A DNA stretch of 64,000 nucleotides from Clostridium sp. (GTDB taxonomy: Bacteria; Bacillota; Clostridia; Oscillospirales; Acutalibacteraceae): NCBI GenBank assembly GCA_023663865.1, contig JAMPGU010000008.1, positions 715 through 64,714 of the forward strand, in the 5' to 3' direction. Shown piece by piece: positions 1 through 64,000 of the stretch; the stretch's first letter is position 1; the number at the start of each line of letters is the position of its first letter. Position numbers and translations under genes: made by a program. The notes beneath the pieces were generated by a model, which saw only the letters and a list, made by a program, of their open reading frames with translations, did no database searches and was not told the origin of the DNA.

Positions 1-161
1 ATGAAAAATGCGAGTACAAATATTACCAGTACGATGGCAAATATAAATGCCAGAGGTTTTCCGAACAGAGGAATATGCTCTGCCGCTGCAAGCAATCCGA
101 TGATTATAAATGCTGTGACAATAAATATTGTAATGATTACGGCAATTTTTTTATTGTTCAA
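1..161 (-). CDS. N-terminal part of a hydrophobic membrane protein (continues past the left window edge)
   Basis: On the minus strand, GGAGGG (168-173) lies 6 nt upstream of TTG (159-161). An open frame follows to the edge: LNNKKIAVIITIFIVTAFIIIGLLAAAEHIPLFGKPLAFIFAIVLVIFVLAFF. The listed + ORF 1..240 looks like its shadow. Confidence 0.35.
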   Translation of the reverse strand, partial: MNNKKIAVIITIFIVTAFIIIGLLAAAEHIPLFGKPLAFIFAIVLVIFVLAFF

Positions 162-390
162 AAGAATCCCTCCGAATGGTAATAATGCACTGCGTCTCCA
201 TTTATATGTTTTCTTTTATTTTACCATAATCCATATGTAAAGTCCAGTGCGGTCTACACTGAATAAAAAGAGATTAAAGTCTGTCGGTAAGGGCTAAATA
301 TTAAAATTTGATGTCAAAACGCTGAAAATTATTGAAAACTTTGTTGATTAATAATAAGATATAACTAAATTATAGTGGTGGTATGTTTTT

Positions 391-969
391 ATGGATTTAC
401 TTAAACAGAAAATTTTAAATGAGGGTGAGGTCTATGAAGGCAATATCCTCAAGGTAGACGGTTTTCTTAATCACAGAATAGATGTGCCTTTTATGAAAGA
501 GGTTGCTAAGGAATTTCATAGATTATTTAAGGAGGACGGTGTTAACAAGATTTTGACTATCGAAGCATCCGGTATAGCTATAGGTGCGTTGGTAGCCGAG
601 GAGTTTGGCTGTCCTTTAGTATTTGCTAAAAAAACCAAAACCAAAAATATTGCCGGTGATGTTTATACCTCAAAGGTTGAATCCTTCACCCATGGCACTA
701 CGTACGATATTTTGGTATCAAAGCGTTTTCTTAATGAAAATGATAAAATCCTGATTGTTGATGATTTTCTTGCAGTCGGCAATGCACTCAACGGTCTGAT
801 TGAGCTTGTAGAAAAAAGCGGTGCTGCACTGGCAGGCTGCGGTGTAGCGATTGAAAAGGGCTTTCAGCATGGCGGCGACAAGCTTCGAGAAAAGGGTGTT
901 AAGGTTGAATCTCTTGCTATTGTTGAAAGTATGGATCACACCACAGGACAGGTTTATTTCAGAGATTAA
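391..969 (+). CDS. xpt: xanthine phosphoribosyltransferase
   Basis: 192 aa with an Xpt-like N-terminus (LKQKILNEGEV..ILKVDGFLNHRID) and the PRPP-binding loop ILIVDDFLAVGNA. Confidence 0.9.
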   Translation: MDLLKQKILNEGEVYEGNILKVDGFLNHRIDVPFMKEVAKEFHRLFKEDGVNKILTIEASGIAIGALVAEEFGCPLVFAKKTKTKNIAGDVYTSKVESFTHGTTYDILVSKRFLNENDKILIVDDFLAVGNALNGLIELVEKSGAALAGCGVAIEKGFQHGGDKLREKGVKVESLAIVESMDHTTGQVYFRD

Positions 970-1020
970 GGTTATAACGGCTTATTGCCTTATAATATAA
1001 AATTTTACGGAGGAATAATA

Positions 1021-2316
1021 ATGAAACTCACAAAGAAAATTTTGGCTGTAGTTCTTGCTGTTCTTATGGCAGTTTGCGCATTTGCAGGTTGCTCTAATGG
1101 TGCAGGACAAGCAGATGACGCCAAAAAAGGAATGACAGATGACCTTATTGCACGTGCAGAAATCAAGACGGACGTTACAGTTCCTGAAGATTTCAAAATC
1201 GGTATGATTTGCCTGCACGACGAAAACTCAACTTATGACAACAACTTTATTCAGGCTTTAAAGTCTGCCGCTCAGGGCATGGGTCTTAAAGACGAGCAGG
1301 TTGTTATCGTAACAAACATTGGTGAGGATGACAGCTGTTACAATGCTGCTGTTGACTTGGCAAAGAATAAGGGCTGCAATGTTATATTTGCTGACTCCTT
1401 CGGTCACGAGGCTTATATTGCAAGAGCTGCTAAGGAATATCCTGATGTTCAGTTCAGCCACGCAACAGGTACTTCATCAAAGTTCAGTGATCTCTCTAAC
1501 TTCCACAATGCATTTGCTTCAATCTACGAGGGCCGTTATCTTGCAGGTATTGCTGCTGGTATGAAGCTTAACGAAATGATTGAGTCCGGCAAAATCACAG
1601 CTGAGCAGGCTGTTATCGGTTATGTTGGTGCATTTACATATGCTGAGGTTATTTCTGGTATGACTTCATTCTATCTTGGTGCACGTTCCGTTTGCCCATC
1701 AGCTACAATGAAGGTTCGTTACACAGGCTCTTGGTATGACCAGGCTCTTGAGCAGGAGGCTGCTACAGCTCTTATCGAGAATGACAAGTGTGTTCTTATT
1801 TCACAGCACGCTGACTCACTTGGCGCTCCTACAGCTTGTGAGCTTGCAGGTGTTCCTAACGTTTCCTATAACGGTTCAACATATTCAGCAGGTGAAAACA
1901 CATTCATCATCTCATCAGCAATCAACTGGGCTCCATATTTCCAGTATATCATTGAGCAGACTGTTAAGGGCGAGGCTTATGATACAGATTGGACAGGTAC
2001 AATTGCTACAAACTCAGTTGTTATTTCAGGTCTTAACCAGGATGTAGCTGCTGCAGGCACACAGGAGGCTATTGAAAAGGCTGCTGCTCAGTTTAAGGCA
2101 GGCGAGCTTCATGTTTATGACACAAGCACATTTACTGTTGAGGGCAAAAACTTAACAGAGTATTTAGCTGATGTTGACGGTGACTTCACTGGTGAAACAA
2201 ATGTAATTCACGACGGATATTTCGATGAGTCAAATGCAGAGAAGTTCCGTTCAGCTCCATATTTTGATATCATCATCGACGGTGTTACAAACATCAATAC
2301 TAACTTCGGCGATTAA
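1021..2316 (+). CDS. BMP-family (PnrA/NupN-like) nucleoside-binding ABC transporter lipoprotein
   Basis: Start moved to the ATG at 1021 (GGAGG upstream). Signal peptide with lipobox FAGC. Sits in an operon with a tandem-ATPase and two permease genes. Confidence 0.88.
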   Translation: MKLTKKILAVVLAVLMAVCAFAGCSNGAGQADDAKKGMTDDLIARAEIKTDVTVPEDFKIGMICLHDENSTYDNNFIQALKSAAQGMGLKDEQVVIVTNIGEDDSCYNAAVDLAKNKGCNVIFADSFGHEAYIARAAKEYPDVQFSHATGTSSKFSDLSNFHNAFASIYEGRYLAGIAAGMKLNEMIESGKITAEQAVIGYVGAFTYAEVISGMTSFYLGARSVCPSATMKVRYTGSWYDQALEQEAATALIENDKCVLISQHADSLGAPTACELAGVPNVSYNGSTYSAGENTFIISSAINWAPYFQYIIEQTVKGEAYDTDWTGTIATNSVVISGLNQDVAAAGTQEAIEKAAAQFKAGELHVYDTSTFTVEGKNLTEYLADVDGDFTGETNVIHDGYFDESNAEKFRSAPYFDIIIDGVTNINTNFGD

Positions 2317-2385
2317 TTATTAGATAGATTTTGCTGCCGTGACCGATTTATTTCGGTCACGGTTTAGTGATTTAAGGAGGATGCT

Positions 2386-3924
2386 ATGGCTGATACTTTA
2401 GCATTACAATTAAAAGGTATTACAAAAACTTTTGGCTCTGTTGTTGCCAATAAAAATGTTGACCTGGATGTATATAAGGGTGAAATTCTTGCAATTCTCG
2501 GCGAAAATGGTTCAGGTAAAACAACACTTATGAATATGGTATCGGGAATTTACTATCCTGATGAGGGCGAAATTTTCGTTGGAGGAGAGCCCGTTATCAT
2601 CAAATCTCCTAAGGATGCATTTGACAATAAAATCGGAATGATACATCAGCATTTTAAACTTGTTGATGTTTTTAACGCTACGGAAAATATTGTTCTTGGT
2701 ATTGACGAGAAAAAATTTAATTTAAAGGCAGCAGAGAAAAAGGTCCGTGAAATTACCGAAAAATACGGCTTTACTGTTGATCTTAACAAAAAAATATATG
2801 AAATGTCTGTATCAGAAAGACAGACCGTTGAAATTATTAAGGTGCTTTACAGAGGTGCTGATATACTCATACTTGATGAGCCGACTGCTGTATTGACCCC
2901 ACAGGAAACTAAAAAATTATTCGATGTTCTTCGCAAAATGCGCGAGGACGGCAAATCGGTTGTTATAATTACACATAAACTTAATGAGGTTCTTGAAATC
3001 AGTGACAGGGTTACTGCACTGCGTAAGGGTATGCTTGTAGGCACAGTTAATACCTGTGATGCTACAGAAATGTCTTTAACGGAAATGATGATAGGCGAAA
3101 AGGTTGAGCTGAATATCCAGCGTGATGAGCCGATGAATCCGGTTGAAAGGCTTGTTATTGAGAACCTCACGGTTATTAATAAGGATGGCACAACAGCCCT
3201 TGACGATATTGCGTTTACGGCTTACGGCGGTGAAATACTCGGTATTGCAGGTATTTCCGGCTGCGGACAGAAGGAGCTTTTAGAGTCTATTGCAGGCTTA
3301 CAAATTACAACGAAAAAATCGAGTGTCCTTTATAAGCCTGATGATATGGGACCGCAGCAGCTTATTGGTAAAACACCAAGAGAAATCAGAAAGCTTGGTG
3401 TTGCGCTTTCCTTTGTTCCTGAGGACAGACTTGGTATGGGTCTTGTAGGTAATATGAATATTATCGACAATATGCTTCTTCGCTCCTACCGGGCAGGCAG
3501 CACGCCTTTCCTTGAAAAGAAGAAGCCGGGCAAGCTTGCAGATACAATTATCCATGACCTGGATGTTGTTACACCAAGTGCACAGACGCCAGTAAGGCGT
3601 CTTTCCGGCGGTAACATTCAAAAGGTATTGGTTGGCAGAGAGATTGCCTTAGAGCCAAGAGTGCTTATGGTTGCTTATCCTGTAAGAGGTCTTGATATTA
3701 ACTCATCATACACAATTTATAACCTGTTAAACGAGCAAAAAGAAAAGGGCGTTTCCATCATTTTTGTTGGTGAGGATTTGGATGTGCTTCTCGGACTGTG
3801 CGACAGAATTTTAGTTATGTGTTCAGGCAAGGTTTCAGGTATAGTAGATGCCAGAAAAACGACGAAAGAGGAAGTCGGTCTGTTAATGACAAAGGTAGGA
3901 GGTGCTGAAAATGGCAAAGAGTAA
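2386..3924 (+). CDS. ABC transporter ATP-binding protein (duplicated ATPase, nucleoside/sugar type)
   Basis: Walker A GENGSGKTT, signature LSGGNIQKV and two ATPase halves in 512 aa. Confidence 0.9.
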   Translation: MADTLALQLKGITKTFGSVVANKNVDLDVYKGEILAILGENGSGKTTLMNMVSGIYYPDEGEIFVGGEPVIIKSPKDAFDNKIGMIHQHFKLVDVFNATENIVLGIDEKKFNLKAAEKKVREITEKYGFTVDLNKKIYEMSVSERQTVEIIKVLYRGADILILDEPTAVLTPQETKKLFDVLRKMREDGKSVVIITHKLNEVLEISDRVTALRKGMLVGTVNTCDATEMSLTEMMIGEKVELNIQRDEPMNPVERLVIENLTVINKDGTTALDDIAFTAYGGEILGIAGISGCGQKELLESIAGLQITTKKSSVLYKPDDMGPQQLIGKTPREIRKLGVALSFVPEDRLGMGLVGNMNIIDNMLLRSYRAGSTPFLEKKKPGKLADTIIHDLDVVTPSAQTPVRRLSGGNIQKVLVGREIALEPRVLMVAYPVRGLDINSSYTIYNLLNEQKEKGVSIIFVGEDLDVLLGLCDRILVMCSGKVSGIVDARKTTKEEVGLLMTKVGGAENGKE

Positions 3925-5011
3925 AGTTCACGAGCCTTTAATCCATATTACAAAGCGTACGGATGTATCCTTTGGTACAGGCGTTTTAGTAAGAGTTATT
4001 GCTATTTTGCTGGCACTTATTACCTGTGGTATTGTTACAAAGGTATTTACCGGTGATGATCCTATCTCTATTTACAAAACGATTTTTCATGGTGCTTTTG
4101 GTAATGGCAGATTGCTTGTAACCATTCACGATATTGCCATTCTTCTTTGCGTTTCACTTGCTGTTACACCGGCCTTCAGAATGAAGTTCTGGAACATCGG
4201 TGCAGAAGGACAGGTGCTTATGGGCTGTCTTTCAACGGCTATGTGTATGTTCTACCTTGGCGGTAAAATTCCAGAGGTGCTCCTCATGGTTATTATGATT
4301 TTGGCTGCTGTTGTTTCTGCAGCAATATGGGGAGTTATTCCTGCATTCTTTAAAGCACATTGGGGTACGAACGAAACACTGTTCACCCTTATGATGAACT
4401 ATGTTGTTATTCAGCTTGTTGAATTTTTCCTTAAGGTGGCTGATAAGAGCGGATCAAACGTTGTTGGTCCTGACCTGCTGTCTCACGGCTGGTTCCCTAA
4501 ATTATTTGGTGAGGATTATATTTTGAGTATAGTCGTTGTCGCTGTTTTGACAATTCTATTGCACATTTATCTTAGATACAGCAAGCACGGCTACGAGATT
4601 TCTGTAATCGGTGAAAGTGAAAATACTGCAAGATACATTGGCATTAACGTTAAAAAGGTCATTGTAAGAACAATGGCGCTTTCAGGTGCTATCTGCGGTA
4701 TTGCCGGTGTGCTTTTGGTCGGCGGTTCTTCTCACTCTATCGACTCTAACTTGGTAGACGGCAGAGGCTTTACTGCCATTATGGTATCCTGGCTTGCTAA
4801 ATTTAATCCGATTACTATGATTTTAACAGCACTTCTTATCATATTTTTACAGCGTGGTGCTGACGAGGTTTCAACAAAATTCGGTCTTAACGCTGACTTT
4901 GCCGAGATATTGACCGGTATAATACTGTTCTTTATTATCGGCTGTGAATTCTTTATTAATTACAAGATTCACTTTAGAAGCAGTGCAAAAGCAAATAAGG
5001 AGGTAGAGTAA
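3911..5011 (+). CDS. ABC transporter permease (NupP-like)
   Basis: Polytopic hydrophobic protein. ATG at 3911 lies 8 nt after GGAGG (3898-3902) and overlaps the ATPase gene end. Confidence 0.85.
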   Translation: MAKSKVHEPLIHITKRTDVSFGTGVLVRVIAILLALITCGIVTKVFTGDDPISIYKTIFHGAFGNGRLLVTIHDIAILLCVSLAVTPAFRMKFWNIGAEGQVLMGCLSTAMCMFYLGGKIPEVLLMVIMILAAVVSAAIWGVIPAFFKAHWGTNETLFTLMMNYVVIQLVEFFLKVADKSGSNVVGPDLLSHGWFPKLFGEDYILSIVVVAVLTILLHIYLRYSKHGYEISVIGESENTARYIGINVKKVIVRTMALSGAICGIAGVLLVGGSSHSIDSNLVDGRGFTAIMVSWLAKFNPITMILTALLIIFLQRGADEVSTKFGLNADFAEILTGIILFFIIGCEFFINYKIHFRSSAKANKEVE

Positions 5012-5012
5012 T

Positions 5013-5993
5013 ATGGATGCAGTATTTCAGTTTATATTGCGTGCAATTATGCAAGGCACCCCTTTGCTTTACGGTGCAACAGGAGAAATTATTACTGAAA
5101 AGTCCGGTAATCTCAACCTCGGTATTCCCGGTATTATGTATATGGGTGCAATATCCGGTGTTATCGGTGGTTTCCTTTACCAAACAAATGCGAGTAATGT
5201 AAATTCCTTCTTAGCAGTCATTATTCCGCTTTTCTTCAGTATTATCGGTTCACTCTTGGTATCTCTTCTTTATTGCTTCCTGACCGTTACTTTAAGAGCA
5301 AATCAAAATGTTACAGGTCTTGCAATTACTACCTTTGGTGTGGGCTTCGGTAACTTTTTCGGCGGCTCATTAATTAAGGTGCTGAACAGTGATGTGCCTT
5401 ACCTTTCCTTGGTGAAAATTGCTACCGCATATAAAACGTCACTGCCTTTTGCAGCGAATATGGGTGCTTTTGGAAAAATGATTTTCTCCTATGGCTTTAT
5501 GGTTTATCTTGCCGTTATCATCGCATTGATTGCCAGCTTTGTTTTAAAGAAAACCAAGGTGGGCTTGCATCTCAGAGCTGTTGGTGAAAATCCTGCAACT
5601 GCAGATGCCGCAGGTATTAATGTTAACCGATATAAATATTTTGCAACAAGCATCGGCGGCGTGATTGCAGGCTTAGGCGGCTTGTATTATGTTCTGGACT
5701 ACAGCAATGGCATTTGGTCAAATAATGGATTTGGTGACCGAGGCTGGCTCGCTATCGCTATTGTAATTATAGCAATGTGGAAGCCGTCACTTTCCATTAT
5801 CGGTTCATACATTTTCGGTGCACTTTATATTTTGTTTAACTATTTAACTGTGCCTATGGCCTATATTCCAATTATTCAAATGCTTCCTTATGTTGCAACA
5901 ATTGTTGTTCTTATTTTTGTAAGTATGAAGAATAAAAAGGAAAATCAGGGTCCTCAGTCTCTGGGACTGTCTTATTTCAGAGAAGAAAGATAA
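5013..5993 (+). CDS. ABC transporter permease (NupQ-like)
   Basis: Polytopic hydrophobic protein. Starts 1 nt after the preceding stop, with GGAGG upstream. Confidence 0.85.
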   Translation: MDAVFQFILRAIMQGTPLLYGATGEIITEKSGNLNLGIPGIMYMGAISGVIGGFLYQTNASNVNSFLAVIIPLFFSIIGSLLVSLLYCFLTVTLRANQNVTGLAITTFGVGFGNFFGGSLIKVLNSDVPYLSLVKIATAYKTSLPFAANMGAFGKMIFSYGFMVYLAVIIALIASFVLKKTKVGLHLRAVGENPATADAAGINVNRYKYFATSIGGVIAGLGGLYYVLDYSNGIWSNNGFGDRGWLAIAIVIIAMWKPSLSIIGSYIFGALYILFNYLTVPMAYIPIIQMLPYVATIVVLIFVSMKNKKENQGPQSLGLSYFREER

Positions 5994-6009
5994 ATTTGAT
6001 AAAATAAAT

Positions 6010-6043
6010 GCCTCCCATCACAGTGCCTTGGGAGGCAAAATTT
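6010..6043 (+). terminator. hairpin after the ABC transporter operon
   Basis: GCCUCCCA (6010-6017) pairs with UGGGAGGC (6029-6036). The trailing U-run is weak (AAAAUUUAUU). Confidence 0.45.
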
Positions 6044-6062
6044 ATTGTCTGTTGGAGATTGT

Positions 6063-6728
6063 ATGAAAAAGATAAAAATGTCACGTGAGCTTGCTTATGT
6101 TTTGGGTATGGTGTTTATGCCCTTTGCAGTTGCATTTTCAATTAAGGCAAATTTCGGAATGTCAATGATTGCCGCTCCCGGTTACATAATAAGTGAAAAA
6201 ATTTTCTTGACGAATGGTCAGGTGGAGTGGATTATGCAGGGCGTTTTTTTGATATTAATGTGTATCATCATAAAGCGTTTCAGGCTAACGTATCTGACAA
6301 GCTTTGCCAGTGCACTTATCTATGGTGCGCTGCTTGATTTGGCAAGATGGATTGTCGATTTTATTCCGGCTCAGAGTATTGCTGCCAGAGTGGTGTTTTT
6401 TGTACTGGGTATGGTTTTAACCAGCTTTTCCGTGGCAATGTTTTTTAATACATATCTTGCCCCTTGTGCCTATGACTATTTTGTCCGTGAGGTCGGATCT
6501 GCTAAAAAGCTGGATATGCGCAAGTGGAAGCTGGGGTATGATTTTTCTATGCTTGTGTTTTCAATTGTTCTGTCTCTTGTATTGTTTCATAAGTTTATCG
6601 GTATCAGCTTTGGCACATTGATTATAGTGGTATGCAATGGTAATATTATATCATTTTTCTCAAAGCTTTTTGATAAGCATATAAGCTTTTATGACAGATT
6701 TCCATTGGCAAAATATTTTGAGAATTGA
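6063..6728 (+). CDS. polytopic membrane protein (YczE/DUF6198-like, uncertain)
   Basis: ATG at 6063 follows GGAGA. Multiple TM segments and an N-terminal motif AFSIKANFGMS. Confidence 0.65.
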   Translation: MKKIKMSRELAYVLGMVFMPFAVAFSIKANFGMSMIAAPGYIISEKIFLTNGQVEWIMQGVFLILMCIIIKRFRLTYLTSFASALIYGALLDLARWIVDFIPAQSIAARVVFFVLGMVLTSFSVAMFFNTYLAPCAYDYFVREVGSAKKLDMRKWKLGYDFSMLVFSIVLSLVLFHKFIGISFGTLIIVVCNGNIISFFSKLFDKHISFYDRFPLAKYFEN

Positions 6729-6736
6729 GGTTTAAT

Positions 6737-7216
6737 ATGGTTATTAGGGAATTTACGAAATGTGATGTTGGTCAGATGATTTCTATTTGGAATGATATTG
6801 TGGAGCAGGGGATTGCTTTTCCGCAGGAGGAGCTGCTGACAGAGGAAAACGGCTGTACCTTCTTTTCTGCGCAGACCTATACTGCCGTTGCAGAGCTTGA
6901 TGATAAAATTGTGGGGCTGTATATTCTTCATCCGAATAATGTGGGCAGATGCGGACATATATGTAACGCCAGCTTCGCAGTAGATGCCAAATGCAGAGGA
7001 CAGCATATCGGCGAAAAGCTGGTGCTCGATTGCATCCGTCAGGGTAAAGCCGAGGGCTTTAAAGTGCTCCAGTTCAATGCGGTGGTTGAAAGCAATGTCC
7101 ACGCACGTAATTTATATAAGCGCCTGGGCTTTATCCAGCTTGGCACAATACCAAACGGCTTCCGCCTGAAAGATAATACCTACGCGAACATCTGCCCCTA
7201 CTATATTGAATTATAA
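6737..7216 (+). CDS. GNAT family N-acetyltransferase
   Basis: Acetyl-CoA motif region RGQHIGEKLV..., C-terminal ARNLYKRLGF. ATG at 6737 lies 6 nt after GAGG. Confidence 0.85.
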   Translation: MVIREFTKCDVGQMISIWNDIVEQGIAFPQEELLTEENGCTFFSAQTYTAVAELDDKIVGLYILHPNNVGRCGHICNASFAVDAKCRGQHIGEKLVLDCIRQGKAEGFKVLQFNAVVESNVHARNLYKRLGFIQLGTIPNGFRLKDNTYANICPYYIEL

Positions 7217-7237
7217 CAATAAAAGGTTCTGATTTTG

Positions 7238-7471
7238 TTAATCAGAACCTTTTGTTTTTGGGTATGCACTTTTTTCATCAGTAAGATTCAATAAATAGTC
7301 CACACTTACATTGTGTATTTTTGCAAGCTTTATCAATGTTTCCGGTGTCATAGAGTTTATACCATTCTCATAGGCGGCATAGGTGCGCCTGTTAATAAAT
7401 AGCATATCAGCAATTTTTTGTTGTGTCCAATCCTTATCCTCACGCAAATCTCGTATGCGGTTGTATTTCAT
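7238..7471 (-). CDS. XRE-family helix-turn-helix transcriptional regulator
   Basis: HTH segment WTQQKIADMLFINRRTYAAYENG. ATG at 7471 is preceded by GGTGA. Confidence 0.85.
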   Translation of the reverse strand: MKYNRIRDLREDKDWTQQKIADMLFINRRTYAAYENGINSMTPETLIKLAKIHNVSVDYLLNLTDEKSAYPKTKGSD

Positions 7472-7495
7472 TTGTATCACCAAATTTATTATACA

Positions 7496-7539
7496 ATGCC
7501 ATAAATCCTGCCATTGACTTTTGGCAGAATTTATGGCAT
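7496..7539. promoter_or_regulatory. 44-bp near-perfect palindrome (candidate operator) in the divergent XRE / small-ORF promoter region
   Basis: ATGCCATAAATCCTGCCA-ttgactt-TTGGCAGAATTTATGGCAT has 18 of 19 arm positions complementary. The centre contains a TTGACT -35-like hexamer. Confidence 0.5.
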
Positions 7540-7575
7540 TATTAATAAGGCGTAAGTTTATGAAGGGAGAAAACT

Positions 7576-7740
7576 ATGAAAAAATATGTTGTATGTACAT
7601 CTAAGGGAACAATACATTTCCATGATTGCTGTTATTTGAATTTGGCGAAAAGAGAAAATAAACAGGAGTATTATACAATTGAAGAAGCAAAACAATCATG
7701 TGAAAAGCAATTAAGTTATTGTTCGCGTTGCTTTTCCTGA
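7576..7740 (+). CDS. small Cys-rich protein (Ada-like metal-binding / zinc-ribbon style), 54 aa
   Basis: Not in the ORF track because it is under 60 aa. GGGAGA SD, ATG at 7576. Sequence: MKKYVVCTSKGTIHFHDCCYLNLAKRENKQEYYTIEEAKQSCEKQLSYCSRCFS. Confidence 0.5.
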   Translation: MKKYVVCTSKGTIHFHDCCYLNLAKRENKQEYYTIEEAKQSCEKQLSYCSRCFS

Positions 7741-7755
7741 TAGGAGGGGTAAATA

Positions 7756-8007
7756 ATGGTATTAGATGAAGATATTAAATGTAATCTGTTTGTGCTAATA
7801 GCAAATAAATCTAAAAATAATTATGATTTTGAGGCGAGTATTGATTTAGATGAAATTGGTATTGTCAGAAATGAAGAAAATGCGTTGACATTAAAAGCAT
7901 GGCTAACCAGTCAATCAAATATAATTGATGTGAAATACTCAGGTCATTGTCGTTTAGTAGTACGCGTAACATCTGAATTTATAAATAATTTTTCTACGGA
8001 GGAGTAG
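7756..8007 (+). CDS. hypothetical protein
   Basis: AGGAGGGG SD. 83-aa ORF packed tightly between the small ORF and the LRR gene. No motif recognised. Confidence 0.5.
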   Translation: MVLDEDIKCNLFVLIANKSKNNYDFEASIDLDEIGIVRNEENALTLKAWLTSQSNIIDVKYSGHCRLVVRVTSEFINNFSTEE

Positions 8008-8010
8008 CTT

Positions 8011-10017
8011 ATGAAAAAATTTTTAAGTTTATTTTTATCAGTCGTAATGTTGTTGAGCATTACTGCAGGAATTGATTTTTCTGCTTATGCTGATACTTAT
8101 ACTGATTGGAATGGAATTGAATATTATATTAGCGGGGATTTTACATACTATCTTGAAAGTGATGGTACAGCTAGAATCGCCAGCTATGATGGTTCAAATA
8201 AAAATCTTGTTATTCCGTCAACAATTGATGGATATACAGTTACTGTCATAGGTGACCAGTATGGTTATTTTGGTGGGGAGATATGTAGTGACAGATATCT
8301 TGTAAGTGTAGTTATTCCTGATACTGTGGAATGTATTTGTGGCGCTGCATTTCGGATGAACGAGAATTTAACGAAAGTAACAATTCCCAATAGCGTAAAA
8401 TATATCGATTGGGATGCATTCAATGGATGTAAGAGTTTAACAAAAGTGACAATTCCCAATAGTGTAGAATATATTGGAGCGGATGCATTTTATGGTTGTA
8501 AAGGTTTAACAAGTATAGTGTTACCGGATAGTATAAGCAAAATTGAGAATTGTTCATTTTATAATTGTACAAGTTTGAAAAGTGTAACGATTGGCAAAAA
8601 TGTTACCTCTATAGGTTATAGGGCATTTGGAAATTGTAAAAGCCTAACCAATGTAACCTTACCTGACAGTGTAAAAACGATAGAGGCGGAAGCATTCTAT
8701 AATTGCACCGGTCTGAAAAGTGTAACAATTGGCAAAAAAATAAAAACCATTCGCTCTTCTGCTTTTTATTGCAGAAACCTAAAGGATGTATACTACAAAG
8801 GAACGAAACAGCAGTGGAATGATGTAAATATTGAGCAGGGAAATGACTATTTACTAAATTCTACAATTCACTATTCAGGTTGTACAACACATAAATGGAA
8901 TAAAGGAACGGTAACAAAAGCTACAACAAGTAAGAATGGAAGTATTGTAAAAAAATGCTCTGTGTGCGGGGCGAAGAGTACAACGACAATTTATTATCCA
9001 AAAACAATTACGCTTTCAACTACCAGCTATACATATGACAATAAGGCAAAGAAGCCAAGTGTAACCGTTAAGGATAGTAAAGGTAATAAGATAAGCACAA
9101 GCAACTATACTGTAAGCTATGCTTCAGGCAGGAAAAAAGTGGGTAAGTATACAGTAACCATTAAGTTCAAAGGCAATTACAGCGGAACAGTAAAGAAAAC
9201 CTTTACAATTAAACCGAAAGTGTCACCGAGCAGTAAGACTCTATATGTTGGGGCTACGCAAAAGCTTACAGTAAGCAGTTCAAATAAAACAATAACATAT
9301 TCAAGCAGCAATAAAAGTGTTGCAACGGTTAGCAAAAAAGGAGTAATTACTGCTAAGAAAAAGGGTACCGCAACAATAACAGTAAAATCAAATGGCATTT
9401 CTAATACAGTAAAGATTACTGTTAAAAACCCCGGGATTTCTCTCAATAAATCAAGTGTATCTGTATATAAAGGAAATACGGTAACTTTAAAGGCTACAAC
9501 TACACCCTCCGGAAGTAAGGTAACTTGGTCATCAAGCAATAAAAAGGTTGCAACAGTCTCCGGCGGCAAGGTCAAGGGTGTTGGTAAAGGCACAGCTACA
9601 ATTACAGCTTCAATAAAATATAAAGGAAAGACATATAAAAAGACCTGTAAGGTAACAGTAAATGTAAAGCCGAGTAAAGAAAAGACAGCAGCTTACGTAG
9701 AATATCTCCTTAGAGGTAATTTAAAAAATCCTTCTTCATTTAGGTTAAATAATATTATATATTCAGGTAATACCGTTTGGGTTTGGTACAGTGCTGTTAA
9801 TGGTTTTGGCGGCAGAACAGATGGTTTTGCTTCCGGTTATTTCAGCAAAGAAAAGGTTTTGATTCCGGGCTATTATAATATTGATTGTGATGGCGGTTAT
9901 ATCGTGTGTGAGTTGGATGCGTATAAACCGAAAACTTTTACAGGTTATCTGGATATAAGCAAAGTAAATAAAGAATATAACAAGATAAGCAAGATACATT
10001 ATTCATATGTTTATTAG
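8011..10017 (+). CDS. secreted leucine-rich-repeat (BspA-type) protein with Ig-like Big_2 repeats
   Basis: Signal peptide ending DFSAYA. Repeated LRR units of the form IP.SV..I...AF..C..L..V.I, then repeats such as KTLYVGATQKLTV..SSSNKSVATVSKKGVITAKKKGTATITV. Confidence 0.85.
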   Translation: MKKFLSLFLSVVMLLSITAGIDFSAYADTYTDWNGIEYYISGDFTYYLESDGTARIASYDGSNKNLVIPSTIDGYTVTVIGDQYGYFGGEICSDRYLVSVVIPDTVECICGAAFRMNENLTKVTIPNSVKYIDWDAFNGCKSLTKVTIPNSVEYIGADAFYGCKGLTSIVLPDSISKIENCSFYNCTSLKSVTIGKNVTSIGYRAFGNCKSLTNVTLPDSVKTIEAEAFYNCTGLKSVTIGKKIKTIRSSAFYCRNLKDVYYKGTKQQWNDVNIEQGNDYLLNSTIHYSGCTTHKWNKGTVTKATTSKNGSIVKKCSVCGAKSTTTIYYPKTITLSTTSYTYDNKAKKPSVTVKDSKGNKISTSNYTVSYASGRKKVGKYTVTIKFKGNYSGTVKKTFTIKPKVSPSSKTLYVGATQKLTVSSSNKTITYSSSNKSVATVSKKGVITAKKKGTATITVKSNGISNTVKITVKNPGISLNKSSVSVYKGNTVTLKATTTPSGSKVTWSSSNKKVATVSGGKVKGVGKGTATITASIKYKGKTYKKTCKVTVNVKPSKEKTAAYVEYLLRGNLKNPSSFRLNNIIYSGNTVWVWYSAVNGFGGRTDGFASGYFSKEKVLIPGYYNIDCDGGYIVCELDAYKPKTFTGYLDISKVNKEYNKISKIHYSYVY

Positions 10018-10049
10018 TAACTGTAATTACATCACTGCAACTGTATAAA

Positions 10050-10088
10050 ATAGAACAACGGATGGGGAAACCATCCGTTGTTTGTTTA
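10050..10088. terminator. bidirectional intrinsic terminator between convergent genes
   Basis: CAACGGAUGG-GGAAA-CCAUCCGUUG (10056-10080), flanked by an A-run on one side and a U-run on the other. Confidence 0.65.
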
Positions 10089-10103
10089 TATAGCAGGTTT
10101 TAA

Positions 10104-10847
10104 TTAACCCTCATATTCATCTTCATTTTCCCAGTTATGCCAAATGTTCTGGACATCTTCGTTTTCTTCAAACATATCAATCATTTTTGACATTGCTTTC
10201 ATATCATCCTCAGATTCCAGTCTTGTATATGTCTGAGGGATATAGGCAGGCTCGGAAGAAATAATGTTATAGCCCTTTGCCTCCAAATCATCACGAACTG
10301 CACCTACGTCAGTAGCCTCAGTCCTGATTTCAAAAATATCCTCGTCATCTGTTAAGAAGTCAGTTGCACCTGCCTCAAGCGCATCCTCCATAAGCTGATC
10401 CTCGTCAACATCCTCTTTCTCAATAACGATAACGCCCTCTTTGCCGAACATAAAGGTAACAGAGCCGGGAGTACCCATATTTCCGCCTGCTTTATCAAAA
10501 TAGTGACGTACCTCGCTGGCAGTTCTGTTTCTATTATCTGTAAGTGTTTCTACTACAACGGCAATACCTGACGGACCATAGCCTTCATATACAATTTCTT
10601 CAAAGTTTGCACTGTCCGTATCTCCGGCAGCCTTCTTTAACATTCTGTCAATATTATCGTTAGGTACATTATTCTGCTTTGCCTTCGCAATAACGTCGCG
10701 AAGCTTAGCGTTATTGTTCGGGTCCGGACCACCATTTTTTACAGCGACTGCAAGCTCTCTGCCGATTTTGGTGAATATCTTAGCCCTTGCTGCATCGTTT
10801 GCACCCTTTTTTCTTTTAATGGTGCTCCATTTATTATGTCCGCTCAT
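10104..10847 (-). CDS. yebC: YebC/PmpR family DNA-binding transcriptional regulator
   Basis: Begins MSGHNKWSTIKRKKGANDAARAKIFTK, the characteristic YebC N-terminus. 247 aa. Confidence 0.92.
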   Translation of the reverse strand: MSGHNKWSTIKRKKGANDAARAKIFTKIGRELAVAVKNGGPDPNNNAKLRDVIAKAKQNNVPNDNIDRMLKKAAGDTDSANFEEIVYEGYGPSGIAVVVETLTDNRNRTASEVRHYFDKAGGNMGTPGSVTFMFGKEGVIVIEKEDVDEDQLMEDALEAGATDFLTDDEDIFEIRTEATDVGAVRDDLEAKGYNIISSEPAYIPQTYTRLESEDDMKAMSKMIDMFEENEDVQNIWHNWENEDEYEG

Positions 10848-11126
10848 ATAGTCAACTCCTTTGCCTTTTTAACAAAAAAGATTTTATCACATATGCTGTT
10901 TACTTTCAAGTATTAATTGCTATTATATGCATATTCAATGCCCAAAAGACCCTTTTCTCTTTTAACATTTATCAGACTTGCCGATTTATTATAAAGCTCC
11001 TCGCTGATTTCAATATCGTATTCCTCACTGCCTATATTATCAATAAAGAAAAATTAGTTATTGTATCTTTGCAATGATTGTGCTATTATATACCCGTATA
11101 ATTTTATATATATTGGAGGATTCGAT

Positions 11127-12380
11127 ATGTTTGCAGATTATTATGATTCAATCGGCAAGGTAGCTGAAACAGATAAAGAGGTTGCCGATGCTATGGCTCT
11201 TGAGCTTAAAAGACAGAGAGAAAACATTGAGCTTATTGCTTCAGAAAACCTTGTATCACCACAGGTTATGGCAGCTATGGGTTCTGTTTTGACAAATAAG
11301 TATGCTGAGGGACTTCCGTCAAAAAGATATTACGGCGGATGTCAGTATGTTGATATTGTTGAGGAGATTGCTATTAAGCGTGCTTGTGAGCTGTTTGGCT
11401 GTAAATTTGCTAATGTTCAGCCTCATTCAGGTGCCCAGGCTAATACTGCTGTTTATTTGGCTCTTCTTAAACCGGGCGACACTGTAATGGGTATGAGCCT
11501 TGATAACGGCGGTCATTTAACCCACGGTTCACCTGCCAACATCAGCGGTAAGTATTTTAATTTCATTCCTTACGGTGTAGATGATGAGGGCTTTATTGAT
11601 TTAAAGGAATTTGCTAAGCAGGTTAATAAGATTAAGCCAAGACTTGTTGTTGCAGGCGCATCTGCTTATCCAAGAGAAATTGATTTTAAGACAATGGCAG
11701 ATATTGCACATGCAAACGGTGCAATGTTTATGGTAGATATGGCGCATATTGCAGGCCTTGTTGCAGCAGGTCTCCATCAGTCTCCTATCCCATATGCTGA
11801 TGTTGTAACAACAACTACCCATAAAACACTCAGAGGACCTCGCGGCGGTTTGATTCTTTGCAATAACGAGTTCCTTGCAAAGAAGCTTAACTCTGCAGTA
11901 TTCCCGGGTACCCAGGGTGGTCCGCTTATGCATGTTATTGCAGGTAAGGCAGTATGCTTTGGTGAGGCATTAAAGGATGAATTTAAGGCTTATCAGCAGA
12001 GAGTTATTGATAATGCAAAGGCGCTTGCTAAGGGTCTGACTGACAGAGGTCTTAATCTTGTTTCAGGCGGTACTGACAATCATTTGTGCCTGCTTGATTT
12101 ACGCGGTACAGATGTAACAGGTAAGGAGCTTGAGCACAGACTGGATGAGGTGCATATTACCCTTAATAAGAACACAGTTCCGAATGAGCCGTTGTCACCA
12201 TTTGTTACATCAGGTGTTCGTATCGGTACGCCTGCAGCAACAACCAGAGGTCTCAATACTGAGGATATGGATAAAATTGCAGAGTATATTTATCTTGCTG
12301 TTACAGATTTTGAGGCTAAGAAGGAATATATTGAACAGGGTGTTGCAGAGATTTGTGCAAAGTACCCTCTGTATGAATAA
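11127..12380 (+). CDS. glyA: serine hydroxymethyltransferase
   Basis: Start moved to the ATG at 11127 (GGAGG upstream). Motifs [13 protein letters not shown] and [14 protein letters not shown] (PLP lysine). Confidence 0.95.
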
Positions 12381-12389
12381 TCAGAAGCT

Positions 12390-13499
12390 ATGAAATTGTT
12401 TTTGATTTCAGTTCTGAAAATTGGTTTAAGGGTGCTTTATGCACCTTTAAAACTGTTTAAAAGTAAAAACAGAATCGTTTATCTTTCTCGTCAGAGCAAT
12501 GATAAAAGCATAGATATGCTTCTTTTGGAGCAGGCAGTAAAAAAAGAGCTTCCGGATACAGAGCAGATATTCAGACTCCGTATGATACCGGAGGGTCTTG
12601 GCGCAAAGATAAAATACTGCCTGGGTATAATCGGTGATATGTATTATCTTGCTACTTCTGAGGTGGCACTGCTTGATACGTATTCCATCACCGTTTCCTG
12701 CCTGAAACACAAAGAGAATTTGAAAGTAATTCAGATGTGGCACGCCTCGGGTGCGATTAAGAAATTCGGTCTGCAGAGTGTCGGCACAAAAGAGGGTAGG
12801 GATGAGGCAATCAGCAGAGCGATGTGTATGCACAAGAATTATGATTATATTCTTGCACCGAGCAAGGCAACGGCTGCTTTTTATATGGAAGCATTTGGTT
12901 ATAATGCAGGAAGTATGAAAATCTGTTCCTTGCCCAGAGTGGATGAGGTGCTTACGGATACCGGCTCGGTAACACGATTTTACAGAGAAAATCCGGCGCT
13001 TACCCATAAAAAGATTATCGTTTATCTGCCTACCTTTAGAGACAGGGAGCCGGCTGCAGTCAACGAGCTTAAAGCTGCCTTTGACGGCAGAATGGACGAT
13101 TATCACCTTATTGTAAGTACGCATCCGTTGTTTTCTGACGTGAAAAGAGATAACCGTTTTTCATTTAACGGAAGCTATTCCACTTATGATTTGATGAAGG
13201 TTGCTGATATCATTGTAACAGATTATTCAGCTTGTGCCTTTGATGCAAGTGTATTGATGAAACCGCTGTATTTTTATGTGCCTGATTATCAGCAGTATTC
13301 TGACGAAAGAGGCATTAATATTAATCTTAAAGAAGAGATGCCTGCAGCTGTTTTTGAAAATGCAGAGGATTTGCTGAAATCTATAAAAAATGACAGCTAT
13401 GACTTTGACAGGCTGTTTGCCTTCAAGTCAAAATATATGGAAAATACAAACGCAAATAATGCAGAAATTATAGCTAAATTTATAGCTATGTTAGTATAA
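12390..13499 (+). CDS. CDP-glycerol glycerophosphotransferase family (TagB/TagF-like) protein
   Basis: Motifs IVYLPTFRD and DIIVTDYSACAFD are typical of the Glyphos_transf family. Confidence 0.78.
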   Translation: MKLFLISVLKIGLRVLYAPLKLFKSKNRIVYLSRQSNDKSIDMLLLEQAVKKELPDTEQIFRLRMIPEGLGAKIKYCLGIIGDMYYLATSEVALLDTYSITVSCLKHKENLKVIQMWHASGAIKKFGLQSVGTKEGRDEAISRAMCMHKNYDYILAPSKATAAFYMEAFGYNAGSMKICSLPRVDEVLTDTGSVTRFYRENPALTHKKIIVYLPTFRDREPAAVNELKAAFDGRMDDYHLIVSTHPLFSDVKRDNRFSFNGSYSTYDLMKVADIIVTDYSACAFDASVLMKPLYFYVPDYQQYSDERGININLKEEMPAAVFENAEDLLKSIKNDSYDFDRLFAFKSKYMENTNANNAEIIAKFIAMLV

Positions 13500-13511
13500 A
13501 AGGTGAGAAAT

Positions 13512-14699
13512 ATGGAATATACATTTTCAAATAAAATTTCATCACTCCAGCCGAGTGCAATCAGAGAGATATTAAAGGCGACTGCCGATCCGCAGATTAT
13601 TCCTTTGGCAGCAGGTAATCCGGCACCGGATGCTTTTCCTGTTGAGGAGGTACAGACGATTACGAATAATATTCTTGCCCAAAGACCGATTGATGCACTG
13701 CAGTATGGTGTAAGTGAGGGTTACCAGCCCCTTAGAAATACTATAAAGGACTGGATGAAGCAGAGAGAAAATATAGGTACTGAAAATGATGAGGTGCTTA
13801 TTGTTTCGGGTGCTACACAGGTTATGGATTTAACCACAAAGGTGCTTTGTAATGAGGGAGATGTGGTTATTTGTGAGGCTCCGTCTTTCATCGGCTCTCT
13901 CAACTGCTTCCGCTCTTATGGCTGTAAGCTCAAGGGTGTGCCTGTAGAGGCAGATGGTATGGATGTCGATGCACTGGAGGAAGTGCTGAAGGCTACCCCA
14001 AATGCTAAGTTTATTTATACAATTCCGAATTTCCAAAATCCATCAGGTGCAACCATGTCTCTTGAAAAGAGAGAGAAGGTATACGCCCTTGCTAAGGAAT
14101 ACGGTGTTCTCATCCTTGAGGATAACCCGTATGGTGAATTAAGAGTTGCAGGCGAGCCTGTTCCTACCATAAAATCAATGGATACAGAGGGTATCGTTAT
14201 ATATGCCGGTTCATTTTCAAAAATTCTGTCACCGGGTATTCGTGTTGCTTTCTGTATTGCACCAAAGCAGATTTTGGCTAAAATGACAGTTGGCAAGCAG
14301 GCTGCAGATGTGCATACCCCATGTCTCAACCAAATGATTGTTGACGAATGGTTTAAAAACTATGATGTTGATGCACACATCAAAAAAATACAGGGAATTT
14401 ACAGAAAACGTCTTGACCTTATGTGTGACTGTATTGACAAGGAGCTGGGCGATTTCGTTGAGTATGTTCGCCCGGAGGGTGGTCTGTTTATCTGGTGTAA
14501 ATTGCCTGATGGTGTTGATATGCTTGAGTTTGTCAAGAAGGCAGTAGATAAAAAGGTGGCTGTTGTGCCGGGTAATGCTTTCTTGGTAGATGATACGGAA
14601 TCAACACAGTATATCAGATTGAATTTTTCAACACCATCCCTTGATGGTATTGTTAATGGTATCAAGATTCTCGGCGAATTAGCTGAGGAATATAAATAA
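13512..14699 (+). CDS. PLP-dependent aminotransferase (class I/II fold)
   Basis: SFSKILSPGIRVAF (PLP lysine motif) and the N-terminal LAAGNPAPDAFP pattern. Confidence 0.85.
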   Translation: MEYTFSNKISSLQPSAIREILKATADPQIIPLAAGNPAPDAFPVEEVQTITNNILAQRPIDALQYGVSEGYQPLRNTIKDWMKQRENIGTENDEVLIVSGATQVMDLTTKVLCNEGDVVICEAPSFIGSLNCFRSYGCKLKGVPVEADGMDVDALEEVLKATPNAKFIYTIPNFQNPSGATMSLEKREKVYALAKEYGVLILEDNPYGELRVAGEPVPTIKSMDTEGIVIYAGSFSKILSPGIRVAFCIAPKQILAKMTVGKQAADVHTPCLNQMIVDEWFKNYDVDAHIKKIQGIYRKRLDLMCDCIDKELGDFVEYVRPEGGLFIWCKLPDGVDMLEFVKKAVDKKVAVVPGNAFLVDDTESTQYIRLNFSTPSLDGIVNGIKILGELAEEYK

Positions 14700-14730
14700 T
14701 CTGCAGAGATTTTCTCAGGAGATGAAATAT

Positions 14731-15744
14731 ATGTCAGAAGAAATGAAAAAAGAAAGAAAAAAAAGAAGTCTGTCGCTTATTCAGCCAACCTCAGTGCCGA
14801 CCTTGGGAAACTATCTCGGTGCAATGCGCGGATGGCCGTCCTTTCAGGATGAGTTTGATACAATTTACGGCGTTGCAGACTTGCATTCCATTACAGTTCG
14901 CCAGGACCCGCAGAAGCTGAGACAGCAGACAATCAGCCTGTATGCACAGCTTATGGCAGTTGGTCTTGACCCTGAAAAGAGTGTTTTGTTTATTCAGTCA
15001 CATGTGCCGCAGCATTCTCAGCTGGGATGGCTGTTAAACTGCTATACCCAGTTCGGCGAGCTTAACAGAATGACACAGTTTAAGGATAAGGCACAGCAGC
15101 ATGCAGATAATGTGAATGCCGGCTTGTTTACATATCCTTGTCTTATGGCTGCGGATATACTTTTGTATCAGGCTGATATTGTACCTGTCGGCGCAGATCA
15201 AAAGCAGCATCTTGAAATTACAAGAGATATTGCAGAGCGCTTTAACGGCATTTACGGTAATGTATTTACTGTTCCTGAGCCGTATCTTGTTAAGTCAGGT
15301 GCGAGAGTAATGTCGCTTCAGGACCCAACCCGAAAAATGAGTAAGTCCGACCCGAATCCAAAGGGTACAGTATATCTGACGGATGAGCCGAATGTTATTA
15401 TGAAAAAGTTCAAATCTGCTGTAACCGACAGTGAAATGAGTGTTCGTTACGCAGAGGGCAAGGACGGAATAAATAATCTTATGTCCATTTATTCCTCTGT
15501 TACCGGTAAGGATATGCAGGCTATTGAGGATGAGTTTGCAGGAAAAGGCTACGGCGATTTCAAGAAGGCAGTCGGTGAGGCCGTTGTTGCGGAGCTTGAG
15601 CCTGTGCAGAAAAGATTTAATGAGCTTATGAATGATAAGGCATATTTGCAGGATTGCTGGGTTAAGGGTGCAGAATTTGCACAAAGATTGTCCCAGAGAA
15701 CGCTTGACAAGGCAATGAAAAAGATTGGATTTTTAGCAAAATAA
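14731..15744 (+). CDS. trpS: tryptophan--tRNA ligase
   Basis: Class I signature region IQPT..PTLGNYLGA and the KMSKS motif (RKMSKSDP). ATG at 14731 lies 9 nt after AGGAG. Confidence 0.9.
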   Translation: MSEEMKKERKKRSLSLIQPTSVPTLGNYLGAMRGWPSFQDEFDTIYGVADLHSITVRQDPQKLRQQTISLYAQLMAVGLDPEKSVLFIQSHVPQHSQLGWLLNCYTQFGELNRMTQFKDKAQQHADNVNAGLFTYPCLMAADILLYQADIVPVGADQKQHLEITRDIAERFNGIYGNVFTVPEPYLVKSGARVMSLQDPTRKMSKSDPNPKGTVYLTDEPNVIMKKFKSAVTDSEMSVRYAEGKDGINNLMSIYSSVTGKDMQAIEDEFAGKGYGDFKKAVGEAVVAELEPVQKRFNELMNDKAYLQDCWVKGAEFAQRLSQRTLDKAMKKIGFLAK

Positions 15745-15763
15745 TCAGAAGGAGACAGCTGTT

Positions 15764-17584
15764 ATGAAAAAAGTGATAGTGAAGTCAATCAGTGTGTTTT
15801 TATCCATTTTGATGATGGCGTCTGTTTTTGCCGGAGTTGATTTATCTGCTTATGCAGTGTCCTCTTCGGCAGTGCCGTATACCAGTGTAAAAAAGATTAC
15901 CTCAAGCTCCGTTCAGCTTGAGTGGTATATAAGCCGTATGGATAGCTGTGATTATTTCGAGATTGCACAGTATAACTATTCAACAAAAAAATATTCTGTT
16001 ATTAAAACCGTTAAATCAAATGGTAAAACCGGTGAAAAGAGATCCTATACCGTAAATAATCTGAAGCAGAATACGAAGTATGGTTTTGCAATCAGGTCTT
16101 ACTATTCTATTGATGGTAAGAAGGATTATGGCGCTTATTCAAAGCGTGTTGAGTCCTATACTGCTCCAAAAGAAACAACCTTAAAGAGTGTTAAATATTC
16201 CTCCCAGGGCAAAATAAGTTTGCAGTGGACAAAGGTTTCCGATGTAAGCGGTTACATTATTCAGTATTCAACCAGCAAGAAATTTAGTAAGGACGGAAGC
16301 ACAAGTACTGTGTTGGTTAACAGTCAGAAAACCACTTCAAAGACCATTTCTGGACTTGCACAGAAAACCTATTATGTCCGTGTCTGCACCTACAAAAAGC
16401 TCAGCACAAAGGATGTAGAAGGCGGAGCGCAATATTTTTGCAGTGACTACAGCAGAATAAAGAGTGTATCTGTAAAGAAGGGTGCTTCCATAAAAACAAT
16501 GCTTAACAGCATTAAGACCACAACGGATGGAAGAAAAGCAATCAAGGCGTATACCAACAATGGTGTTGATATCAGTAAATACGACAACACCTATGACAGA
16601 TTTAAAGCCATTTATAACTGGCATGCGAAGCACCATAAGGATAACGGCTGGAGCTGTGTCGGATGTAATACCAACTTTAATTCCTGTTTGTATGCTTTGT
16701 TTGACGGCAGCACCAAGGAGCAGGATTCCTTTATCCGACTGGCAGCAGGTGATGTGAAAAATGCTGACGGCTCTAAGGTTATTCATAAATGGCCTGTCAT
16801 TTATCTTGCAGGTGTTCCGTACATCTTTGACCCGAGACTTCAGGGCTATACAGGCAATTATACCGGAACAGACTATTTCGGTATAGCAAAGAGCTCCTCT
16901 AAGGCGAAGAAGATGTTCTTGTTCGATTACTGGTATTCTACATGGACCGGTGAGTTTGATTCGGAATACTCTAATGTTTTTATACATGCTGAGCCTAAGC
17001 CCGGTACTACCTCAATCACCAGCATCGGCGGAAGACCCGGCGGCTTTAAAGCACAATGGGAAAAAATCAGCGGTGCTGAGGGCTATCAGATTATGTACAG
17101 CACCACAAGCGACTATAAGTCAAATAAAAGTATTTATGTAAGTTCGTCCACGCTTTCCAAGACCTTAACAGGGCTCAACTCAAATAAAACGTATTACGTT
17201 AAGGTAAGAGCCTATAAGACAAAGAATGGCAAAAAGGTTTACGGTTTCTGGAGTGCAACCAAGAGCGTTAAAACCCGCCATAAGAATGAGGCTAACGGTA
17301 CACCTATTAAAAAGCTGACTGCCAATAAGGGTGGCTTTAAGGTGCAGTGGAATGAAATTTCAAATGCTACGGGCTATGAAATTAATTACAGCACAGATTC
17401 AAAATTCACAAAGAAGAATACAAAATCTGTAAAGGTTAAGGGTGCTAAGACCACAAGTAAAACCATTTCAAAGCTCAGCAAAAAGAAAAAGTATTACGTA
17501 AGAATAAGAACATACAGAGTGGTAAACGGCAAGACATACTATTCCGGCTGGACTGCCGCAAAATCTGTTACCACAAAAAAATAA
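15764..17584 (+). CDS. secreted protein with fibronectin type III repeats flanking a possible transglutaminase-like Cys-His-Asp core
   Basis: Signal peptide ending DLSAYA. Four FN3-like units (..W.K/E.S...GY.I.YST...F). The central segment has GWSCVGCNTNFNSCLYALF ... HKWPVIYLAGVPYIFDP. Confidence 0.75.
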   Translation: MKKVIVKSISVFLSILMMASVFAGVDLSAYAVSSSAVPYTSVKKITSSSVQLEWYISRMDSCDYFEIAQYNYSTKKYSVIKTVKSNGKTGEKRSYTVNNLKQNTKYGFAIRSYYSIDGKKDYGAYSKRVESYTAPKETTLKSVKYSSQGKISLQWTKVSDVSGYIIQYSTSKKFSKDGSTSTVLVNSQKTTSKTISGLAQKTYYVRVCTYKKLSTKDVEGGAQYFCSDYSRIKSVSVKKGASIKTMLNSIKTTTDGRKAIKAYTNNGVDISKYDNTYDRFKAIYNWHAKHHKDNGWSCVGCNTNFNSCLYALFDGSTKEQDSFIRLAAGDVKNADGSKVIHKWPVIYLAGVPYIFDPRLQGYTGNYTGTDYFGIAKSSSKAKKMFLFDYWYSTWTGEFDSEYSNVFIHAEPKPGTTSITSIGGRPGGFKAQWEKISGAEGYQIMYSTTSDYKSNKSIYVSSSTLSKTLTGLNSNKTYYVKVRAYKTKNGKKVYGFWSATKSVKTRHKNEANGTPIKKLTANKGGFKVQWNEISNATGYEINYSTDSKFTKKNTKSVKVKGAKTTSKTISKLSKKKKYYVRIRTYRVVNGKTYYSGWTAAKSVTTKK

Positions 17585-17596
17585 TGTTTAACAGCC

Positions 17597-17640
17597 AAAG
17601 GGTCTGCAGGGATGTAATCTCGGCAGATCCTTTTGTTTTA
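17597..17640 (+). terminator. intrinsic terminator
   Basis: AAAGGGUCUGC (17597-17607) pairs with GCAGAUCCUUU (17623-17633), followed by UUUUGUUUU. Confidence 0.6.
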
Positions 17641-17663
17641 ACCAAATTGTAAAGTTAAAAGCA

Positions 17664-17692
17664 TTGCTATAAAAGTTATTGTATGTTATAAT
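17664..17692 (+). promoter_or_regulatory. sigma-A type promoter of the five-gene SCP2-like / aminotransferase / transketolase cluster
   Basis: TTGCTA-17 nt-TATAAT with an extended -10 TG (TGTTATAAT), ~55 nt upstream of the ATG at 17749. Confidence 0.5.
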
Positions 17693-17748
17693 CAGTTTAT
17701 AAATATTTAATAATATGCCATGTGTACATATTACCTAAGGAGGAAATT

Positions 17749-18516
17749 ATGACTAAAGAACCTAAAGCTATGGCTTACGTCAATATGTATGGTGTTCTGG
17801 CTACGCTGGAAAATCTCTGTGCTGTTGATGAGGAAGCAAAGGCAGTCTGTGCATCACTGAAAAAGCCGGTTTCAATTTGCTTTGACGTAAATGACGGTCC
17901 GTGCTGTACCTTCCATTTTACTAATTCAGGCTGCAAAATGAGCGAGGGAAGCTTCGGCTGCACCTGCAAAATGAACTTTTCTTCTCCTGAAAAGTTTAAT
18001 GATTTGATTGATAACAGCAAGCCGGGTATGCCTGTAAAGAATTTGCCGCAGGTATTATCTTTCCTGCTTGGTCCGTTTACTAAGCTTACGGACAGACTTA
18101 CGAAGCTTCTTATGCCGAGCGAGAAGGATTTAAAGGACAGAGCCTTTTTTGAAGAGTCAACAATACTGACCTTCTATACCATTGCCGGTGCATTGTCTGC
18201 ACTTGCAAACAGCGATTCTATATCAAAGCAATCTGCACTTTATACGGTTGATGGTGATGTGTCACTTGGTATTACGGATGTCTGCTATGCAACCCTGAGA
18301 GTCAGGGATCATAAGTTTGAAACCATAAAGGAAAAACCGGATACACCCCGTGCAATTATGGAGTTTAAAACTATTGATCTTGCATTTGGATTGTTCACAG
18401 GAACAGCTTCAACAATGGCTGAGCTTTGTGCAGGCAATATCTATATGGCAGGTATGATTTCAATGGTTGATAATATTAACAGAATTCTTGACAGAGTTGC
18501 TGCGTATTTAGGATAA
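17749..18516 (+). CDS. hypothetical protein with SCP2 (sterol-carrier)-like segments
   Basis: AGGAGG SD. The C-terminal pattern DLAFGLFTGTASTMAELCAGNIYMAGMISMVDNINRIL resembles the SCP2 pattern G.l.p..a...Gk.k..Gd. Paralogous in outline to ORF 21768. Confidence 0.5.
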   Translation: MTKEPKAMAYVNMYGVLATLENLCAVDEEAKAVCASLKKPVSICFDVNDGPCCTFHFTNSGCKMSEGSFGCTCKMNFSSPEKFNDLIDNSKPGMPVKNLPQVLSFLLGPFTKLTDRLTKLLMPSEKDLKDRAFFEESTILTFYTIAGALSALANSDSISKQSALYTVDGDVSLGITDVCYATLRVRDHKFETIKEKPDTPRAIMEFKTIDLAFGLFTGTASTMAELCAGNIYMAGMISMVDNINRILDRVAAYLG

Positions 18517-18529
18517 GGAGGAAAAGACA

Positions 18530-19801
18530 ATGAGTAAATATCCGGAATATACCCACGAAAAATCACAGGAGTGGTTCAGCCGTGCGTTAAATGCAATTCC
18601 ATCAGGTGTGTATGGTCATCTTGGCCCGTCAGAGGGTCTTTTTCTTCCGATTACAAAGTGGCCTCTTATGTCTCAAAAGGCGAAGGGTACATATTTTTGG
18701 GACGTAGACGGCAATAAATATCTTGACTTTATGTGTGCATATGGTCCCAATGTTCTTGGCTATTGTGATGATGATGTAGATGCTGCTGCAATGGAGCAGC
18801 TAAAAATAGGCAACTGTACCACATCTCCGTCCTATAAGATGGTTGAATGTGCAGAGCTTCTTAAAGATACAGTTGCAATGGCTGACTGGGCGTTCTTTAT
18901 GAAGAACGGCTCGGATGCTACCACTTTCAGCGTAATGTGCGCACGTGCCCATACAGGCAAGAAAAAGATGATGTTCTTTAAGGGTTATTATCACGGTGAT
19001 TTCCAGTGGGCGCAGAAAATTGACTACCCGGGCGTTCTGCCTGAGGAGGTAGAGAATAATATCGTTGTGCCTTGGTTTGATATTGATGCTATGCAGGCTG
19101 CCTATGATGCCTGCGGCGGAGATGTTGCCGGCTTGATTGCACAGCCTTACGACCACGGAAACTTTAAGGATAACGAATGTGCCACCAAGGAGCAGTGGGC
19201 AAAGGTTCGTAAGTTCTGTGACGATCACGGAATGGTGCTTATTATTGATGATGTAAGAACCGGCTTCAGACTTGATATTGAAGGCTCCGACCATTATTAT
19301 GGATTTAAGGCTGATTTAATCTGCTTCTGTAAAGCTCTTGCAAACGGCTATAATATGTCAGCAGTCTGCGGACAGGAGCATATGAAAAATACAGCTTCTT
19401 CCGTTGTATATACAGGCTCATACTGGATGAGTGCAGAGCCTTTTGCAGCTTGTCTTGCTTGTATTCCTAAAATGAAAAAGCTGGATGTTCCTACTATGTT
19501 CAGAGAAAAGGGCATTAAGCTTACTGAGGGTCTCAAGGCTGCCGGTAAGGAGCATGGCTTTAACTTGGTAGTGTCCGGTGAGCCTGCATTGTTCTATCTT
19601 AGAATTGCAAATGATGACAGCTTGATGCTGCATCAGGAATGGATTGCTGAGTGCGTTTCCAGAGGTCTTTTCCTTGCTTCTCACCACAATCACTTCATCA
19701 ATGCAGCTGTTACGGATGACGATATCAAGCTGGCTGTTGATATTGCTGAGGATGCTTTTGGCGTTGTTGCAGCAAAGCATCCGGAGCTTGATTTAAAATA
19801 A
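18530..19801 (+). CDS. class-III (GSA-aminomutase-like) PLP-dependent aminotransferase
   Basis: Motifs LIIDDVRTGFR and CFCKALANG (Schiff-base lysine context). Length and N-terminus are typical of the HemL-like family. Confidence 0.85.
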   Translation: MSKYPEYTHEKSQEWFSRALNAIPSGVYGHLGPSEGLFLPITKWPLMSQKAKGTYFWDVDGNKYLDFMCAYGPNVLGYCDDDVDAAAMEQLKIGNCTTSPSYKMVECAELLKDTVAMADWAFFMKNGSDATTFSVMCARAHTGKKKMMFFKGYYHGDFQWAQKIDYPGVLPEEVENNIVVPWFDIDAMQAAYDACGGDVAGLIAQPYDHGNFKDNECATKEQWAKVRKFCDDHGMVLIIDDVRTGFRLDIEGSDHYYGFKADLICFCKALANGYNMSAVCGQEHMKNTASSVVYTGSYWMSAEPFAACLACIPKMKKLDVPTMFREKGIKLTEGLKAAGKEHGFNLVVSGEPALFYLRIANDDSLMLHQEWIAECVSRGLFLASHHNHFINAAVTDDDIKLAVDIAEDAFGVVAAKHPELDLK

Positions 19802-19849
19802 ATAATTAATTTGGTTTAACATAAATGAATATTTTAAGGGGGATATTTT

Positions 19850-20743
19850 ATGCCAGCTAATTATAAGCCATTTGATAAAGAGGAATGGCTGCGCCTTGAA
19901 AAAAAGGCAGATGAACTCAGACGACTGACGATACAGACAGCTGTTTGGGGCGGTTCAGGTCACATCGGCGGTTCTATGAGTGCAATGGATGCTATGACCA
20001 TTCTTTATCACCGTTTTATGAAGGTGGATGTAAACAATCCGAATATGGCCGACCGTGACAGATTTGTTCTTTCAAAGGGTCACTGTGCAGTGGGCTATGC
20101 ACCGCTTCTTGTTGACTATGGCTTTATGCCTGTTGATGAGCTGAAAATCTTCAACCTTACCGGTGCAAAAATCGGTATGCATCTCGACTGCAATAAGGTT
20201 GTGGGTGTTGACTGCTCAACCGGTTCATTGGGTCACGGACTTTCCTTGGCTGTCGGCTTTGCGCTGGCAGGCAGAGTTAAGGGCATTGATTATATGAACT
20301 ATGTTCTTACAGGCGACGGTGAGCTGAATGAGGGCTCAAACTGGGAGGCTGCTATGAGTGCAGCGCAGTTCAAGCTTTCTAATGTTGTTGTTTTGGCTGA
20401 CCTTAACAAATGTATGATTGACGGACGCGTGGATGATGAAATGAAGGTTGAGCCTGTTGATAAAAAGTTTGAGGCCTTCGGCTTTAACGTGATTCGTGTT
20501 GACGGTCATAATATGAAAGAGCTTAATGATGCAATTGAGGCTGCTATTAAAAATCATCAGGACGGCGGAGATAAGCCTACAGCCATTTGTATGGATACAT
20601 ATAAAGGTGAGGGTGTTGACTTTATGAAGGATAACTACCTGTGGCACTATGGCTCACTGGATGAGGAAATGGTTAAAACTGCTTACGCAAGTCTTGATAA
20701 ATATTACAAAGAACGCTGTGACAGAGCAGAGAAGGAGGCGTAA
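19850..20743 (+). CDS. transketolase, N-terminal (TPP-binding) subunit
   Basis: Motifs SGHIGGSMS, LSKGH, GSLGHGLS and GDGELNEGSNWEA. Confidence 0.9.
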   Translation: MPANYKPFDKEEWLRLEKKADELRRLTIQTAVWGGSGHIGGSMSAMDAMTILYHRFMKVDVNNPNMADRDRFVLSKGHCAVGYAPLLVDYGFMPVDELKIFNLTGAKIGMHLDCNKVVGVDCSTGSLGHGLSLAVGFALAGRVKGIDYMNYVLTGDGELNEGSNWEAAMSAAQFKLSNVVVLADLNKCMIDGRVDDEMKVEPVDKKFEAFGFNVIRVDGHNMKELNDAIEAAIKNHQDGGDKPTAICMDTYKGEGVDFMKDNYLWHYGSLDEEMVKTAYASLDKYYKERCDRAEKEA

Positions 20744-20745
20744 AT

Positions 20746-21756
20746 ATGGCTGGAATGACATATACAATGACGGATACCACTAAGCTGTCAACTGCAGAGT
20801 GCTATGGTATTGCACTGTGCGAGCTTGGTGAGGAGCATAAGGATGTTGTTGCCCTTACTGCCGACCTTGCAAAATCAACGAAAATCGGTATGTTCGGCGA
20901 GCATTTCCCTGACAGATTTTTTAACGTAGGTATCGCTGAACAAAATCTGTTTGGTGTAGCTGCCGGTATGGCGAAAAACGGCTTGGTTCCTTTTGCCTCT
21001 ACCTTTGCTATTTTTACTGCTGCTCGTTCTCTTGACCAGATTCATACAGATATCTGTTATCAGAATGTGCCAGTAAAAATCATTGCAACCCATGCAGGTA
21101 CCTCCTTCGGTCAGGCTGGCTCTACCCACCATTCACTCATTGATATGGCGTGTATGAGAGCTTTGCCGAATATGACTGTTATTTGTCCTTGTGACGGATC
21201 TGAAACCTACCATGCAGTTAAGGCTGCCTATGATATAGAAGGCCCTGTTTATATTCGTATTAACCGTGGCTTTGACCAGGTAATTTACAAGAGCATTGAT
21301 GATTGCAAATTTGAGTGGAATAAAGCAACAACGATGAATGAGGGTACAGATATTACAGTTATTGCCTGTGGCTCCTGTGTGTTTGAGGCTATGCAGGCTG
21401 CACGTATGGCTGAGGCTGATGCAGGCTTGAAGGTGCGTGTACTCAATATGCATACAATTAAACCTCTTGATGAGGAGGCTGTATTGTCTGCCGTTATGGA
21501 TACCCGCAGAATTATAACGGTTGAGGATCACGAGGTTATGGGCGGACTTGGCTCTGCTGTAGCTGAGGTTGTGGCTAAGTCAGGTAAGGCTTGTGCTTTC
21601 AAAATGCTTGGACATCAGAATGCATTTTCTACCATTGGTCTGCAGGAGGATTTGCTGGCTATGGCAAAGATTGATGCAAATGGTATTACAGAAGCCATTC
21701 AGGAAATGATGCACGCTGATTTTGAGGCTGATGATGCCTGGGATGATGAATTTTAA
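20746..21756 (+). CDS. transketolase, C-terminal (pyrimidine-binding) subunit
   Basis: Motifs FNVGIAEQN, GSTHHS, and EDH..MGGLGSAV near the C-terminus. Confidence 0.9.
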   Translation: MAGMTYTMTDTTKLSTAECYGIALCELGEEHKDVVALTADLAKSTKIGMFGEHFPDRFFNVGIAEQNLFGVAAGMAKNGLVPFASTFAIFTAARSLDQIHTDICYQNVPVKIIATHAGTSFGQAGSTHHSLIDMACMRALPNMTVICPCDGSETYHAVKAAYDIEGPVYIRINRGFDQVIYKSIDDCKFEWNKATTMNEGTDITVIACGSCVFEAMQAARMAEADAGLKVRVLNMHTIKPLDEEAVLSAVMDTRRIITVEDHEVMGGLGSAVAEVVAKSGKACAFKMLGHQNAFSTIGLQEDLLAMAKIDANGITEAIQEMMHADFEADDAWDDEF

Positions 21757-21767
21757 GGAGTAATCAT

Positions 21768-22565
21768 ATGGCAAGTAATGAAACAAAATACACGAATAAG
21801 GTGTTTATGGCAGGCGCTTTGCCTCTTATGAAAACCATTGCCACAGACGTGCCTGAACTGAAGAAAAAGTTTGAGGGCGTTAATGCTATATATCAGGTTT
21901 CTGCTAAAGTGAATGCTGAGGACAAGGAGGCTGTTCACTTTATTGTTGAAAATGGTGAATGGTCTGTTAAGCTGGGCGAATATCTCGGACAGGGCAAAAT
22001 TGATGCAGAGCTTGCATTTTCCTCAATGGAAAAGATGAATGCTTTTATGAAGGGCGATATGTCAAAACTTCCGAAAATGAAGATTAAATCCTTCGGTAAA
22101 TTTATGAAGTTTATGATGGTGCTTTTGAAAATGTCCTCGCTTCTTGGAATTACAGAGCCTCCCGAGGATGATGAGGAGCTTTCACTGCTGCTTTGTAAGC
22201 TGTATTTTTATCTTCTTTCCTCAGGTATTTCTCAGTTGAATAAGCTGGGTCATCCTGCTGTACATGAATGGGCGCTGAAAAGTCCTGACAGATGTTATCA
22301 GTGGGCAGTTGAGGGTCATCCTGAATGTACGGCTTATATGAGGGTTAAGGCAGGTAAATCAAGAGCAGGCAGAGGTGAATATAAGCGTTCAAAGCCTTTC
22401 TTCTGTATGAAGTTTGACTGCGCTACATCTGCTTTGAAGATATTGCTTGGTACAGGCGATATGTTCCAGATGACTGCAAATCAGCAGCTGATTATGGAGG
22501 GCGCGCCTGAATTCGGTGTTCAGATTGGTGACTTTATGATGCTGGTCGGAGACCTTGCAAAATAA
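21768..22565 (+). CDS. hypothetical protein with SCP2-like segments (second copy in the cluster)
   Basis: The N-terminal half has AELAFSSMEKMNAFMKGDMS. The C-terminal half has SALKILLGTGDMFQMTANQQLIMEGAPEFGVQIGDFM. Confidence 0.5.
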   Translation: MASNETKYTNKVFMAGALPLMKTIATDVPELKKKFEGVNAIYQVSAKVNAEDKEAVHFIVENGEWSVKLGEYLGQGKIDAELAFSSMEKMNAFMKGDMSKLPKMKIKSFGKFMKFMMVLLKMSSLLGITEPPEDDEELSLLLCKLYFYLLSSGISQLNKLGHPAVHEWALKSPDRCYQWAVEGHPECTAYMRVKAGKSRAGRGEYKRSKPFFCMKFDCATSALKILLGTGDMFQMTANQQLIMEGAPEFGVQIGDFMMLVGDLAK

Positions 22566-22582
22566 TATATATTACATATTTT

Positions 22583-22614
22583 AAGGACAGTCAAAGTAAT
22601 GACTGTCCTTTGTT
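22583..22614 (+). terminator. intrinsic terminator of the five-gene cluster
   Basis: AAGGACAGUC-AAAGUAAU-GACUGUCCUU (22583-22610), followed by UUGUU. Confidence 0.55.
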
Positions 22615-22649
22615 CATTGACTTTGCTGCTTAAAGATGCTATACTGAAA

Positions 22650-22817
22650 TTGCCAAACAAAATTGAATTTTTTCGTTAAGAAAGTATGTCTTTTTATTTT
22701 TTGATAAAAATGCGTACTCTATTTGCACATGCTTTTTTAATGATTGTATGTTCAATTTTGTTTGGCGACAGTTGGGGTATGCGTTTTATTGCACAGCTTC
22801 GGCTGTGCATTTTTTTT
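22650..22817 (+). ncRNA. structured small RNA, array copy 1 (unknown family; ends estimated)
   Basis: Promoter TTGACT(22617)-17-TATACT(22640). P1 pairs 22652-22667 with 22751-22766 (16 bp). Terminator UGCACAGC-UUCG-GCUGUGCA + U8 at 22790-22817. Confidence 0.6.
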
Positions 22818-22916
22818 ATTTTATGACAACAAAAATATGAATGCTTTTAATTTGAGTTTAAAGCATTTGAACATTTGTATTTATTGACTTCACTGTCTAA
22901 TGATGATATACTAAAA

Positions 22917-23078
22917 ATGCCAAATGATTTTCAATTTTATAACCATAAGATGCGGTAAGTGTTTTTCTTGTTAAAAATGCTTGCTCTTTTCAGCTTACTG
23001 CTTTTATGGTAAATTGGAAAATTGTTTGGCGACAGTGGGAGCAGCGTTTTATTGCACAGCTTCGGCTGTGCATTTTTT
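22917..23078 (+). ncRNA. structured small RNA, array copy 2
   Basis: Promoter TTGACT(22884)-17-TATACT(22907). P1 pairs 22919-22937 with 23011-23030 (includes G-U pairs and one bulge). Terminator at 23053-23078. Confidence 0.6.
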
Positions 23079-23181
23079 GTTTTATGGCAATAAAGAAAAC
23101 GATGAATGCTTTTGATTTGAATTTAAGGAACTTGAACATTCGTATTCATTGACTTTACTGCCTAATAATGATATACTGAAA

Positions 23182-23343
23182 TTGCCAAACAAATTCCATA
23201 ATTATTTTAACTAACATAGGTGGGCGTTTTTATTTTGTTAAAAATGCGTGCTCTTGTTCTGCACACTTGTGTTAGTGTAAGGAATTTGTTTGGCGACAGT
23301 TGGTGCATGCGTTTTATTGCACAGCCTCGGCTGTGCATTTTTT
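23182..23343 (+). ncRNA. structured small RNA, array copy 3
   Basis: Promoter TTGACT(23149)-17-TATACT(23172). P1 pairs 23184-23197 with 23281-23294 (14 bp, perfect). Terminator at 23318-23343 with loop CUCG. Confidence 0.6.
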
Positions 23344-23446
23344 GTTTTATGGCAATAAAGAAAACTATGAATGTTTTTAATTTGAATTTAAAGAGTTTGA
23401 ACATTCGTATTCATTGACTTTGCTGCACAATAATGATATACTAAAA

Positions 23447-23618
23447 ATGCCAATAACTCTATAATTTAATAATGTACAAATAAACAGCGTGTTTTTTTAT
23501 TCTTGATAAAAATGCAGGCTCTTTATTAGCATACTGTTTTTTGTACAGTATAGTTATAGGGTTGTTGGCGCAGTCGGAGTCTTGCGTTTTATTGCACAGC
23601 TTCGGCTGTGCATTTTTT
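23447..23618 (+). ncRNA. structured small RNA, array copy 4 (also the leader of the NYN-like ORF)
   Basis: Promoter TTGACT(23414)-17-TATACT(23437). P1 pairs 23449-23464 with 23554-23569. P2 pairs 23473-23487 with 23534-23547. Terminator at 23593-23618, 19 nt before the ATG at 23638. Confidence 0.6.
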
Positions 23619-23637
23619 ATTTTAGGGGATAAAGAAT

Positions 23638-24015
23638 ATGGCTTGCTTTTTAATTGATTTTGAGAATGAAAGCGGAAAACTGCTTGACGGAATATCCTGC
23701 CTGAATTTGACCGAAAAGGATGAGCTTGTAATTTTCTACAGCAAAAATGTGTCCCACGTACATATGGAGCTGCACAAGGAGCTTGAAAAGGTGCGGGCAA
23801 AAAAGCTGTATATTAAAACAGAGGTAGGAACACCGCATGCACTGGATTTTCAGCTTTCCTCCTATCTGGGAGCCTGTATTCAGAAACACCCTGAAAAAGA
23901 ATATTTTATTGTGTCAAAGGACAAGGGATTTGACTGTGTCTGTCGTTTTTGGAACAGTAAAAATATTTTTGTAGAAAGAATTGCCGTGATTTTGCTGTTG
24001 GGTATGTACAGATAA
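23638..24015 (+). CDS. small NYN/LabA-like (PIN-fold) putative ribonuclease, 125 aa
   Basis: AGGGGA SD. Motifs CFLIDFEN (N-terminal strand plus acidic residues), HALDFQLSSYLG and YFIVSKDKGFD follow the NYN-domain pattern (iDgeN ... aDi.l ... SgDsDf). Judged by eye only. Confidence 0.55.
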   Translation: MACFLIDFENESGKLLDGISCLNLTEKDELVIFYSKNVSHVHMELHKELEKVRAKKLYIKTEVGTPHALDFQLSSYLGACIQKHPEKEYFIVSKDKGFDCVCRFWNSKNIFVERIAVILLLGMYR

Positions 24016-24196
24016 TCTTTTTTCATTATCAACCGTGACGGCAGGAGAGCAGAAACAAATAAAATTATTTGGAATTTACTATTGAAATTTTCTGCCGTAT
24101 AATGTAATATAATATAAATTATATAATATATAAATATTTCGTCAGTGATTTCTTTAAACGAATGTAAATTATTGGCACGCTTTTATGGAGTTGTGT

Positions 24197-24976
24197 ATGG
24201 AAAAAATCACAGGAAAAAATAATGATTTGGTAAAGGGCATAAAAAAGCTGTTATCTTCTTCCAGGGAGCGTAAGGAAAAGGGTTTGTTCGTTCTCGAGGG
24301 AGCTAGATTGGTTTTTGATGTCCTTAATTCTTTTTATAAGGTAAAAATTTTTTTAGTAACCGAGGATATTCTTGCAAAGTATAGTAGTGAATGTGACAGT
24401 CTGATTCGCTTGGCAGAACAGTCATATATTATATCAAAGGATGTTTCCTCCAAGCTGACAGAGACCAAAAGTGCGCAGGGTGTATTTGCTGTCTGTGAAT
24501 GCAAGGGCGACGAGGACTTTCGTTTTGTCAGCAACGGAAAATATGTTGCCCTTGATAATGTTCAGGACCCGGGCAATCTCGGTGCTATTGTTCGCACGGC
24601 AGAGGCGCTTGGTATAGACGGCGTGCTGGTTGGCGGCGGCTGTGATATGTATAATCCCAAGGTGCTTCGCTCCGCAATGGGTTCAATGCTCAGAATAAAT
24701 ATAAAGCAAACGAATGATTTATCCTCCCTGCTTGCTGATATGAAGCGCAGCGGCTTTAAGCTCTACGGCACAGTGCCAAGCAGCAGTGCGCAGCCGATAA
24801 CAAATATAGATTTTTCTTCAGGGGCAGTCTGTGTTATCGGAAATGAGGCAAACGGAATATCCGACGAAATCAAGGAATGCTGTGATAAGCTGGTGACAAT
24901 TAAAATGCTCGGCAGGGCAGAAAGCCTTAATGCATCTGTTGCCGCTTCAATAACGATGTGGGAGATGCTGAGATGA
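24197..24976 (+). CDS. TrmH/SpoU-family RNA 2'-O-methyltransferase
   Basis: Motifs NVQDPGNLGAIVRTAEA, IGNEANGIS and SLNASVAASI. ATG at 24197 lies 6 nt after GGAG. Confidence 0.85.
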   Translation: MEKITGKNNDLVKGIKKLLSSSRERKEKGLFVLEGARLVFDVLNSFYKVKIFLVTEDILAKYSSECDSLIRLAEQSYIISKDVSSKLTETKSAQGVFAVCECKGDEDFRFVSNGKYVALDNVQDPGNLGAIVRTAEALGIDGVLVGGGCDMYNPKVLRSAMGSMLRINIKQTNDLSSLLADMKRSGFKLYGTVPSSSAQPITNIDFSSGAVCVIGNEANGISDEIKECCDKLVTIKMLGRAESLNASVAASITMWEMLR

Positions 24977-26175
24977 GTAATAATGTCAGATACTGGCTTT
25001 GGCTGCAGAAGGCCTTGGGCGAGGGTGCAAATATCAGTAAAATTATTGCTGATTTCGGCTCAGCCAAGAACTTGTACGAGTCAAATATATTAGAGTGGAG
25101 AATGAGCTCCGGACTGACAGCAAGGCAGATAAACAAGCTGGAGCAGACGGATATTCACTCTGTTGATGAGATAATATATAACTGTGAGAAAAATAATTGG
25201 CAGATAATTGACTATGAGGATGATAAGTATCCCAACAGGTTAAAATCAATTATCAATCCTCCTGCCGTTTTATATGTTGACGGGGATTTGCCTGATATTG
25301 ATAATCTGGTTACAATCGGAATGGTCGGCACGCGTAAGGCGAGTGATTATTCCATTAAGGTTACGCATATTATGAGCAGAGGTGCAGTTGATGCCGGTGC
25401 GGTTATTGTCAGCGGCGGTGCGCTGGGTGTTGATACAGCTGCCCATAAGGGTGCGATTATGGCAGGCGGTAAAACAATTGCCGTTCTCGGCTGCGGACTT
25501 GGTACCAGTTATCTGAATCAGAATAAACCCCTTCGTGATACAATAAAGAAAAACGGTGCTTTGGTTACAGAATATCCGCCTTTTGCACGTGCAGCCAGAC
25601 ATACCTTCCCTATGAGAAACAGAATCATAAGCGGTTTGTCACTGGCAGTGCTTGTTGTTGAAGCGGGTGTAAAGAGCGGCAGCCTAATTACAGCCAATTA
25701 CGCTCTCGAGCATGGCAGAGATTTGTTTGCAATACCTGCCTCGGTGCTGTCTGCTGAATTTGCAGGCACAAATAAGCTGATTGATGATGGAGCGATGGTT
25801 GCAACTAAACCCATTCATCTTGTGCAGCCGTATGCGGAAAGGTTTGACAGCATTGATTTGTCCAAGGTGAAAAGCATCGAAGACTATATGAACGATACGA
25901 TGGATAAGAGCGCAAATATTCCCAAGGAAGCTGCTCCGAGCTTTGAAACCGTAAATGAAGACAGAGTAAAGCGCCTTGAGCAGGAGCGGACAGCTGCATC
26001 ATTAAACGGAAATCAATCCACAGTATATCATTGTTTAAATGACAGCTTTTGTCATATAGATTTAATCATAGAAAAATCCGGACTGCCCATCGGCAGTGTT
26101 ATGGCGTCACTGACCCAGCTGGAAATTATGGGGCTGGCTGTCAGCACCTCCGGTAAAAGATACAAGAAAGCCTGA
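24973..26175 (+). CDS. dprA: DNA-processing protein DprA (Smf)
   Basis: Motifs GMVGTRKASDY, SGGALGVDTAAHKGA and FPMRNRIISGLS. ATGA start/stop overlap with the preceding gene. Confidence 0.9.
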   Translation: MSNNVRYWLWLQKALGEGANISKIIADFGSAKNLYESNILEWRMSSGLTARQINKLEQTDIHSVDEIIYNCEKNNWQIIDYEDDKYPNRLKSIINPPAVLYVDGDLPDIDNLVTIGMVGTRKASDYSIKVTHIMSRGAVDAGAVIVSGGALGVDTAAHKGAIMAGGKTIAVLGCGLGTSYLNQNKPLRDTIKKNGALVTEYPPFARAARHTFPMRNRIISGLSLAVLVVEAGVKSGSLITANYALEHGRDLFAIPASVLSAEFAGTNKLIDDGAMVATKPIHLVQPYAERFDSIDLSKVKSIEDYMNDTMDKSANIPKEAAPSFETVNEDRVKRLEQERTAASLNGNQSTVYHCLNDSFCHIDLIIEKSGLPIGSVMASLTQLEIMGLAVSTSGKRYKKA

Positions 26176-26188
26176 AAGGAAAAAGAAT

Positions 26189-28291
26189 ATGTCAAAATTA
26201 GTAATTGTAGAGTCACCTGCAAAGGCAAAAAACATTAAGGGTTATTTAGGCAGGGGATATGATGTTATAGCTTCAATGGGTCATGTAAGGGATCTCCCTG
26301 CAGCAAGGCTCAGTGTTGATGTAGCAAATGACTTCGAGCCTAAATATGCGATTATTAAAGGCAAAGAAAATTTTGTAAAGGATTTAAAGAAAAAGGCAGA
26401 GGCTGCCGATTATGTGTACCTTGCAACTGACCCCGACCGTGAGGGAGAGGCAATTTCCTGGCACCTGGCTACACTGCTGGATTTGGATTTGAATGATAAA
26501 AACAGAGTAACCTTTAACGAGATTACAAAGACCGGTGTCAAAAACGGTATGGCACAGCCAAGAGCAATTGATATAGATTTTGTAAATGCACAGCAGGCAA
26601 GACGAATTCTTGACAGACTTATCGGCTATAAGCTGTCTCCGTTTATTTCACAGAAAATCAGACGCGGACTTTCTGCCGGAAGAGTACAGTCTGTAGCCCT
26701 CCGTCTTATCGTTGACCGAGAGGAAGAAATAAGAGCATTTAATCCTGAGGAATACTGGTCAATTGATGCAAAGTTTACCAATCCCCCTGAACGCAAGGTG
26801 TTCGGTGCTGCGATTGTCAGCAAGGATGGTGAAAAAATTAAAATTGAAAATAAAGAGCAGAGTGACAAAATTCTTTCTGATTTAGAGAATGCCGAGTATG
26901 TTGTAACTGCTGTAAAAAAAGGCAGCAGAAAGAAAAATCCGACACCGCCCTTTATTACATCAACACTCCAGCAGGAAGCATCCCGCCGTTTGTCTTTTCA
27001 GGCAAGACGTACTATGAAGGCTGCCCAGGAGCTTTATGAAGGTGTGGATGCCGGTGAGCTTGGCACAGTCGGTTTGATTACCTATATGAGAACAGACTCT
27101 CTTCGTATATCAGAGGATGCAAGAGCAGCCGGAAATCAGTATATTCTTGACACCTACGGCGAAAAGTATTTACCTAAAAAGCCCAGATATTATAAATCAA
27201 AGAGCAATATTCAGGATGGTCACGAGGCAATTAGACCTTCTATGCCGAACATAACACCGGATTCGGTTAAGCAGTATCTTACAAATGACCAGTATAAAAT
27301 TTACAAGCTGGTGTGGGAACGCTTTATTGCATCCTTAATGGAAGCCTGCCTGCAGGAAACGATGAAAATAGAAATTACCGCAAACGGTTATGTGTTCAAT
27401 GCAACAGGCTATACGGTTAAATTTGATGGCTTTACTGCCTTGTATGAGGAGAAGGGTGACGATGATAAAAGCAGTGATGCTGCTGCACCGCTTCCTGCTA
27501 CAGCAGTAGGAGATGTGCTGAAACTGAAAACAATTCTTGGCAACCAGCACTTTACACAGCCCCCTGCAAGATATACCGAGGCTTCCTTAACCAAAGCTCT
27601 TGAGGAGAATGGTGTCGGCCGTCCGTCAACCTATGTTACCATTACTTCAACGATTTTGAATCGTGAGTATGTTAAGCGTGAGGGAAAGCAGTTTGTTCCT
27701 ACCGAGCTTGGAGAGGCTGTTACCAATCTGCTTGAAGATAAGATGCCCAATATTGTAAATGTAAAGTATACCTCTAAAATGGAGGGTGATTTAGACAAGA
27801 TTGACAGCGGTGAAAAGGATTACAAGGAAATGATTAGGCTCTATTATGAGGAGTTTGAGAAGCCGCTGGAAAAAGCAAAGACAGAAATGCAGGGCGTTAA
27901 GATTAAGCTTAAAGAAGAGGAAACAGATGTTGTTTGCGAAAAATGCGGACGTAATATGATTATTAAGGTTGGCAGATTCGGCAAATTCCTTGCTTGTCCG
28001 GGATATCCGGACTGTAAAAATACAAAGCCGCTTGTGTATAAAACAAAGGCAAAATGTCCTGAGTGCGGCGGTGATGTTATTGAGAAAAAGACCAAGAAGG
28101 GTACTTCCTTCTTTGGCTGTTCAAATTATCCGAATTGTAACTTTATGACTTGGGATGCACCTTCGGATGAGGTTTGTCCAAAGTGCGGTAAGTCATTGTT
28201 TAAACGACGCGGCAATGTTCTTTATTGCCCGGATATAGAGGGCTGCGGCTTTACAAAGCCTGCACCGCGTAAAAAGAAAAGCGAAGAGTAA
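26189..28291 (+). CDS. topA: DNA topoisomerase I
   Basis: TOPRIM N-terminus LVIVESPAKAKNI, DPDREGEAISWH, active-site region ITYMRTDS, and C-terminal Cys4 zinc ribbons. Confidence 0.95.
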   Translation: MSKLVIVESPAKAKNIKGYLGRGYDVIASMGHVRDLPAARLSVDVANDFEPKYAIIKGKENFVKDLKKKAEAADYVYLATDPDREGEAISWHLATLLDLDLNDKNRVTFNEITKTGVKNGMAQPRAIDIDFVNAQQARRILDRLIGYKLSPFISQKIRRGLSAGRVQSVALRLIVDREEEIRAFNPEEYWSIDAKFTNPPERKVFGAAIVSKDGEKIKIENKEQSDKILSDLENAEYVVTAVKKGSRKKNPTPPFITSTLQQEASRRLSFQARRTMKAAQELYEGVDAGELGTVGLITYMRTDSLRISEDARAAGNQYILDTYGEKYLPKKPRYYKSKSNIQDGHEAIRPSMPNITPDSVKQYLTNDQYKIYKLVWERFIASLMEACLQETMKIEITANGYVFNATGYTVKFDGFTALYEEKGDDDKSSDAAAPLPATAVGDVLKLKTILGNQHFTQPPARYTEASLTKALEENGVGRPSTYVTITSTILNREYVKREGKQFVPTELGEAVTNLLEDKMPNIVNVKYTSKMEGDLDKIDSGEKDYKEMIRLYYEEFEKPLEKAKTEMQGVKIKLKEEETDVVCEKCGRNMIIKVGRFGKFLACPGYPDCKNTKPLVYKTKAKCPECGGDVIEKKTKKGTSFFGCSNYPNCNFMTWDAPSDEVCPKCGKSLFKRRGNVLYCPDIEGCGFTKPAPRKKKSEE

Positions 28292-28296
28292 TTGAT

Positions 28297-29610
28297 ATGA
28301 AGTTTAATGTTATTGGCGCCGGGCTTGCCGGTGTTGAGGCAGCGTGGCAGATTGCCGAGGCAGGATATAAGGTCAACCTGTTTGAAATGAAGGGGATAAA
28401 AAAATCACCTGCACATAAGACAGATTTGTTTGCTGAGCTTGTGTGCTCAAATTCACTGAAGGCAGCCCGCATAGACAGTGCGGCAGGTCTGCTGAAGGAA
28501 GAGATGGTTTTGCTGGGTTCGCTGACTGTTCCTGCGGCACGGGAATGTGCTGTGGCAGCAGGCGGGGCTTTGGCAGTAGACAGAAATATTTTTTCTCAGA
28601 CTGTGACAGATAAAATTAAGTCCCACCCGAATATCCATGTTATAACTGAGGTTGTTGAAAAGATTGAGGTCGGCGATGATATAATCAATATTGTTGCTAC
28701 AGGGCCGTTGACGGACGGTGTTCTTGCCGAAAACATCAAAGCTCTTACAGGAGACTATTTGTCCTTTTATGATGCGGCAGCACCAATTGTTACTGCCGAC
28801 AGCGTTGATATGACAAAGGCATTTGGTGCTTCCCGTTACGGAAGAGGCGGTGAGGATGATTATATCAATTGTCCGTTTAATAAAGCAGAGTATGAAGCCT
28901 TTATTGACGAACTGATTTCCGCTGAAGGTGCAGTCGTACACGACTTTGATGTTTACGAGGGCTGTATGCCTATTGAAAAGCTGGCAAAGCGCGGAAGAGA
29001 TGCGGCACGCTTTGGTCCGATGAAGCCTGTTGGATTGGTTGACCCGAACACAGGCCACAGACCCTGGGCGTGTGTTCAGCTGAGAAGAGAGAATGCAAAA
29101 GGTACAATGTTCAATCTTGTGGGCTTTCAGACAAATTTAAAGTTTGGTGAGCAAAAGCGTGTCTTTTCTATGATACCGGGACTGGAGAATGCAGAATTTG
29201 TGCGATATGGTGTTATGCACAGGAATTCCTTTTTGAATTCGCCGAAGCTGCTGAATCCGGATTTTAGTCTCAGAAGTAACGAAAATATATATTTTGCAGG
29301 TCAGATTACAGGCGTTGAGGGGTATATGGAATCCGCCTCAAGCGGTATTATGGCAGGTATTAATGCAGTTAGAAAAGCAGAGGGGAAAATACCATTCGTG
29401 CTTAAAGAGGACACAATGATTGGTGCATTATGTGCTTATATCAGTGATGAAAGTGTGAAGAATTTTCAGCCGATGGGTGCAAACTTTGGTGTGCTTCCTC
29501 CTATTGAGCCGAAAATAAGAGACAAGAGAGAACGCTATATGGCTCTTGCAGAAAGGGCTGTACACTCTCTGAAATCAAGCTTGAGTGAAAGCTTTGGGGA
29601 GAATATGTGA
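28297..29610 (+). CDS. trmFO: methylenetetrahydrofolate--tRNA-(uracil-5-)-methyltransferase
   Basis: FAD fold VIGAGLAGVEAAWQ and LVCSNSLK. dprA-topA-trmFO synteny matches Bacillus. Confidence 0.93.
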   Translation: MKFNVIGAGLAGVEAAWQIAEAGYKVNLFEMKGIKKSPAHKTDLFAELVCSNSLKAARIDSAAGLLKEEMVLLGSLTVPAARECAVAAGGALAVDRNIFSQTVTDKIKSHPNIHVITEVVEKIEVGDDIINIVATGPLTDGVLAENIKALTGDYLSFYDAAAPIVTADSVDMTKAFGASRYGRGGEDDYINCPFNKAEYEAFIDELISAEGAVVHDFDVYEGCMPIEKLAKRGRDAARFGPMKPVGLVDPNTGHRPWACVQLRRENAKGTMFNLVGFQTNLKFGEQKRVFSMIPGLENAEFVRYGVMHRNSFLNSPKLLNPDFSLRSNENIYFAGQITGVEGYMESASSGIMAGINAVRKAEGKIPFVLKEDTMIGALCAYISDESVKNFQPMGANFGVLPPIEPKIRDKRERYMALAERAVHSLKSSLSESFGENM

Positions 29611-30602
29611 TGAAAATTATTGTTGATGCATTAGGCGGGGACAATGCTCCTCTTGAAATTATAAAGGGTACAATGCAGGCTGTTGACGAATATGGTATAA
29701 CGGCTGTATTGGTCGGAGATGAAAATAAAATCAATACGTGTATTGAAGAAAATCATATCACGCTGAAAAATACAGAAATCGTTGATGCCAAAGAAGTGAT
29801 TACAATGCACGATGACGCAAAGTCCGTGCTTAAAGCAAAGGCGGACTCTTCAATGGCAGTAGGCTTTAAGCTGCTCAGCGAGAATAAGGGTGATGCTTTT
29901 GTCAGTGCAGGAAATACAGGTGCAATCACTGTGGGCGCAACCTTAATCACCAAACGTATTAAGGGTGTGAAGCGACCTGCCATTGCTTCCATTATGCCCA
30001 GTGCAGATAAGCCTTTTTTGTTAATGGACTGTGGTGCAAATGCCGAATGCAGACCTGAATTTTTAAAGCAGTTTGGTTTGCTTGGAAGTCTTTATATGAA
30101 GCATATTATGAAGGTGGATAATCCAAGAGTAGCCCTTGCCAATAATGGCGAAGAGGAAACGAAGGGTACACCTGTAATTAAGGATGCTTATGCACTTATG
30201 AAATCTGCCAATTATAATTTCATCGGTAATATTGAGGGCAGACAAATTCCTTTTGGTGATGCGGATGTTGTTGTTGCAGACGGTTTCACAGGAAATTTAA
30301 TTTTAAAAACATATGAGGGTGTTGCCAAGGTGCTTATGAACGGTATTAAGGCAGCCTTTATGAAAAATACATTATCTAAGCTTTCTTATCTTGGTGTTCG
30401 ATCAGGCATTAATGATATGAAAAAGCAGTTTGATTATAAAGAATATGGCGGAGCTGTGCTGCTTGGCGTGAAAAAGCCGGTCATCAAAGCCCATGGTTCT
30501 TCTGATGCACGTACATTTAAAAATGCAATCAGGCAGGCAATATGGTTTTTAGAAAATAATCTAATTGAAATCATTGAAAAAGAGTTAAAGGAAGTAGAAT
30601 AG
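29610..30602 (+). CDS. plsX: phosphate acyltransferase
   Basis: Motifs MKIIVDALGGDNAP, SAGNTGA and ADGFTGN. ATG at 29610 overlaps the trmFO stop. Confidence 0.93.
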   Translation: MKIIVDALGGDNAPLEIIKGTMQAVDEYGITAVLVGDENKINTCIEENHITLKNTEIVDAKEVITMHDDAKSVLKAKADSSMAVGFKLLSENKGDAFVSAGNTGAITVGATLITKRIKGVKRPAIASIMPSADKPFLLMDCGANAECRPEFLKQFGLLGSLYMKHIMKVDNPRVALANNGEEETKGTPVIKDAYALMKSANYNFIGNIEGRQIPFGDADVVVADGFTGNLILKTYEGVAKVLMNGIKAAFMKNTLSKLSYLGVRSGINDMKKQFDYKEYGGAVLLGVKKPVIKAHGSSDARTFKNAIRQAIWFLENNLIEIIEKELKEVE

Positions 30603-31273
30603 TGAAAGCTCTTGAAAAGCGAATTGGCTATAGTTTTAAGAATAAAGAATATTTGATGGAAGCACTGACCCATTCCTCCTTTGCAAACGAAAGGCACAAT
30701 GGAATTAAATGTAACGAGAGAATGGAATTTTTAGGCGATGCAGTGCTGTCTATTATTTCAGCAGAGTTTTTATATGAAAAATATCCGGATATGCCCGAGG
30801 GTGAGCTGTCTAAGCTGCGTTCCTCCCTTGTTTGTACGGATAGTCTTTCAGGCTTTGCAAGAGAAATTATGCTGGGTAGTGCCTTGTTCTTGGGTAAAGG
30901 CGAATCCAATACCGGAGGGGCAGAAAGACCTTCTATTCTTGAAAATGCCTTTGAAGCCCTGATTGCAGCTATTTATCTTGACGGCGGTATGGACAGTGCA
31001 AAAAAATTTGTACTTCGTTTTCTTTCAAAAACGCTTGAAACAAAGCAAATCAGTTTTAAGGATTATAAGACTACACTGCAGGAGGTTGTGCAGCAGAATC
31101 CGGATGAAAGTGTAACCTATGTTCTTGTGGGTGAAAGCGGTCCGGATCATAATAAAACCTTTGAGGTGGAGGTTCATCTCAATTCAAATGTAATCGGAAG
31201 AGGTAAGGGTAGAAGTAAAAAGAGTGCTGAGCAGGAGGCTGCCAAGGAAGCACTTACCCTGATGGGATTATGA
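30602..31273 (+). CDS. rnc: ribonuclease III
   Basis: GTG start overlapping the plsX stop. Signature ERMEFLGDAVL and a C-terminal dsRBD (KSKKSAEQEAAKEAL). Confidence 0.93.
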   Translation: MKALEKRIGYSFKNKEYLMEALTHSSFANERHNGIKCNERMEFLGDAVLSIISAEFLYEKYPDMPEGELSKLRSSLVCTDSLSGFAREIMLGSALFLGKGESNTGGAERPSILENAFEALIAAIYLDGGMDSAKKFVLRFLSKTLETKQISFKDYKTTLQEVVQQNPDESVTYVLVGESGPDHNKTFEVEVHLNSNVIGRGKGRSKKSAEQEAAKEALTLMGL

Positions 31274-32241
31274 AAAAAGGAAATATAAGTATTTTTGTTC
31301 CTCATCAAGGCTGTCCCTGTCAGTGCAGCTTTTGCAATCAGCATACAATTACCGGACAGGAAAAGGCTCCGAATGGTGAGGATGTAAAAAGAGCAGTGGA
31401 GACCGCATTAAAGCGAAAAGGCTTTACGTATGAAATTGCTTTTTTCGGCGGCTCGTTTACTGCAATCAATCGTGATTATATGACTGCACTTCTTGAAGCA
31501 GCTTATCCATATGTCAAAAGCGGTAAGGTGAATGGAATTCGTATTTCCACCAGACCGGATTGTATTGACGAAGAGGTTTTAAATATATTAATGCAGTACG
31601 GTGTTACCAGTATTGAGCTTGGTGCACAGAGTATGGATGACGAGGTGCTGGAGGCGAACAGACGGGGACATACAAGTGCGGATGTTATAAAGGCCTCTGC
31701 ATTAATCAAGTCCTTTGGCTTTGAGCTTGGACTGCAGATGATGACAGGGCTTTATATGGATACTGAGGATAAAGCAGTAAAAACCGCTGAAAAAATTATT
31801 GCGCTGAAGCCGGATACAATTCGTATTTATCCTACTGTCGTACTGAAAGGTACATATCTTGCAGAGCTTTATAAGGCTGAACAGTACAAGCCGCTGAATG
31901 CATTTGATTCGGCAGAGCTTTGTGCGAAGCTTGTGCCTATGTTTGAAGCTGCCGAAATTAAAATTATAAGGCTCGGACTTCATTCCAGCGAGGATATCAA
32001 AAGAAATATGCTTGCAGGCGGCTTTCACGACAGCTTTGGTGAGCTGGTGAAATCAAGACTTATGGTGGAAAAAATTCTCGCCCTGCCGCCCGGTGATTAT
32101 CAGGTGTTTGTCAATCCCAAATCACTGTCTAAGCTAAAGGGCAATAATAAAAGCAATATCTATCTCCTTATGGAAAGGGGATATAACATAAAAATTATAA
32201 CCGACAATGGCGTTGCTATTGATGAATTGAGGATTAAATAA
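31270..32241 (+). CDS. radical SAM protein (ELP3/coproporphyrinogen-oxidase-like fold)
   Basis: The Cx3Cx2C cluster lies within GCPCQCSFCNQ. ATGA overlap with rnc. Confidence 0.8.
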   Translation: MKKGNISIFVPHQGCPCQCSFCNQHTITGQEKAPNGEDVKRAVETALKRKGFTYEIAFFGGSFTAINRDYMTALLEAAYPYVKSGKVNGIRISTRPDCIDEEVLNILMQYGVTSIELGAQSMDDEVLEANRRGHTSADVIKASALIKSFGFELGLQMMTGLYMDTEDKAVKTAEKIIALKPDTIRIYPTVVLKGTYLAELYKAEQYKPLNAFDSAELCAKLVPMFEAAEIKIIRLGLHSSEDIKRNMLAGGFHDSFGELVKSRLMVEKILALPPGDYQVFVNPKSLSKLKGNNKSNIYLLMERGYNIKIITDNGVAIDELRIK

Positions 32242-35200
32242 TGGTTTTAAGAACACTGGAAATGCAGGGATTTAAATCCTTTCCTGACAGAACGGAATTG
32301 AATTTTGGTAAAGGTATTACTGCAGTAGTAGGACCCAATGGTTCAGGTAAAAGTAATATTTCGGATGCTGTTCGCTGGGTGCTTGGCGAAACCAGCACGA
32401 AGTCACTTCGTGGTTCAAAGATGGAGGATGTTATTTTTGGAGGTACTTCCTCACGTAAAGCCCTTGGCTTTGCCCAGGTACAGCTTACTTTGGATAACAG
32501 TGACGGAACATTAAAGGACAAGGGTGAGATTGTTACTGTAAGCCGACGTTACTACCGTTCGGGTGAAAGTGAATATAAAATAGACGGTGAGCAGGTACGA
32601 CGCCGTGATATCCACGAGCTGTTTATGGATACCGGTCTCGGCTCAGATGGCTACTCTATGGTAGGGCAGGGTAAGATTGACTCTATCATTTCTCAAAAAA
32701 ATGAGGACAGACGTGAGCTGTTTGAAGAGGCTGCAGGTATTTCTCTTTTCCGTCATAAAAGGACAGATGCCACACGCAGACTGGATCAGGCACAGGAAAA
32801 TCTGGTAAGACTTCTTGACATATTGGGCGAGCTGGAAAATCGTGTCGGTCCTCTTAAAAAGCAGAGCGAAAAGGCAGCACAGTTTTTAGAGCTGAGCGAA
32901 GAAAAAAAGACACTTGAAATCGGTGTATGGATAAATAAAATCAATCGTTTTACCAATGAGCTCAGAGAGCAGGAGCATAAAATTGATGCCGCCAATGCTT
33001 CCTACGAGGTTTGCGAAAAGGATTTGTCAGCCATTGAAAACGAGATAGAGGAAGTTATTGAAAAAACAGCGAAAATTAATACAGAAATAGAGCAAATCCG
33101 TATTAGCGCCAAGGGCTTTGAGGAGGAGGCACTGCGTAAGGATGGTGAAGCCTCTGTATTGAAAAAGACCCTTGAGCATAATAATGAAACGATAGAGAGA
33201 TTTAAAAATGATATTGGCGATGTGGGCAGTACAAATACCTCTATTGATGCCCAGATTTATGAAAAAAAGCAGTTGATAGCAGATAATGAAATTAAGCTTG
33301 AGGATAAGAGAAAAGCGCTTAAAGCCGTAACGGATGAGATGGAAAGCCTTGTTTCATCAAACGAAGCCTTTTCAAAGCTGACAGTAGAGCTTAATAAAAA
33401 AATCACCTCCTTAACCTTAGAGCTGTCAGACTGTAAGGTTAAATGCTCGCAGGCCTTATCCTCCATTGAGGAAATCAACTCTCGAAGAAATATTGTTGAT
33501 GAAGCGATTGCACATTGTGACAAAGAGGTAGAAATTGCCCGGTCACAGAAGCAGGAGAGCGAGGATAATCTGAAATTCCTGCAGGACAGAATTGATGAAA
33601 ATAACAATTCTCTTTCAGGTCACAAGCTGATTGTTGAAAGAAAAACAGCCGGTGCTGAAAAAATCAAGTCCGACTTGGAAAAAGCAAATCTGGAATATTC
33701 CCAAAAGCAGTCCAGAATGAAGATGCTTATTGACCTGGAAAAGAATATGGAAGGCTTTTCGGGTGCAGTAAAATCCGTTATGAAGCAGGCACAGAATAAG
33801 GCACTGTCAGGTATACACGGTCCTCTTTCTCAGCTGATAACGGTTGATAAGGAATACTCCGTTGCTGTTGAGGTTGCACTTGGTGCGGCAATGCAGAACA
33901 TTGTTACAACCAATGAGGCAGATGCCAAGCGTGCTATATATTACCTGAAGAATAATAAGCTGGGCAGAGCAACCTTTCTTCCCGTTTCTGCCATAAAGCC
34001 GAGAACGCTGGACGAAAAGGATTTGGATGATAATTTCGGTTTTGTTGCCATTGCGTCAGATCTGGTGGAATGTAAAAGTGAATACAAAAATATTATCTCA
34101 AATCTTCTCGGCAGAGTTGTTATTGTAGACGATATGGATTGCGCTATAGGCATAGCCAAGAGATATAATAATCGCTTTAAGCTGGTAACCATTGACGGAC
34201 AGGTTATAAATCCGGGCGGTTCTATGACCGGTGGTTCGCAGTCAAGAGGTGCGGGTATTCTGTCACGAGGCAATCAAATTGAGGAGCTTGGTGCTGAGGC
34301 GAAGAAGCTGGAAGCCGTGATTGAAAAGCTGAAAGCTGAGTTTAAAACAGCTGTTGAGGAGGCAAATTATGCCGCTGCAAAACTGCAGGGAGCAGAGGTG
34401 GATATGCAGCAGGCTAAGGAAGAGCTTATCCGTGCACAGGGTGAGCACAGACTTATTGAAGAAAAACTGGATGCGGCTGCTGCACAGCGTGACAGTCTTA
34501 CGGCTGAAAAGAATAATGCAGAGGAAAGAATTTCTGCATTTCATAAAATAAATGCAGAGGGCGAGGCCGAGGTAAAGGCTATTGAGGAAAAAATAGCAGA
34601 CGCTGAAAAGGCACTGGCTCAAACCTCAGGAGATGCTGAGGAGATATCTGCTAAGCGTGAAGAATACAGACTGAAAAACGAGCAGATTAATCTGGAGCTT
34701 GTGGCAATTGCAAAAGATACAGAGGCTGCAAGAATTTCTATTGATGAGCTTGAATTCCGTAAAAGCTCTCAGTCCGAAAGAGCGAAGTCTATAGAAGAGG
34801 ATATCAAACTGATTGAGGAGCGAAATGCCGGATTAACCGAAACAATCAATCAGGTTATGGCACAGGCACAGGCACTGAGAGATAAGGCAGAGCTTTCAAA
34901 TCAGAATATTTCAAAGCAAATTGAGGAACGTGACGCCTGTGAGAAGCGTGCAACTGAGCTTCGTGTTCTTGAGCGTAACAAAGGGCAGGAGAGAGAAAAG
35001 CTGTCAGGTGAACTGGTTCGTCTCGACGAACGCAAGATTGCTATGCGTAAAGAGTATGACGAACTCAATGATATGCTTTTTGAACAGTATGAGCTTACCA
35101 AGCGTGAGGCAGAGGCACTTAATATTGAGATTGGTGATATGACTGAGGCGAAAAAATGTCTGCACGAAATCAAGGTTGCAATTAAGGGCTTAGGCTCAAT

Positions 35201-35813
35201 CAATGTTGGTGCGATTGAGGAATATAAGGAAGTATCTGAAAGATATGAATTCCTGAAAGAGCAGATTGACGATATCGAAAAATCAAAAAGTGAGCTTCTT
35301 AAAATCATTGAAGATTTGACTGCATCTATGAGCGAAAAGTTTATGGATAAATTCAATAAGATTAATGAAGAATTTAAGGTGTGCTTTGCTGATTTCTTCG
35401 GCGGCGGTAAAGGCGAAATTGTTCTTGAACAGCCGGATAATTGTCTTGAATCCGCAATAGAAATCAAAATTCAGCCACCCGGAAAATCCGTTCAGAATAT
35501 CAATCTGTTTTCCGGCGGTGAAAAGTCACTTGCGGCTATGGCCTTGCTGTTCAGTGTGCTCAAGGTACAGCCGGCTCCGTTCTGTATCTATGATGAGGTT
35601 GAGGCTGCACTTGATGATGTTAATGTTGAAAGATTTGCAAAGTATATGCGTAAAATGACTGACCGAACACAGTTTATCTCTATAACCCACAGACGCGGCA
35701 CAATGGAGGAGGCAGATGTTCTCTATGGTGTTACGATGCAGGAAAAGGGTGTATCCAAGCTTATTGAGCTGCAGACCGCTGAGCTGGCTGCTAAAATGGG
35801 ACTGGAAGAGTAA
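32241..35813 (+). CDS. smc: chromosome segregation protein SMC
   Basis: 1190 aa. Walker A GPNGSGKSN, long coiled coils, hinge, signature LSGGEKSL and Walker B FCIYDEVEAALD. Confidence 0.95.
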   Translation: MVLRTLEMQGFKSFPDRTELNFGKGITAVVGPNGSGKSNISDAVRWVLGETSTKSLRGSKMEDVIFGGTSSRKALGFAQVQLTLDNSDGTLKDKGEIVTVSRRYYRSGESEYKIDGEQVRRRDIHELFMDTGLGSDGYSMVGQGKIDSIISQKNEDRRELFEEAAGISLFRHKRTDATRRLDQAQENLVRLLDILGELENRVGPLKKQSEKAAQFLELSEEKKTLEIGVWINKINRFTNELREQEHKIDAANASYEVCEKDLSAIENEIEEVIEKTAKINTEIEQIRISAKGFEEEALRKDGEASVLKKTLEHNNETIERFKNDIGDVGSTNTSIDAQIYEKKQLIADNEIKLEDKRKALKAVTDEMESLVSSNEAFSKLTVELNKKITSLTLELSDCKVKCSQALSSIEEINSRRNIVDEAIAHCDKEVEIARSQKQESEDNLKFLQDRIDENNNSLSGHKLIVERKTAGAEKIKSDLEKANLEYSQKQSRMKMLIDLEKNMEGFSGAVKSVMKQAQNKALSGIHGPLSQLITVDKEYSVAVEVALGAAMQNIVTTNEADAKRAIYYLKNNKLGRATFLPVSAIKPRTLDEKDLDDNFGFVAIASDLVECKSEYKNIISNLLGRVVIVDDMDCAIGIAKRYNNRFKLVTIDGQVINPGGSMTGGSQSRGAGILSRGNQIEELGAEAKKLEAVIEKLKAEFKTAVEEANYAAAKLQGAEVDMQQAKEELIRAQGEHRLIEEKLDAAAAQRDSLTAEKNNAEERISAFHKINAEGEAEVKAIEEKIADAEKALAQTSGDAEEISAKREEYRLKNEQINLELVAIAKDTEAARISIDELEFRKSSQSERAKSIEEDIKLIEERNAGLTETINQVMAQAQALRDKAELSNQNISKQIEERDACEKRATELRVLERNKGQEREKLSGELVRLDERKIAMRKEYDELNDMLFEQYELTKREAEALNIEIGDMTEAKKCLHEIKVAIKGLGSINVGAIEEYKEVSERYEFLKEQIDDIEKSKSELLKIIEDLTASMSEKFMDKFNKINEEFKVCFADFFGGGKGEIVLEQPDNCLESAIEIKIQPPGKSVQNINLFSGGEKSLAAMALLFSVLKVQPAPFCIYDEVEAALDDVNVERFAKYMRKMTDRTQFISITHRRGTMEEADVLYGVTMQEKGVSKLIELQTAELAAKMGLEE

Positions 35814-35885
35814 GAAATCGGCGGTATTCATATTTTTGAATGAAGATGTATTCTCTGTTCAAATCTACTGAAAGGAAGTGTTGTT

Positions 35886-36854
35886 ATGGGTATTTTTTCA
35901 ATATTTAAAAAAGGATTAAAGAAAACGCGTGACGAGGGTATTACTGCTCAGATGGATGAGGTAATTGAGTCTTATGATGAGATAACAGATGAGCTTTTTG
36001 ATGAGCTTGAGGAAATTCTCATTATGGGTGATGTGGGTATGCCTACCGCAGAGCGCGTTATCCGCGACCTTAAAGGAAAAATTGAAAATGATAAGATAAA
36101 GGATGTTAAGCAGGTTCGTGAAACCATGAAGGATATTGTTTCCGGTATCGTATGGGGCGGCAGCTATTTAAGGCTTCGCACCAAGCCGTCTATCATACTT
36201 ATGATTGGTGTAAACGGTGTCGGAAAAACAACAACCATCGGCAAGCTTGCTATGCGATTAAAGGAACAAAACAGAAAGGTTATTCTCGGTGCAGCGGATA
36301 CCTTCCGTGCAGCGGCGATTGAGCAGCTGCAGGTATGGGCAGAGAGAGCGGATGTTGATTTAATTAAGCATGCTGAGGGCTCCGACCCTGCCGCAGTCGT
36401 TTATGATACCATTCAGGCCGGTAAGGCAAGGGGTGCAGATGTAATTATTATTGATACTGCCGGACGACTTCACAATAAGAAAAATCTTATGGATGAGCTG
36501 AATAAAATTTCACGCGTTATTGATAGAGAACTTCCTGAGTCTACAAAGGAAATTCTGCTGGTTCTTGATGCTACCACAGGTCAGAATGCAGTAAATCAGG
36601 CAAAGGACTTCAAAGAAGCAGCAGGCATTACAGGTATTGTTCTTACAAAGCTGGACGGTACAGCTAAGGGCGGTGTCGTTCTTGCTATCAACAATGAGCT
36701 TGATGTTCCTGTAAAATTTGTAGGTGTCGGCGAAAAAATTGAGGATTTACAGCCCTTTGATGCAGATGCATTTGCTGCCGGTCTGTTTGATGCAAATGTA
36801 CCTGAGGATGACGAGGACATTACTGATTTTATTACGAATGATAAAAAGGATTAA
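35886..36854 (+). CDS. ftsY: signal recognition particle-docking protein FtsY
   Basis: GTPase motifs [15 protein letters not shown] and [10 protein letters not shown]. Confidence 0.95.
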
Positions 36855-36865
36855 GAGGAACGGTT

Positions 36866-37453
36866 ATGGATTTTATTCTTGCAACAAATAATATGAAAAA
36901 GCTTGCTGAAATGCAGCGTATTTTATCTCCTCTCGGTATAAATGTTGTTACAGCCAAGATGCTGGGCATAACACTGGAGGAGGTTGAAGAGGATGGAGAT
37001 ACCTTTGAGGCGAATGCAAAGATAAAGGCGCAGGCTGCTTGTGCGGCAACAAATATGCCGGCTATAGCAGATGATTCCGGTCTTTGTGTAGATTATCTTG
37101 ATGGAGCTCCGGGAATATTTTCAGCCCGCTTTGGCGGTGACCACGGCAATGACGAGCTGAACAATGATTTGCTTTTAGAGAAGCTTGAAGGTGTTCCTAT
37201 GGAACAGCGCACGGCATATTATGTATGTGCAATCTGCTGTGAATTTCCTGACGGAAAAGAAATTATTGTCCGCGGTGAATGTCATGGCCATATCGGATTT
37301 GAACGTGACGGTAATGAGGGCTTTGGTTATGATCCTTTGTTTTTAATAAACGGTAAAGCCTTTGGTCGTTATACGGCTGAGGAAAAGGACAAAATCAGTC
37401 ATAGAGGGAATGCCCTCAGATTATTAACGAAAGAACTGGAGAAAATAATATGA
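36866..37453 (+). CDS. rdgB: XTP/dITP diphosphatase (RdgB/HAM1 family)
   Basis: Motifs ILATNNMKKLAEM, DDSGLCVD and GFGYDPLF. Confidence 0.9.
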   Translation: MDFILATNNMKKLAEMQRILSPLGINVVTAKMLGITLEEVEEDGDTFEANAKIKAQAACAATNMPAIADDSGLCVDYLDGAPGIFSARFGGDHGNDELNNDLLLEKLEGVPMEQRTAYYVCAICCEFPDGKEIIVRGECHGHIGFERDGNEGFGYDPLFLINGKAFGRYTAEEKDKISHRGNALRLLTKELEKII

Positions 37454-37878
37454 CATCTAAAGAAAGAGCGCAGTGGAGAGCAAAGGCAAATGGTCTTGAA
37501 CCGATTATTCAGATTGGCAAAGAGGGAATAAGCGATAATCTGATTACACAGATTGATGATACCCTTGACGCCAGAGAGCTGATTAAAATTCGTGTTCATC
37601 TTGAAACCGCACCAATGACACCGAAAGAGCTGGCACAGGAGCTGGCAGCTGCTTTAAATGCAGAGGTTATTCAGGTAATCGGCGGTGTAATTGTTATTTA
37701 TCGTGAGGCGGACGAGGAGTGTATTGCAGAAAAAAAGAAAAAGCGCGGTTCAGGTAACGCAAAGGCCACAGCTAAGAAAAAGGTTAAGATTAAGGGCATG
37801 CGTCAGCGCCAGAGAGAAAAGGAAGAAAAAAATCCTTATGCTATTTATGACCGCCCAAAATATCGTGGTAATAAATAA
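37450..37878 (+). CDS. yhbY: YhbY-family (CRM domain) RNA-binding ribosome-assembly protein with a Lys-rich C-terminal tail
   Basis: Motifs LTSKERAQWRAKANGLEPIIQIGKEGIS and ELIKIRV. ATGA overlap. Synteny with nadD-yqeK-rsfS. Confidence 0.8.
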   Translation: MTSKERAQWRAKANGLEPIIQIGKEGISDNLITQIDDTLDARELIKIRVHLETAPMTPKELAQELAAALNAEVIQVIGGVIVIYREADEECIAEKKKKRGSGNAKATAKKKVKIKGMRQRQREKEEKNPYAIYDRPKYRGNK

Positions 37879-38498
37879 TGAGAATAGGAATTTTCGGCGG
37901 TGCTTTCAACCCGGTTCATAACGGGCATTTGTTTTTACTTGCTTATTTGTCAAAGGCGAGTTTGATAGATAAACTGATTTTGATACCAACAGCAAATCCG
38001 CCTCATAAGACGAATGAAAATTTTGCATCGGCTGAGGATAGGTTTAATATGCTTTCTTTAGCCGTGAAAAATAATCTGGATTGGGATATTGCAGAAAAAA
38101 TAGAAATCTCTGATATTGAATTTAAACTGGAAGGCAAAAGCTATACTTATAATACCTTGTGCAAAATGAAGGAGTTATATCCGAAGGATGATTTGTTTTT
38201 GTTTATGGGTTCTGATCAACTGCTTTATTTTAAAAATTGGTACAGATATAAGGATATACTGAATTTGGCAAGTGTAATGACTATTGCCCGTCAGGAAAAT
38301 GAGCAGGCGGAGCTGAAAGATTTTTTGGCAGAAAATCAGGAAGAATTTCATAACAGCATTGGTATTCTGCTTACAAAACCGATAGTTGTTTCATCGACTG
38401 ATATTCGTAATAGAATTAAGAACAAAGAAAGCATTGCTGACCTTGTACCCAAAGAGGTTGAAAAATATATATTGGAAAAGGGACTTTATGGTGTATAA
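37878..38498 (+). CDS. nadD: nicotinate-nucleotide adenylyltransferase
   Basis: Motifs GIFGGAFNPVHNGH and ISSTDIR-like VSSTDIRNRI. Confidence 0.9.
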   Translation: MRIGIFGGAFNPVHNGHLFLLAYLSKASLIDKLILIPTANPPHKTNENFASAEDRFNMLSLAVKNNLDWDIAEKIEISDIEFKLEGKSYTYNTLCKMKELYPKDDLFLFMGSDQLLYFKNWYRYKDILNLASVMTIARQENEQAELKDFLAENQEEFHNSIGILLTKPIVVSSTDIRNRIKNKESIADLVPKEVEKYILEKGLYGV

Positions 38499-39069
38499 TA
38501 TTGATGAATACAAGGCTTTAATCAGAGAGCGTCTCAGTGATTACCGCTATCATCATTCGCTTTGCGTGGCGGAAAGTGCAGTGGCACTGGCTAAGCGCTA
38601 CGGTGCAGATGTGCAAAAGGCTGAGGTTGCAGGGCTTCTTCACGATGTCTGCAAGGAGGCAGGCAGAGAAGAGCAGCTGCGTGTTATTCAAGAGGCTGGA
38701 TATTCTATGACGGAGCTGGAGCTTAACGGTAAGAAGTTTTATCATCAGATTTCAGGTGCTGCTTATTGTAAAACAGAACTGGGCATTGATGATAATGAAA
38801 TCTTAAATGCAATACGATATCACACGACCGGCAGAGCTAATATGAGCCTGATGGAGGAGATTGTCTATTTGGCTGATTTTATTTCTGCGGACAGAGATTA
38901 TAAGGATATTGACGTCATAAGAGCAGAGAGCGAAAAGGGCAAGGAATACGGAATGCTGTATGCGACTGCATACACAATTAGGTCAGTTGTAAAAAAGAAC
39001 AAGCCTCTTCATCCCGATACGGTAAATGCATACAATTGGCTGCTGACAGCTTATTTTAATAACAGATAA
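38488..39069 (+). CDS. yqeK: HD-domain bis(5'-nucleosyl)-tetraphosphatase YqeK
   Basis: Start moved to the ATG at 38488 (11-nt overlap with nadD). HD motif GLLHDVCK and RYHTTGR. Confidence 0.85.
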   Translation: MVYNIDEYKALIRERLSDYRYHHSLCVAESAVALAKRYGADVQKAEVAGLLHDVCKEAGREEQLRVIQEAGYSMTELELNGKKFYHQISGAAYCKTELGIDDNEILNAIRYHTTGRANMSLMEEIVYLADFISADRDYKDIDVIRAESEKGKEYGMLYATAYTIRSVVKKNKPLHPDTVNAYNWLLTAYFNNR

Positions 39070-39092
39070 TTTATTTAAAGGATTGTGAATAT

Positions 39093-39446
39093 ATGAATGC
39101 AGAGAATATTTTAAAAACTGCGGTCAAGGCAATTGACAGCAAAAAGGGTGAAAATATTGAGGTCATCGGTGTAACGGATTTAACCATACTCGCCGATTAT
39201 TTTGTTATTGCCACCGGAACAAGTACAACGCAGGTTAAGGCACTTGCTGAGGAGGTTGAATATAAGCTTTCTTTAGAGGGTGTAGCTCCTCATCATATTG
39301 AGGGTGAAAAAACACCATGGGTTTGCCTTGATTATAATTCAGTTGTTGTCCATATCTTCTACAAGGACCAGAGAGATTTTTATCAGCTTGAGCGTCTTTG
39401 GGAGGATGGAGAAAAAATAGATATTACAAATTATTTGGAGGATTAA
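39093..39446 (+). CDS. rsfS: ribosome silencing factor RsfS
   Basis: 117 aa. Motifs ADYFVIATGTSTTQVKA and WVCLDYNSVVVHIF..RDFYQLERLW. Confidence 0.9.
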   Translation: MNAENILKTAVKAIDSKKGENIEVIGVTDLTILADYFVIATGTSTTQVKALAEEVEYKLSLEGVAPHHIEGEKTPWVCLDYNSVVVHIFYKDQRDFYQLERLWEDGEKIDITNYLED

Positions 39447-39452
39447 CATATT

Positions 39453-41861
39453 ATGGATTACAATTTTAAAAAGATTGAAACAAAGTGGCAGAATGTATGG
39501 TATACCCAAAATACATTTGCTGCAAAGCAGGATTATACCCTGCCTAAATTCTATTGCTTGGTAGAATTCCCTTATCCGTCAGGACAGGGTCTTCACGTAG
39601 GACACCCTCGTTCTTATACTGCACTTGATATAGTAGCACGTAAAAAGAGACTTGAGGGTTACAATGTTCTTTATCCAATGGGCTGGGATGCCTTCGGACT
39701 TCCTACCGAGAACTTTGCAATTAAAAATCATATTCATCCAAAAGAGGTTACAAAGAACAATGTAGCACATTTCAAATCACAGCTGCAGTCCTTAGGCTTC
39801 TCCTTTGACTGGACACGTGAAATTAACACAACAGACCCATCCTATTATAAATGGACTCAGTGGATTTTCCTGCAGTTATTCAAAAAGGGTCTGGCTTATA
39901 AAAAAGAAACGGCTGTAAACTGGTGTACCTCTTGTAAATGCGTGCTTGCAAATGAAGAGGTTGTAAACGGTGTTTGTGAACGCTGCGGCAGCGAGGTTGT
40001 AAGAAAAAATCAGAGCCAGTGGATGCTTAAAATTACAGAGTATGCTGAAAGACTGGTTAATGACCTGGATGACCTTAACTTCATTGAGCGTGTAAAGGTG
40101 CAGCAAAAGAACTGGATAGGTCGCTCTACAGGTGCAGAGGTTGATTTCGGTACAACTGCCGGTGATATCTTAACGGTTTATACAACACGTCCTGATACCC
40201 TTTTCGGTGCAACCTATATGGTTATTTCTCCTGAGCATCCATACATTGAAAAGTGGGCTGACAAGCTGGCTAATCTTGATGAGGTGCGTGCTTATCAGCA
40301 GGAGGCTGCACGTAAATCTGACTTTGAGCGTACGGAGCTGAATAAGGATAAGACCGGTGTTAAACTTGAGGGCGTAATGGGTATTAATCCTGTTAATGAT
40401 ACAGAAATACCTATATTTATTTCAGACTATGTACTTACTTCATATGGTACAGGTGCAATTATGGCTGTACCTGCGCATGATACACGTGACTGGGAGTTTG
40501 CAAAGAAATTTGATTTGCCTATTATCGAGGTTGTTGCAGGCTCAAAGGTAGGTGTTGAAAATGAAGCCTTCACCGATTGCTACACAGGTAAGCTTGTGAA
40601 TTCCTCATTCCTGACAGGTATGACTGTTGAGGAAGCAAAGGAAGCTATTATTGAATGGCTTACAAAAGAAGGCAAGGGTCATCAAAAGGTTAACTTTAAG
40701 CTTCGTGACTGGGTTTTCTCCCGTCAAAGATATTGGGGTGAGCCAATTCCGATTGTTAAATGTGAGGACTGCGGCTTTGTTCCTGTTCCTGAAAGTGAGC
40801 TTCCGTTAAAGCTGCCTGAGGTTGACAGCTATGAGCCTACAGACACCGGTGAATCACCATTGGCTAAAATGACAGACTGGGTAAATACCACTTGCCCTTG
40901 CTGCGGAAAGCCGGCTAAGAGAGAGACGGATACCATGCCGCAGTGGGCAGGCTCTTCCTGGTACTTTTTAAGATATATGGATCCTCATAACGATAATGCT
41001 CTTGTTTCACCTGAGGCAGTTCAGTACTGGGGTCCTGTTGATTGGTACAACGGCGGTATGGAGCATACCACACTTCATCTGCTTTATTCACGCTTCTGGC
41101 ACAAATTTTTATATGATATCGGCGTTGTTCCTACGAAGGAGCCTTATGCAAAGCGTACCTCTCACGGTATGATTTTGGGTGAGAACGGCGAAAAGATGTC
41201 TAAGTCCAGAGGTAATGTTGTTAATCCTGACGAGATTGTTGACCAGTATGGTGCAGACACAATGCGTCTGTATGAGATGTTCATTGGTGATTTTGAAAAA
41301 GCTGCACCTTGGAACAGTGATTCTATCAAGGGCTGTAAGAGATTTATAGAGCGTTTCTGGAATCTTCAGGATATTGTAAAAGACGGTGACGAGTATTCAC
41401 AGGAGCTGGAAGCCCTGATGCATAAAACCATTAAGAAGGTTACAGAGGATATTGATAATCTGAAGTGCAATACAGCCATTGCTGCTATGATGACCCTCGT
41501 AAATGAAGTACAGTCAAAGGGTATTAACAAAGCTGAGCTGAAAACACTGACAATCCTGCTTAACCCATTTGCACCTCACGTTACCGAGGAAATGTGGGAG
41601 GTAATGGACTTCGGCGGAATGGTAAATGAAGCAAAGTGGCCAACCTATGATGAAGAAAAGACAAAGGAAAATTCTGTAGAAATCGTACTTCAGATAATGG
41701 GTAAGGTTCGTTCAAGAATTACAGTTCCTGTTGATATTACAAAGGAAGATGCAATTGCACTTGCGAAAAAGGATGCACGTATTGCTGAGGCTATTGCTGG
41801 TAAAGAGATTAAGAAGGAAATCTATGTACCGGGCAAGCTGGTTAATATTGTTGCAGTATAA
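39453..41861 (+). CDS. leuS: leucine--tRNA ligase
   Basis: HIGH region [12 protein letters not shown] and KMSKS (EKMSKSRGN). 802 aa. Confidence 0.95.
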
Positions 41862-41874
41862 TTAACAGATAAAG

Positions 41875-41920
41875 AAAACCACGAGCATTATGTGTTACAC
41901 ATAATGTCCGTGGTTTTTAT
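41875..41920. terminator. long bidirectional terminator hairpin between leuS and the AraC gene
   Basis: AAAACCACG...CGUGGUUUU (41875-41917) with an inner helix GCAUUAUGUG-UUA-CACAUAAUG, followed by a U-run. Confidence 0.65.
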
Positions 41921-41932
41921 TCATTGCCTATG

Positions 41933-42769
41933 CTATTTTATCTGCTCCATATATGCCTTTGGGGTGATTTTATATTTTTGCTTGAATGCGGTTATAAATG
42001 CAGATGAGGAGGTATAACCGCACCGTGCAGAGCATTCCTCAACAGATATATTTTTTTGGTCAAGCAGTGTGGCTGCCATTGCCATTTTCGCGTCATATCT
42101 CAGCTTTTTAAAGGAAGCGCCATAGTATTCTTTAATGATGCGTTCAGCCTGCCTGGGGCATACGCCCATTTTTTTTGCAAAATCATCCAGTGTAACATTA
42201 CTGCAATCCTCTCGCAGCAGCTCGTCCAGTATCCAGGAGCGGTTTTCATTAAGGTCGGTAGATGCTGCATTTTGTGTGGCTTTACTATTGTCGGGAAAAT
42301 ATAATCTAGATATTTCTCCGATTAGCTTTATGGATAAGGCAGATAGAATATCCTCCTTCCATAATCCGCCGTTTTCATTTTCATCAATCATTTGCCTGAA
42401 CAGCCGTCGGATTTCAGCAGTGCTTTTTCCTATCCAAAAATCACAGGATGCAAAGGAGCTGATAAGACTGCTGTTCTTTTTTGAATTCGAGAGCTTGAAA
42501 TATACACAAAGCTCGTGCATCGGTGTGTCCTTGTCAGGTGTTTGCTTGTGGGGAACATTAGGTCCTGTGATAAAAAGTGTATTTTTTGTCAGGCTGTATT
42601 TTTTGTCACCCGTGTCCAAAATTCCTTTTCCGTAATCAATCAGATGAATTTCATAGCCGTTTTTCGGATGGGAGTGCATAGGTATAATCTCCGTCAAATC
42701 ACCTGAAAATATTTTGAATATCTGTATTTTGCTTTCGTTATGTAAAAATGTAATTGCCACAATATTCAC
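41933..42769 (-). CDS. AraC-family transcriptional regulator (cupin sensor + HTH)
   Basis: N-terminal cupin-like MHSHPKNGYEIHLI. C-terminal AraC HTH: GYTSSSAFITAFKQKYKITPKAY. Confidence 0.85.
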   Translation of the reverse strand: MNIVAITFLHNESKIQIFKIFSGDLTEIIPMHSHPKNGYEIHLIDYGKGILDTGDKKYSLTKNTLFITGPNVPHKQTPDKDTPMHELCVYFKLSNSKKNSSLISSFASCDFWIGKSTAEIRRLFRQMIDENENGGLWKEDILSALSIKLIGEISRLYFPDNSKATQNAASTDLNENRSWILDELLREDCSNVTLDDFAKKMGVCPRQAERIIKEYYGASFKKLRYDAKMAMAATLLDQKNISVEECSARCGYTSSSAFITAFKQKYKITPKAYMEQIK

Positions 42770-42985
42770 CTCAGTATTGGTATATTTTTATTGTAGCTGT
42801 TTTTATAAGCCTTTTCAAGAAAATGTTTATATAAAACGACAAAAATAAAAAAATATTGTCGGTTAAATGTCTTTTAATCACAAGTCAAAAGCATTATACT
42901 GAATGAGACAAGAGTTAAGCGTATATTCCGTGCTTAACTCGGCTGTAAGAAAATTTTGATTATACAATAGGTTGGGAGAATTGTT

Positions 42986-45900
42986 ATGCCAAAGAAAAAG
43001 ATTTATACCGTTGCAACATCACATCTTGATACAATTTGGTCTTGGGATTTTGAAACAACTGTCAGCAAGTATATTTATGACACATTGGTGGATAATATTG
43101 CACTGTTTAAAAAGTATCCTACATACACCTTTTCCTTTGAGGGCTCCTATCGTTATGAGCTGATGGAGGAATATTATCCTGAGCTGTTTGAGGAAATGAA
43201 GAAGTATATTGATGAGGGTCGCTGGAATGTATGCGGTTCTGCCTTTGAGAATGGTGATACAAACTGTCCGTCACCTGAGGCACTGTTCAGAAATATACTT
43301 ATCGGTAACAGCTATTTTGCAGAAAAATTCGGCAAAAGATCTGTTGATATTTATTTGCCTGACTGCTTTGGCTTTGGCTGGGCGCTGCCGAGCATTGCAC
43401 ACCATTCCAATCTGAAAGGCTTCACAACACAGAAACTGGCATGGGGCAGTGCCTATGGTATACCCTTTGATATCGGTAAATGGTATGGTGTTGACGGCAA
43501 TTATATTTATGCCAGCTGTAATCCCCACGATTATTACTTTACATTAACGAGACTTCGCGACTGGGATTTTGTACAGAACAAGTTCAAGGAAAATGAGAAG
43601 TATGGACTGGACTGGACCTATATGTTCCACGGTATTGGTGACCGAGGCGGTGCGCCTGAGGAGAAAACCGTGAAGTTCGTAGAAGACGAAATCAAAAAGA
43701 ATGCTGAAAGTGATATTGAGGTTGTTGCTGCATCTGCAGATCAGATTTATCACGATATTGATAATAAGCTTCCTCAGGAGGTCAGAGATAATCTGCCTGC
43801 GTGGAAAACCGAGCTTGTTATGCAAAATCATGGCGTTGGCGGTTATACCTCACGTGCTATAGGCAAACGCTGGAATGCGAAGTGTCAGGAGCTTGGCGAT
43901 ATGGCAGAGCGTGCCGGGGTTATGGCATCCTATCTGGGTGTTGCCGATTATAACGAGCCTGTGCTTGAAAAGGCGTGGAAGCGTGCTATAGCTCATCAGT
44001 TCCACGATGATACACCGGGTACATCTGTACAGCGTGCATATAAGCGTTCATGGAATGATTATGCAATGTCGATAAATCAGTTCAGCGGTGAGCTTGAAGC
44101 TTCATTGTCAGGCATTACAAGTCTTATGAAATCCGATTTCTGCACAGGAATACCGGTAATGGTTTCTAACTCTCTTGAAAATGACAGAAGAGATGTTGTT
44201 AAAGCTGTGCTTCCTCATATCAGCACGCCTTATGTCCGTGTCTATGATGACAAGGGCAAAGAGGTTAAAAGCCAGTGTTATTATAATGAAGCCGACAGCA
44301 CAATGGAGGTTCTGTTTGCTTGTGAGGTAAAGTCTCTCGGTGTTCGTGTTTATGATGTCAGACAGAGCAGTGAGCCATGCAGACTTCATAGTGCGCTTGA
44401 GATTGACGGAGACACAATGTCAAACCAAAAGTATATTGTCAGACTGAATAAAAATGGTGACATTCAGTCTATTATTGATAAAGAGGATGATGACAGAGAG
44501 CTGCTCTCCAAGCCGATTGTGTTAGGTCAGTTCAACTATACAGGCTCAAAGGAATGGCCGGCATGGGAAATGAATTATAAAGAGGCAAATAAAGACCCGG
44601 ACAGAATTCCTGCCTGCGCTACAATTTCTATTATTGAAAAGGGACCAGTGCGCGTATCCTTTGAAGTTATTCAGCTTGATAAAAAATCAGATTTCCGTAA
44701 AATCATTTCCTTAACCGACGGCGGCAAAAGGGTAGAGGTATATAATGAAATTGAGTGGCAGTCTATGCGGACTATGTGTAAGGATATTTTCTCGCTGACA
44801 GCAAAAAATGAGAAAGCCGTTTTCGACTTGGGACTGGGTGCAATTGAGAGAGAAAATATGAGCGAAAAGCTCTTTGAGGTTCCGGCTCAGAAATGGGCGG
44901 ATATTACGGATAAGAGCGGTGAATTCGGTGTTTCCATTCTCAGTGAATGTAAGCATGGCTGGGATAAATTCAATGATAATACGCTTCGTCTGACAGCCAT
45001 TCACACACCAAAGAGAAATTATCGTATAGATTCCATGCAGTCTATGATGGATTTGGGTCTGAATATATATTCCTATGCGATATTCAGCCATAAGGGTAAG
45101 GTTGGCACAGCTACCCAGCAGGAGGCGAAAAAGTTTATCCAGCCTCTTGTTGCGGTTGTGCTTGATAAGCATCAGGGCAGGCTTGGCACCGGCTATTCCT
45201 TTGGCGGCGGCAGCACGGAGGATGTTATTGTAAGAGCCGTTAAGCTCCCGCATCATAATGTGAACAGCGGTGAAATTATTGTCCGTTTTAACGAGGGTGC
45301 AAATAAAGCAATTGATAAGTATACATTTACCCTTGGTGAGGGTGTAGAAAGTGCGAGAGAACTTTATGCCAGCGAAGAATTTATTGCAGATGCAGTTGTT
45401 GAAAACGGAAAGCTGGTAACATCCTTCAAGCCATATGAGGTCAAAACCTTTGCTCTTACATTAAAGCCTTCTTCAATTGTTGGAAGCAAGGCTGAAAGTG
45501 TTCCGGTTGAGCTTGAATATGATGATACGAATACGCATATTCCTGACAGGCTTCTTCCAAGCGAAATAAATTCAAATGGTGTTAAGTTTGAAATTTGTAA
45601 AAATGCTTTTATGACCTGCTCAGGTCAGACCATTCATGTTAAGCAGGGCAATAAGCTTAAACTTCTTATGACTTCACTTTTGGATGATGATATTGAAGAA
45701 AAATTTATTGTTGACGGACAAGAAAAATATGTTAAGATAAATTCTGTTGATACGCCTTTTGCGCAGTGGGATTTATATGATTTCTATGAAACTGCATATG
45801 TAAAGAAAGGTCATCTTGGATATGAGTTTACACACAGCGTTGACGATAATGGCAATACAAGATATGCAAAAGGCTTATATTTCTGGGTTGTTACTTTTGA

Positions 45901-46192
45901 CGGTACTGTTCAGCTTCCGAATCATCCTGATCTTGTTATACTTTCGGCAGCAGAGATTAATTCGGCGGATGCATCTCTTGTAACACCTCTTATGGATGAA
46001 GTTCAAAAGCGTGAATTTACATTTAAAATGAATCTTAAAGAAAAGCTTTGGTATCTCCATTCAAAGTGCGTATGGATGCTGAATGATAAGGATAATTTCC
46101 TGACCCATTGGAATAACGGCAGAAACGGCAGAAGAGTTGAGCAGTCAAAGAAAAATGTTAAATCAAGAACCTTCGAATCAGTGGGGCATTAA
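42986..46192 (+). CDS. glycoside hydrolase family 38 alpha-mannosidase
   Basis: N-terminus ATSHLDTIWSWDFETT. 1068 aa, typical of cytoplasmic bacterial GH38. No signal peptide. Confidence 0.8.
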   Translation: MPKKKIYTVATSHLDTIWSWDFETTVSKYIYDTLVDNIALFKKYPTYTFSFEGSYRYELMEEYYPELFEEMKKYIDEGRWNVCGSAFENGDTNCPSPEALFRNILIGNSYFAEKFGKRSVDIYLPDCFGFGWALPSIAHHSNLKGFTTQKLAWGSAYGIPFDIGKWYGVDGNYIYASCNPHDYYFTLTRLRDWDFVQNKFKENEKYGLDWTYMFHGIGDRGGAPEEKTVKFVEDEIKKNAESDIEVVAASADQIYHDIDNKLPQEVRDNLPAWKTELVMQNHGVGGYTSRAIGKRWNAKCQELGDMAERAGVMASYLGVADYNEPVLEKAWKRAIAHQFHDDTPGTSVQRAYKRSWNDYAMSINQFSGELEASLSGITSLMKSDFCTGIPVMVSNSLENDRRDVVKAVLPHISTPYVRVYDDKGKEVKSQCYYNEADSTMEVLFACEVKSLGVRVYDVRQSSEPCRLHSALEIDGDTMSNQKYIVRLNKNGDIQSIIDKEDDDRELLSKPIVLGQFNYTGSKEWPAWEMNYKEANKDPDRIPACATISIIEKGPVRVSFEVIQLDKKSDFRKIISLTDGGKRVEVYNEIEWQSMRTMCKDIFSLTAKNEKAVFDLGLGAIERENMSEKLFEVPAQKWADITDKSGEFGVSILSECKHGWDKFNDNTLRLTAIHTPKRNYRIDSMQSMMDLGLNIYSYAIFSHKGKVGTATQQEAKKFIQPLVAVVLDKHQGRLGTGYSFGGGSTEDVIVRAVKLPHHNVNSGEIIVRFNEGANKAIDKYTFTLGEGVESARELYASEEFIADAVVENGKLVTSFKPYEVKTFALTLKPSSIVGSKAESVPVELEYDDTNTHIPDRLLPSEINSNGVKFEICKNAFMTCSGQTIHVKQGNKLKLLMTSLLDDDIEEKFIVDGQEKYVKINSVDTPFAQWDLYDFYETAYVKKGHLGYEFTHSVDDNGNTRYAKGLYFWVVTFDGTVQLPNHPDLVILSAAEINSADASLVTPLMDEVQKREFTFKMNLKEKLWYLHSKCVWMLNDKDNFLTHWNNGRNGRRVEQSKKNVKSRTFESVGH

Positions 46193-46193
46193 T

Positions 46194-47576
46194 ATGAATA
46201 AGATTTTTGAAAAAGATTGGTCAAATTATAATAACGGATATCCGCTTAACAATAGTGAAACAGAACGTTACATTTCTGTTGTGCCGTCAGAAAATCAGCT
46301 GCGTCATCAATCCAGACCGTATTATTGTTTTATACATTTTGGTATGAATACTGCCACTGCCCGAGAGTGGGGCAACGGCAAAGAAACTGTAGATGACTTC
46401 ACCATAAAATCCATAGATGCCAAGCAGTGGGTGCGTACAATAAAAAACAGCGGTGCAACAGGTATTATTCTAACCTGCAAGCACCATGATGGATTTTGCC
46501 TGTGGGAAAGTGCGTACACGGACTTCTGCATTAAGAATACCACCTTTGAGGGTGATATCGTAAAAATGGTATCAGAAGAATGTCATAAGCAGGGTATGGA
46601 TTTCGGTGTTTATCTTTCACCCTGGGATATGCATGATGCACGCTACGGCACAGAGGCATACAATGATTATTTCTGTAATCAGCTGACTGAGCTTCTTACC
46701 AATTACGGAGATGTATTTGAGGTTTGGTTTGACGGTGCTAAGGGGAAGGAAGCCGCCGAATTTGAATATGACTGGCAAAGAATATTCAGCCTTGTTCACA
46801 AATTACAGCCTAAGGCGAATATGGCAATCTGCGGACCGGATATCCGCTGGGTAGGCAATGAGGGCGGAAAGAGCAGAACGGCAGAATATTCCGTTGTTCC
46901 TTTTAGTCTTACCTCCTATGAAGCAATAAAAAAGAAGTCCCAAAACAGTGAGGCTGGGGCAGATGAGCTTAAAAAAATTGCTTCTACCGATGAGGATTTA
47001 GGCTCCAGAAAAATTTTGGAAAAAAGCAGTCAGCTTTGCTGGTATCCTGCAGAGGTTGATGTTTCCATCCGAAAGGGCTGGTTTTATTCAAAGGATGAAA
47101 ACCGAACAGTAAAATCAGCTGAACAGCTTTTTGATATTTATATTAAGTCCGTTGGTAACAATTGCGCATTACTGCTTAATGTTCCGCCGACAGATACAGG
47201 CGTTATTCACAGCAAGGATGCCAAGGTTCTTAAAAAGCTGGGCAGTATGATTCAACGAGTTACAGCTAAGCCGATTGCAGTAAAAGAGGTTGGTGCACTT
47301 ACTGCCGATAACAGCTATGTTGAGCTGAACTTTAATGCCGGCAAAAGAGTAAATTACATCGTTGTCAGTGAGGATACGCAGTTTAGTCAGCGTGTGGAAG
47401 CCTTTGATATTTATTTGAAAAAATCAAACGGAAAATATAGTAAGATATATTCAGGCACAATTATCGGTTCAAAGAAAATTATCAGAGTTAAGAACAAGAA
47501 ATGTGTCGGTGCTGCTTTGGTGATTCGCCAGAGCAGGAGCAATCCGCATATTAAAGAAATCGGTATTTACGAATAA
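46194..47576 (+). CDS. glycoside hydrolase family 29 alpha-L-fucosidase
   Basis: Start moved to the ATG at 46194, 1 nt after the GH38 stop. Motifs KHHDGFCLWES and EVWFDGAKG. No signal peptide. Confidence 0.82.
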   Translation: MNKIFEKDWSNYNNGYPLNNSETERYISVVPSENQLRHQSRPYYCFIHFGMNTATAREWGNGKETVDDFTIKSIDAKQWVRTIKNSGATGIILTCKHHDGFCLWESAYTDFCIKNTTFEGDIVKMVSEECHKQGMDFGVYLSPWDMHDARYGTEAYNDYFCNQLTELLTNYGDVFEVWFDGAKGKEAAEFEYDWQRIFSLVHKLQPKANMAICGPDIRWVGNEGGKSRTAEYSVVPFSLTSYEAIKKKSQNSEAGADELKKIASTDEDLGSRKILEKSSQLCWYPAEVDVSIRKGWFYSKDENRTVKSAEQLFDIYIKSVGNNCALLLNVPPTDTGVIHSKDAKVLKKLGSMIQRVTAKPIAVKEVGALTADNSYVELNFNAGKRVNYIVVSEDTQFSQRVEAFDIYLKKSNGKYSKIYSGTIIGSKKIIRVKNKKCVGAALVIRQSRSNPHIKEIGIYE

Positions 47577-47620
47577 AAAAACAATCCGCTGTTTTACATA
47601 TCAAACAGCGGATTGCTTTC
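47577..47620. terminator. hairpin flanked by A7 and CUUUC (better U-run on the minus strand)
   Basis: CAAUCCGCUGUUU (47582-47594) pairs with AAACAGCGGAUUG (47603-47615). Read on the minus strand it is followed by U7. Confidence 0.55.
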
Positions 47621-48119
47621 ATTGGCTATTTTTATATTTTCAATGATGATGCAGAGACTTCGAGAAATGGAACTGAATTTCGTATTTTGTGAGTGGGAGC
47701 TGTACGATGGTACTGCCCCCGAACAAAAGACGGAAAACGCCAAAAAATGGCTTAACCATTGTGTTAAGCCATTTTTAGAATTCCACCGTTAGCAATAAAT
47801 GCTGCCGCATTTCTAGTAAAAGGAAGTGTAAAGGATGTTAATTGTTATTAATTTGGCGTGGTTCAGCCCACTTTATCGACAGTCTAAGAGACCGAACAGG
47901 GCGTTCGGTCTCTGCTTTTTAATGAATCCACCCAGCCGCCAATAGCTGAGAATAACCTGCATACCCAGCAGGTGGGTTAAGCTCTAATCACTTTGTGCTC
48001 CCAGCGTCCTCAAAAGAGGGAGGTCTGCATTCCTGTTTCATAGAAGACAAATCCCTTAAAAAACGTGTTCGGGTTACTAAAGCCATTGGTTGTCGAGAAG
48101 GGCAGATTGTTTATATTAT

Positions 48120-48446
48120 TTACTGTTCAGGTTCAAAGTATTCAACGTCAAACTTTTCTTCTACCTTAGCCATAAGGATATCGGAGATTTGCTCATATTC
48201 CATTTCATCCTCAATTTCAGCCAGATATTCTTCGCCGTCTTCATTCAAAACCTTCAGGATGATTACTTCATAATCACCGTCAACAATTTCTTCGTCCGTT
48301 TCAAAATAACGGGTAATTGCTACATAAACATCCTCGTCAGTCTCATATCTTTCAAGAAGCTCAAACAGAAGCTCGTTGCCGTTTTCGTCACTTACACTGA
48401 GAATATCAGGTTCGTAAAATTCTTCTTCGTTAGCCATTGCAGTCAC
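48120..48446 (-). CDS. DUF1292 family protein (YrzB-like)
   Basis: Acidic 108-aa protein. SVSDENGNELLFELLERYETDEDVYVAI matches the DUF1292 pattern. Confidence 0.85.
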   Translation of the reverse strand: MTAMANEEEFYEPDILSVSDENGNELLFELLERYETDEDVYVAITRYFETDEEIVDGDYEVIILKVLNEDGEEYLAEIEDEMEYEQISDILMAKVEEKFDVEYFEPEQ

Positions 48447-48469
48447 ATCCTTTTGTAGTTTGCTATATT

Positions 48470-48498
48470 ATTATAGCTGTAAAATGCCAAATAGTCAA
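48470..48498 (-). promoter_or_regulatory. sigma-A type promoter of the DUF1292 gene
   Basis: Minus strand: TTGACT (48498-48493), 17 nt, TATAAT (48475-48470). Confidence 0.5.
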
Positions 48499-48566
48499 TA
48501 GTAATTAATGGTTGTTTATAATTGTTTAATATATACAAAAAAATATAAAAATGTTGAAAAAAGTTG

Positions 48567-48595
48567 TTGACAAAACATAAATTACGTGCTATTAT
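48567..48595 (+). promoter_or_regulatory. consensus-like sigma-A promoter driving a ~470-nt non-coding unit
   Basis: TTGACA (48567-48572), 17 nt, TATTAT (48590-48595). Confidence 0.5.
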
Positions 48596-49036
48596 ATAGA
48601 TGAACAAAGGAGATACCTAAAACGATAGATAAATGAAACTCTTGTTCAAATTTAATAAAGGAGGCTTGTCCAATGGATTTAGAACCAGGTCAGACAAGCG
48701 CTCGTATTGTAACTCAATAAAATAACGGTTATGTGTACCGATAGCAGTAAAGCGGAATTATTGACAGGTACAGGCTTTATAAAGTGATTAAAAAGTTATG
48801 ATACAGGGTTGAGTATTACAACGAGTGCTGTAACAACTAAATAACTTTAATATATATTTCGATTATTTTCCTGTAGATAATCTGTAGTGTTAACTACAAT
48901 TTAAAATTTAACAAAGAGGTATGGTCCAATGGAGTAACAATTCTAACCCGGTAATAAATTATGAGGTTGGTCCAATGTACTAGATAAATATTTACAATTG
49001 AATAATAAAATCTTCTAAAAAATTAGATTTAAAATG

Positions 49037-49075
49037 AACTCCTCGGCTTTATGCTGAGGAGTTTTTATGTTTTTT
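49037..49075 (+). terminator. intrinsic terminator closing the 48.6-49.07 kb non-coding unit
   Basis: AACUCCUCGGC-UUUAU-GCUGAGGAGUU, followed by UUUUAUGUUUUUU. Confidence 0.65.
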
Positions 49076-49157
49076 GACAACGCTATTGTATTAGCGATAA
49101 CTTTATTATATAATATTTAATTGAAAATATTGTACGCAAAATGGAGTTGTTTTTTAT

Positions 49158-50477
49158 ATGGAAAGTATTTTGCAGATTGGTGAGGGCAATTTTTTACGTG
49201 CCTTTGCCGAAGATTATTTACAAACAGCCTGTGACAACGGCTATGACGGCGAGGCTGTTGTTTGTCAGCCGCGCAGCAATACAAAGATTATTAATGCCCT
49301 TGATGCACAAAATTGCAGATATAATATATTGTTTAAGGGCAGACTGAACGGTGAAGTGATTAACAGCTCAAAAGAGATTCACTGTATTTCCAGAGTGATT
49401 GATACTGTTGGTGCGTACGAAGAATTGCAGAAGCTGGCTGCAAGCGATGATTTACAGCTTGTGATATCCAATACAACGGAAGCCGGTATTTGCTTTAATG
49501 AAAACGATAAAATGGAAAACAGCCCTGCTGTTTCATTTCCGGGAAAGGTTACAGCTCTGCTTTATGAACGCTTCAAAGCGGGTAAGGCAGGCTTGGTATT
49601 TCTGCCGGTGGAGCTTATCGAAAATAACGGCGATGCATTAAAGCAATGTGTTAATAAATATATAGAGCTTTGGGGACTTGATGATGCCTTTAAGTCCTAC
49701 GTCAATCAGGAGTGCAGCTTTTGCAATACCTTGGTTGACCGAATTGTAACCGGTAAAACAGAATTCGAAAAGGATAACTGCGCTGTTGCCTGTGAACCTT
49801 ATGCCAGCTGGATTATAGAGGCTGACGAAAGAGCAAAAGCGATTATTCCCTTTGATAATGTTATTTATTCTGAATCCCTCTTGCCGTACAGAAATCGAAA
49901 GGTGAGAATACTCAATGGCGTTCACACAATGACCGTGCTTGCAGCATATCATATGGGCTATAAAATTGTACGTGATATGATGGCGGATGATGTGATAAAG
50001 GAATATATCTGGAAGGGCTTGATTGATGAAATCATGCCTGCAATTCCTCTTCCAAGTGAGGAGCTGACAGCCTTTGCAAAATCTGTTTTAGAGCGTTTTG
50101 ATAATCCTTTTATTGACCATAAGCTTCTTGATATCAGTCTGAACTCTGTTTCAAAATTTAAGGCGAGATGCCTTGGCTCAATGCTTGATTATTATAAAAC
50201 CAATGGAAGTGTGCCGAAAATATTATCCTTTGGCTTTGCAGCCTTGATAAACTTTTATGCACATCCAACAGATTACAAGCCCAATGACCTGCCTGATGTT
50301 ATTGACTTTTTTGCTGAAACCCATGACGATATCGTAAAAGTGGTTTTGTCAAATGAGGCTTTTTGGGATTGCGATTTGACCGAGCTTTCAGGCTTCTATG
50401 AAACGGTTAAGCGTAACTATGATAATATTTGTAATGATGGTATGAAAAAGGCTATGGAGAAAGTAATAAATGAATAA
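49158..50477 (+). CDS. uxaB: tagaturonate reductase (altronate oxidoreductase), mannitol dehydrogenase family
   Basis: N-terminus ILQIGEGNFLRAFAE, plus the family length and position upstream of uxaA. Confidence 0.82.
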   Translation: MESILQIGEGNFLRAFAEDYLQTACDNGYDGEAVVCQPRSNTKIINALDAQNCRYNILFKGRLNGEVINSSKEIHCISRVIDTVGAYEELQKLAASDDLQLVISNTTEAGICFNENDKMENSPAVSFPGKVTALLYERFKAGKAGLVFLPVELIENNGDALKQCVNKYIELWGLDDAFKSYVNQECSFCNTLVDRIVTGKTEFEKDNCAVACEPYASWIIEADERAKAIIPFDNVIYSESLLPYRNRKVRILNGVHTMTVLAAYHMGYKIVRDMMADDVIKEYIWKGLIDEIMPAIPLPSEELTAFAKSVLERFDNPFIDHKLLDISLNSVSKFKARCLGSMLDYYKTNGSVPKILSFGFAALINFYAHPTDYKPNDLPDVIDFFAETHDDIVKVVLSNEAFWDCDLTELSGFYETVKRNYDNICNDGMKKAMEKVINE

Positions 50478-51939
50478 GCTGTTAAAAATAAATCCGATGG
50501 ATAATGTGGCTGTGGCTCTCGAGCCGTTAACGGCCGGCTATGAAGAAATGGGCGTAAAGCTGATTGATGATGTTCCTTTTGGGCATAAGGTTCTTTTAGA
50601 GGATCTGCCTGCAGGGGAGGATATTATAAAATATGGTAATCCCATTGGTCATCTTGTTTGCGATACGAAATGCGGAAGTCACATTCATGAGCATAATCTG
50701 AAAACAAATTTGAGTGATAAGCTAAGCTACAGCTTTGAGGGTGATCATAAATATTCTGTAAATCCTTCCGCCTTAACCTTTGATGGTTACGTGAGAGCTG
50801 ACGGAAAGGTTGGAACAAGAAATGAACTTTGGATTATCACAACAGTAGGCTGTATTAACGATACTGCATATCAGCTGGAGCGAATGGCAAAGGAGGTTGC
50901 AGGCGACGATATAGACGGTGTTTTCGCTTATACCCATCCTTTCGGCTGCAGTCAGATTGGTGACGACCAGGAAAATACACGCAAAATTCTTTCAGCGTTG
51001 ATTCATCACGCCAATGCAGGCGGTGTGCTTGTGGTTTCTTTGGGTTGTGAAAATACCAATGTTTCTGTATTAAAAGAATATCTCGGCGATTATGACAGCA
51101 GCAGAGTGAAGTTCCTTGTAACCCAGGACAGTGAGGATGAGCTGGCAGAGGGTATGGAGCTTATAAAAGAAATCTATCATAATATGAGAAATGATAAAAG
51201 AACAGCAGTAGGCATTGATAAGCTGTGTGTCGGTTACAAGTGCGGCGGCTCGGATGCCTTCAGCGGTATCACTGCCAATGCGCTTTGCGGTGTTTTGACA
51301 GATAAGCTGACAGCGCAAGGTGCAAGCTGTATTTTAACGGAAGTGCCTGAAATGTTTGGTGCAGAGCATCTGCTTTTTAAGAGATGTGAGAATAAACAGA
51401 CCTTTGACAAGGGTGTCAATATGATTAACGGCTTTAAGGATTATTTTTCAAGCCATAATCAGGTTTGCTATGAAAATCCATCTCCCGGTAATCATGACGG
51501 GGGTATTACCACACTTGAGGAAAAATCCTTGGGCTGTATCCAAAAGGGCGGAAAAGCTGTTGTTACAGATGTTCTTGAATATGGCGACAAGGTTACGAAA
51601 GCAGGACTTAATCTTTTAACAGGTCCGGGCAATGATATAGTATCCACTACGAATCTTACCTGTGCCGGTGCAAATATCATTTTGTTTACAACAGGTAGGG
51701 GCACGCCCTTGGGCGCACCTGTGCCCACCATTAAAATATCCTCCAATTCTTCTTTGGCAGAGAGAAAGAAAAATTGGATTGATTTTGATGCAGGTATTCT
51801 TGTAAATCATCCTGATACAGAAGCATTGTCCGTAAAGCTGCTGGATGAGGTAATTGCGGTTGCATCAGGTAAAAAAACAAAGAACGAGATAAATGGATAC
51901 AGACAAATATCTATCTTTAAAGACGGAGTAATTATGTAA
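50470..51939 (+). CDS. uxaA: altronate dehydratase
   Basis: SAF domain (GHKVLLEDLPAGEDIIKYGNPIG) and the C-terminal GD_AH domain (FTTGRGTPLG). Confidence 0.88.
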   Translation: MNKLLKINPMDNVAVALEPLTAGYEEMGVKLIDDVPFGHKVLLEDLPAGEDIIKYGNPIGHLVCDTKCGSHIHEHNLKTNLSDKLSYSFEGDHKYSVNPSALTFDGYVRADGKVGTRNELWIITTVGCINDTAYQLERMAKEVAGDDIDGVFAYTHPFGCSQIGDDQENTRKILSALIHHANAGGVLVVSLGCENTNVSVLKEYLGDYDSSRVKFLVTQDSEDELAEGMELIKEIYHNMRNDKRTAVGIDKLCVGYKCGGSDAFSGITANALCGVLTDKLTAQGASCILTEVPEMFGAEHLLFKRCENKQTFDKGVNMINGFKDYFSSHNQVCYENPSPGNHDGGITTLEEKSLGCIQKGGKAVVTDVLEYGDKVTKAGLNLLTGPGNDIVSTTNLTCAGANIILFTTGRGTPLGAPVPTIKISSNSSLAERKKNWIDFDAGILVNHPDTEALSVKLLDEVIAVASGKKTKNEINGYRQISIFKDGVIM

Positions 51940-52475
51940 TGAGCAGGACATTAAAAATTTTTATATCTGTATTATCTGCTGTTTTTATTTCCGTAATCTT
52001 TAATTGTCTCTACGGCTTTCTTATCGGCGGGCAGAAGAATGTAATCTATTACTGCCTGTGTATAGCAGTAAGCATTTTGCTTTCTCTCGGCTTTACAGCA
52101 GGAATTAACGGCAAAGCGTATCTGAAAGAAAAAAACTATTCAGTGCTTATAGCGGTTGCAGTCGGACTGCTTGTCTTATTTTCCGCTTTATATAATCCAC
52201 TGAATTCGCTGTCAAAATCAAATGATTTTACCGAATATCAGAGTGAAATTATATATGTCGGCGCAGGCGGTAATAAGTCATTTGTGCTTGACGATATTAC
52301 TTTTTTAGACAGAAATGGAAATGAAATAACGAAGCGTCAGGTGACAGAGCCGATTTCACTTGATGACGAGCCTGTTTTTGAAGAAGGAAAAGGAATAACT
52401 GTCAGAGAATATATGGGTGGCTTTGGCTTTTCTGTATACGAGCTTTTGCCCTGTAATTCGGAAAATGCAGAGTGA
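51939..52475 (+). CDS. hypothetical membrane protein
   Basis: Three predicted TM segments followed by a soluble C-terminal domain. Start overlaps the uxaA stop (ATGTAATG context). Confidence 0.55.
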   Translation: MSRTLKIFISVLSAVFISVIFNCLYGFLIGGQKNVIYYCLCIAVSILLSLGFTAGINGKAYLKEKNYSVLIAVAVGLLVLFSALYNPLNSLSKSNDFTEYQSEIIYVGAGGNKSFVLDDITFLDRNGNEITKRQVTEPISLDDEPVFEEGKGITVREYMGGFGFSVYELLPCNSENAE

Positions 52476-52481
52476 TTGCCC

Positions 52482-52510
52482 TTGACAATTATTTGTATAT
52501 TTGATAATAT
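52482..52510 (+). promoter_or_regulatory. sigma-A promoter of the valS leader
   Basis: TTGACA (52482-52487), 17 nt, TAATAT (52505-52510). Confidence 0.55.
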
Positions 52511-52519
52511 AATCTCAAT

Positions 52520-52797
52520 ATGAAACGGCTTAGACAAAGAGGAGTAGCTTGTACTGATCTTTCAGAGAGTGTCCGTTGGGTGAAAGGACACAGAGAGGGC
52601 AGGTGAAGGTAGCTTTCGAGCCGGCTGGGTGAAACAGCAGTAGCCTGGTCCGTATTTCTGCGTTAAGGATTTAAGCGGCATTTTGCAGGCAATTATAAAG
52701 ATGGATTTTGTTTCTTTTATTGATTTGCTCTGCAGTGCAATTTGAGTGGTACCACGGAATTTTATCCGCCTCATTTTTGAGGCGGTTTTTATTTTTT
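52520..52797 (+). promoter_or_regulatory. T-box riboswitch leader (tRNA-sensing attenuator) of valS
   Basis: Stem I elements are present: GGAGUAGC, CAGAGAG and the distal GGGUGAAAG. CGUUA F-box. T-box sequence AAUUUGAGUGGUACCACGG at 52739-52757. Terminator CCGCCUC/GAGGCGG + U-run at 52766-52797. Confidence 0.88.
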
Positions 52798-52811
52798 AAG
52801 GAGATGATATT

Positions 52812-55442
52812 ATGGCAAAGGAACTTGCAAAACAGTATAATCCGGGTGATGTTGAAGATCGCACATATAAATTCTGGTGTGATAATAAGTATTTTCACGC
52901 AGAGGTGAATCCGAAAAAGAAACCATATACAATCGTGATTCCGCCTCCGAATATCACCGGTCAGCTTCATATGGGTCATGCGCTTGATAATACATTGCAG
53001 GATATTCTTATCCGTTTCAGACGTATGCAGGGCTATGAGGCACTTTGGCTTCCGGGAACAGACCATGCTTCCATTGCAACGGAAGCAAAGATTGTTGAGG
53101 CAATGCGTAAAGAGGGTGTGTCTAAGGACGATATTGGACGTGACGGCTTTCTTGAACGTGCATGGGCATGGAAGGATCAGTATGGTTCACGCATTATTGA
53201 ACAGCTGAAAAAGATGGGCTCCTCCTGCGATTGGGACAGAGAGCGTTTTACACTGGATGAGGGCTGTTCAAAGGCAGTTAAAGAGGTGTTTGTAAACCTC
53301 TACGAAAAAGGACTTATCTATCAGGGTAAGCGTATGGTTAACTGGTGTCCCCATTGCTGCACCACAATTTCAGATGCTGAGGTTGAGTATGAGGATCAGG
53401 CAGGTCATTTCTGGCATCTTCGCTATCCCTTTAAGGATGGCTCAGGCTATGTAGAGCTTGCCACTACCAGACCTGAAACTCTGCTTGGTGATACTGCGGT
53501 TGCTGTTAATCCAAATGATGAAAGATATAAAGACATTATCGGCAAAACACTGATTTTACCTATCGTTCACAGAGAAATTCCTGTTGTTGCCGATGATTAT
53601 GTTGATATTGAATTTGGTACAGGTGTTGTTAAAATTACACCTGCTCACGACCCGAATGACTATGAGGTTGGTCTGCGTCATCAGCTGGAAGTGATTGACG
53701 TTATGACAGATGATGGTCATATCGCTGAGGGCTGGGGCAAGTATACAGGACTTGACAGATATGAGTGCCGAAAGGAAATTGTTAAGGATTTAGAAGCAGA
53801 GGGTGCTTTGATTAAAATTGAGGATTACAGCCATAATGTAGGTACCTGCTATCGCTGTCACACCTCTATCGAGCCGAGACTTTCCAAGCAGTGGTTTGTT
53901 AAAATGGAACCTCTTGCAGAGCCGGCTGTCAATGCTGTTAAAGATGGCAAGGTTAAATTTGTTCCTGAACGTTTTGATAAGATTTACTATCACTGGATGG
54001 AAAATATCAAGGATTGGTGTATTTCCCGTCAGCTTTGGTGGGGTCACAGAATTCCGGCTTGGTACTGTGATGACTGCGGTGATGTTACTGTATCTAAAGA
54101 TGATGTAAAATGCTGTGCTCACTGCGGCAGCGAGCATATCCATCAGGATCCGGATACCCTCGATACTTGGTTTTCTTCTGCACTTTGGCCTTTCAGCACA
54201 ATGGGCTGGCCTGATAATACAGAGGAGCTTAAATATTTCTATCCGACAAATACGCTTGTAACAGGCTATGATATTATTTTCTTCTGGGTTGCAAGAATGA
54301 TTTTCTCTGCTGTTGAGCATACCGATAATGTGCCTTTTGATACCGTTCTTATTCACGGTCTTGTCCGCGATGCACAGGGCAGAAAAATGTCTAAGTCCCT
54401 GGGCAATGGTATTGACCCGCTTGAAATTATTGATGAGTATGGTGCAGATGCACTTCGCTTTACCCTTGCAACAGGTAATTCCCCGGGAAATGATATGCGT
54501 TTCTCTGACGATAAGGTTAAGGCATCACGTAACTTTGCAAATAAACTTTGGAATGCAGCGCGTTTTGTTTTAATGTATCTTGATGAAGGCTTTGAATATA
54601 ATGGACTTCCGAGCAATTTAGCGATTGAGGATAAGTGGATTGTTTCAAAGGTCAATACGCTGGCAAAGGATGTTACCGACAATCTTGAAAAGTTTGAGCT
54701 GGGTATTGCCATTCAAAAACTTTATGATTTTATTTGGGATGTATTCTGCGACTGGTATATTGAAATTGCAAAAATCAGACTGCAGGGTGAGGATAAAGAG
54801 GCAAAGGCTGCCGCTGTTTCCGTACTTGTATATGTATTGACAGATATTCTCAAGCTGCTTCATCCGTTTATGCCTTTCATTACTGAAGAAATTTATCAGG
54901 CTATACCTCATGATTGTGAATCCATTATGATTTCAAAATGGGTTGCATTTGACGAAGCACTTTCCTTTACTGCTGATGAAGCGGAGATGGAAAGAATTAT
55001 GAAGGCAATCCGTGCAATCCGTAACAGACGAAGCGAAATGAATATTCCGCCAAGCAGAAAGGCAACTGTATATATTGAGACTGCCTTTGCAGATACATTT
55101 GCAATGGGTGTTGATTTTGTTAAGCGTTTAGCTTCTGCCAACGAGGTTGTTGTGGGTGACAGCTTTGATGCTTTAGGCAACACGGTTACCATTATTACTG
55201 ATGATGCAAAAATCTTCATTCCAATGGGAGATCTTGTTGATTTTGAGGCAGAAAGAAAGCGTCTTGAAAAGGAGCTGGCACAGGCACAGGATAAGCTTGA
55301 CTTTATCAATAAAAAACTTTCAAATCCGGGCTTTGTTAACAAAGCACCTGAAAAGGTAGTTGCACAGAATAAAGAGGATGCTGCAAAGCTTGAGGAAAAG
55401 ATTGCTAATATCAAAAATTCTATTGACTCTCTGGGTGAATAA
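52812..55442 (+). CDS. valS: valine--tRNA ligase
   Basis: HIGH region [19 protein letters not shown] (RKMSKSLGN) and a C-terminal coiled coil. 876 aa. Confidence 0.95.
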
Positions 55443-56543
55443 ATGAATTATAACGAAGCGTTAAATATTATATTAAATAAGCAAAGCCTTGGCATTATGC
55501 CGGGGCTTGCTCGTATTTCAAAGCTCCTTGATGAAATGGGCAATCCGCAGAATGCATTAAAAATCATTCATATTGCAGGTACAAACGGCAAGGGCACTGT
55601 GGCTTACACCATTGCAAATACGCTGGCTGATAATGGTTATAAAACAGGCTTGTTCACATCCCCCTGGATATACAGCTACCGGGAGCAAATTCAGATAAAC
55701 GGTGCATATATTTCCAAAGAAGATTTGGCTTATTATATTGAAAAATATCAGCATAATGACTGTACGGAATTTGAAATGCTCACTGCAATTATGTATAAGT
55801 GTTTTGCAGATAACAAGGTGGACTATGCTGTTGTTGAGTGCGGTATGGGCGGACTGAATGATTCTACCAATACGGAAAAGGAAAATCTTGCCGTTATTAC
55901 ATCAATCGCACTGGATCATACCAATTTCCTCGGTGATACAATTGAGAAAATTGCGCTTGAAAAAGCAGGTATCATTAAAGAAAACTGCACCTGCATACTG
56001 TATCCTAATCCGCAGGTTGAGCATATTTTTGAACAAGTATGCAAAGAACGAAATGCAAAATTAGTCAAGGTATTGTGCGACAGTGATGCGTCCTTTTCTG
56101 CAAAAAATCTGCAAACCGCAGCAGCTGCGGTTTATGCCCTTGGGCTGGATGCCAATGTTACACTCTGTACTCCTGATGCCCGTCAAACAAGTACTGCTGA
56201 CGGCAAAATTCTCATTGACGGCGGTCATAATGTGGATGCAGCACAGGCACTTGCAGGGTTGCTCAATGATAATGTTGCGCTTATCGGAATGATGAAGGAT
56301 AAAAATGTGGACGGCTATCTGTCCATCGTAGCACCCCATTGTAAAAAAATCATCGCCACAACAGTTGATAATCCCCGTGCTATGTCTGCACTTGAGCTGA
56401 AACGCATTGCATCAAAATATTGCAGTGATGTGGTTTCCATTGATGCACCTGCTGAGGCATTGTCTTATGCGAAAAAAAGTGGACTTGATTTAATCTGCGG
56501 TTCCTTCTATCTCATAAGAGAAATTATAAAAGAGCTGGATTAG
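55443..56543 (+). CDS. folC: folylpolyglutamate synthase / dihydrofolate synthase
   Basis: Mur-ligase P-loop HIAGTNGKGT. valS-folC synteny matches Bacillus. Confidence 0.88.
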   Translation: MNYNEALNIILNKQSLGIMPGLARISKLLDEMGNPQNALKIIHIAGTNGKGTVAYTIANTLADNGYKTGLFTSPWIYSYREQIQINGAYISKEDLAYYIEKYQHNDCTEFEMLTAIMYKCFADNKVDYAVVECGMGGLNDSTNTEKENLAVITSIALDHTNFLGDTIEKIALEKAGIIKENCTCILYPNPQVEHIFEQVCKERNAKLVKVLCDSDASFSAKNLQTAAAAVYALGLDANVTLCTPDARQTSTADGKILIDGGHNVDAAQALAGLLNDNVALIGMMKDKNVDGYLSIVAPHCKKIIATTVDNPRAMSALELKRIASKYCSDVVSIDAPAEALSYAKKSGLDLICGSFYLIREIIKELD

Positions 56544-56625
56544 CTCCAAAATATGATAAAATATTTAAAACCGGTCTGTTACTATTGTAGCAAACTGGTT
56601 TTATTTTTTTGGAGTTGAGCATATT

Positions 56626-56961
56626 ATGAATGTTACAGTGGAATCAAGCGGCAGTGTTGTAATCGCATATCTTATCGGTGAAATAGACCATCATACAGCC
56701 GGTGCGGTCAGGGATGAAATTGATTCGGTAATAACGCATAAAAAGCCCCTGCATCTTATTATTGATTTCAGGAATGTTACTTTTATGGATTCCTCCGGTA
56801 TCGGACTTGTTATGGGCAGATACAGACTGATTCAGTCTCTGTCACCCACAGCATCCTTGGAAATTAAAAATGTTACTGTGCAGGCGAAAAAAATTATGGA
56901 GCTGGCAGGGCTTGGAAGAATAGCGGTAATAAAGGAGAAGGAAAATGAAGAAAATAAATGA
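56626..56961 (+). CDS. spoIIAA: anti-sigma F factor antagonist (STAS domain)
   Basis: Motif FMDSSGIGLVMG (phospho-serine context). 111 aa, first gene of the sigF operon. Confidence 0.9.
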   Translation: MNVTVESSGSVVIAYLIGEIDHHTAGAVRDEIDSVITHKKPLHLIIDFRNVTFMDSSGIGLVMGRYRLIQSLSPTASLEIKNVTVQAKKIMELAGLGRIAVIKEKENEENK

Positions 56962-57382
56962 ATTCAGATTAACAATTGACAGCAAAAGTGTTAATGAAAG
57001 CTTTGCAAGGGTGGCAGTATCTGCTTTTATTACGCAGCTTGATCCTACCTTGGAGGAAATTGCGGATATAAAAACTGCTGTGAGCGAAGCGGTGACAAAT
57101 TCAATTGTTCATGCTTACAAGGATACATATGGAAAAATTTATGTTAATGCTGTGATTCACGATAACAATTCTGTCAGAATTTCTATAAGAGATAAGGGCT
57201 GCGGTATCGCGGATGTGAATCAGGCAATGACACCCCTTTATACTACAGGAGGCGGTGACAGAGCAGGACTGGGCTTTACGGTTATGGAAAGCTTTTGTGA
57301 TTCTGTTCGGGTCAGGTCCAAAGAGGGTAAAGGCACAACCGTTACGCTTACAAAAAGAATTGCAGGCAAGTCTCAATGGTAA
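56945..57382 (+). CDS. spoIIAB: anti-sigma F factor (serine kinase)
   Basis: HATPase N-box AVSEAVTNSIVHAY and G-box GLGFTVM. Overlaps both neighbours. Confidence 0.9.
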   Translation: MKKINEFRLTIDSKSVNESFARVAVSAFITQLDPTLEEIADIKTAVSEAVTNSIVHAYKDTYGKIYVNAVIHDNNSVRISIRDKGCGIADVNQAMTPLYTTGGGDRAGLGFTVMESFCDSVRVRSKEGKGTTVTLTKRIAGKSQW

Positions 57383-58029
57383 GCACAGAACGAGATAAAA
57401 AAATTGAAAGCAATATAGGATTGGTTCATTCCATTGCCAACAGATTCAGAGGCAGGGGTGTAGAATATGACGACTTGTTTCAAAACGGCTGTGTAGGCTT
57501 GATAAAGGCTGTAGATAATTTTGATGAATCAAAGGGCTTTGCCTTTTCAACCTATGCAGTTCCCGTCATAATGGGGGAGATTAAACGGATTTTTCGTGAC
57601 GGCGGAGCCATTAAGGTCAGCCGTGCATTAAAGGATAAGGCAATTAAGGCACAGGCACTAAGAGATAAATTTATTGCCCGGGAGCTTCGTGAGCCTACAA
57701 TTACAGAGCTTTCTCAAATGCTGGATACCTCGCCCGAGGAAACTGCAGAAATTCTGAATGTTATTACGCCTATGCTGTCGCTGAATTCCAATGGTGAGGA
57801 CGGAGAGGATACCATTGATATTCCCGTTGATGAAAGTGATAATCTGTTTGACAGATTGTCGGTTCATCAGCTTATGGGTCATCTCAACAGTGCGGAGCGG
57901 CAATTGATAGATTTGCGGTATTACAAGGGCTATACGCAGTCCAAAACAGCACAGCTGCTGGGGGTATCACAAGTACAGATTTCACGTAAGGAAAAAGCAA
58001 TATTAATGAAGCTTCGCAAGCTGGCATAA
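57376..58029 (+). CDS. sigF: RNA polymerase sporulation sigma factor F
   Basis: Sigma-70 region 2 (DLFQNGCVGLIKAVDNFD), region 4 HTH (YTQSKTAQLLGVSQVQISR), and position after spoIIAB. Confidence 0.9.
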   Translation: MVSTERDKKIESNIGLVHSIANRFRGRGVEYDDLFQNGCVGLIKAVDNFDESKGFAFSTYAVPVIMGEIKRIFRDGGAIKVSRALKDKAIKAQALRDKFIARELREPTITELSQMLDTSPEETAEILNVITPMLSLNSNGEDGEDTIDIPVDESDNLFDRLSVHQLMGHLNSAERQLIDLRYYKGYTQSKTAQLLGVSQVQISRKEKAILMKLRKLA

Positions 58030-58035
58030 AATGAT

Positions 58036-58076
58036 AGAACCTATACTCAAAAGTTATGAGTATAGGTTCTTTTTTA
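58036..58076. terminator. bidirectional terminator between sigF and the convergent radical SAM gene
   Basis: AGAACCUAUACUC (58036-58048) pairs with GAGUAUAGGUUCU (58058-58070), followed by U5. Confidence 0.65.
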
Positions 58077-58940
58077 TAATCGGTTTATTGCATTCAGTAC
58101 TCTTTTTTTGTCGGCGGACCATAGCGGTGCAATTAAATCCTTTTTTGCGCCGTCACCTGTTAATCGGTGAATGACAATGTGCTTCGGTATTCTTTCAATA
58201 CAGCTTTTAATTATATCCAGGTATTCTTCAAATTCCAGTACCTTGATTTTTCCTTGGTAATATTCCTCTGCCAAATCCGTATTTCTGAGTATGTGCAGCA
58301 GCTGCAGCTTTATTCCGTCAGCACCGCTTTGACACACGTAATCTACTGTTTTCAGCATATCCGCTTTTGTTTCACCGGGCAGACCGATAATAATATGTAC
58401 AACAATGTTTACGTTGATTTTTTTCAGCTTCCTTATTGCTTCATCGTAAACGTTAAGTGCATAGCCTCGCCGGATATAATCGGCACTGGATTGATGAATT
58501 GTCTGCAGACCGAGTTCAACAAAAACAGGCTTGATGCGGTTAAGCTCATCCAAAAGCGCAAGCACATCATCACCAAGGCAGTCCGGTCTTGTGGCGATAG
58601 AAATAGCAACAATATCCTTGTGATTTACTGCTTCCGTAAATATTGCCCGAAGTACATCTATGGGCGCATAAGTATTGGTGAATGCCTGAAAGTATGCAAT
58701 ATATTTACCATCCTTGATTTTGTTTTCTACACGCTTTTTCCCGGCTTCTATTTGGTCAGTTATTGAGCAATTTGCATTTTCTGCAAAATCTCCGCTGCCG
58801 CCCTTGGAGCAGAATATGCACCCTCTTGTATCAAGGGTGCCGTCTCTGTTGGGGCAGGTGAAGCCTGCATTTAAACTTAGCTTGTATACCTTGCAGCCAA
58901 AGGTGCTTCGCAGATAGTGATTAAGACTCAAGTATTCCAT
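58074..58940 (-). CDS. TIGR01212-family radical SAM protein (YtqA-like)
   Basis: Motifs CPNRDGT..RGCIFC, and an N-terminus MEYLSLNHYLRSTFGCKVYKL typical of the family. Start chosen at 58940; the alternative at 58976 would overlap the upstream gene by 56 nt. Confidence 0.82.
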   Translation of the reverse strand: MEYLSLNHYLRSTFGCKVYKLSLNAGFTCPNRDGTLDTRGCIFCSKGGSGDFAENANCSITDQIEAGKKRVENKIKDGKYIAYFQAFTNTYAPIDVLRAIFTEAVNHKDIVAISIATRPDCLGDDVLALLDELNRIKPVFVELGLQTIHQSSADYIRRGYALNVYDEAIRKLKKINVNIVVHIIIGLPGETKADMLKTVDYVCQSGADGIKLQLLHILRNTDLAEEYYQGKIKVLEFEEYLDIIKSCIERIPKHIVIHRLTGDGAKKDLIAPLWSADKKRVLNAINRL

Positions 58941-59685
58941 AAAATTCTTCCAGTACCTTTTTGTTTCCGCATACAAAGGATGCGATTTTTCCCGGGTCTA
59001 TGTTTTCTTTCTCAAAGGTGTATGCATAGCCGCCGGCTTCCTGCAGTATTACAGAGGCACCAGCCCAGTCCCATGGACGCAGTATCATCTCGTAGTACAA
59101 GTCAGCCTTACCGCTGGCAACATAGCAGATATCCAGTGCGGCAGAACCGCCTCGTCTTACCTCAATTGCCTCATAAAATATTTTTTCAGTCAGTGCAAAG
59201 GTCTGATGTGCCAGCTCGTGCTCATAAGGGCAAGTGCCGAACAAAACAAGACTCTCGTTTAAACTGCAGTCTGATGTGTGAATCGGCTTGCCGTTCAGGT
59301 ATGCGCCTTTCCCTTTTTCCGCATAAAATATATTATTCAGGTCGGGGTCGAGGACAACGCCAAGGATAAGCTCCTTGTCCTTAGCCAGTCCCACACTGAT
59401 AGCACTGTGCTGAAAGCCCTTTATAAAATTGGTTGTTCCGTCAATTGGGTCAATAACGAAGCAGTAGCCATCTGTATAATCCTTGTTGCCGTCACCCTCC
59501 TCACCTACAAAGGTGCAGCCGGGAATCAGTGCTTTTAATTTTGCGAAGAGAAAATCCTGTATCTGCTTATCATATTTTGTAACAAGATTAACACTGCTGC
59601 CCTTATCCTCAATGCCTAAATCATCAGATGCACTTTTGTAGATTTCACCTGCTTTTTTAACTATATTGATAATTTCTTCTAACAT
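58921..59685 (-). CDS. inositol monophosphatase family protein (SuhB-like)
   Basis: Motifs FVGEEG, VIDPIDGTTNF and WDWAGASVIL. Confidence 0.85.
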   Translation of the reverse strand: MLEEIINIVKKAGEIYKSASDDLGIEDKGSSVNLVTKYDKQIQDFLFAKLKALIPGCTFVGEEGDGNKDYTDGYCFVIDPIDGTTNFIKGFQHSAISVGLAKDKELILGVVLDPDLNNIFYAEKGKGAYLNGKPIHTSDCSLNESLVLFGTCPYEHELAHQTFALTEKIFYEAIEVRRGGSAALDICYVASGKADLYYEMILRPWDWAGASVILQEAGGYAYTFEKENIDPGKIASFVCGNKKVLEEFYGILES

Positions 59686-59849
59686 CCTATCATCTCCGAA
59701 TTATTATATAGACGATTGCCTGCAAAGCAATAGCTGTATTTTTTATTTATTATATCACAATATTATTCATAAAAAAACCATATATTATTATTGACTTCAA
59801 TTGTCGGGTGGTTTAAAATTAATTTATACTGATTAAGGAATGTGATTTA

Positions 59850-61220
59850 ATGAAAGTTTTTTTGAGCTGTCTGGTTTGCAGATTTGTTCACTTTGTTCTG
59901 CAAAAGCTGGGCAGAGGTGCTACAACCCTTCCGGGAAGAATTGCACTGAAAGTAAAAAGAAATGTACTGACGGATTTGTCAAGGAATGTAAAGGTTATCA
60001 TTGTTACCGGCACGAATGGTAAAACCACCTCCTGCCGAATTATAGAGGAGGGGCTTAAAGCTGCCGGAAAAACATATTTTATCAATAAATCAGGTGCAAA
60101 TCTGATTACCGGTATAACCTCGTCCTTTATTATGAATTCAACAGTTACAGGCAAAAGCAAATATGAATATGCCATCGTTGAGTGCGATGAAAATGCCTTT
60201 AGAGAGGTTTCACGATATATTCGGGCTGATGTTGTTTTGGTAACCAATGTATTTCGTGATCAGCTTGACAGATACGGCGAGGTTACTCACACGCTCAATG
60301 CAATTAAAGAGTCTGTAAAAAATCTGCCTGAGGCTGTAATTTGTCTGGATGCAGACTGCTCGCTGACCTATTCCATGTCTAAGGGAATTCCGAATAAAAT
60401 CGTTACCTTCGGTGTAAATACTGCGTTTGATAAAAATGCCAAGGCACCTGAAATCAGTGATGCAAAATATTGCATTTTCTGTAAGCATGAGTATGATTAT
60501 ACATATCATACCTATGGTCATCTCGGCGGCTTTGTCTGCAAGGGCTGCGGGTATTCAAGACCTGCTCCTGATTTTGCGGTCACCAGCATTGAGGAGCTGA
60601 AACAAAATTATTCTATCGTAGTTGCAGCCTTTAACGGCAGCGAAAATATTGTAAAGGTCAACATCGGCGGAGCGTATAATGTTTATAACGCAATTGGCTG
60701 TGCAGCGGCACTGTCGGCGCTCGGCATTGAAGATAAAACCATTATTAAAGCTCTTGAAAGCTTTAACGGTGCTTTTGGCAGAATGGAGCAGTTCACAAGC
60801 GGTGAGCATAAAATCAATGTTATTTTGGTTAAAAATCCTGCCGGCTTCAGCCAGACGATGAGCTTTTTAAAAACCATTGAGGATGACTTTACAATGATTT
60901 TATCCCTGAATGATAATGCGGCGGACGGCCGTGATATCAGCTGGATATGGGATGTTGATTTTAACCATATATTTGAAAAGTCAAATGTTAAGGATATTTA
61001 TGTAGCAGGCAAGCGCTGTTACGATATGGCTATCAGAGTGAAGTATGAGGGCGTGGGCGACAGAAATATCAAGGTTATTGAAAATGAAGATTACAATGAG
61101 CTTGTTGATATTGCTACCTCTCAGGGCAGGGATGTTTATATCGTGCCGACCTATACGTCTATGATGACTATGCGTCCGACCATTGCAAAGAGATTGGGAG
61201 GTAAAGAATTTTGGGAATGA
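59850..61220 (+). CDS. murT: lipid II isoglutaminyl synthase subunit MurT (Mur-ligase family)
   Basis: P-loop VTGTNGKTT, Cys4 ribbon CIFCKHEY...CKGCGY, and a C-terminal DUF1727-like segment (DGRDISWIWDVDF). Confidence 0.88.
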   Translation: MKVFLSCLVCRFVHFVLQKLGRGATTLPGRIALKVKRNVLTDLSRNVKVIIVTGTNGKTTSCRIIEEGLKAAGKTYFINKSGANLITGITSSFIMNSTVTGKSKYEYAIVECDENAFREVSRYIRADVVLVTNVFRDQLDRYGEVTHTLNAIKESVKNLPEAVICLDADCSLTYSMSKGIPNKIVTFGVNTAFDKNAKAPEISDAKYCIFCKHEYDYTYHTYGHLGGFVCKGCGYSRPAPDFAVTSIEELKQNYSIVVAAFNGSENIVKVNIGGAYNVYNAIGCAAALSALGIEDKTIIKALESFNGAFGRMEQFTSGEHKINVILVKNPAGFSQTMSFLKTIEDDFTMILSLNDNAADGRDISWIWDVDFNHIFEKSNVKDIYVAGKRCYDMAIRVKYEGVGDRNIKVIENEDYNELVDIATSQGRDVYIVPTYTSMMTMRPTIAKRLGGKEFWE

Positions 61221-61939
61221 TGATTCGAATCGCACATTTATATCCTGATATGCTGAATCTCTATGGCGACAGGGGAAATATTATTGCGCTTACCGAGCGA
61301 ATGAAAGCAAGAAATATAGATGTTCAGACAGACCAAATTACTATGGGCAAATCCTTTAACGCCGACAACTATGATATTCTGTTTGTAGGCGGAGGACAGG
61401 ATTTTGAGCAGGATGTGCTTCTTGAGGATTTAAAGAAGGGTAAGGATACCGAAATCAACAAGGCTATCCATAACGGCACGGTTATGCTGGCAATCTGCGG
61501 CGGCTATCAAATGCTTGGCAGGTATTATAAAACCTTTGACGGCAAAATGCTGGAATATATGGGTGCTCTTGATTTTTATACCGAGGGCAAGGAAGAACGT
61601 ATGATTGGCAATTATGCCTTTAAAACAAAAGAGGGAATAGAGGTTGTTGGCTTTGAAAATCACAGCGGCAGAACCTATCTCGGCAGTGAGGTCGAGCCTC
61701 TCGGAACAATGATTAAGGGCTATGGCAACAATGGCGAGGATGGTACAGAGGGTGTACGTTTTAAAAACACCTTCGGCACATATTCCCACGGTCCTATTCT
61801 TCCTAAAAATTCAAAATTTGCAGATTTGCTTATTTTAAAAGCACTGGAAAATAAATACGGTGTTTCCGAGCTTCAGCCCCTGGATGATACCTTGGAGCTG
61901 AAAGCACAGCAGCAGGTAATGAAACTTTATATAAAATAA
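61217..61939 (+). CDS. gatD: lipid II isoglutaminyl synthase glutaminase subunit GatD
   Basis: N-terminus IAHLYPDMLNLYGDRGN and nucleophile context AICGGYQMLG. ATGA overlap with murT. Confidence 0.88.
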   Translation: MMIRIAHLYPDMLNLYGDRGNIIALTERMKARNIDVQTDQITMGKSFNADNYDILFVGGGQDFEQDVLLEDLKKGKDTEINKAIHNGTVMLAICGGYQMLGRYYKTFDGKMLEYMGALDFYTEGKEERMIGNYAFKTKEGIEVVGFENHSGRTYLGSEVEPLGTMIKGYGNNGEDGTEGVRFKNTFGTYSHGPILPKNSKFADLLILKALENKYGVSELQPLDDTLELKAQQQVMKLYIK

Positions 61940-61952
61940 TTAGAGGTATAAA

Positions 61953-64000
61953 ATGAAAAAGATTATTAGCTTATTACTATCCTTTATAATGATGATAAGT
62001 ATCACTTCCGGTTTGGATTTTTCTGCTTATGCAGAGGAGTCAGAGCTTAGCAATAATAGTATAGTTGTTTTAAATGAAAGGTCCGATATTTACATAAATG
62101 CAGGGGAATATGGATATTTTTATTTCACACCTGAGGAGGACGGCTTTTATAATATTCATATTGCGTCTGAGCCTAAAATCAGCTCCTATATAAACGAAGC
62201 TGATGGAAGTGATGAGGATGCAGACTTTTTGGGTACAGACAGTGAAAGTGATTATATTAGATGTTTAACAGCAGGAATTACTTATGCTATTAAATTAAAT
62301 GTTAATACTCTTTACGGCGGACTTAAAAGTGCAACGGTTGCTTTAACCATAACCACCCATAATCATAGCTATTCAGAAGAACTTACAGAAGCAAAATGCA
62401 ATGCTGAGGGTAAAATTGATTATACCTGTGACGTTTGCTTCTATTCGTATACCGAGGTGCTGGCACCGGATGCATCAAAGCACATGTTTTCAGTAAACGG
62501 CATCTGCACGGTTTGCGGTGCAGAGGATGAAAATTATGTTAAATCGGTTCACGATATCGCTGTAGGCGAAACGAAATCTGTTATCGTGAAATCAAGCGGT
62601 GAAACAGAAACCTTTTCCTTTACTGCTGAGGAGGAAAACTTTTATTTCATAGAGCTTAAAAGTAAAAAAGGAAACTATAATTTAAAGGTTTTCAATGGTG
62701 ACGGAGAGCGAATTGTCAATGCGAATATTTCCAGCAGCTCGTATGACTGCAGAATCAGTGCCTCAGCAGGAGAAAAATATAGATTTGAAGTAACCAAAAA
62801 CAGCGCTGAAAATTATGATGTCAGCATTACAAAGCACCAGCATACATTAAAAAGTACGGAAGTCAAGGCAGGCTGTGATTCCTTGGGTTATACCTATCAT
62901 TGCTGTAGTGCGTCCTATTGCGAATACGAATATATGGACAATTATGTTCCTGCCACAGGAAAGCATAAGTTCCGTACAACCGTTGTAGCACCTACCTGCA
63001 GTATGCCGGGATATACAGAATACAGCTGTTCTGAATGTGATACAGGTTATATTTATAATTACACCTCTCCTGCTAAGAATAAGCATAGTTATGAAAATGG
63101 CTTTTGTACGGAGTGCGGAGCAATCAGCAGCAGTATAACCATAGGCTCAATTACGCTGAATAATAAAACAGATGTCACGGCTTCCTCTTCAAAGCCTTCT
63201 GTTGTATCCTTTAAGCCTAAGACCTCCGGATGGTATACCTTGAGTTCTTCCGGTAAAAGAGATACCTTCGGTATTCTGCTTGACAGCAATTATGAAATTC
63301 TTGAGCAGGATGATGACAGCGGCAGCAGTTATAACTATTCAATAGATTATGTTTTAAATGCGGGAGAAACCTATTATCTGGTTACCCAGGTGGACAGCAC
63401 TTCGAATGTAACCATTTCCATTTTGGTTGAGCCTCATGTTCATAAATATTTCTCCTTGAAACAGGCTGCAACCTGCGGTGAAAAGGGATGCACATTATAT
63501 TACTGCAGCTGCGGTGCGGCATATTTTGACAAGATAACACCTGCTACCAATAAGCATAAATGGGTTACAGATGAAAAGGTTGATGCCACCTGCGTTGATG
63601 ACGGATATACCGTTCAGTACTGTTCCGTTTGCGGTGAAGCAAAGACCACTGTTACATCTAAGGAAAACGGACTTCATAAGTACGAAAATAATGTTTGTAT
63701 CTATTGCGATGAAAGAAGACATAACACAGAGGTCAAGGATGTTCTGGATATTACAACCGGAACCACTGTAAATGTTTCCTTTGATAAGGCAAATCAAATA
63801 ACATATCTGAACTTTAAACCGGAGAAAGACGGTTACTATATGTTCCAGTCCTTCGGTGTTTATGATACTTATGTAACCATGGCAGACAAGTATGGCTATC
63901 CTTTGGCTGAGGATGATAACAGTGCCTTGGCAAATAATTGCCGTATTGTCACCTATTTTGAAGCAGGATATAATTATCAGTTCAGAATAGAGGTTACGGA
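61953..64000 (+). CDS. large secreted modular protein (partial, runs off the right edge)
   Basis: Not in the ORF track because no stop lies within the window. AGAGG SD, ATG at 61953, and I translated all 682 codons without a stop. Signal peptide ending DFSAYA. Beta-rich modules alternate with Cys-rich KH...C..C modules. Confidence 0.8.
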   Translation, partial: MKKIISLLLSFIMMISITSGLDFSAYAEESELSNNSIVVLNERSDIYINAGEYGYFYFTPEEDGFYNIHIASEPKISSYINEADGSDEDADFLGTDSESDYIRCLTAGITYAIKLNVNTLYGGLKSATVALTITTHNHSYSEELTEAKCNAEGKIDYTCDVCFYSYTEVLAPDASKHMFSVNGICTVCGAEDENYVKSVHDIAVGETKSVIVKSSGETETFSFTAEEENFYFIELKSKKGNYNLKVFNGDGERIVNANISSSSYDCRISASAGEKYRFEVTKNSAENYDVSITKHQHTLKSTEVKAGCDSLGYTYHCCSASYCEYEYMDNYVPATGKHKFRTTVVAPTCSMPGYTEYSCSECDTGYIYNYTSPAKNKHSYENGFCTECGAISSSITIGSITLNNKTDVTASSSKPSVVSFKPKTSGWYTLSSSGKRDTFGILLDSNYEILEQDDDSGSSYNYSIDYVLNAGETYYLVTQVDSTSNVTISILVEPHVHKYFSLKQAATCGEKGCTLYYCSCGAAYFDKITPATNKHKWVTDEKVDATCVDDGYTVQYCSVCGEAKTTVTSKENGLHKYENNVCIYCDERRHNTEVKDVLDITTGTTVNVSFDKANQITYLNFKPEKDGYYMFQSFGVYDTYVTMADKYGYPLAEDDNSALANNCRIVTYFEAGYNYQFRIEVT

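Follow-up and report, generated by a model that had tools for sequence, protein, structure and literature searches.

The window analysed here, a stretch of 64,000 nucleotides, carries four head-to-tail units of promoter, RNA and terminator at positions 22617–23622, spaced 267, 265 and 265 bp apart and followed by a promoter-less ORF of 125 amino acids at 23638–24015. All features described below lie on the forward (+) strand. Tandem Repeats Finder reported a period of 265 bp, in agreement with the four tandem units proposed in a preliminary description of this DNA. The array follows a gene (ORF 21768–22565) whose intrinsic terminator is recognizable in the sequence at 22583–22610, and the first −35 box begins 7 nt past this terminator. 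Motif matching placed the promoters at 22617–22645 (TTGACT-17-TGcTATACT), 22884–22912, 23149–23177 and 23414–23442. The motif TTGACT-17-(TGn)TATACT, starting at 22617, 22884, 23149 and 23414, matched four times against 0.04 expected from shuffles, which confirms a near-consensus promoter for each unit.

The four RNAs, delimited by their fold and by a covariance model, span 22650–22819 (unit 1, 155 bits), 22917–23082 (unit 2, 148 bits), 23182–23347 (unit 3, 153 bits) and 23447–23622 (unit 4, which is the ORF's own leader, 129 bits). Three parts recur in each of them: a segment in the apical loop, termed A, a 3′ tail and a terminator. In unit 1, P1 starts at 22652, and A, tail and terminator lie at 22707–22720, 22774–22787 and 22790–22809. 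The corresponding positions are 22974–22987, 23035–23050 and 23053–23072 in unit 2, and 23241–23254, 23302–23315 and 23318–23337 in unit 3. In unit 4, they are 23509–23522, 23576–23590 and 23593–23612, with the 5′ strand of a putative antiterminator at 23571–23580. The terminators consist of TGCACAGC-UUCG-GCTGTGCA followed by a U-tract, with the loop CUCG in unit 3, exactly as described earlier. RNA ends, termination efficiency and read-through at these loci are predictions throughout.

The Shine–Dalgarno sequence AGGGGA of the ORF lies at 23624–23629, and the ATG at 23638 follows the last U-tract by 19 nt. No promoter fits between the terminator at 23593–23612 and the ATG, so the ORF is reachable only via read-through, as had been proposed. 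Alignment showed that the three spacers correspond to the start of the ORF: spacer 1 (22820–22883) is a degenerate Shine–Dalgarno sequence with the first ~11 codons, and spacers 2 (23083–23148) and 3 (23348–23413) are likewise degenerate ORF starts. Judged from this alignment, units 1–3 arose when the promoter, the RNA with its terminator, and the ORF start were duplicated locally, in tandem. The four-copy array is not typical of the family, and most loci with this ORF contain a single copy.

The ORF matches the Pfam family PIN7 (PF18475) over residues 5–107 with E = 2.6e-24 and 86.3 bits (cut-off 34), so that a profile search now backs its earlier assignment as PIN/NYN-like. It shares the acidic residues D7, E9, D70 and D95 with PIN-like nucleases of the PIN7/NYN-LabA type. 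Across 52 sequences, D7, E9 and D95 are invariant, and N10, D70 and S93 are kept in at least 90%. The window ORF represents a minimal form of 120–135 amino acids, while PIN7 relatives of 190–212 amino acids carry a C-terminal extension. Its AF2 model has a pLDDT of 88. Structure matches in BFVD include viral NYN, LabA-like and NYN-plus-dsRBD proteins (E 2.9e-5 to 2e-2, TM 0.58–0.67). The best PDB structure match, the PIN domain of Nmd4, is weak (E = 2.7e-3, TM 0.45) and stands amid generic Rossmann-like folds. A sequence profile search of the PDB with the ORF returned no relative, and searches against PADLOC (E ≤ 1), PHROGs and NCBIfam gave no match. We know of no member of the PIN7 family that has been characterized.

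We analysed the linkage between RNA and ORF from both sides. At all eight loci found through the protein, the same RNA lies directly 5′ of a short-form PIN7 gene, with its end ~15–45 nt before the ATG and in differing genomic contexts. Similarly, PIN7 is present at 18 of the 22 RNA loci that share the window terminator. Arrays of two to four RNA copies 5′ of PIN7 occur in the window and at loci L006, L021, L037, L023 and L200. The cassettes sit right behind the terminators of housekeeping operons. By contrast, distant PIN7 genes (31–53% identity, 33 of them on viral contigs) lack the RNA, and locus L031 retains PIN7 with most of the RNA deleted.

Such linkage could reflect an RNase that regulates itself, with PIN7 cleaving the RNA family including its own leader, so that the leader would be at once its substrate and the sensor for feedback. 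The model for such a circuit is the control that RNase III, RNase E and PNPase exert on their own leaders. The conserved acidic active-site residues are consistent with it, as are the strict PIN7–leader linkage at loci found through the protein and the closest structural neighbours, in which NYN is fused to dsRNA-binding motifs, given that the leader is a long double-stranded rod. The proposal is purely inferential, however, and at the level of single loci most family members sampled have no PIN7 nearby. We consider it quite unlikely.

To survey the RNA in its own right, a metagenome search independent of both terminator and protein was performed. It retrieved at least 120 loci, nearly all of them full-length model matches, with covariance-model scores of 44–142 bits. 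Among the 120 matches listed, none has PIN7. A hairpin and U-tract mark the 3′ end in 115 of these 120, and a −10 box lies 3–9 nt 5′ of the RNA start in 74 of 112. A same-strand ORF follows within 250 nt in 102 of the 120, most commonly at a distance of 17–38 nt, too short a gap between terminator and ORF for a promoter to fit. The downstream genes at the listed loci belong to more than 30 unrelated protein families, with products including surface LRR proteins, lipoproteins, sigma factors and restriction-modification enzymes, among others. A plausible downstream gene is lacking at 18 of the 120 and at locus L029. Several copies occur per genome, and the carriers are gut Clostridia, Oscillospirales-type metagenome-assembled genomes labelled Eubacterium, Ruminococcaceae or Acutalibacteraceae.

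The RNA corresponds to no named family, as the preliminary description had supposed. At gathering score, Rfam 15 placed no family on the RNA units, its sole match in the window being a T-box elsewhere. A scan of the region at E ≤ 10 gave chance-level matches only, and a scan of 12 diverse family members found nothing relevant. These scans ruled out 6S, SRP, T-box, known riboswitches and the abiF motif as its identity. In the literature searched on PIN7/PF18475, PIN-domain type III toxin–antitoxin (TA) systems, Clostridia anti-antiterminator leaders and the conserved strings, we found no account of the RNA, and a single unit had no blastn match in phage or plasmid DNA. The terminator 23-mer matches one viral contig, which the RNA model scores at just 35 bits. 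The bare terminator hairpin follows unrelated genes at six genome loci. We take these six to be GC-clamped UUCG terminators that converged on the same hairpin, so that the terminator is not diagnostic for the family. Apparently undescribed, the RNA makes up a large family of leaders with a switchable terminator, placed before many unrelated accessory genes.

This distribution bears directly on the preliminary interpretation of the locus as a type III TA-like system, in which the RNA copies would bind and neutralize the PIN7 nuclease and a leaky terminator would set an excess of RNA over protein. The order of promoter, RNA, terminator and nuclease gene fits that scheme, as do the joint occurrence of RNA and short-form PIN7 (8 of 8 protein-found loci, 18 of 22 terminator-sharing RNA loci) and the recurrent arrays of two to four copies. 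A structured, non-repeat RNA antitoxin 5′ of its toxin has also been published for AbiF/RCd22 (PMC12373285). However, when approached from the RNA independently of terminator and protein, homologues are unlinked to PIN7 at 120 of 120 listed metagenome loci and precede unrelated genes instead. PIN7 is not ToxN, CptN or TenpN and has no PADLOC match, and both the RNA-free distant PIN7 genes and L031 separate the protein from the RNA. All conserved sequence is explained by the RNA–RNA switch helices described below, with no sign of a protein-specific antitoxin motif. Placement before more than 30 unrelated families and conserved nucleotides that fit switch helices thus leave the type III logic unsupported, and we regard this reading as very unlikely. 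Because the RNA family is found before many unrelated genes, the RNA is probably a gene switch rather than a dedicated nuclease antidote.

For each RNA of ~165–175 nt, folding gives a long rod, and the z-scores of the four units range from −5.6 to −9.1; the structured RNA of ~165 nt anticipated for each unit is thus upheld as a predicted fold. Stem sequences vary between the four copies while pairing is kept. In the family, the outer ends are conserved (GCCAAAY ... GTTTGGC) and the palindromic centre is hypervariable in sequence and variable in length. The rod separating segment A from the tail measures 32–50 bp, with a semi-conserved bulge on its 5′ side ~17 bp above its base. Because the variable part is double-stranded with compensatory changes, we rejected a guide-RNA reading. 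No conserved unpaired pocket that would hint at a ligand was seen in the RNA family.

This architecture also invites a DNA-level explanation, with the hairpins acting as recombination sites (integron attC-like) or as MITE-like repeats that mark mobile cassettes. Conserved outer ends around a hypervariable palindromic centre would suit such an element, as would downstream genes that are typical accessory cargo and the placement of cassettes right behind housekeeping-operon terminators. Many conserved pairs are nevertheless G–U, which would be A–C mismatches on the other strand, and the structure is therefore strand-specific. Every unit is bracketed by a promoter and a terminator, copies are not alike in sequence as MITE copies are, and no integrase, transposase or other recombinase was found among the neighbours of the examined loci. 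The ends GCCAAAY/GTTTGGC differ from the attC boxes RYYYAAC/GTTRRRY, with AAU in place of AAC in half of the copies. An attC or MITE identity was rejected, and a DNA element is thus extremely improbable.

Covariation backs three helices that exclude one another. Besides the terminator, there is an antiterminator, in which the tail engages the terminator's loop and 3′ half, and an anti-antiterminator, in which the tail pairs with segment A of the apical loop. In an independent MAFFT alignment of 33 RNAs, the A:tail helix comprises 14 pairs with 96% of cells paired and five pairs changed on both sides. Across a larger set of 109 aligned RNAs, pairing reaches 97% for A:tail and 99% for the terminator, with extensive covariation. 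Matched A:tail duplexes have a mean energy of −18.0 kcal/mol, compared with −13.7 kcal/mol for mismatched ones (permutation p < 5e-5). The duplex of the 5′ apical strand with A behaves likewise (−10.3 matched, −8.1 mismatched). The antiterminator, to which the alignment was not fitted, has 92% of cells paired and shows compensatory changes, with strongly covarying pairs at 197/271 (AU 69, UA 16) and 198/268 (AU 41, GC 38). The shuffle controls behind such pair counts take no account of kinship between the sequences. For the 3′ domains of the window units, the antiterminator conformer (−16.4 to −18.5 kcal/mol) equals or exceeds the terminator alone (−14.0 kcal/mol) in stability. When these domains were folded without the 5′ strand of the rod, the minimum-energy fold had A:tail paired and the terminator kept.

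On balance, we favour the view that each unit is a transcription attenuator, consisting of a strong sigma-A-type promoter, a ~165-nt leader and a conditional intrinsic terminator. We infer its co-transcriptional operation, default state and trigger as follows. The apical hairpin would sequester segment A (AAAAUGCnnGCUCU), which could alternatively pair with the 3′ tail (GGAGCnnGCGUUUU) as anti-antiterminator. A free tail would pair with the terminator loop and 3′ half (ACAGUUGGAGC with GCUUCGGCUGU) as antiterminator; with the tail not engaged with the terminator, the terminator hairpin would form. Pairing of A with the tail would thus let the terminator form and yield only the short RNA, while sequestration of A would permit the antiterminator and let RNA polymerase proceed into the downstream gene. 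Since the PIN7 ORF has a Shine–Dalgarno sequence but no promoter, its expression would be gated by unit 4. In the ON state, as many as three further promoters would be contributed by units 1–3; when the switch is OFF, little leak is expected from them, because their transcripts must pass several terminators. The apical hairpin may respond to a protein or a ligand as trigger; alternatively, the terminated RNA could itself act in trans.

Several observations count against an attenuator: the RNA shows no conserved pocket for a ligand, every unit has its own promoter, even before another RNA unit, and L029 and 18 of the 120 listed loci lack a plausible downstream gene. The latter also fits an autonomous small-RNA gene. 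On this account the stable ~165-nt rod would itself be the product, its conserved apical loop (GAUAAAAAUGC) would pair with other targets and read-through would be incidental. Promoters and terminators in each unit, arrays included, and several copies per genome agree with such a gene, and the tandem sRNA paralogues LhrC1–5 of Listeria and Qrr of Vibrio, with promoters of their own, are precedents. Yet the apical loop has its partner within its own RNA, and the two covary from copy to copy; moreover, the antiterminator helix covaries although it has no role in a pure sRNA model. In addition, same-strand ORFs 17–38 nt past the terminator are far too frequent for independent genes. An autonomous trans-acting sRNA is therefore unlikely.

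The attenuator we favour has an unusual design: its deciding helix brings together the two ends of a long rod that evolves quickly, the hairpin loop at the tip and the tail at the base. Such a helix could form in cis or in trans. Within one molecule, A:tail pairing is sterically hard, since 32–50 bp of rod separate the partners, unless the rod bends back on itself at the bulge on its 5′ side. The anti-antiterminator may thus not arise in cis. The A/tail codes are distinct between copies in the window array and shared in L006, as well as by eye in L021 and L037; this mixed pattern does not decide between cis and trans. A possible though rather unlikely extension is that the RNA recognizes itself, with the apical loop of one copy pairing with the tail of another, tip to tail. 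As it accumulates, terminated RNA would then attach to transcripts still being made at its own locus and cause them to terminate, amounting to a same-strand, locus-specific countertranscript attenuation. Tip-to-tail rods would be antiparallel, leaving rod length free to vary. If so, the downstream gene, a nuclease in the window, would need a small RNA pool in order to be on, as might be the case just after horizontal transfer or following RNA turnover, and tandem copies would raise the repressor dose.

If the attenuator reading is correct, a single portable cassette, made up of promoter, switch RNA and terminator, serves gut Clostridia to control accessory genes of very different kinds. The RNA family is abundant (at least 120 loci) and absent from Rfam. 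The window locus should not be regarded as founding a new type III TA class.

The type III TA systems toxIN, cptIN and tenpIN share with the window the order of promoter, repeated RNA, terminator and promoter-less ribonuclease-like gene, and their layout of terminator, read-through and toxin is matched by the terminator at 23593–23612 and the ATG at 23638. Their repeats of ~34–36 nt, however, are transcribed from one promoter and processed, whereas the units here span 265–267 bp and are complete genes. Their toxins are ToxN/AbiQ, CptN and TenpN, as opposed to the PIN7/NYN-like fold of the window protein, and their RNAs are partnered with the respective toxin family, while the RNA here is not protein-specific. 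In Clostridioides difficile AbiF/RCd22, a structured non-coding RNA 5′ of the gene for a toxic RNA-targeting protein down-regulates transcription of that gene; RCd22 carries abiF motifs, is tied to Abi_2/AbiF proteins and binds them directly (PMC12373285). The RNA described here differs in having neither an abiF motif nor exclusivity to one protein.

Closer parallels in design are found in Firmicutes leaders such as those of the pyr operon with PyrR, the S-box (SAM-I) and the T-box, which have the same chain of mutually exclusive helices and an intrinsic terminator directly 5′ of the ORF. There too, the antiterminator recruits the terminator's 3′ half, and the choice falls to an upstream anti-antiterminator; all three helices covary in the present RNA. 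Unlike these leaders, it has no Rfam match and no conserved ligand pocket, and its anti-antiterminator strand lies far from its partner, in the tip hairpin of a hypervariable rod of 32–50 bp. The genes it precedes are accessory and diverse and share no pathway, and the units are tandem, each with its own promoter. In countertranscript attenuation of plasmid rep genes (pT181 RNAI/II, pIP501 RNAIII and pAMbeta1), an RNA loop pairs with the nascent leader and blocks the pre-emptor or antiterminator, so that a terminator forms 5′ of the ORF. In contrast to those systems, the ‘antisense’ segment here lies on the same strand and transcript as its target, and there is no opposite-strand promoter. By analogy, A:tail pairing would work likewise if it acted in trans.

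The tandem array in the window has a 265-bp period (Tandem Repeats Finder). A consensus scan placed, on the forward strand, TG-extended promoters of the form TTGACT-17-TATACT at 22617, 22884, 23149 and 23414, and terminators of the form TGCACAGC-(U/C)UCG-GCTGTGCA, followed by a U-tract, at 22790, 23053, 23318 and 23593, confirming the repeats, promoters and terminators of the preliminary description. Four matches to the full promoter pattern lie in the 64-kb window, where 0.04 would be expected. The RNAs, about 165–175 nt each, fold into long rods (z-scores of −5.6 to −9.1) and their region has no Rfam family match, in agreement with the structured, unnamed RNA proposed initially. An alignment of the four units revealed conservation of the promoter, apical motif, 3′ tail and terminator; the stem sequences vary and their pairing is kept. 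The sole Rfam family in the window is a T-box leader at 52522–52776 (forward strand; 120 bits versus a gathering score of 93). Two forward-strand ORFs without Pfam match, 17722–18516 (264 aa) and 21768–22565 (265 aa), flank the aminotransferase/split-transketolase cluster and show weak mutual similarity, with 22% of residues identical across 207 aa (E = 0.005 in a single comparison).

As described initially, the 125-aa ORF behind the array (23638–24015, forward strand) starts 19 nt past the last U-tract, preceded by an AGGGGA Shine–Dalgarno (SD) sequence. Its assignment as PIN/NYN-like holds: it matches Pfam PIN7 (PF18475; E = 2.6e-24), and its AlphaFold model (pLDDT 88) finds its best viral-library neighbours among fusions of NYN with a double-stranded-RNA-binding motif, NYN proteins and LabA/DUF88 proteins (TM 0.58–0.67). 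The best PDB match of the model, a weak one, is the Nmd4 PIN domain, and the ORF had no match in PADLOC, PHROGs, NCBIfam or PDB sequences. Its clade comprises about 75 proteins of 120–135 aa, 52–75% identical, from gut Clostridia MAGs; relatives further off measure 190–212 aa. D7, E9 and D95 are invariant, and N10, D70 and S93 nearly so. One homologue, P0074 (L007:5262–6390, forward strand; 53% identity), lacks the conserved D70 and carries SIYLLL in place of ALDFQL; upstream of it, a gene for a 235-aa coiled-coil-like protein without Pfam match stands where the RNA would be.

Seven further loci were obtained via the protein alone (L001, L002, L004, L006, L196, L198 and L200). Including the window, promoter, RNA and terminator lie immediately 5′ of the PIN7 ATG in 8/8 protein-found loci, with three RNA copies in L006, two in L200 and one in each of the others outside the window. 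RNA–PIN7 loci occupy unrelated contexts, behind glycosyltransferase, glycoside hydrolase, pnp, mini-RNase III, ctsR and other genes. Scanning genomes for the terminator 23-mer returned 31 loci from about 20 MAG species: PIN7 lies immediately downstream in 20, a bare terminator follows an unrelated gene in 6, and a full RNA precedes another gene or nothing in 4 (L012, L018, L022 and L029). Distant PIN7 genes are without the RNA, namely P0074, a 192-aa form and the relatives on 33 IMG/VR viral contigs (L043–L075; 31–43% identity).

Several loci showed individual features. The exact hairpin TGCACAGCTTCGGCTGTGCA with a T-run acts as an ordinary terminator, in some cases bidirectional, behind unrelated genes in L013, L015, L019, L020, L039 and L041, from other Clostridia MAGs and one Coriobacteriaceae-labelled bin. 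At L038:1002–1199 (reverse strand), an insert of ~200 nt that looks like a MITE, with terminal inverted repeats GCCAACCAAGAGT ... ACTCTTGGTTGGC, separates the leader terminator from the PIN7 ATG. At L031:232–380 (forward strand), the leader rod and −10 box are deleted between two TTTGCGAT repeats, with the tail, terminator and an intact-looking PIN7 gene still present. L004 and L006 are two cassettes ~8 kb apart on one 539-kb contig (ERZ27311191 k141_1181), with one and three RNA copies and distinct PIN7 proteins (P0057 and P0064), pointing outward at the ends of the divergent housekeeping operons rpsO-pnp and rplU-rpmA-obg-mini-RNase III.

A covariance model of the RNA was built, and metagenome contigs were scanned with a pattern independent of terminator and protein (AAAAAYGC, N35–55, GTTTSGCGAC, N9–15, GYRTTTT), yielding at least 120 loci. 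Among the matches listed, nearly all are full-length to the model (44–142 bits; G+C 0.30 to 0.53), 115/120 RNAs end in a hairpin and U-tract, and 74/112 have a −10 box 3–9 nt upstream of the RNA 5′ end, with a TGn extension in 66 of these 74. PIN7 was found in none of the 120 listed loci, either by hmmsearch of downstream frames or by tblastn of whole loci. A same-strand ORF lies within 250 nt downstream in 102 of the 120, with a sharp mode 17–38 nt past the stem, a spacing that accommodates an SD but not a promoter. The proteins encoded there are, among the matches listed, mutually unrelated: BspA-type LRR (7), HTH (3), ECF-type sigma factors (3), EcoRI-type methylase (2), BglII endonuclease, D12 methylase, SPFH, Ltp lipoprotein, SLH, M23, CHAP, hexapeptide transferases and many ORFans, with signal peptides in about 37% by a crude rule. 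A small cysteine-rich peptide (~60–85 aa; ...DITG.EL.P..P..CLGNGE..FECCCDECDCYL...), without Pfam match at 1e-5, recurs just behind the leader in L083, L084, L105, L121, L133 and L158.

In an independent MAFFT alignment, covariation supports P1, the basal stem, as well as a long-range helix between the apical-loop segment A (AAAAUGCnnGCUCU) and the tail (GGAGCnnGCGUUUU). This A:tail helix has 14 pairs, is 96% paired and has both sides changed at 5 pairs; matched duplexes are more stable than mismatched ones by 4.3 kcal/mol (p < 5e-5). Likewise, A covaries with its 5′ partner strand in the apical hairpin, and the tail pairs alternatively with the terminator loop and 3′ half, forming an antiterminator. 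In the PIN7 subset, antiterminator changes are one-sided only, owing to the terminator being fixed by the way the loci were retrieved. Across 109 diverse RNAs, the terminator covaries freely and the antiterminator shows clear compensatory changes (AU 69/UA 16 at one pair, AU 41/GC 38 at another). In the window, the terminator has an energy of −14.0 kcal/mol on its own, compared with −16.4 to −18.5 kcal/mol for the antiterminator conformer. Pairing and covariation together indicate that the conserved nucleotides make up a series of mutually exclusive helices, running from the apical hairpin through A:tail and the antiterminator to the terminator. Leaders of the anti-antiterminator kind, pyr/PyrR and the S-box among them, are regulated through such a series, and the RNA family follows the same logic.

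A rod of 32–50 bp (mean 40), too long for a classical pseudoknot to bridge, separates A at its tip from the tail at its base. A:tail pairing in cis is possible if the rod bends back at a recurrent 2–5-nt 5′ bulge, about 16–19 bp from the base, about which the lower and upper arms have similar length. Pairing may instead be intermolecular, among copies of the same RNA; the varying rod length across the family favours this arrangement over fold-back, because length would cancel in a tip-to-tail dimer.

The spacers behind units 1–3 align with the PIN7 SD and first ~11 codons; the array thus originated by duplication of promoter, RNA, terminator and ORF start. Promoters are 83% identical between units. 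Over 22650–23622, identity is 83% for spacers (range 78–91%) and 93% for terminators (range 88–97%), but only 43–47% for rod interiors. The rods have thus diverged far faster than dead, apparently functionless copies of the PIN7 start, possibly through selection against recombination or cross-pairing of neighbouring units, or through exchange with other loci. The P1 sequences of units 1–3 each resemble sequences of other genomes (L021/L037, L006 copy 3 and L027/L033, for instance) more closely than they resemble one another. Under attenuation, the upstream units would act as extra promoters when ON and add little leak when OFF; under action in trans, they would raise RNA dose.

The preliminary description had likened this layout to type III toxin–antitoxin loci. 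Its layout of a terminator with predicted read-through stands, but the type III reading fails on three of four testable defining features: toxin family, repeat type and RNA–protein exclusivity. The RNAs are best read as attenuator leaders of a new family, one lineage of which is fixed ahead of a minimal PIN7/NYN-like putative nuclease. The nearest mechanisms are anti-antiterminator leaders or, if pairing occurs in trans, plasmid countertranscript attenuation. The nearest published layout is AbiF/RCd22, in which a structured RNA precedes a toxin (PMC12373285).

Follow-up and report, generated by a model that had tools for sequence, protein, structure and literature searches.

A probable multicopy transcription-attenuation leader with its own promoter, a covarying rod and a terminator in uncultured gut and rumen Clostridia

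The window, by which we mean the whole stretch of 64,000 nucleotides of Clostridium sp. DNA that was analysed, carries four head-to-tail units of ~265 bp each at 22600-23640, in a neighbourhood encoding an aminotransferase, transketolase halves, a 265-aa unknown protein, a PIN7-domain protein, a SpoU methylase, DprA and topoisomerase I, which apart from PIN7 is one of housekeeping genes. Each unit consists of a sigma-70-type promoter (TTGACT and a TG-extended TATACT, 17 nt apart), a rod-shaped RNA beginning with GCCAA and an intrinsic terminator. A search of the 64-kb window with the covariance model R1 (described below) returned exactly these four units (101-116 bits, E ~1e-17 to 1e-20) and no further copies. 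The parts are listed here; P1 and P2 are the helices of the rod, P3 is its apical hairpin and J is the unpaired segment beside it.

22617-22645 (+): promoter of unit 1, TTGACT, 17-nt spacer and TG-extended TATACT, from the promoter scan
22652 (+): G, predicted transcription start of unit 1 and first base of P1
22652-22817 (+): leader RNA of unit 1, which begins with the rod and ends with the U-tract of the terminator (R1 116.1 bits, and folding)
22652-22668 (+): 5' strand of P1 in unit 1, partner 22750-22766 (MFE fold, covariation in homologues)
22673-22689 (+): 5' strand of P2 in unit 1, partner 22727-22743 (MFE fold, covariation of helices 2 and 3)
22691-22710 (+): P3 of unit 1, an apical all-A/U hairpin, 22691-22698 with 22703-22710 (MFE fold)
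22706-22721 (+): apex switching segment of unit 1 (A-run and J), AAAAAUGCGUACUCUA, complementary to the tail
22767-22787 (+): tail of unit 1, GACAGUUGGGGUAUGCGUUUU, the antiterminator's 5' half, which can also pair with the apex segment
22790-22817 (+): intrinsic terminator and U-tract of unit 1, stem 22790-22809 (terminator scan)
22884-22912 (+): promoter of unit 2 (promoter scan)
22919-23080 (+): leader RNA of unit 2 (R1 107.3 bits; folds and energies)
22973-22988, 23031-23050 and 23053-23072 (+): apex segment, tail and terminator of unit 2
23149-23177 (+): promoter of unit 3 (promoter scan)
23184-23345 (+): leader RNA of unit 3 (R1 107.4 bits; folds and energies)
23240-23255, 23295-23315 and 23318-23337 (+): apex segment, tail and terminator of unit 3
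23414-23442 (+): promoter of unit 4 (promoter scan)
23449-23620 (+): leader RNA of unit 4 (R1 101.1 bits; folds and energies)
23508-23523, 23570-23590 and 23593-23612 (+): apex segment, tail and terminator of unit 4
23624-23629 (+): RBS AGGGGA of the PIN7 gene, 12 nt past the terminator stem of unit 4, read from the sequence
23638-24015 (+): PIN7-domain gene, 125 aa, behind unit 4 (Pfam PF18475, E 2.6e-24)

The terminator of the window units reads TGCACAGC-TTCG-GCTGTGCA followed by a T-run, and the RBS of the PIN7 gene adjoins the T-rich tract of unit 4, with no space for an extra promoter between them. Three of the window units are followed by another unit and not by a gene; such units act as stand-alone RNA genes. 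The GCCAA/TTGGC clamp, AAAAATGC, CTCT, CAGT..GG..GCGTTTTAT and the terminator are invariant in the four-copy alignment, which bears out the conservation of the apex and tail elements that an earlier, sequence-only reading of this locus had described as shared.

MFE folding of the four window rods gave −37.7 to −44.5 kcal/mol, compared with −16 to −20 kcal/mol for dinucleotide shuffles (z-scores of −9.2, −6.8, −7.6 and −7.4 for copies 1-4), and none of 200 shuffles folded as well. All of the P1 and P2 pairings listed by the sequence-only reading were recovered, and its description of a long rod with copy-specific yet complementary arms holds. In an alignment of 109 homologues made with R1, 94.8% of the modelled cells were paired, versus 78.3% with shuffled partners and 38-50% with slid strands, and 35 of the 50 modelled pairs showed changes on both sides. 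P1 was 98.4% paired, with 11 of its 16 pairs covarying; one P1 position was occupied by U-A in 48 homologues, A-U in 44, C-G in 11 and G-C in 2. P3 was 95.3% paired and conserved in sequence. Since the model alignment is itself fitted to the structure, we complemented it with an alignment-free arm test, in which the variable arm cores paired at −15.2 kcal/mol with their own partner and at −6.2 kcal/mol with the arms of other copies; among 117 partners, the own arm ranked first in 69 cases and third or better in 100. A plain MAFFT alignment with RNAalifold did not recover the rod, because the variable arms misalign, and a hand-set structure was used instead. Another P1 position is mostly U-G (74, versus 30 C-G), and the reverse strand of the units scores only 15-17 bits against R1, indicating that the structure is that of an RNA on the plus strand.

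The pairing in the model alignment and the own-versus-other arm energies support the proposal that it is the rod's shape, and not its sequence, that is under selection, and the copies do not appear to be decaying duplicates. The arms had also been argued not to be antisense guides. This is supported as well, since the start of the own downstream gene was no more complementary to them than those of other loci (duplex energies: 5' arm, own −15.83 versus cross −15.63; 3' arm, own −12.94 versus cross −13.04), and we rejected antisense pairing with the downstream gene start. The rod measures ~34 ± 6 bp, with P1 and P2 of ~17 bp each and an asymmetric loop between them (5.2 nt on the 5' side versus 1.0 nt on the 3' side). 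Its total length is better conserved than the individual helix lengths, and the lengths of P1 and P2 correlate at r = −0.31, although where P1 is split from P2 hangs on the MFE parsing.

A search pattern made from the invariant bases matched at least 118 loci in bacterial contigs representing one genome per species. Among the matches listed, the hosts are almost all uncultured "Eubacterium sp.", Oscillospiraceae, Ruminococcaceae or Clostridia from rumen or gut, and a single genome often has three or four loci. The model R1 (176 positions, 50 pairs), built from 43 pattern-found sequences with the hand-set structure, recovered 136 more units in ~120 loci of related uncultured genomes, with 105 copies in loci L001-L099, and 27 good and 4 weak reverse-strand matches in L100-L122. 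Conservation is confined to the span from promoter to terminator, and remnant or disrupted copies occur at L004, L058 and L111. Rfam 15, applied to the whole window at the gathering threshold, matched only a T-box at 52522-52776 (120 bits) and none of the units. A permissive Rfam scan of 22400-24200 gave chance-level scores only, the best being tsr26, whose 28 bits fall far short of its gathering score of 141 and are due to the terminator. Full-text literature searches brought up no description of the element. A phage origin was rejected, as the RNA pattern and the PIN7 relatives are both absent from 2.9 million viral contigs.

The placement of the promoter seen in the window recurs in the homologues. 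A −10 hexamer is present in all 118 units examined, six nucleotides upstream of GCCAA in 106 of them; it is TG-extended in 112, and a −35 box was found in 102. This fixed distance indicates that the transcript starts at the base of P1. The terminator stem is 95.6% paired across homologues, with strong covariation. A same-strand RBS and ORF follow 94 of 110 units, and the distance from the U-tract to the start codon has a median of 21 nt (≤30 nt in 71 units), so that no second promoter fits. Promoter and same-strand gene start are therefore separated by an intrinsic terminator, the arrangement of an attenuation leader. The 90 downstream proteins fall into 74 Pfam families, most commonly BspA-type LRR (12), zinc ribbon (10), subtilase (4), XRE-type HTH (3) and AMP-binding (3) proteins, with SLH, Big_2 and collagen-like proteins also represented, and the genes share no pathway. 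The four RNAs had been viewed as paralogs; that they are free-standing sRNAs private to this locus is not supported, given the same leader before many unrelated genes. We regard them instead as tandem copies of a clade-specific, multicopy transcription-attenuation leader, to which we assign a probability of about 0.6, and we judge the units to form a new clade-restricted attenuator family.

The PIN7 gene deserves separate consideration. The short PIN7 homologues are 53-75% identical and, bar a few oddly labelled records, come from uncultured genomes of the "Eubacterium sp."/Clostridiales type, similar to those in which the leader occurs. Upstream DNA was available for six short-PIN7 genes, and each of them is preceded by the leader, as four units in the window, three at L122, two at L082 and one each at L053, L119 and L120-L121, and tandem arrays precede PIN7 genes most often. 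The invariant acidic residues of PIN7 are D7, E9, D28 and D95. Its structure model (pLDDT 86.8) had no fold match in the PDB at E ≤ 0.001, the top hits being generic Rossmann-like folds, and PIN7 matched nothing in NCBIfam or PADLOC.

These observations bear on a different explanation, in which, consistent with the sequence-only reading, the units are stand-alone trans-acting sRNAs that are bound or cut by a protein, most sharply as an RNA array that forms with PIN7 something like a type III toxin-antitoxin system. The recurrence of arrays and the presence of at least one unit before every such PIN7 gene with upstream DNA would fit, as would the conserved acidic residues, the promoter and terminator of each unit, and the position of three of the four window units before another unit. 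However, a dedicated RNA-protein pair does not predict an RNA at a fixed short distance before at least 74 unrelated Pfam families. Only 1 of ~100 pattern-found units precedes PIN7, and arrays also stand, with the gene start just behind, before an XRE regulator (L114), a 91-aa protein (L052) and other non-PIN7 genes (L062, L088, L071 and L093). PIN7 fits no defence model and no ToxN-like family. The leader is not a general companion of the PIN7 family either: around distant relatives (38-70% identity) it had no match in 80 metagenome loci, a few of the closest of which come without upstream DNA. The locus resembles ToxIN in its tandem RNA repeats, terminator and small RNase-like gene. It differs in that the repeat is ~265 bp long, compared with ~36 nt in ToxIN, and carries its own promoter and terminator, in that the protein is PIN7 and not ToxN, CptN or TenpN, and in that the RNA precedes many other genes. 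We thus rejected a type III toxin-antitoxin assignment on the grounds of the promoter and terminator in each repeat, the lack of a PADLOC match for PIN7 and the 74 downstream families, and consider the broader trans-acting explanation unlikely. We see in PIN7 no more than a candidate partner and one of the regulated genes.

The dispersal of several copies per genome, with a promoter inside the conserved unit, could also reflect a DNA cassette that moves or recombines and that came to lie before accessory genes, for instance an attC-like folded recombination site or a MITE-like element whose promoter faces outward; the hairpin would then matter as DNA. The integron core and inverse-core consensus sequences are RYYYAAC and GTTRRRY, and the hairpin base GCCAAAC...GTTTGGC is one base per arm off this consensus; the downstream genes look accessory, and the remnant or disrupted copies would also fit. 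Recently moved repeats would be identical, whereas the arms of the units diverge with compensatory changes, and the frequent G-U pairs mark a strand-specific structure. Conservation ends with the promoter-terminator span, the neighbouring genes include no integrase, transposase or reverse transcriptase, and viral contigs contain neither the RNA pattern nor PIN7 relatives. An integron attC site in particular was rejected, as the units lie 5' of genes with a promoter and a terminator, and have G-U pairs, strand specificity and no integrase nearby. A DNA cassette is accordingly very improbable, and we return to the attenuation leader.

The tail between rod and terminator had been described as single-stranded. 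We found it to have two complementary partners: the terminator region and, at the apex, the conserved segment AAAAAUGCNNNCUCU. At the apex, the invariant AAAAAUGC-NNN-CUCU, which comprises the 3' strand of P3 and the unpaired J, pairs with (G)GAGC..UGCGUUUU in the tail. The duplexes of the window copies reach −15.1 to −17.3 kcal/mol, compared with about −6 ± 2 kcal/mol for shuffled J (in unit 1, −17.3 versus −5.9 ± 2.1 kcal/mol). The variable triplet follows the tail, in that own pairs of the four window copies gave −16.75 kcal/mol on average and cross pairs −13.25 kcal/mol; among homologues the difference between own (−15.26) and permuted (−14.85) pairs was reached by 18 of 5,000 permutations. 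The helix tested has nine pairs, five from the A-run and four from the start of J, and was 95% paired; cells with changes on both sides numbered 14, versus 6.7 in shuffles (reached by 1 of 500). RNAalifold chose this pairing unprompted. We also considered a leader peptide, which would begin with the AUG that is invariant in AAAAAUGC, and rejected it, since the ORFs span 4-28 codons, 34 run off the end and none has an RBS.

On the terminator side, in folds of the full transcripts, CAGUUG(G)AGC of the tail pairs with GCUUCGGCUG, made up of the terminator top and the UUCG loop, and UGCGU of the tail pairs with the lower part of the terminator 5' strand. The resulting antiterminator hairpin excludes the terminator and stops four nucleotides before the U-tract. 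It was favoured over the terminator in 81 of 88 distinct sequences, by 4.25 kcal/mol on average, and in window copies 1-4 by 3.5, 4.0, 0.1 and 7.2 kcal/mol (unit 1, −16.9 versus −13.4 kcal/mol for the terminator alone; unit 4, −20.6 versus −13.4 kcal/mol), so that copy 3 has nearly no antiterminator advantage. In a sequence-only MAFFT alignment, the 16 antiterminator pairs were 91% paired versus 19-42% when slid, and 34 cells were changed on both sides versus 20.8 in shuffles, a value reached by none of 500. Differing terminator classes are accommodated by the antiterminator through G-U wobbles. Shuffled tails still gain 1.95 kcal/mol, and 35 of the 88 sequences beat 95% of their own shuffles; owing to this gain and to the conserved columns, support from single sequences is moderate. 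A conserved alternative pairing can thus sequester the 5' strand of the terminator, with covariation that is weak, as in the apex-tail helix, because most columns are conserved; the search pattern itself fixed several bases of these helices.

The shared tail bases make these pairings an exclusive chain, running from the 5' strand of P3 through the A-run and J, the tail and the 5' strand of the terminator to its 3' strand. Two states would follow, one with P3 and the antiterminator, allowing read-through, and one with the apex-tail helix and the terminator, causing termination. In the attenuation model, transcription starts from the extended −10 sigma-70-type promoter right where the rod begins. 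The rod comprises P1, an asymmetric 5' bulge and P2, which keep their pairing while the sequence drifts, with the A/U hairpin P3 and the conserved unpaired J as its cap; the tail and the terminator come next, and the RBS nearly at once after them. During transcription a free tail would zip onto the 5' strand of the terminator, the UUCG loop and the top of the 3' strand, and the antiterminator would block the terminator and let RNA polymerase read into the gene. If the apex segment AAAAAUGC-NNN-CUCU captured the tail first, the terminator could form and an RNA of ~165 nt would be released. The apex-tail pairing may thus be an anti-antiterminator whose frequency is set by some signal. In the window, three units would end in their own terminators and the fourth would gate the PIN7 gene. 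We infer that the alternatives really switch, that regulation runs in this direction and that a signal exists. The identity of the apex and tail had been ascribed to recognition by a protein. No protein is needed to account for it, as the tail can pair with either the apex or the terminator in a mutually exclusive manner, and segments with two partners must keep their sequence. Recognition of the leader by a protein, PIN7 or another, is possible.

Another explanation invokes processive antitermination: the rod would recruit a factor that alters RNA polymerase, in the manner of put or EAR RNA or through a LoaP/RfaH-like NusG paralogue, and the leader terminator would merely be the first terminator to be overridden. 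The regulons of RfaH, UpxY and LoaP include genes for surface or secreted proteins, and many targets of the units are likewise surface or secreted proteins; the conserved GGCGACAGTTG lies directly behind the rod, and the T-run before the terminator could be a pause site. However, the register-specific complementarity of the tail to both terminator and apex would then be superfluous, and we regard processive antitermination as decidedly unlikely.

Within the attenuation model, the geometry of the rod raises a question of its own. The apex and the tail lie at opposite rod ends, ~34 bp apart, and the linker from the rod base to the tail pairing site is only ~7 nt. Pairing in cis would therefore require the rod to fold back at its mid-rod bulge; otherwise the pairing would occur in trans or over a protein bridge. 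The correlation of the helix lengths does not favour fold-back. The separation of the two segments led us to consider intermolecular pairing, in which the leader would recognise itself: a released short leader RNA, lying antiparallel, might capture the nascent tail and force termination. This is a long shot. If true, it would require matched rod lengths, which would explain why the length is kept while the sequence drifts; how strongly an entire set of surface and accessory genes is expressed would depend on the pool of short leaders, which tandem arrays would enlarge and a leader-controlled PIN7 nuclease could clear.

Taken together, the finding is more general than the sequence-only reading held, namely a set of cassettes, each with promoter, leader and terminator, in which the rod covaries and three-way pairing forms a putative switch. 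In uncultured Clostridia of gut and rumen, more than 100 genes of varied kinds have the cassette in front of them, and it has the look of an on/off switch of transcription. If the switch is real, abundant yet uncultured Oscillospirales of gut and rumen, with genomes of the "Eubacterium sp." type, have a regulatory RNA family that is new and confined to them. With BspA-like adhesins, proteases, zinc-ribbon proteins and small regulators under its control, the family would point to one hidden signal that coordinates much of the cell surface. The structural question is whether the apex reaches the terminator by fold-back, by dimer formation or by a protein ruler. The leader is an orphan candidate for ligand or protein hunting, and the covariance model is ready for annotating genomes.

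Several known systems share features with the units. A retron ncRNA was rejected, as the neighbouring genes include no reverse transcriptase. Like the T-box (RF00230), the leader has a long stem with a conserved apex, followed by the 5' strand of an antiterminator and then the terminator, and its stem length is kept in the fashion of a molecular ruler. Unlike the T-box, it has no specifier loop, no T-box sequence and no amino-acid-related genes, and a T-box assignment was rejected, since RF00230 misses the units yet finds the true T-box in the same window. Pseudoknot riboswitches, such as those for ZTP, preQ1 and c-di-GMP, likewise combine variable helices with a conserved junction and a 3' tail that can pair with an internal loop beside the terminator. 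The c-di-GMP riboswitches of Clostridia are multicopy and precede diverse, often surface-related genes, and the leader resembles them in this respect too. A conserved core of apex, J and tail is also present in the units, but the downstream genes share no pathway, no Rfam riboswitch matches, the pairing partners are ~34 bp apart and the rod (about −40 kcal/mol) is far too stable to be a switching helix.

Firmicutes attenuators are also close analogues. The pyr/PyrR and trp/TRAP leaders of this group are of the terminator/antiterminator/anti-antiterminator type. The L10 leader of B. subtilis rplJL belongs to the same type (PMC4538822). The units agree with rplJL, pyr/PyrR and trp/TRAP in having a 5' leader with an intrinsic terminator just before the gene, a segment that pairs with the 5' strand of the terminator and a structure further upstream that competes for this segment. 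The units differ from these attenuators in having no sequence or Rfam similarity to them, in that the putative sensor is a ~34-bp rod with the competing segment at its far end, and in that the promoter is part of a unit found in several copies per genome before unrelated genes, some in tandem arrays. The kind of element is thus a known one, the transcription attenuator, and what sets this family apart is its architecture, copy number, gene range and tandem arrays.

Two short PIN7 paralogues (relatives of the 125-aa PIN7-domain protein in the window) occur in a single genome, at loci L120 and L122, which lie about 8 kb apart on one 539,556-bp contig. The first paralogue lies downstream of PNPase and is preceded by one leader (a cassette of promoter, rod-shaped RNA and intrinsic terminator); the second lies downstream of a 128-aa Ribonuclease_3-domain protein and is preceded by three tandem leaders. 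The obg and L21/L27 genes adjoin the three-leader paralogue.

Across a large homologue subfamily (e.g., loci L005, L029 and L014), the 5' side of the loop between the rod helices P1 and P2 carries a semi-conserved bulge sequence, ACAA-R-UGAAUAUUU, that could serve as a hinge or as a motif for contacts. This sequence is missing in the copies in the window and in some other homologues.

Several leader copies are disrupted or partial. Two leaders from different genomes share a common foreign sequence (L058, about 109-289, minus strand; L111, 2321-2495, plus strand), which starts within the terminator loop, GGCTTCG|CTGACTGTCATTAAGGATTGATTTTT..., and may be a mobile element with the terminator hairpin as its target. 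The terminators of the L057 and L084 leaders are likewise disrupted. A remnant at L004 lacks the GCCAA 5' arm, and a small gene is still found downstream:

2411-2543, plus strand: L004 leader remnant, 62.7 bits with the covariance model R1, retaining the 3' arm, tail and terminator alone

The Clostridia-type leader was also present in genomes labeled 'Bacteroides sp.' (L033, L057, L059, L068, L071, L087 and L113), and the genome with the L043 leader is labeled Coriobacteriaceae; these bins are probably mislabeled or contaminated. The short PIN7 record P0031 is labeled Acetobacter/Bacteroides.

Three other features were located in the window:

21768-22565, plus strand: 265-aa ORF, directly 5' of the four-unit array
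22583-22610: the ORF's own terminator, immediately 5' of the unit 1 promoter
52522-52776, plus strand: T-box leader (RF00230, 120.1 bits, E 5e-26)

The 265-aa ORF had no match in Pfam, NCBIfam or PADLOC. The T-box is bona fide and has no relation to the rod leaders.
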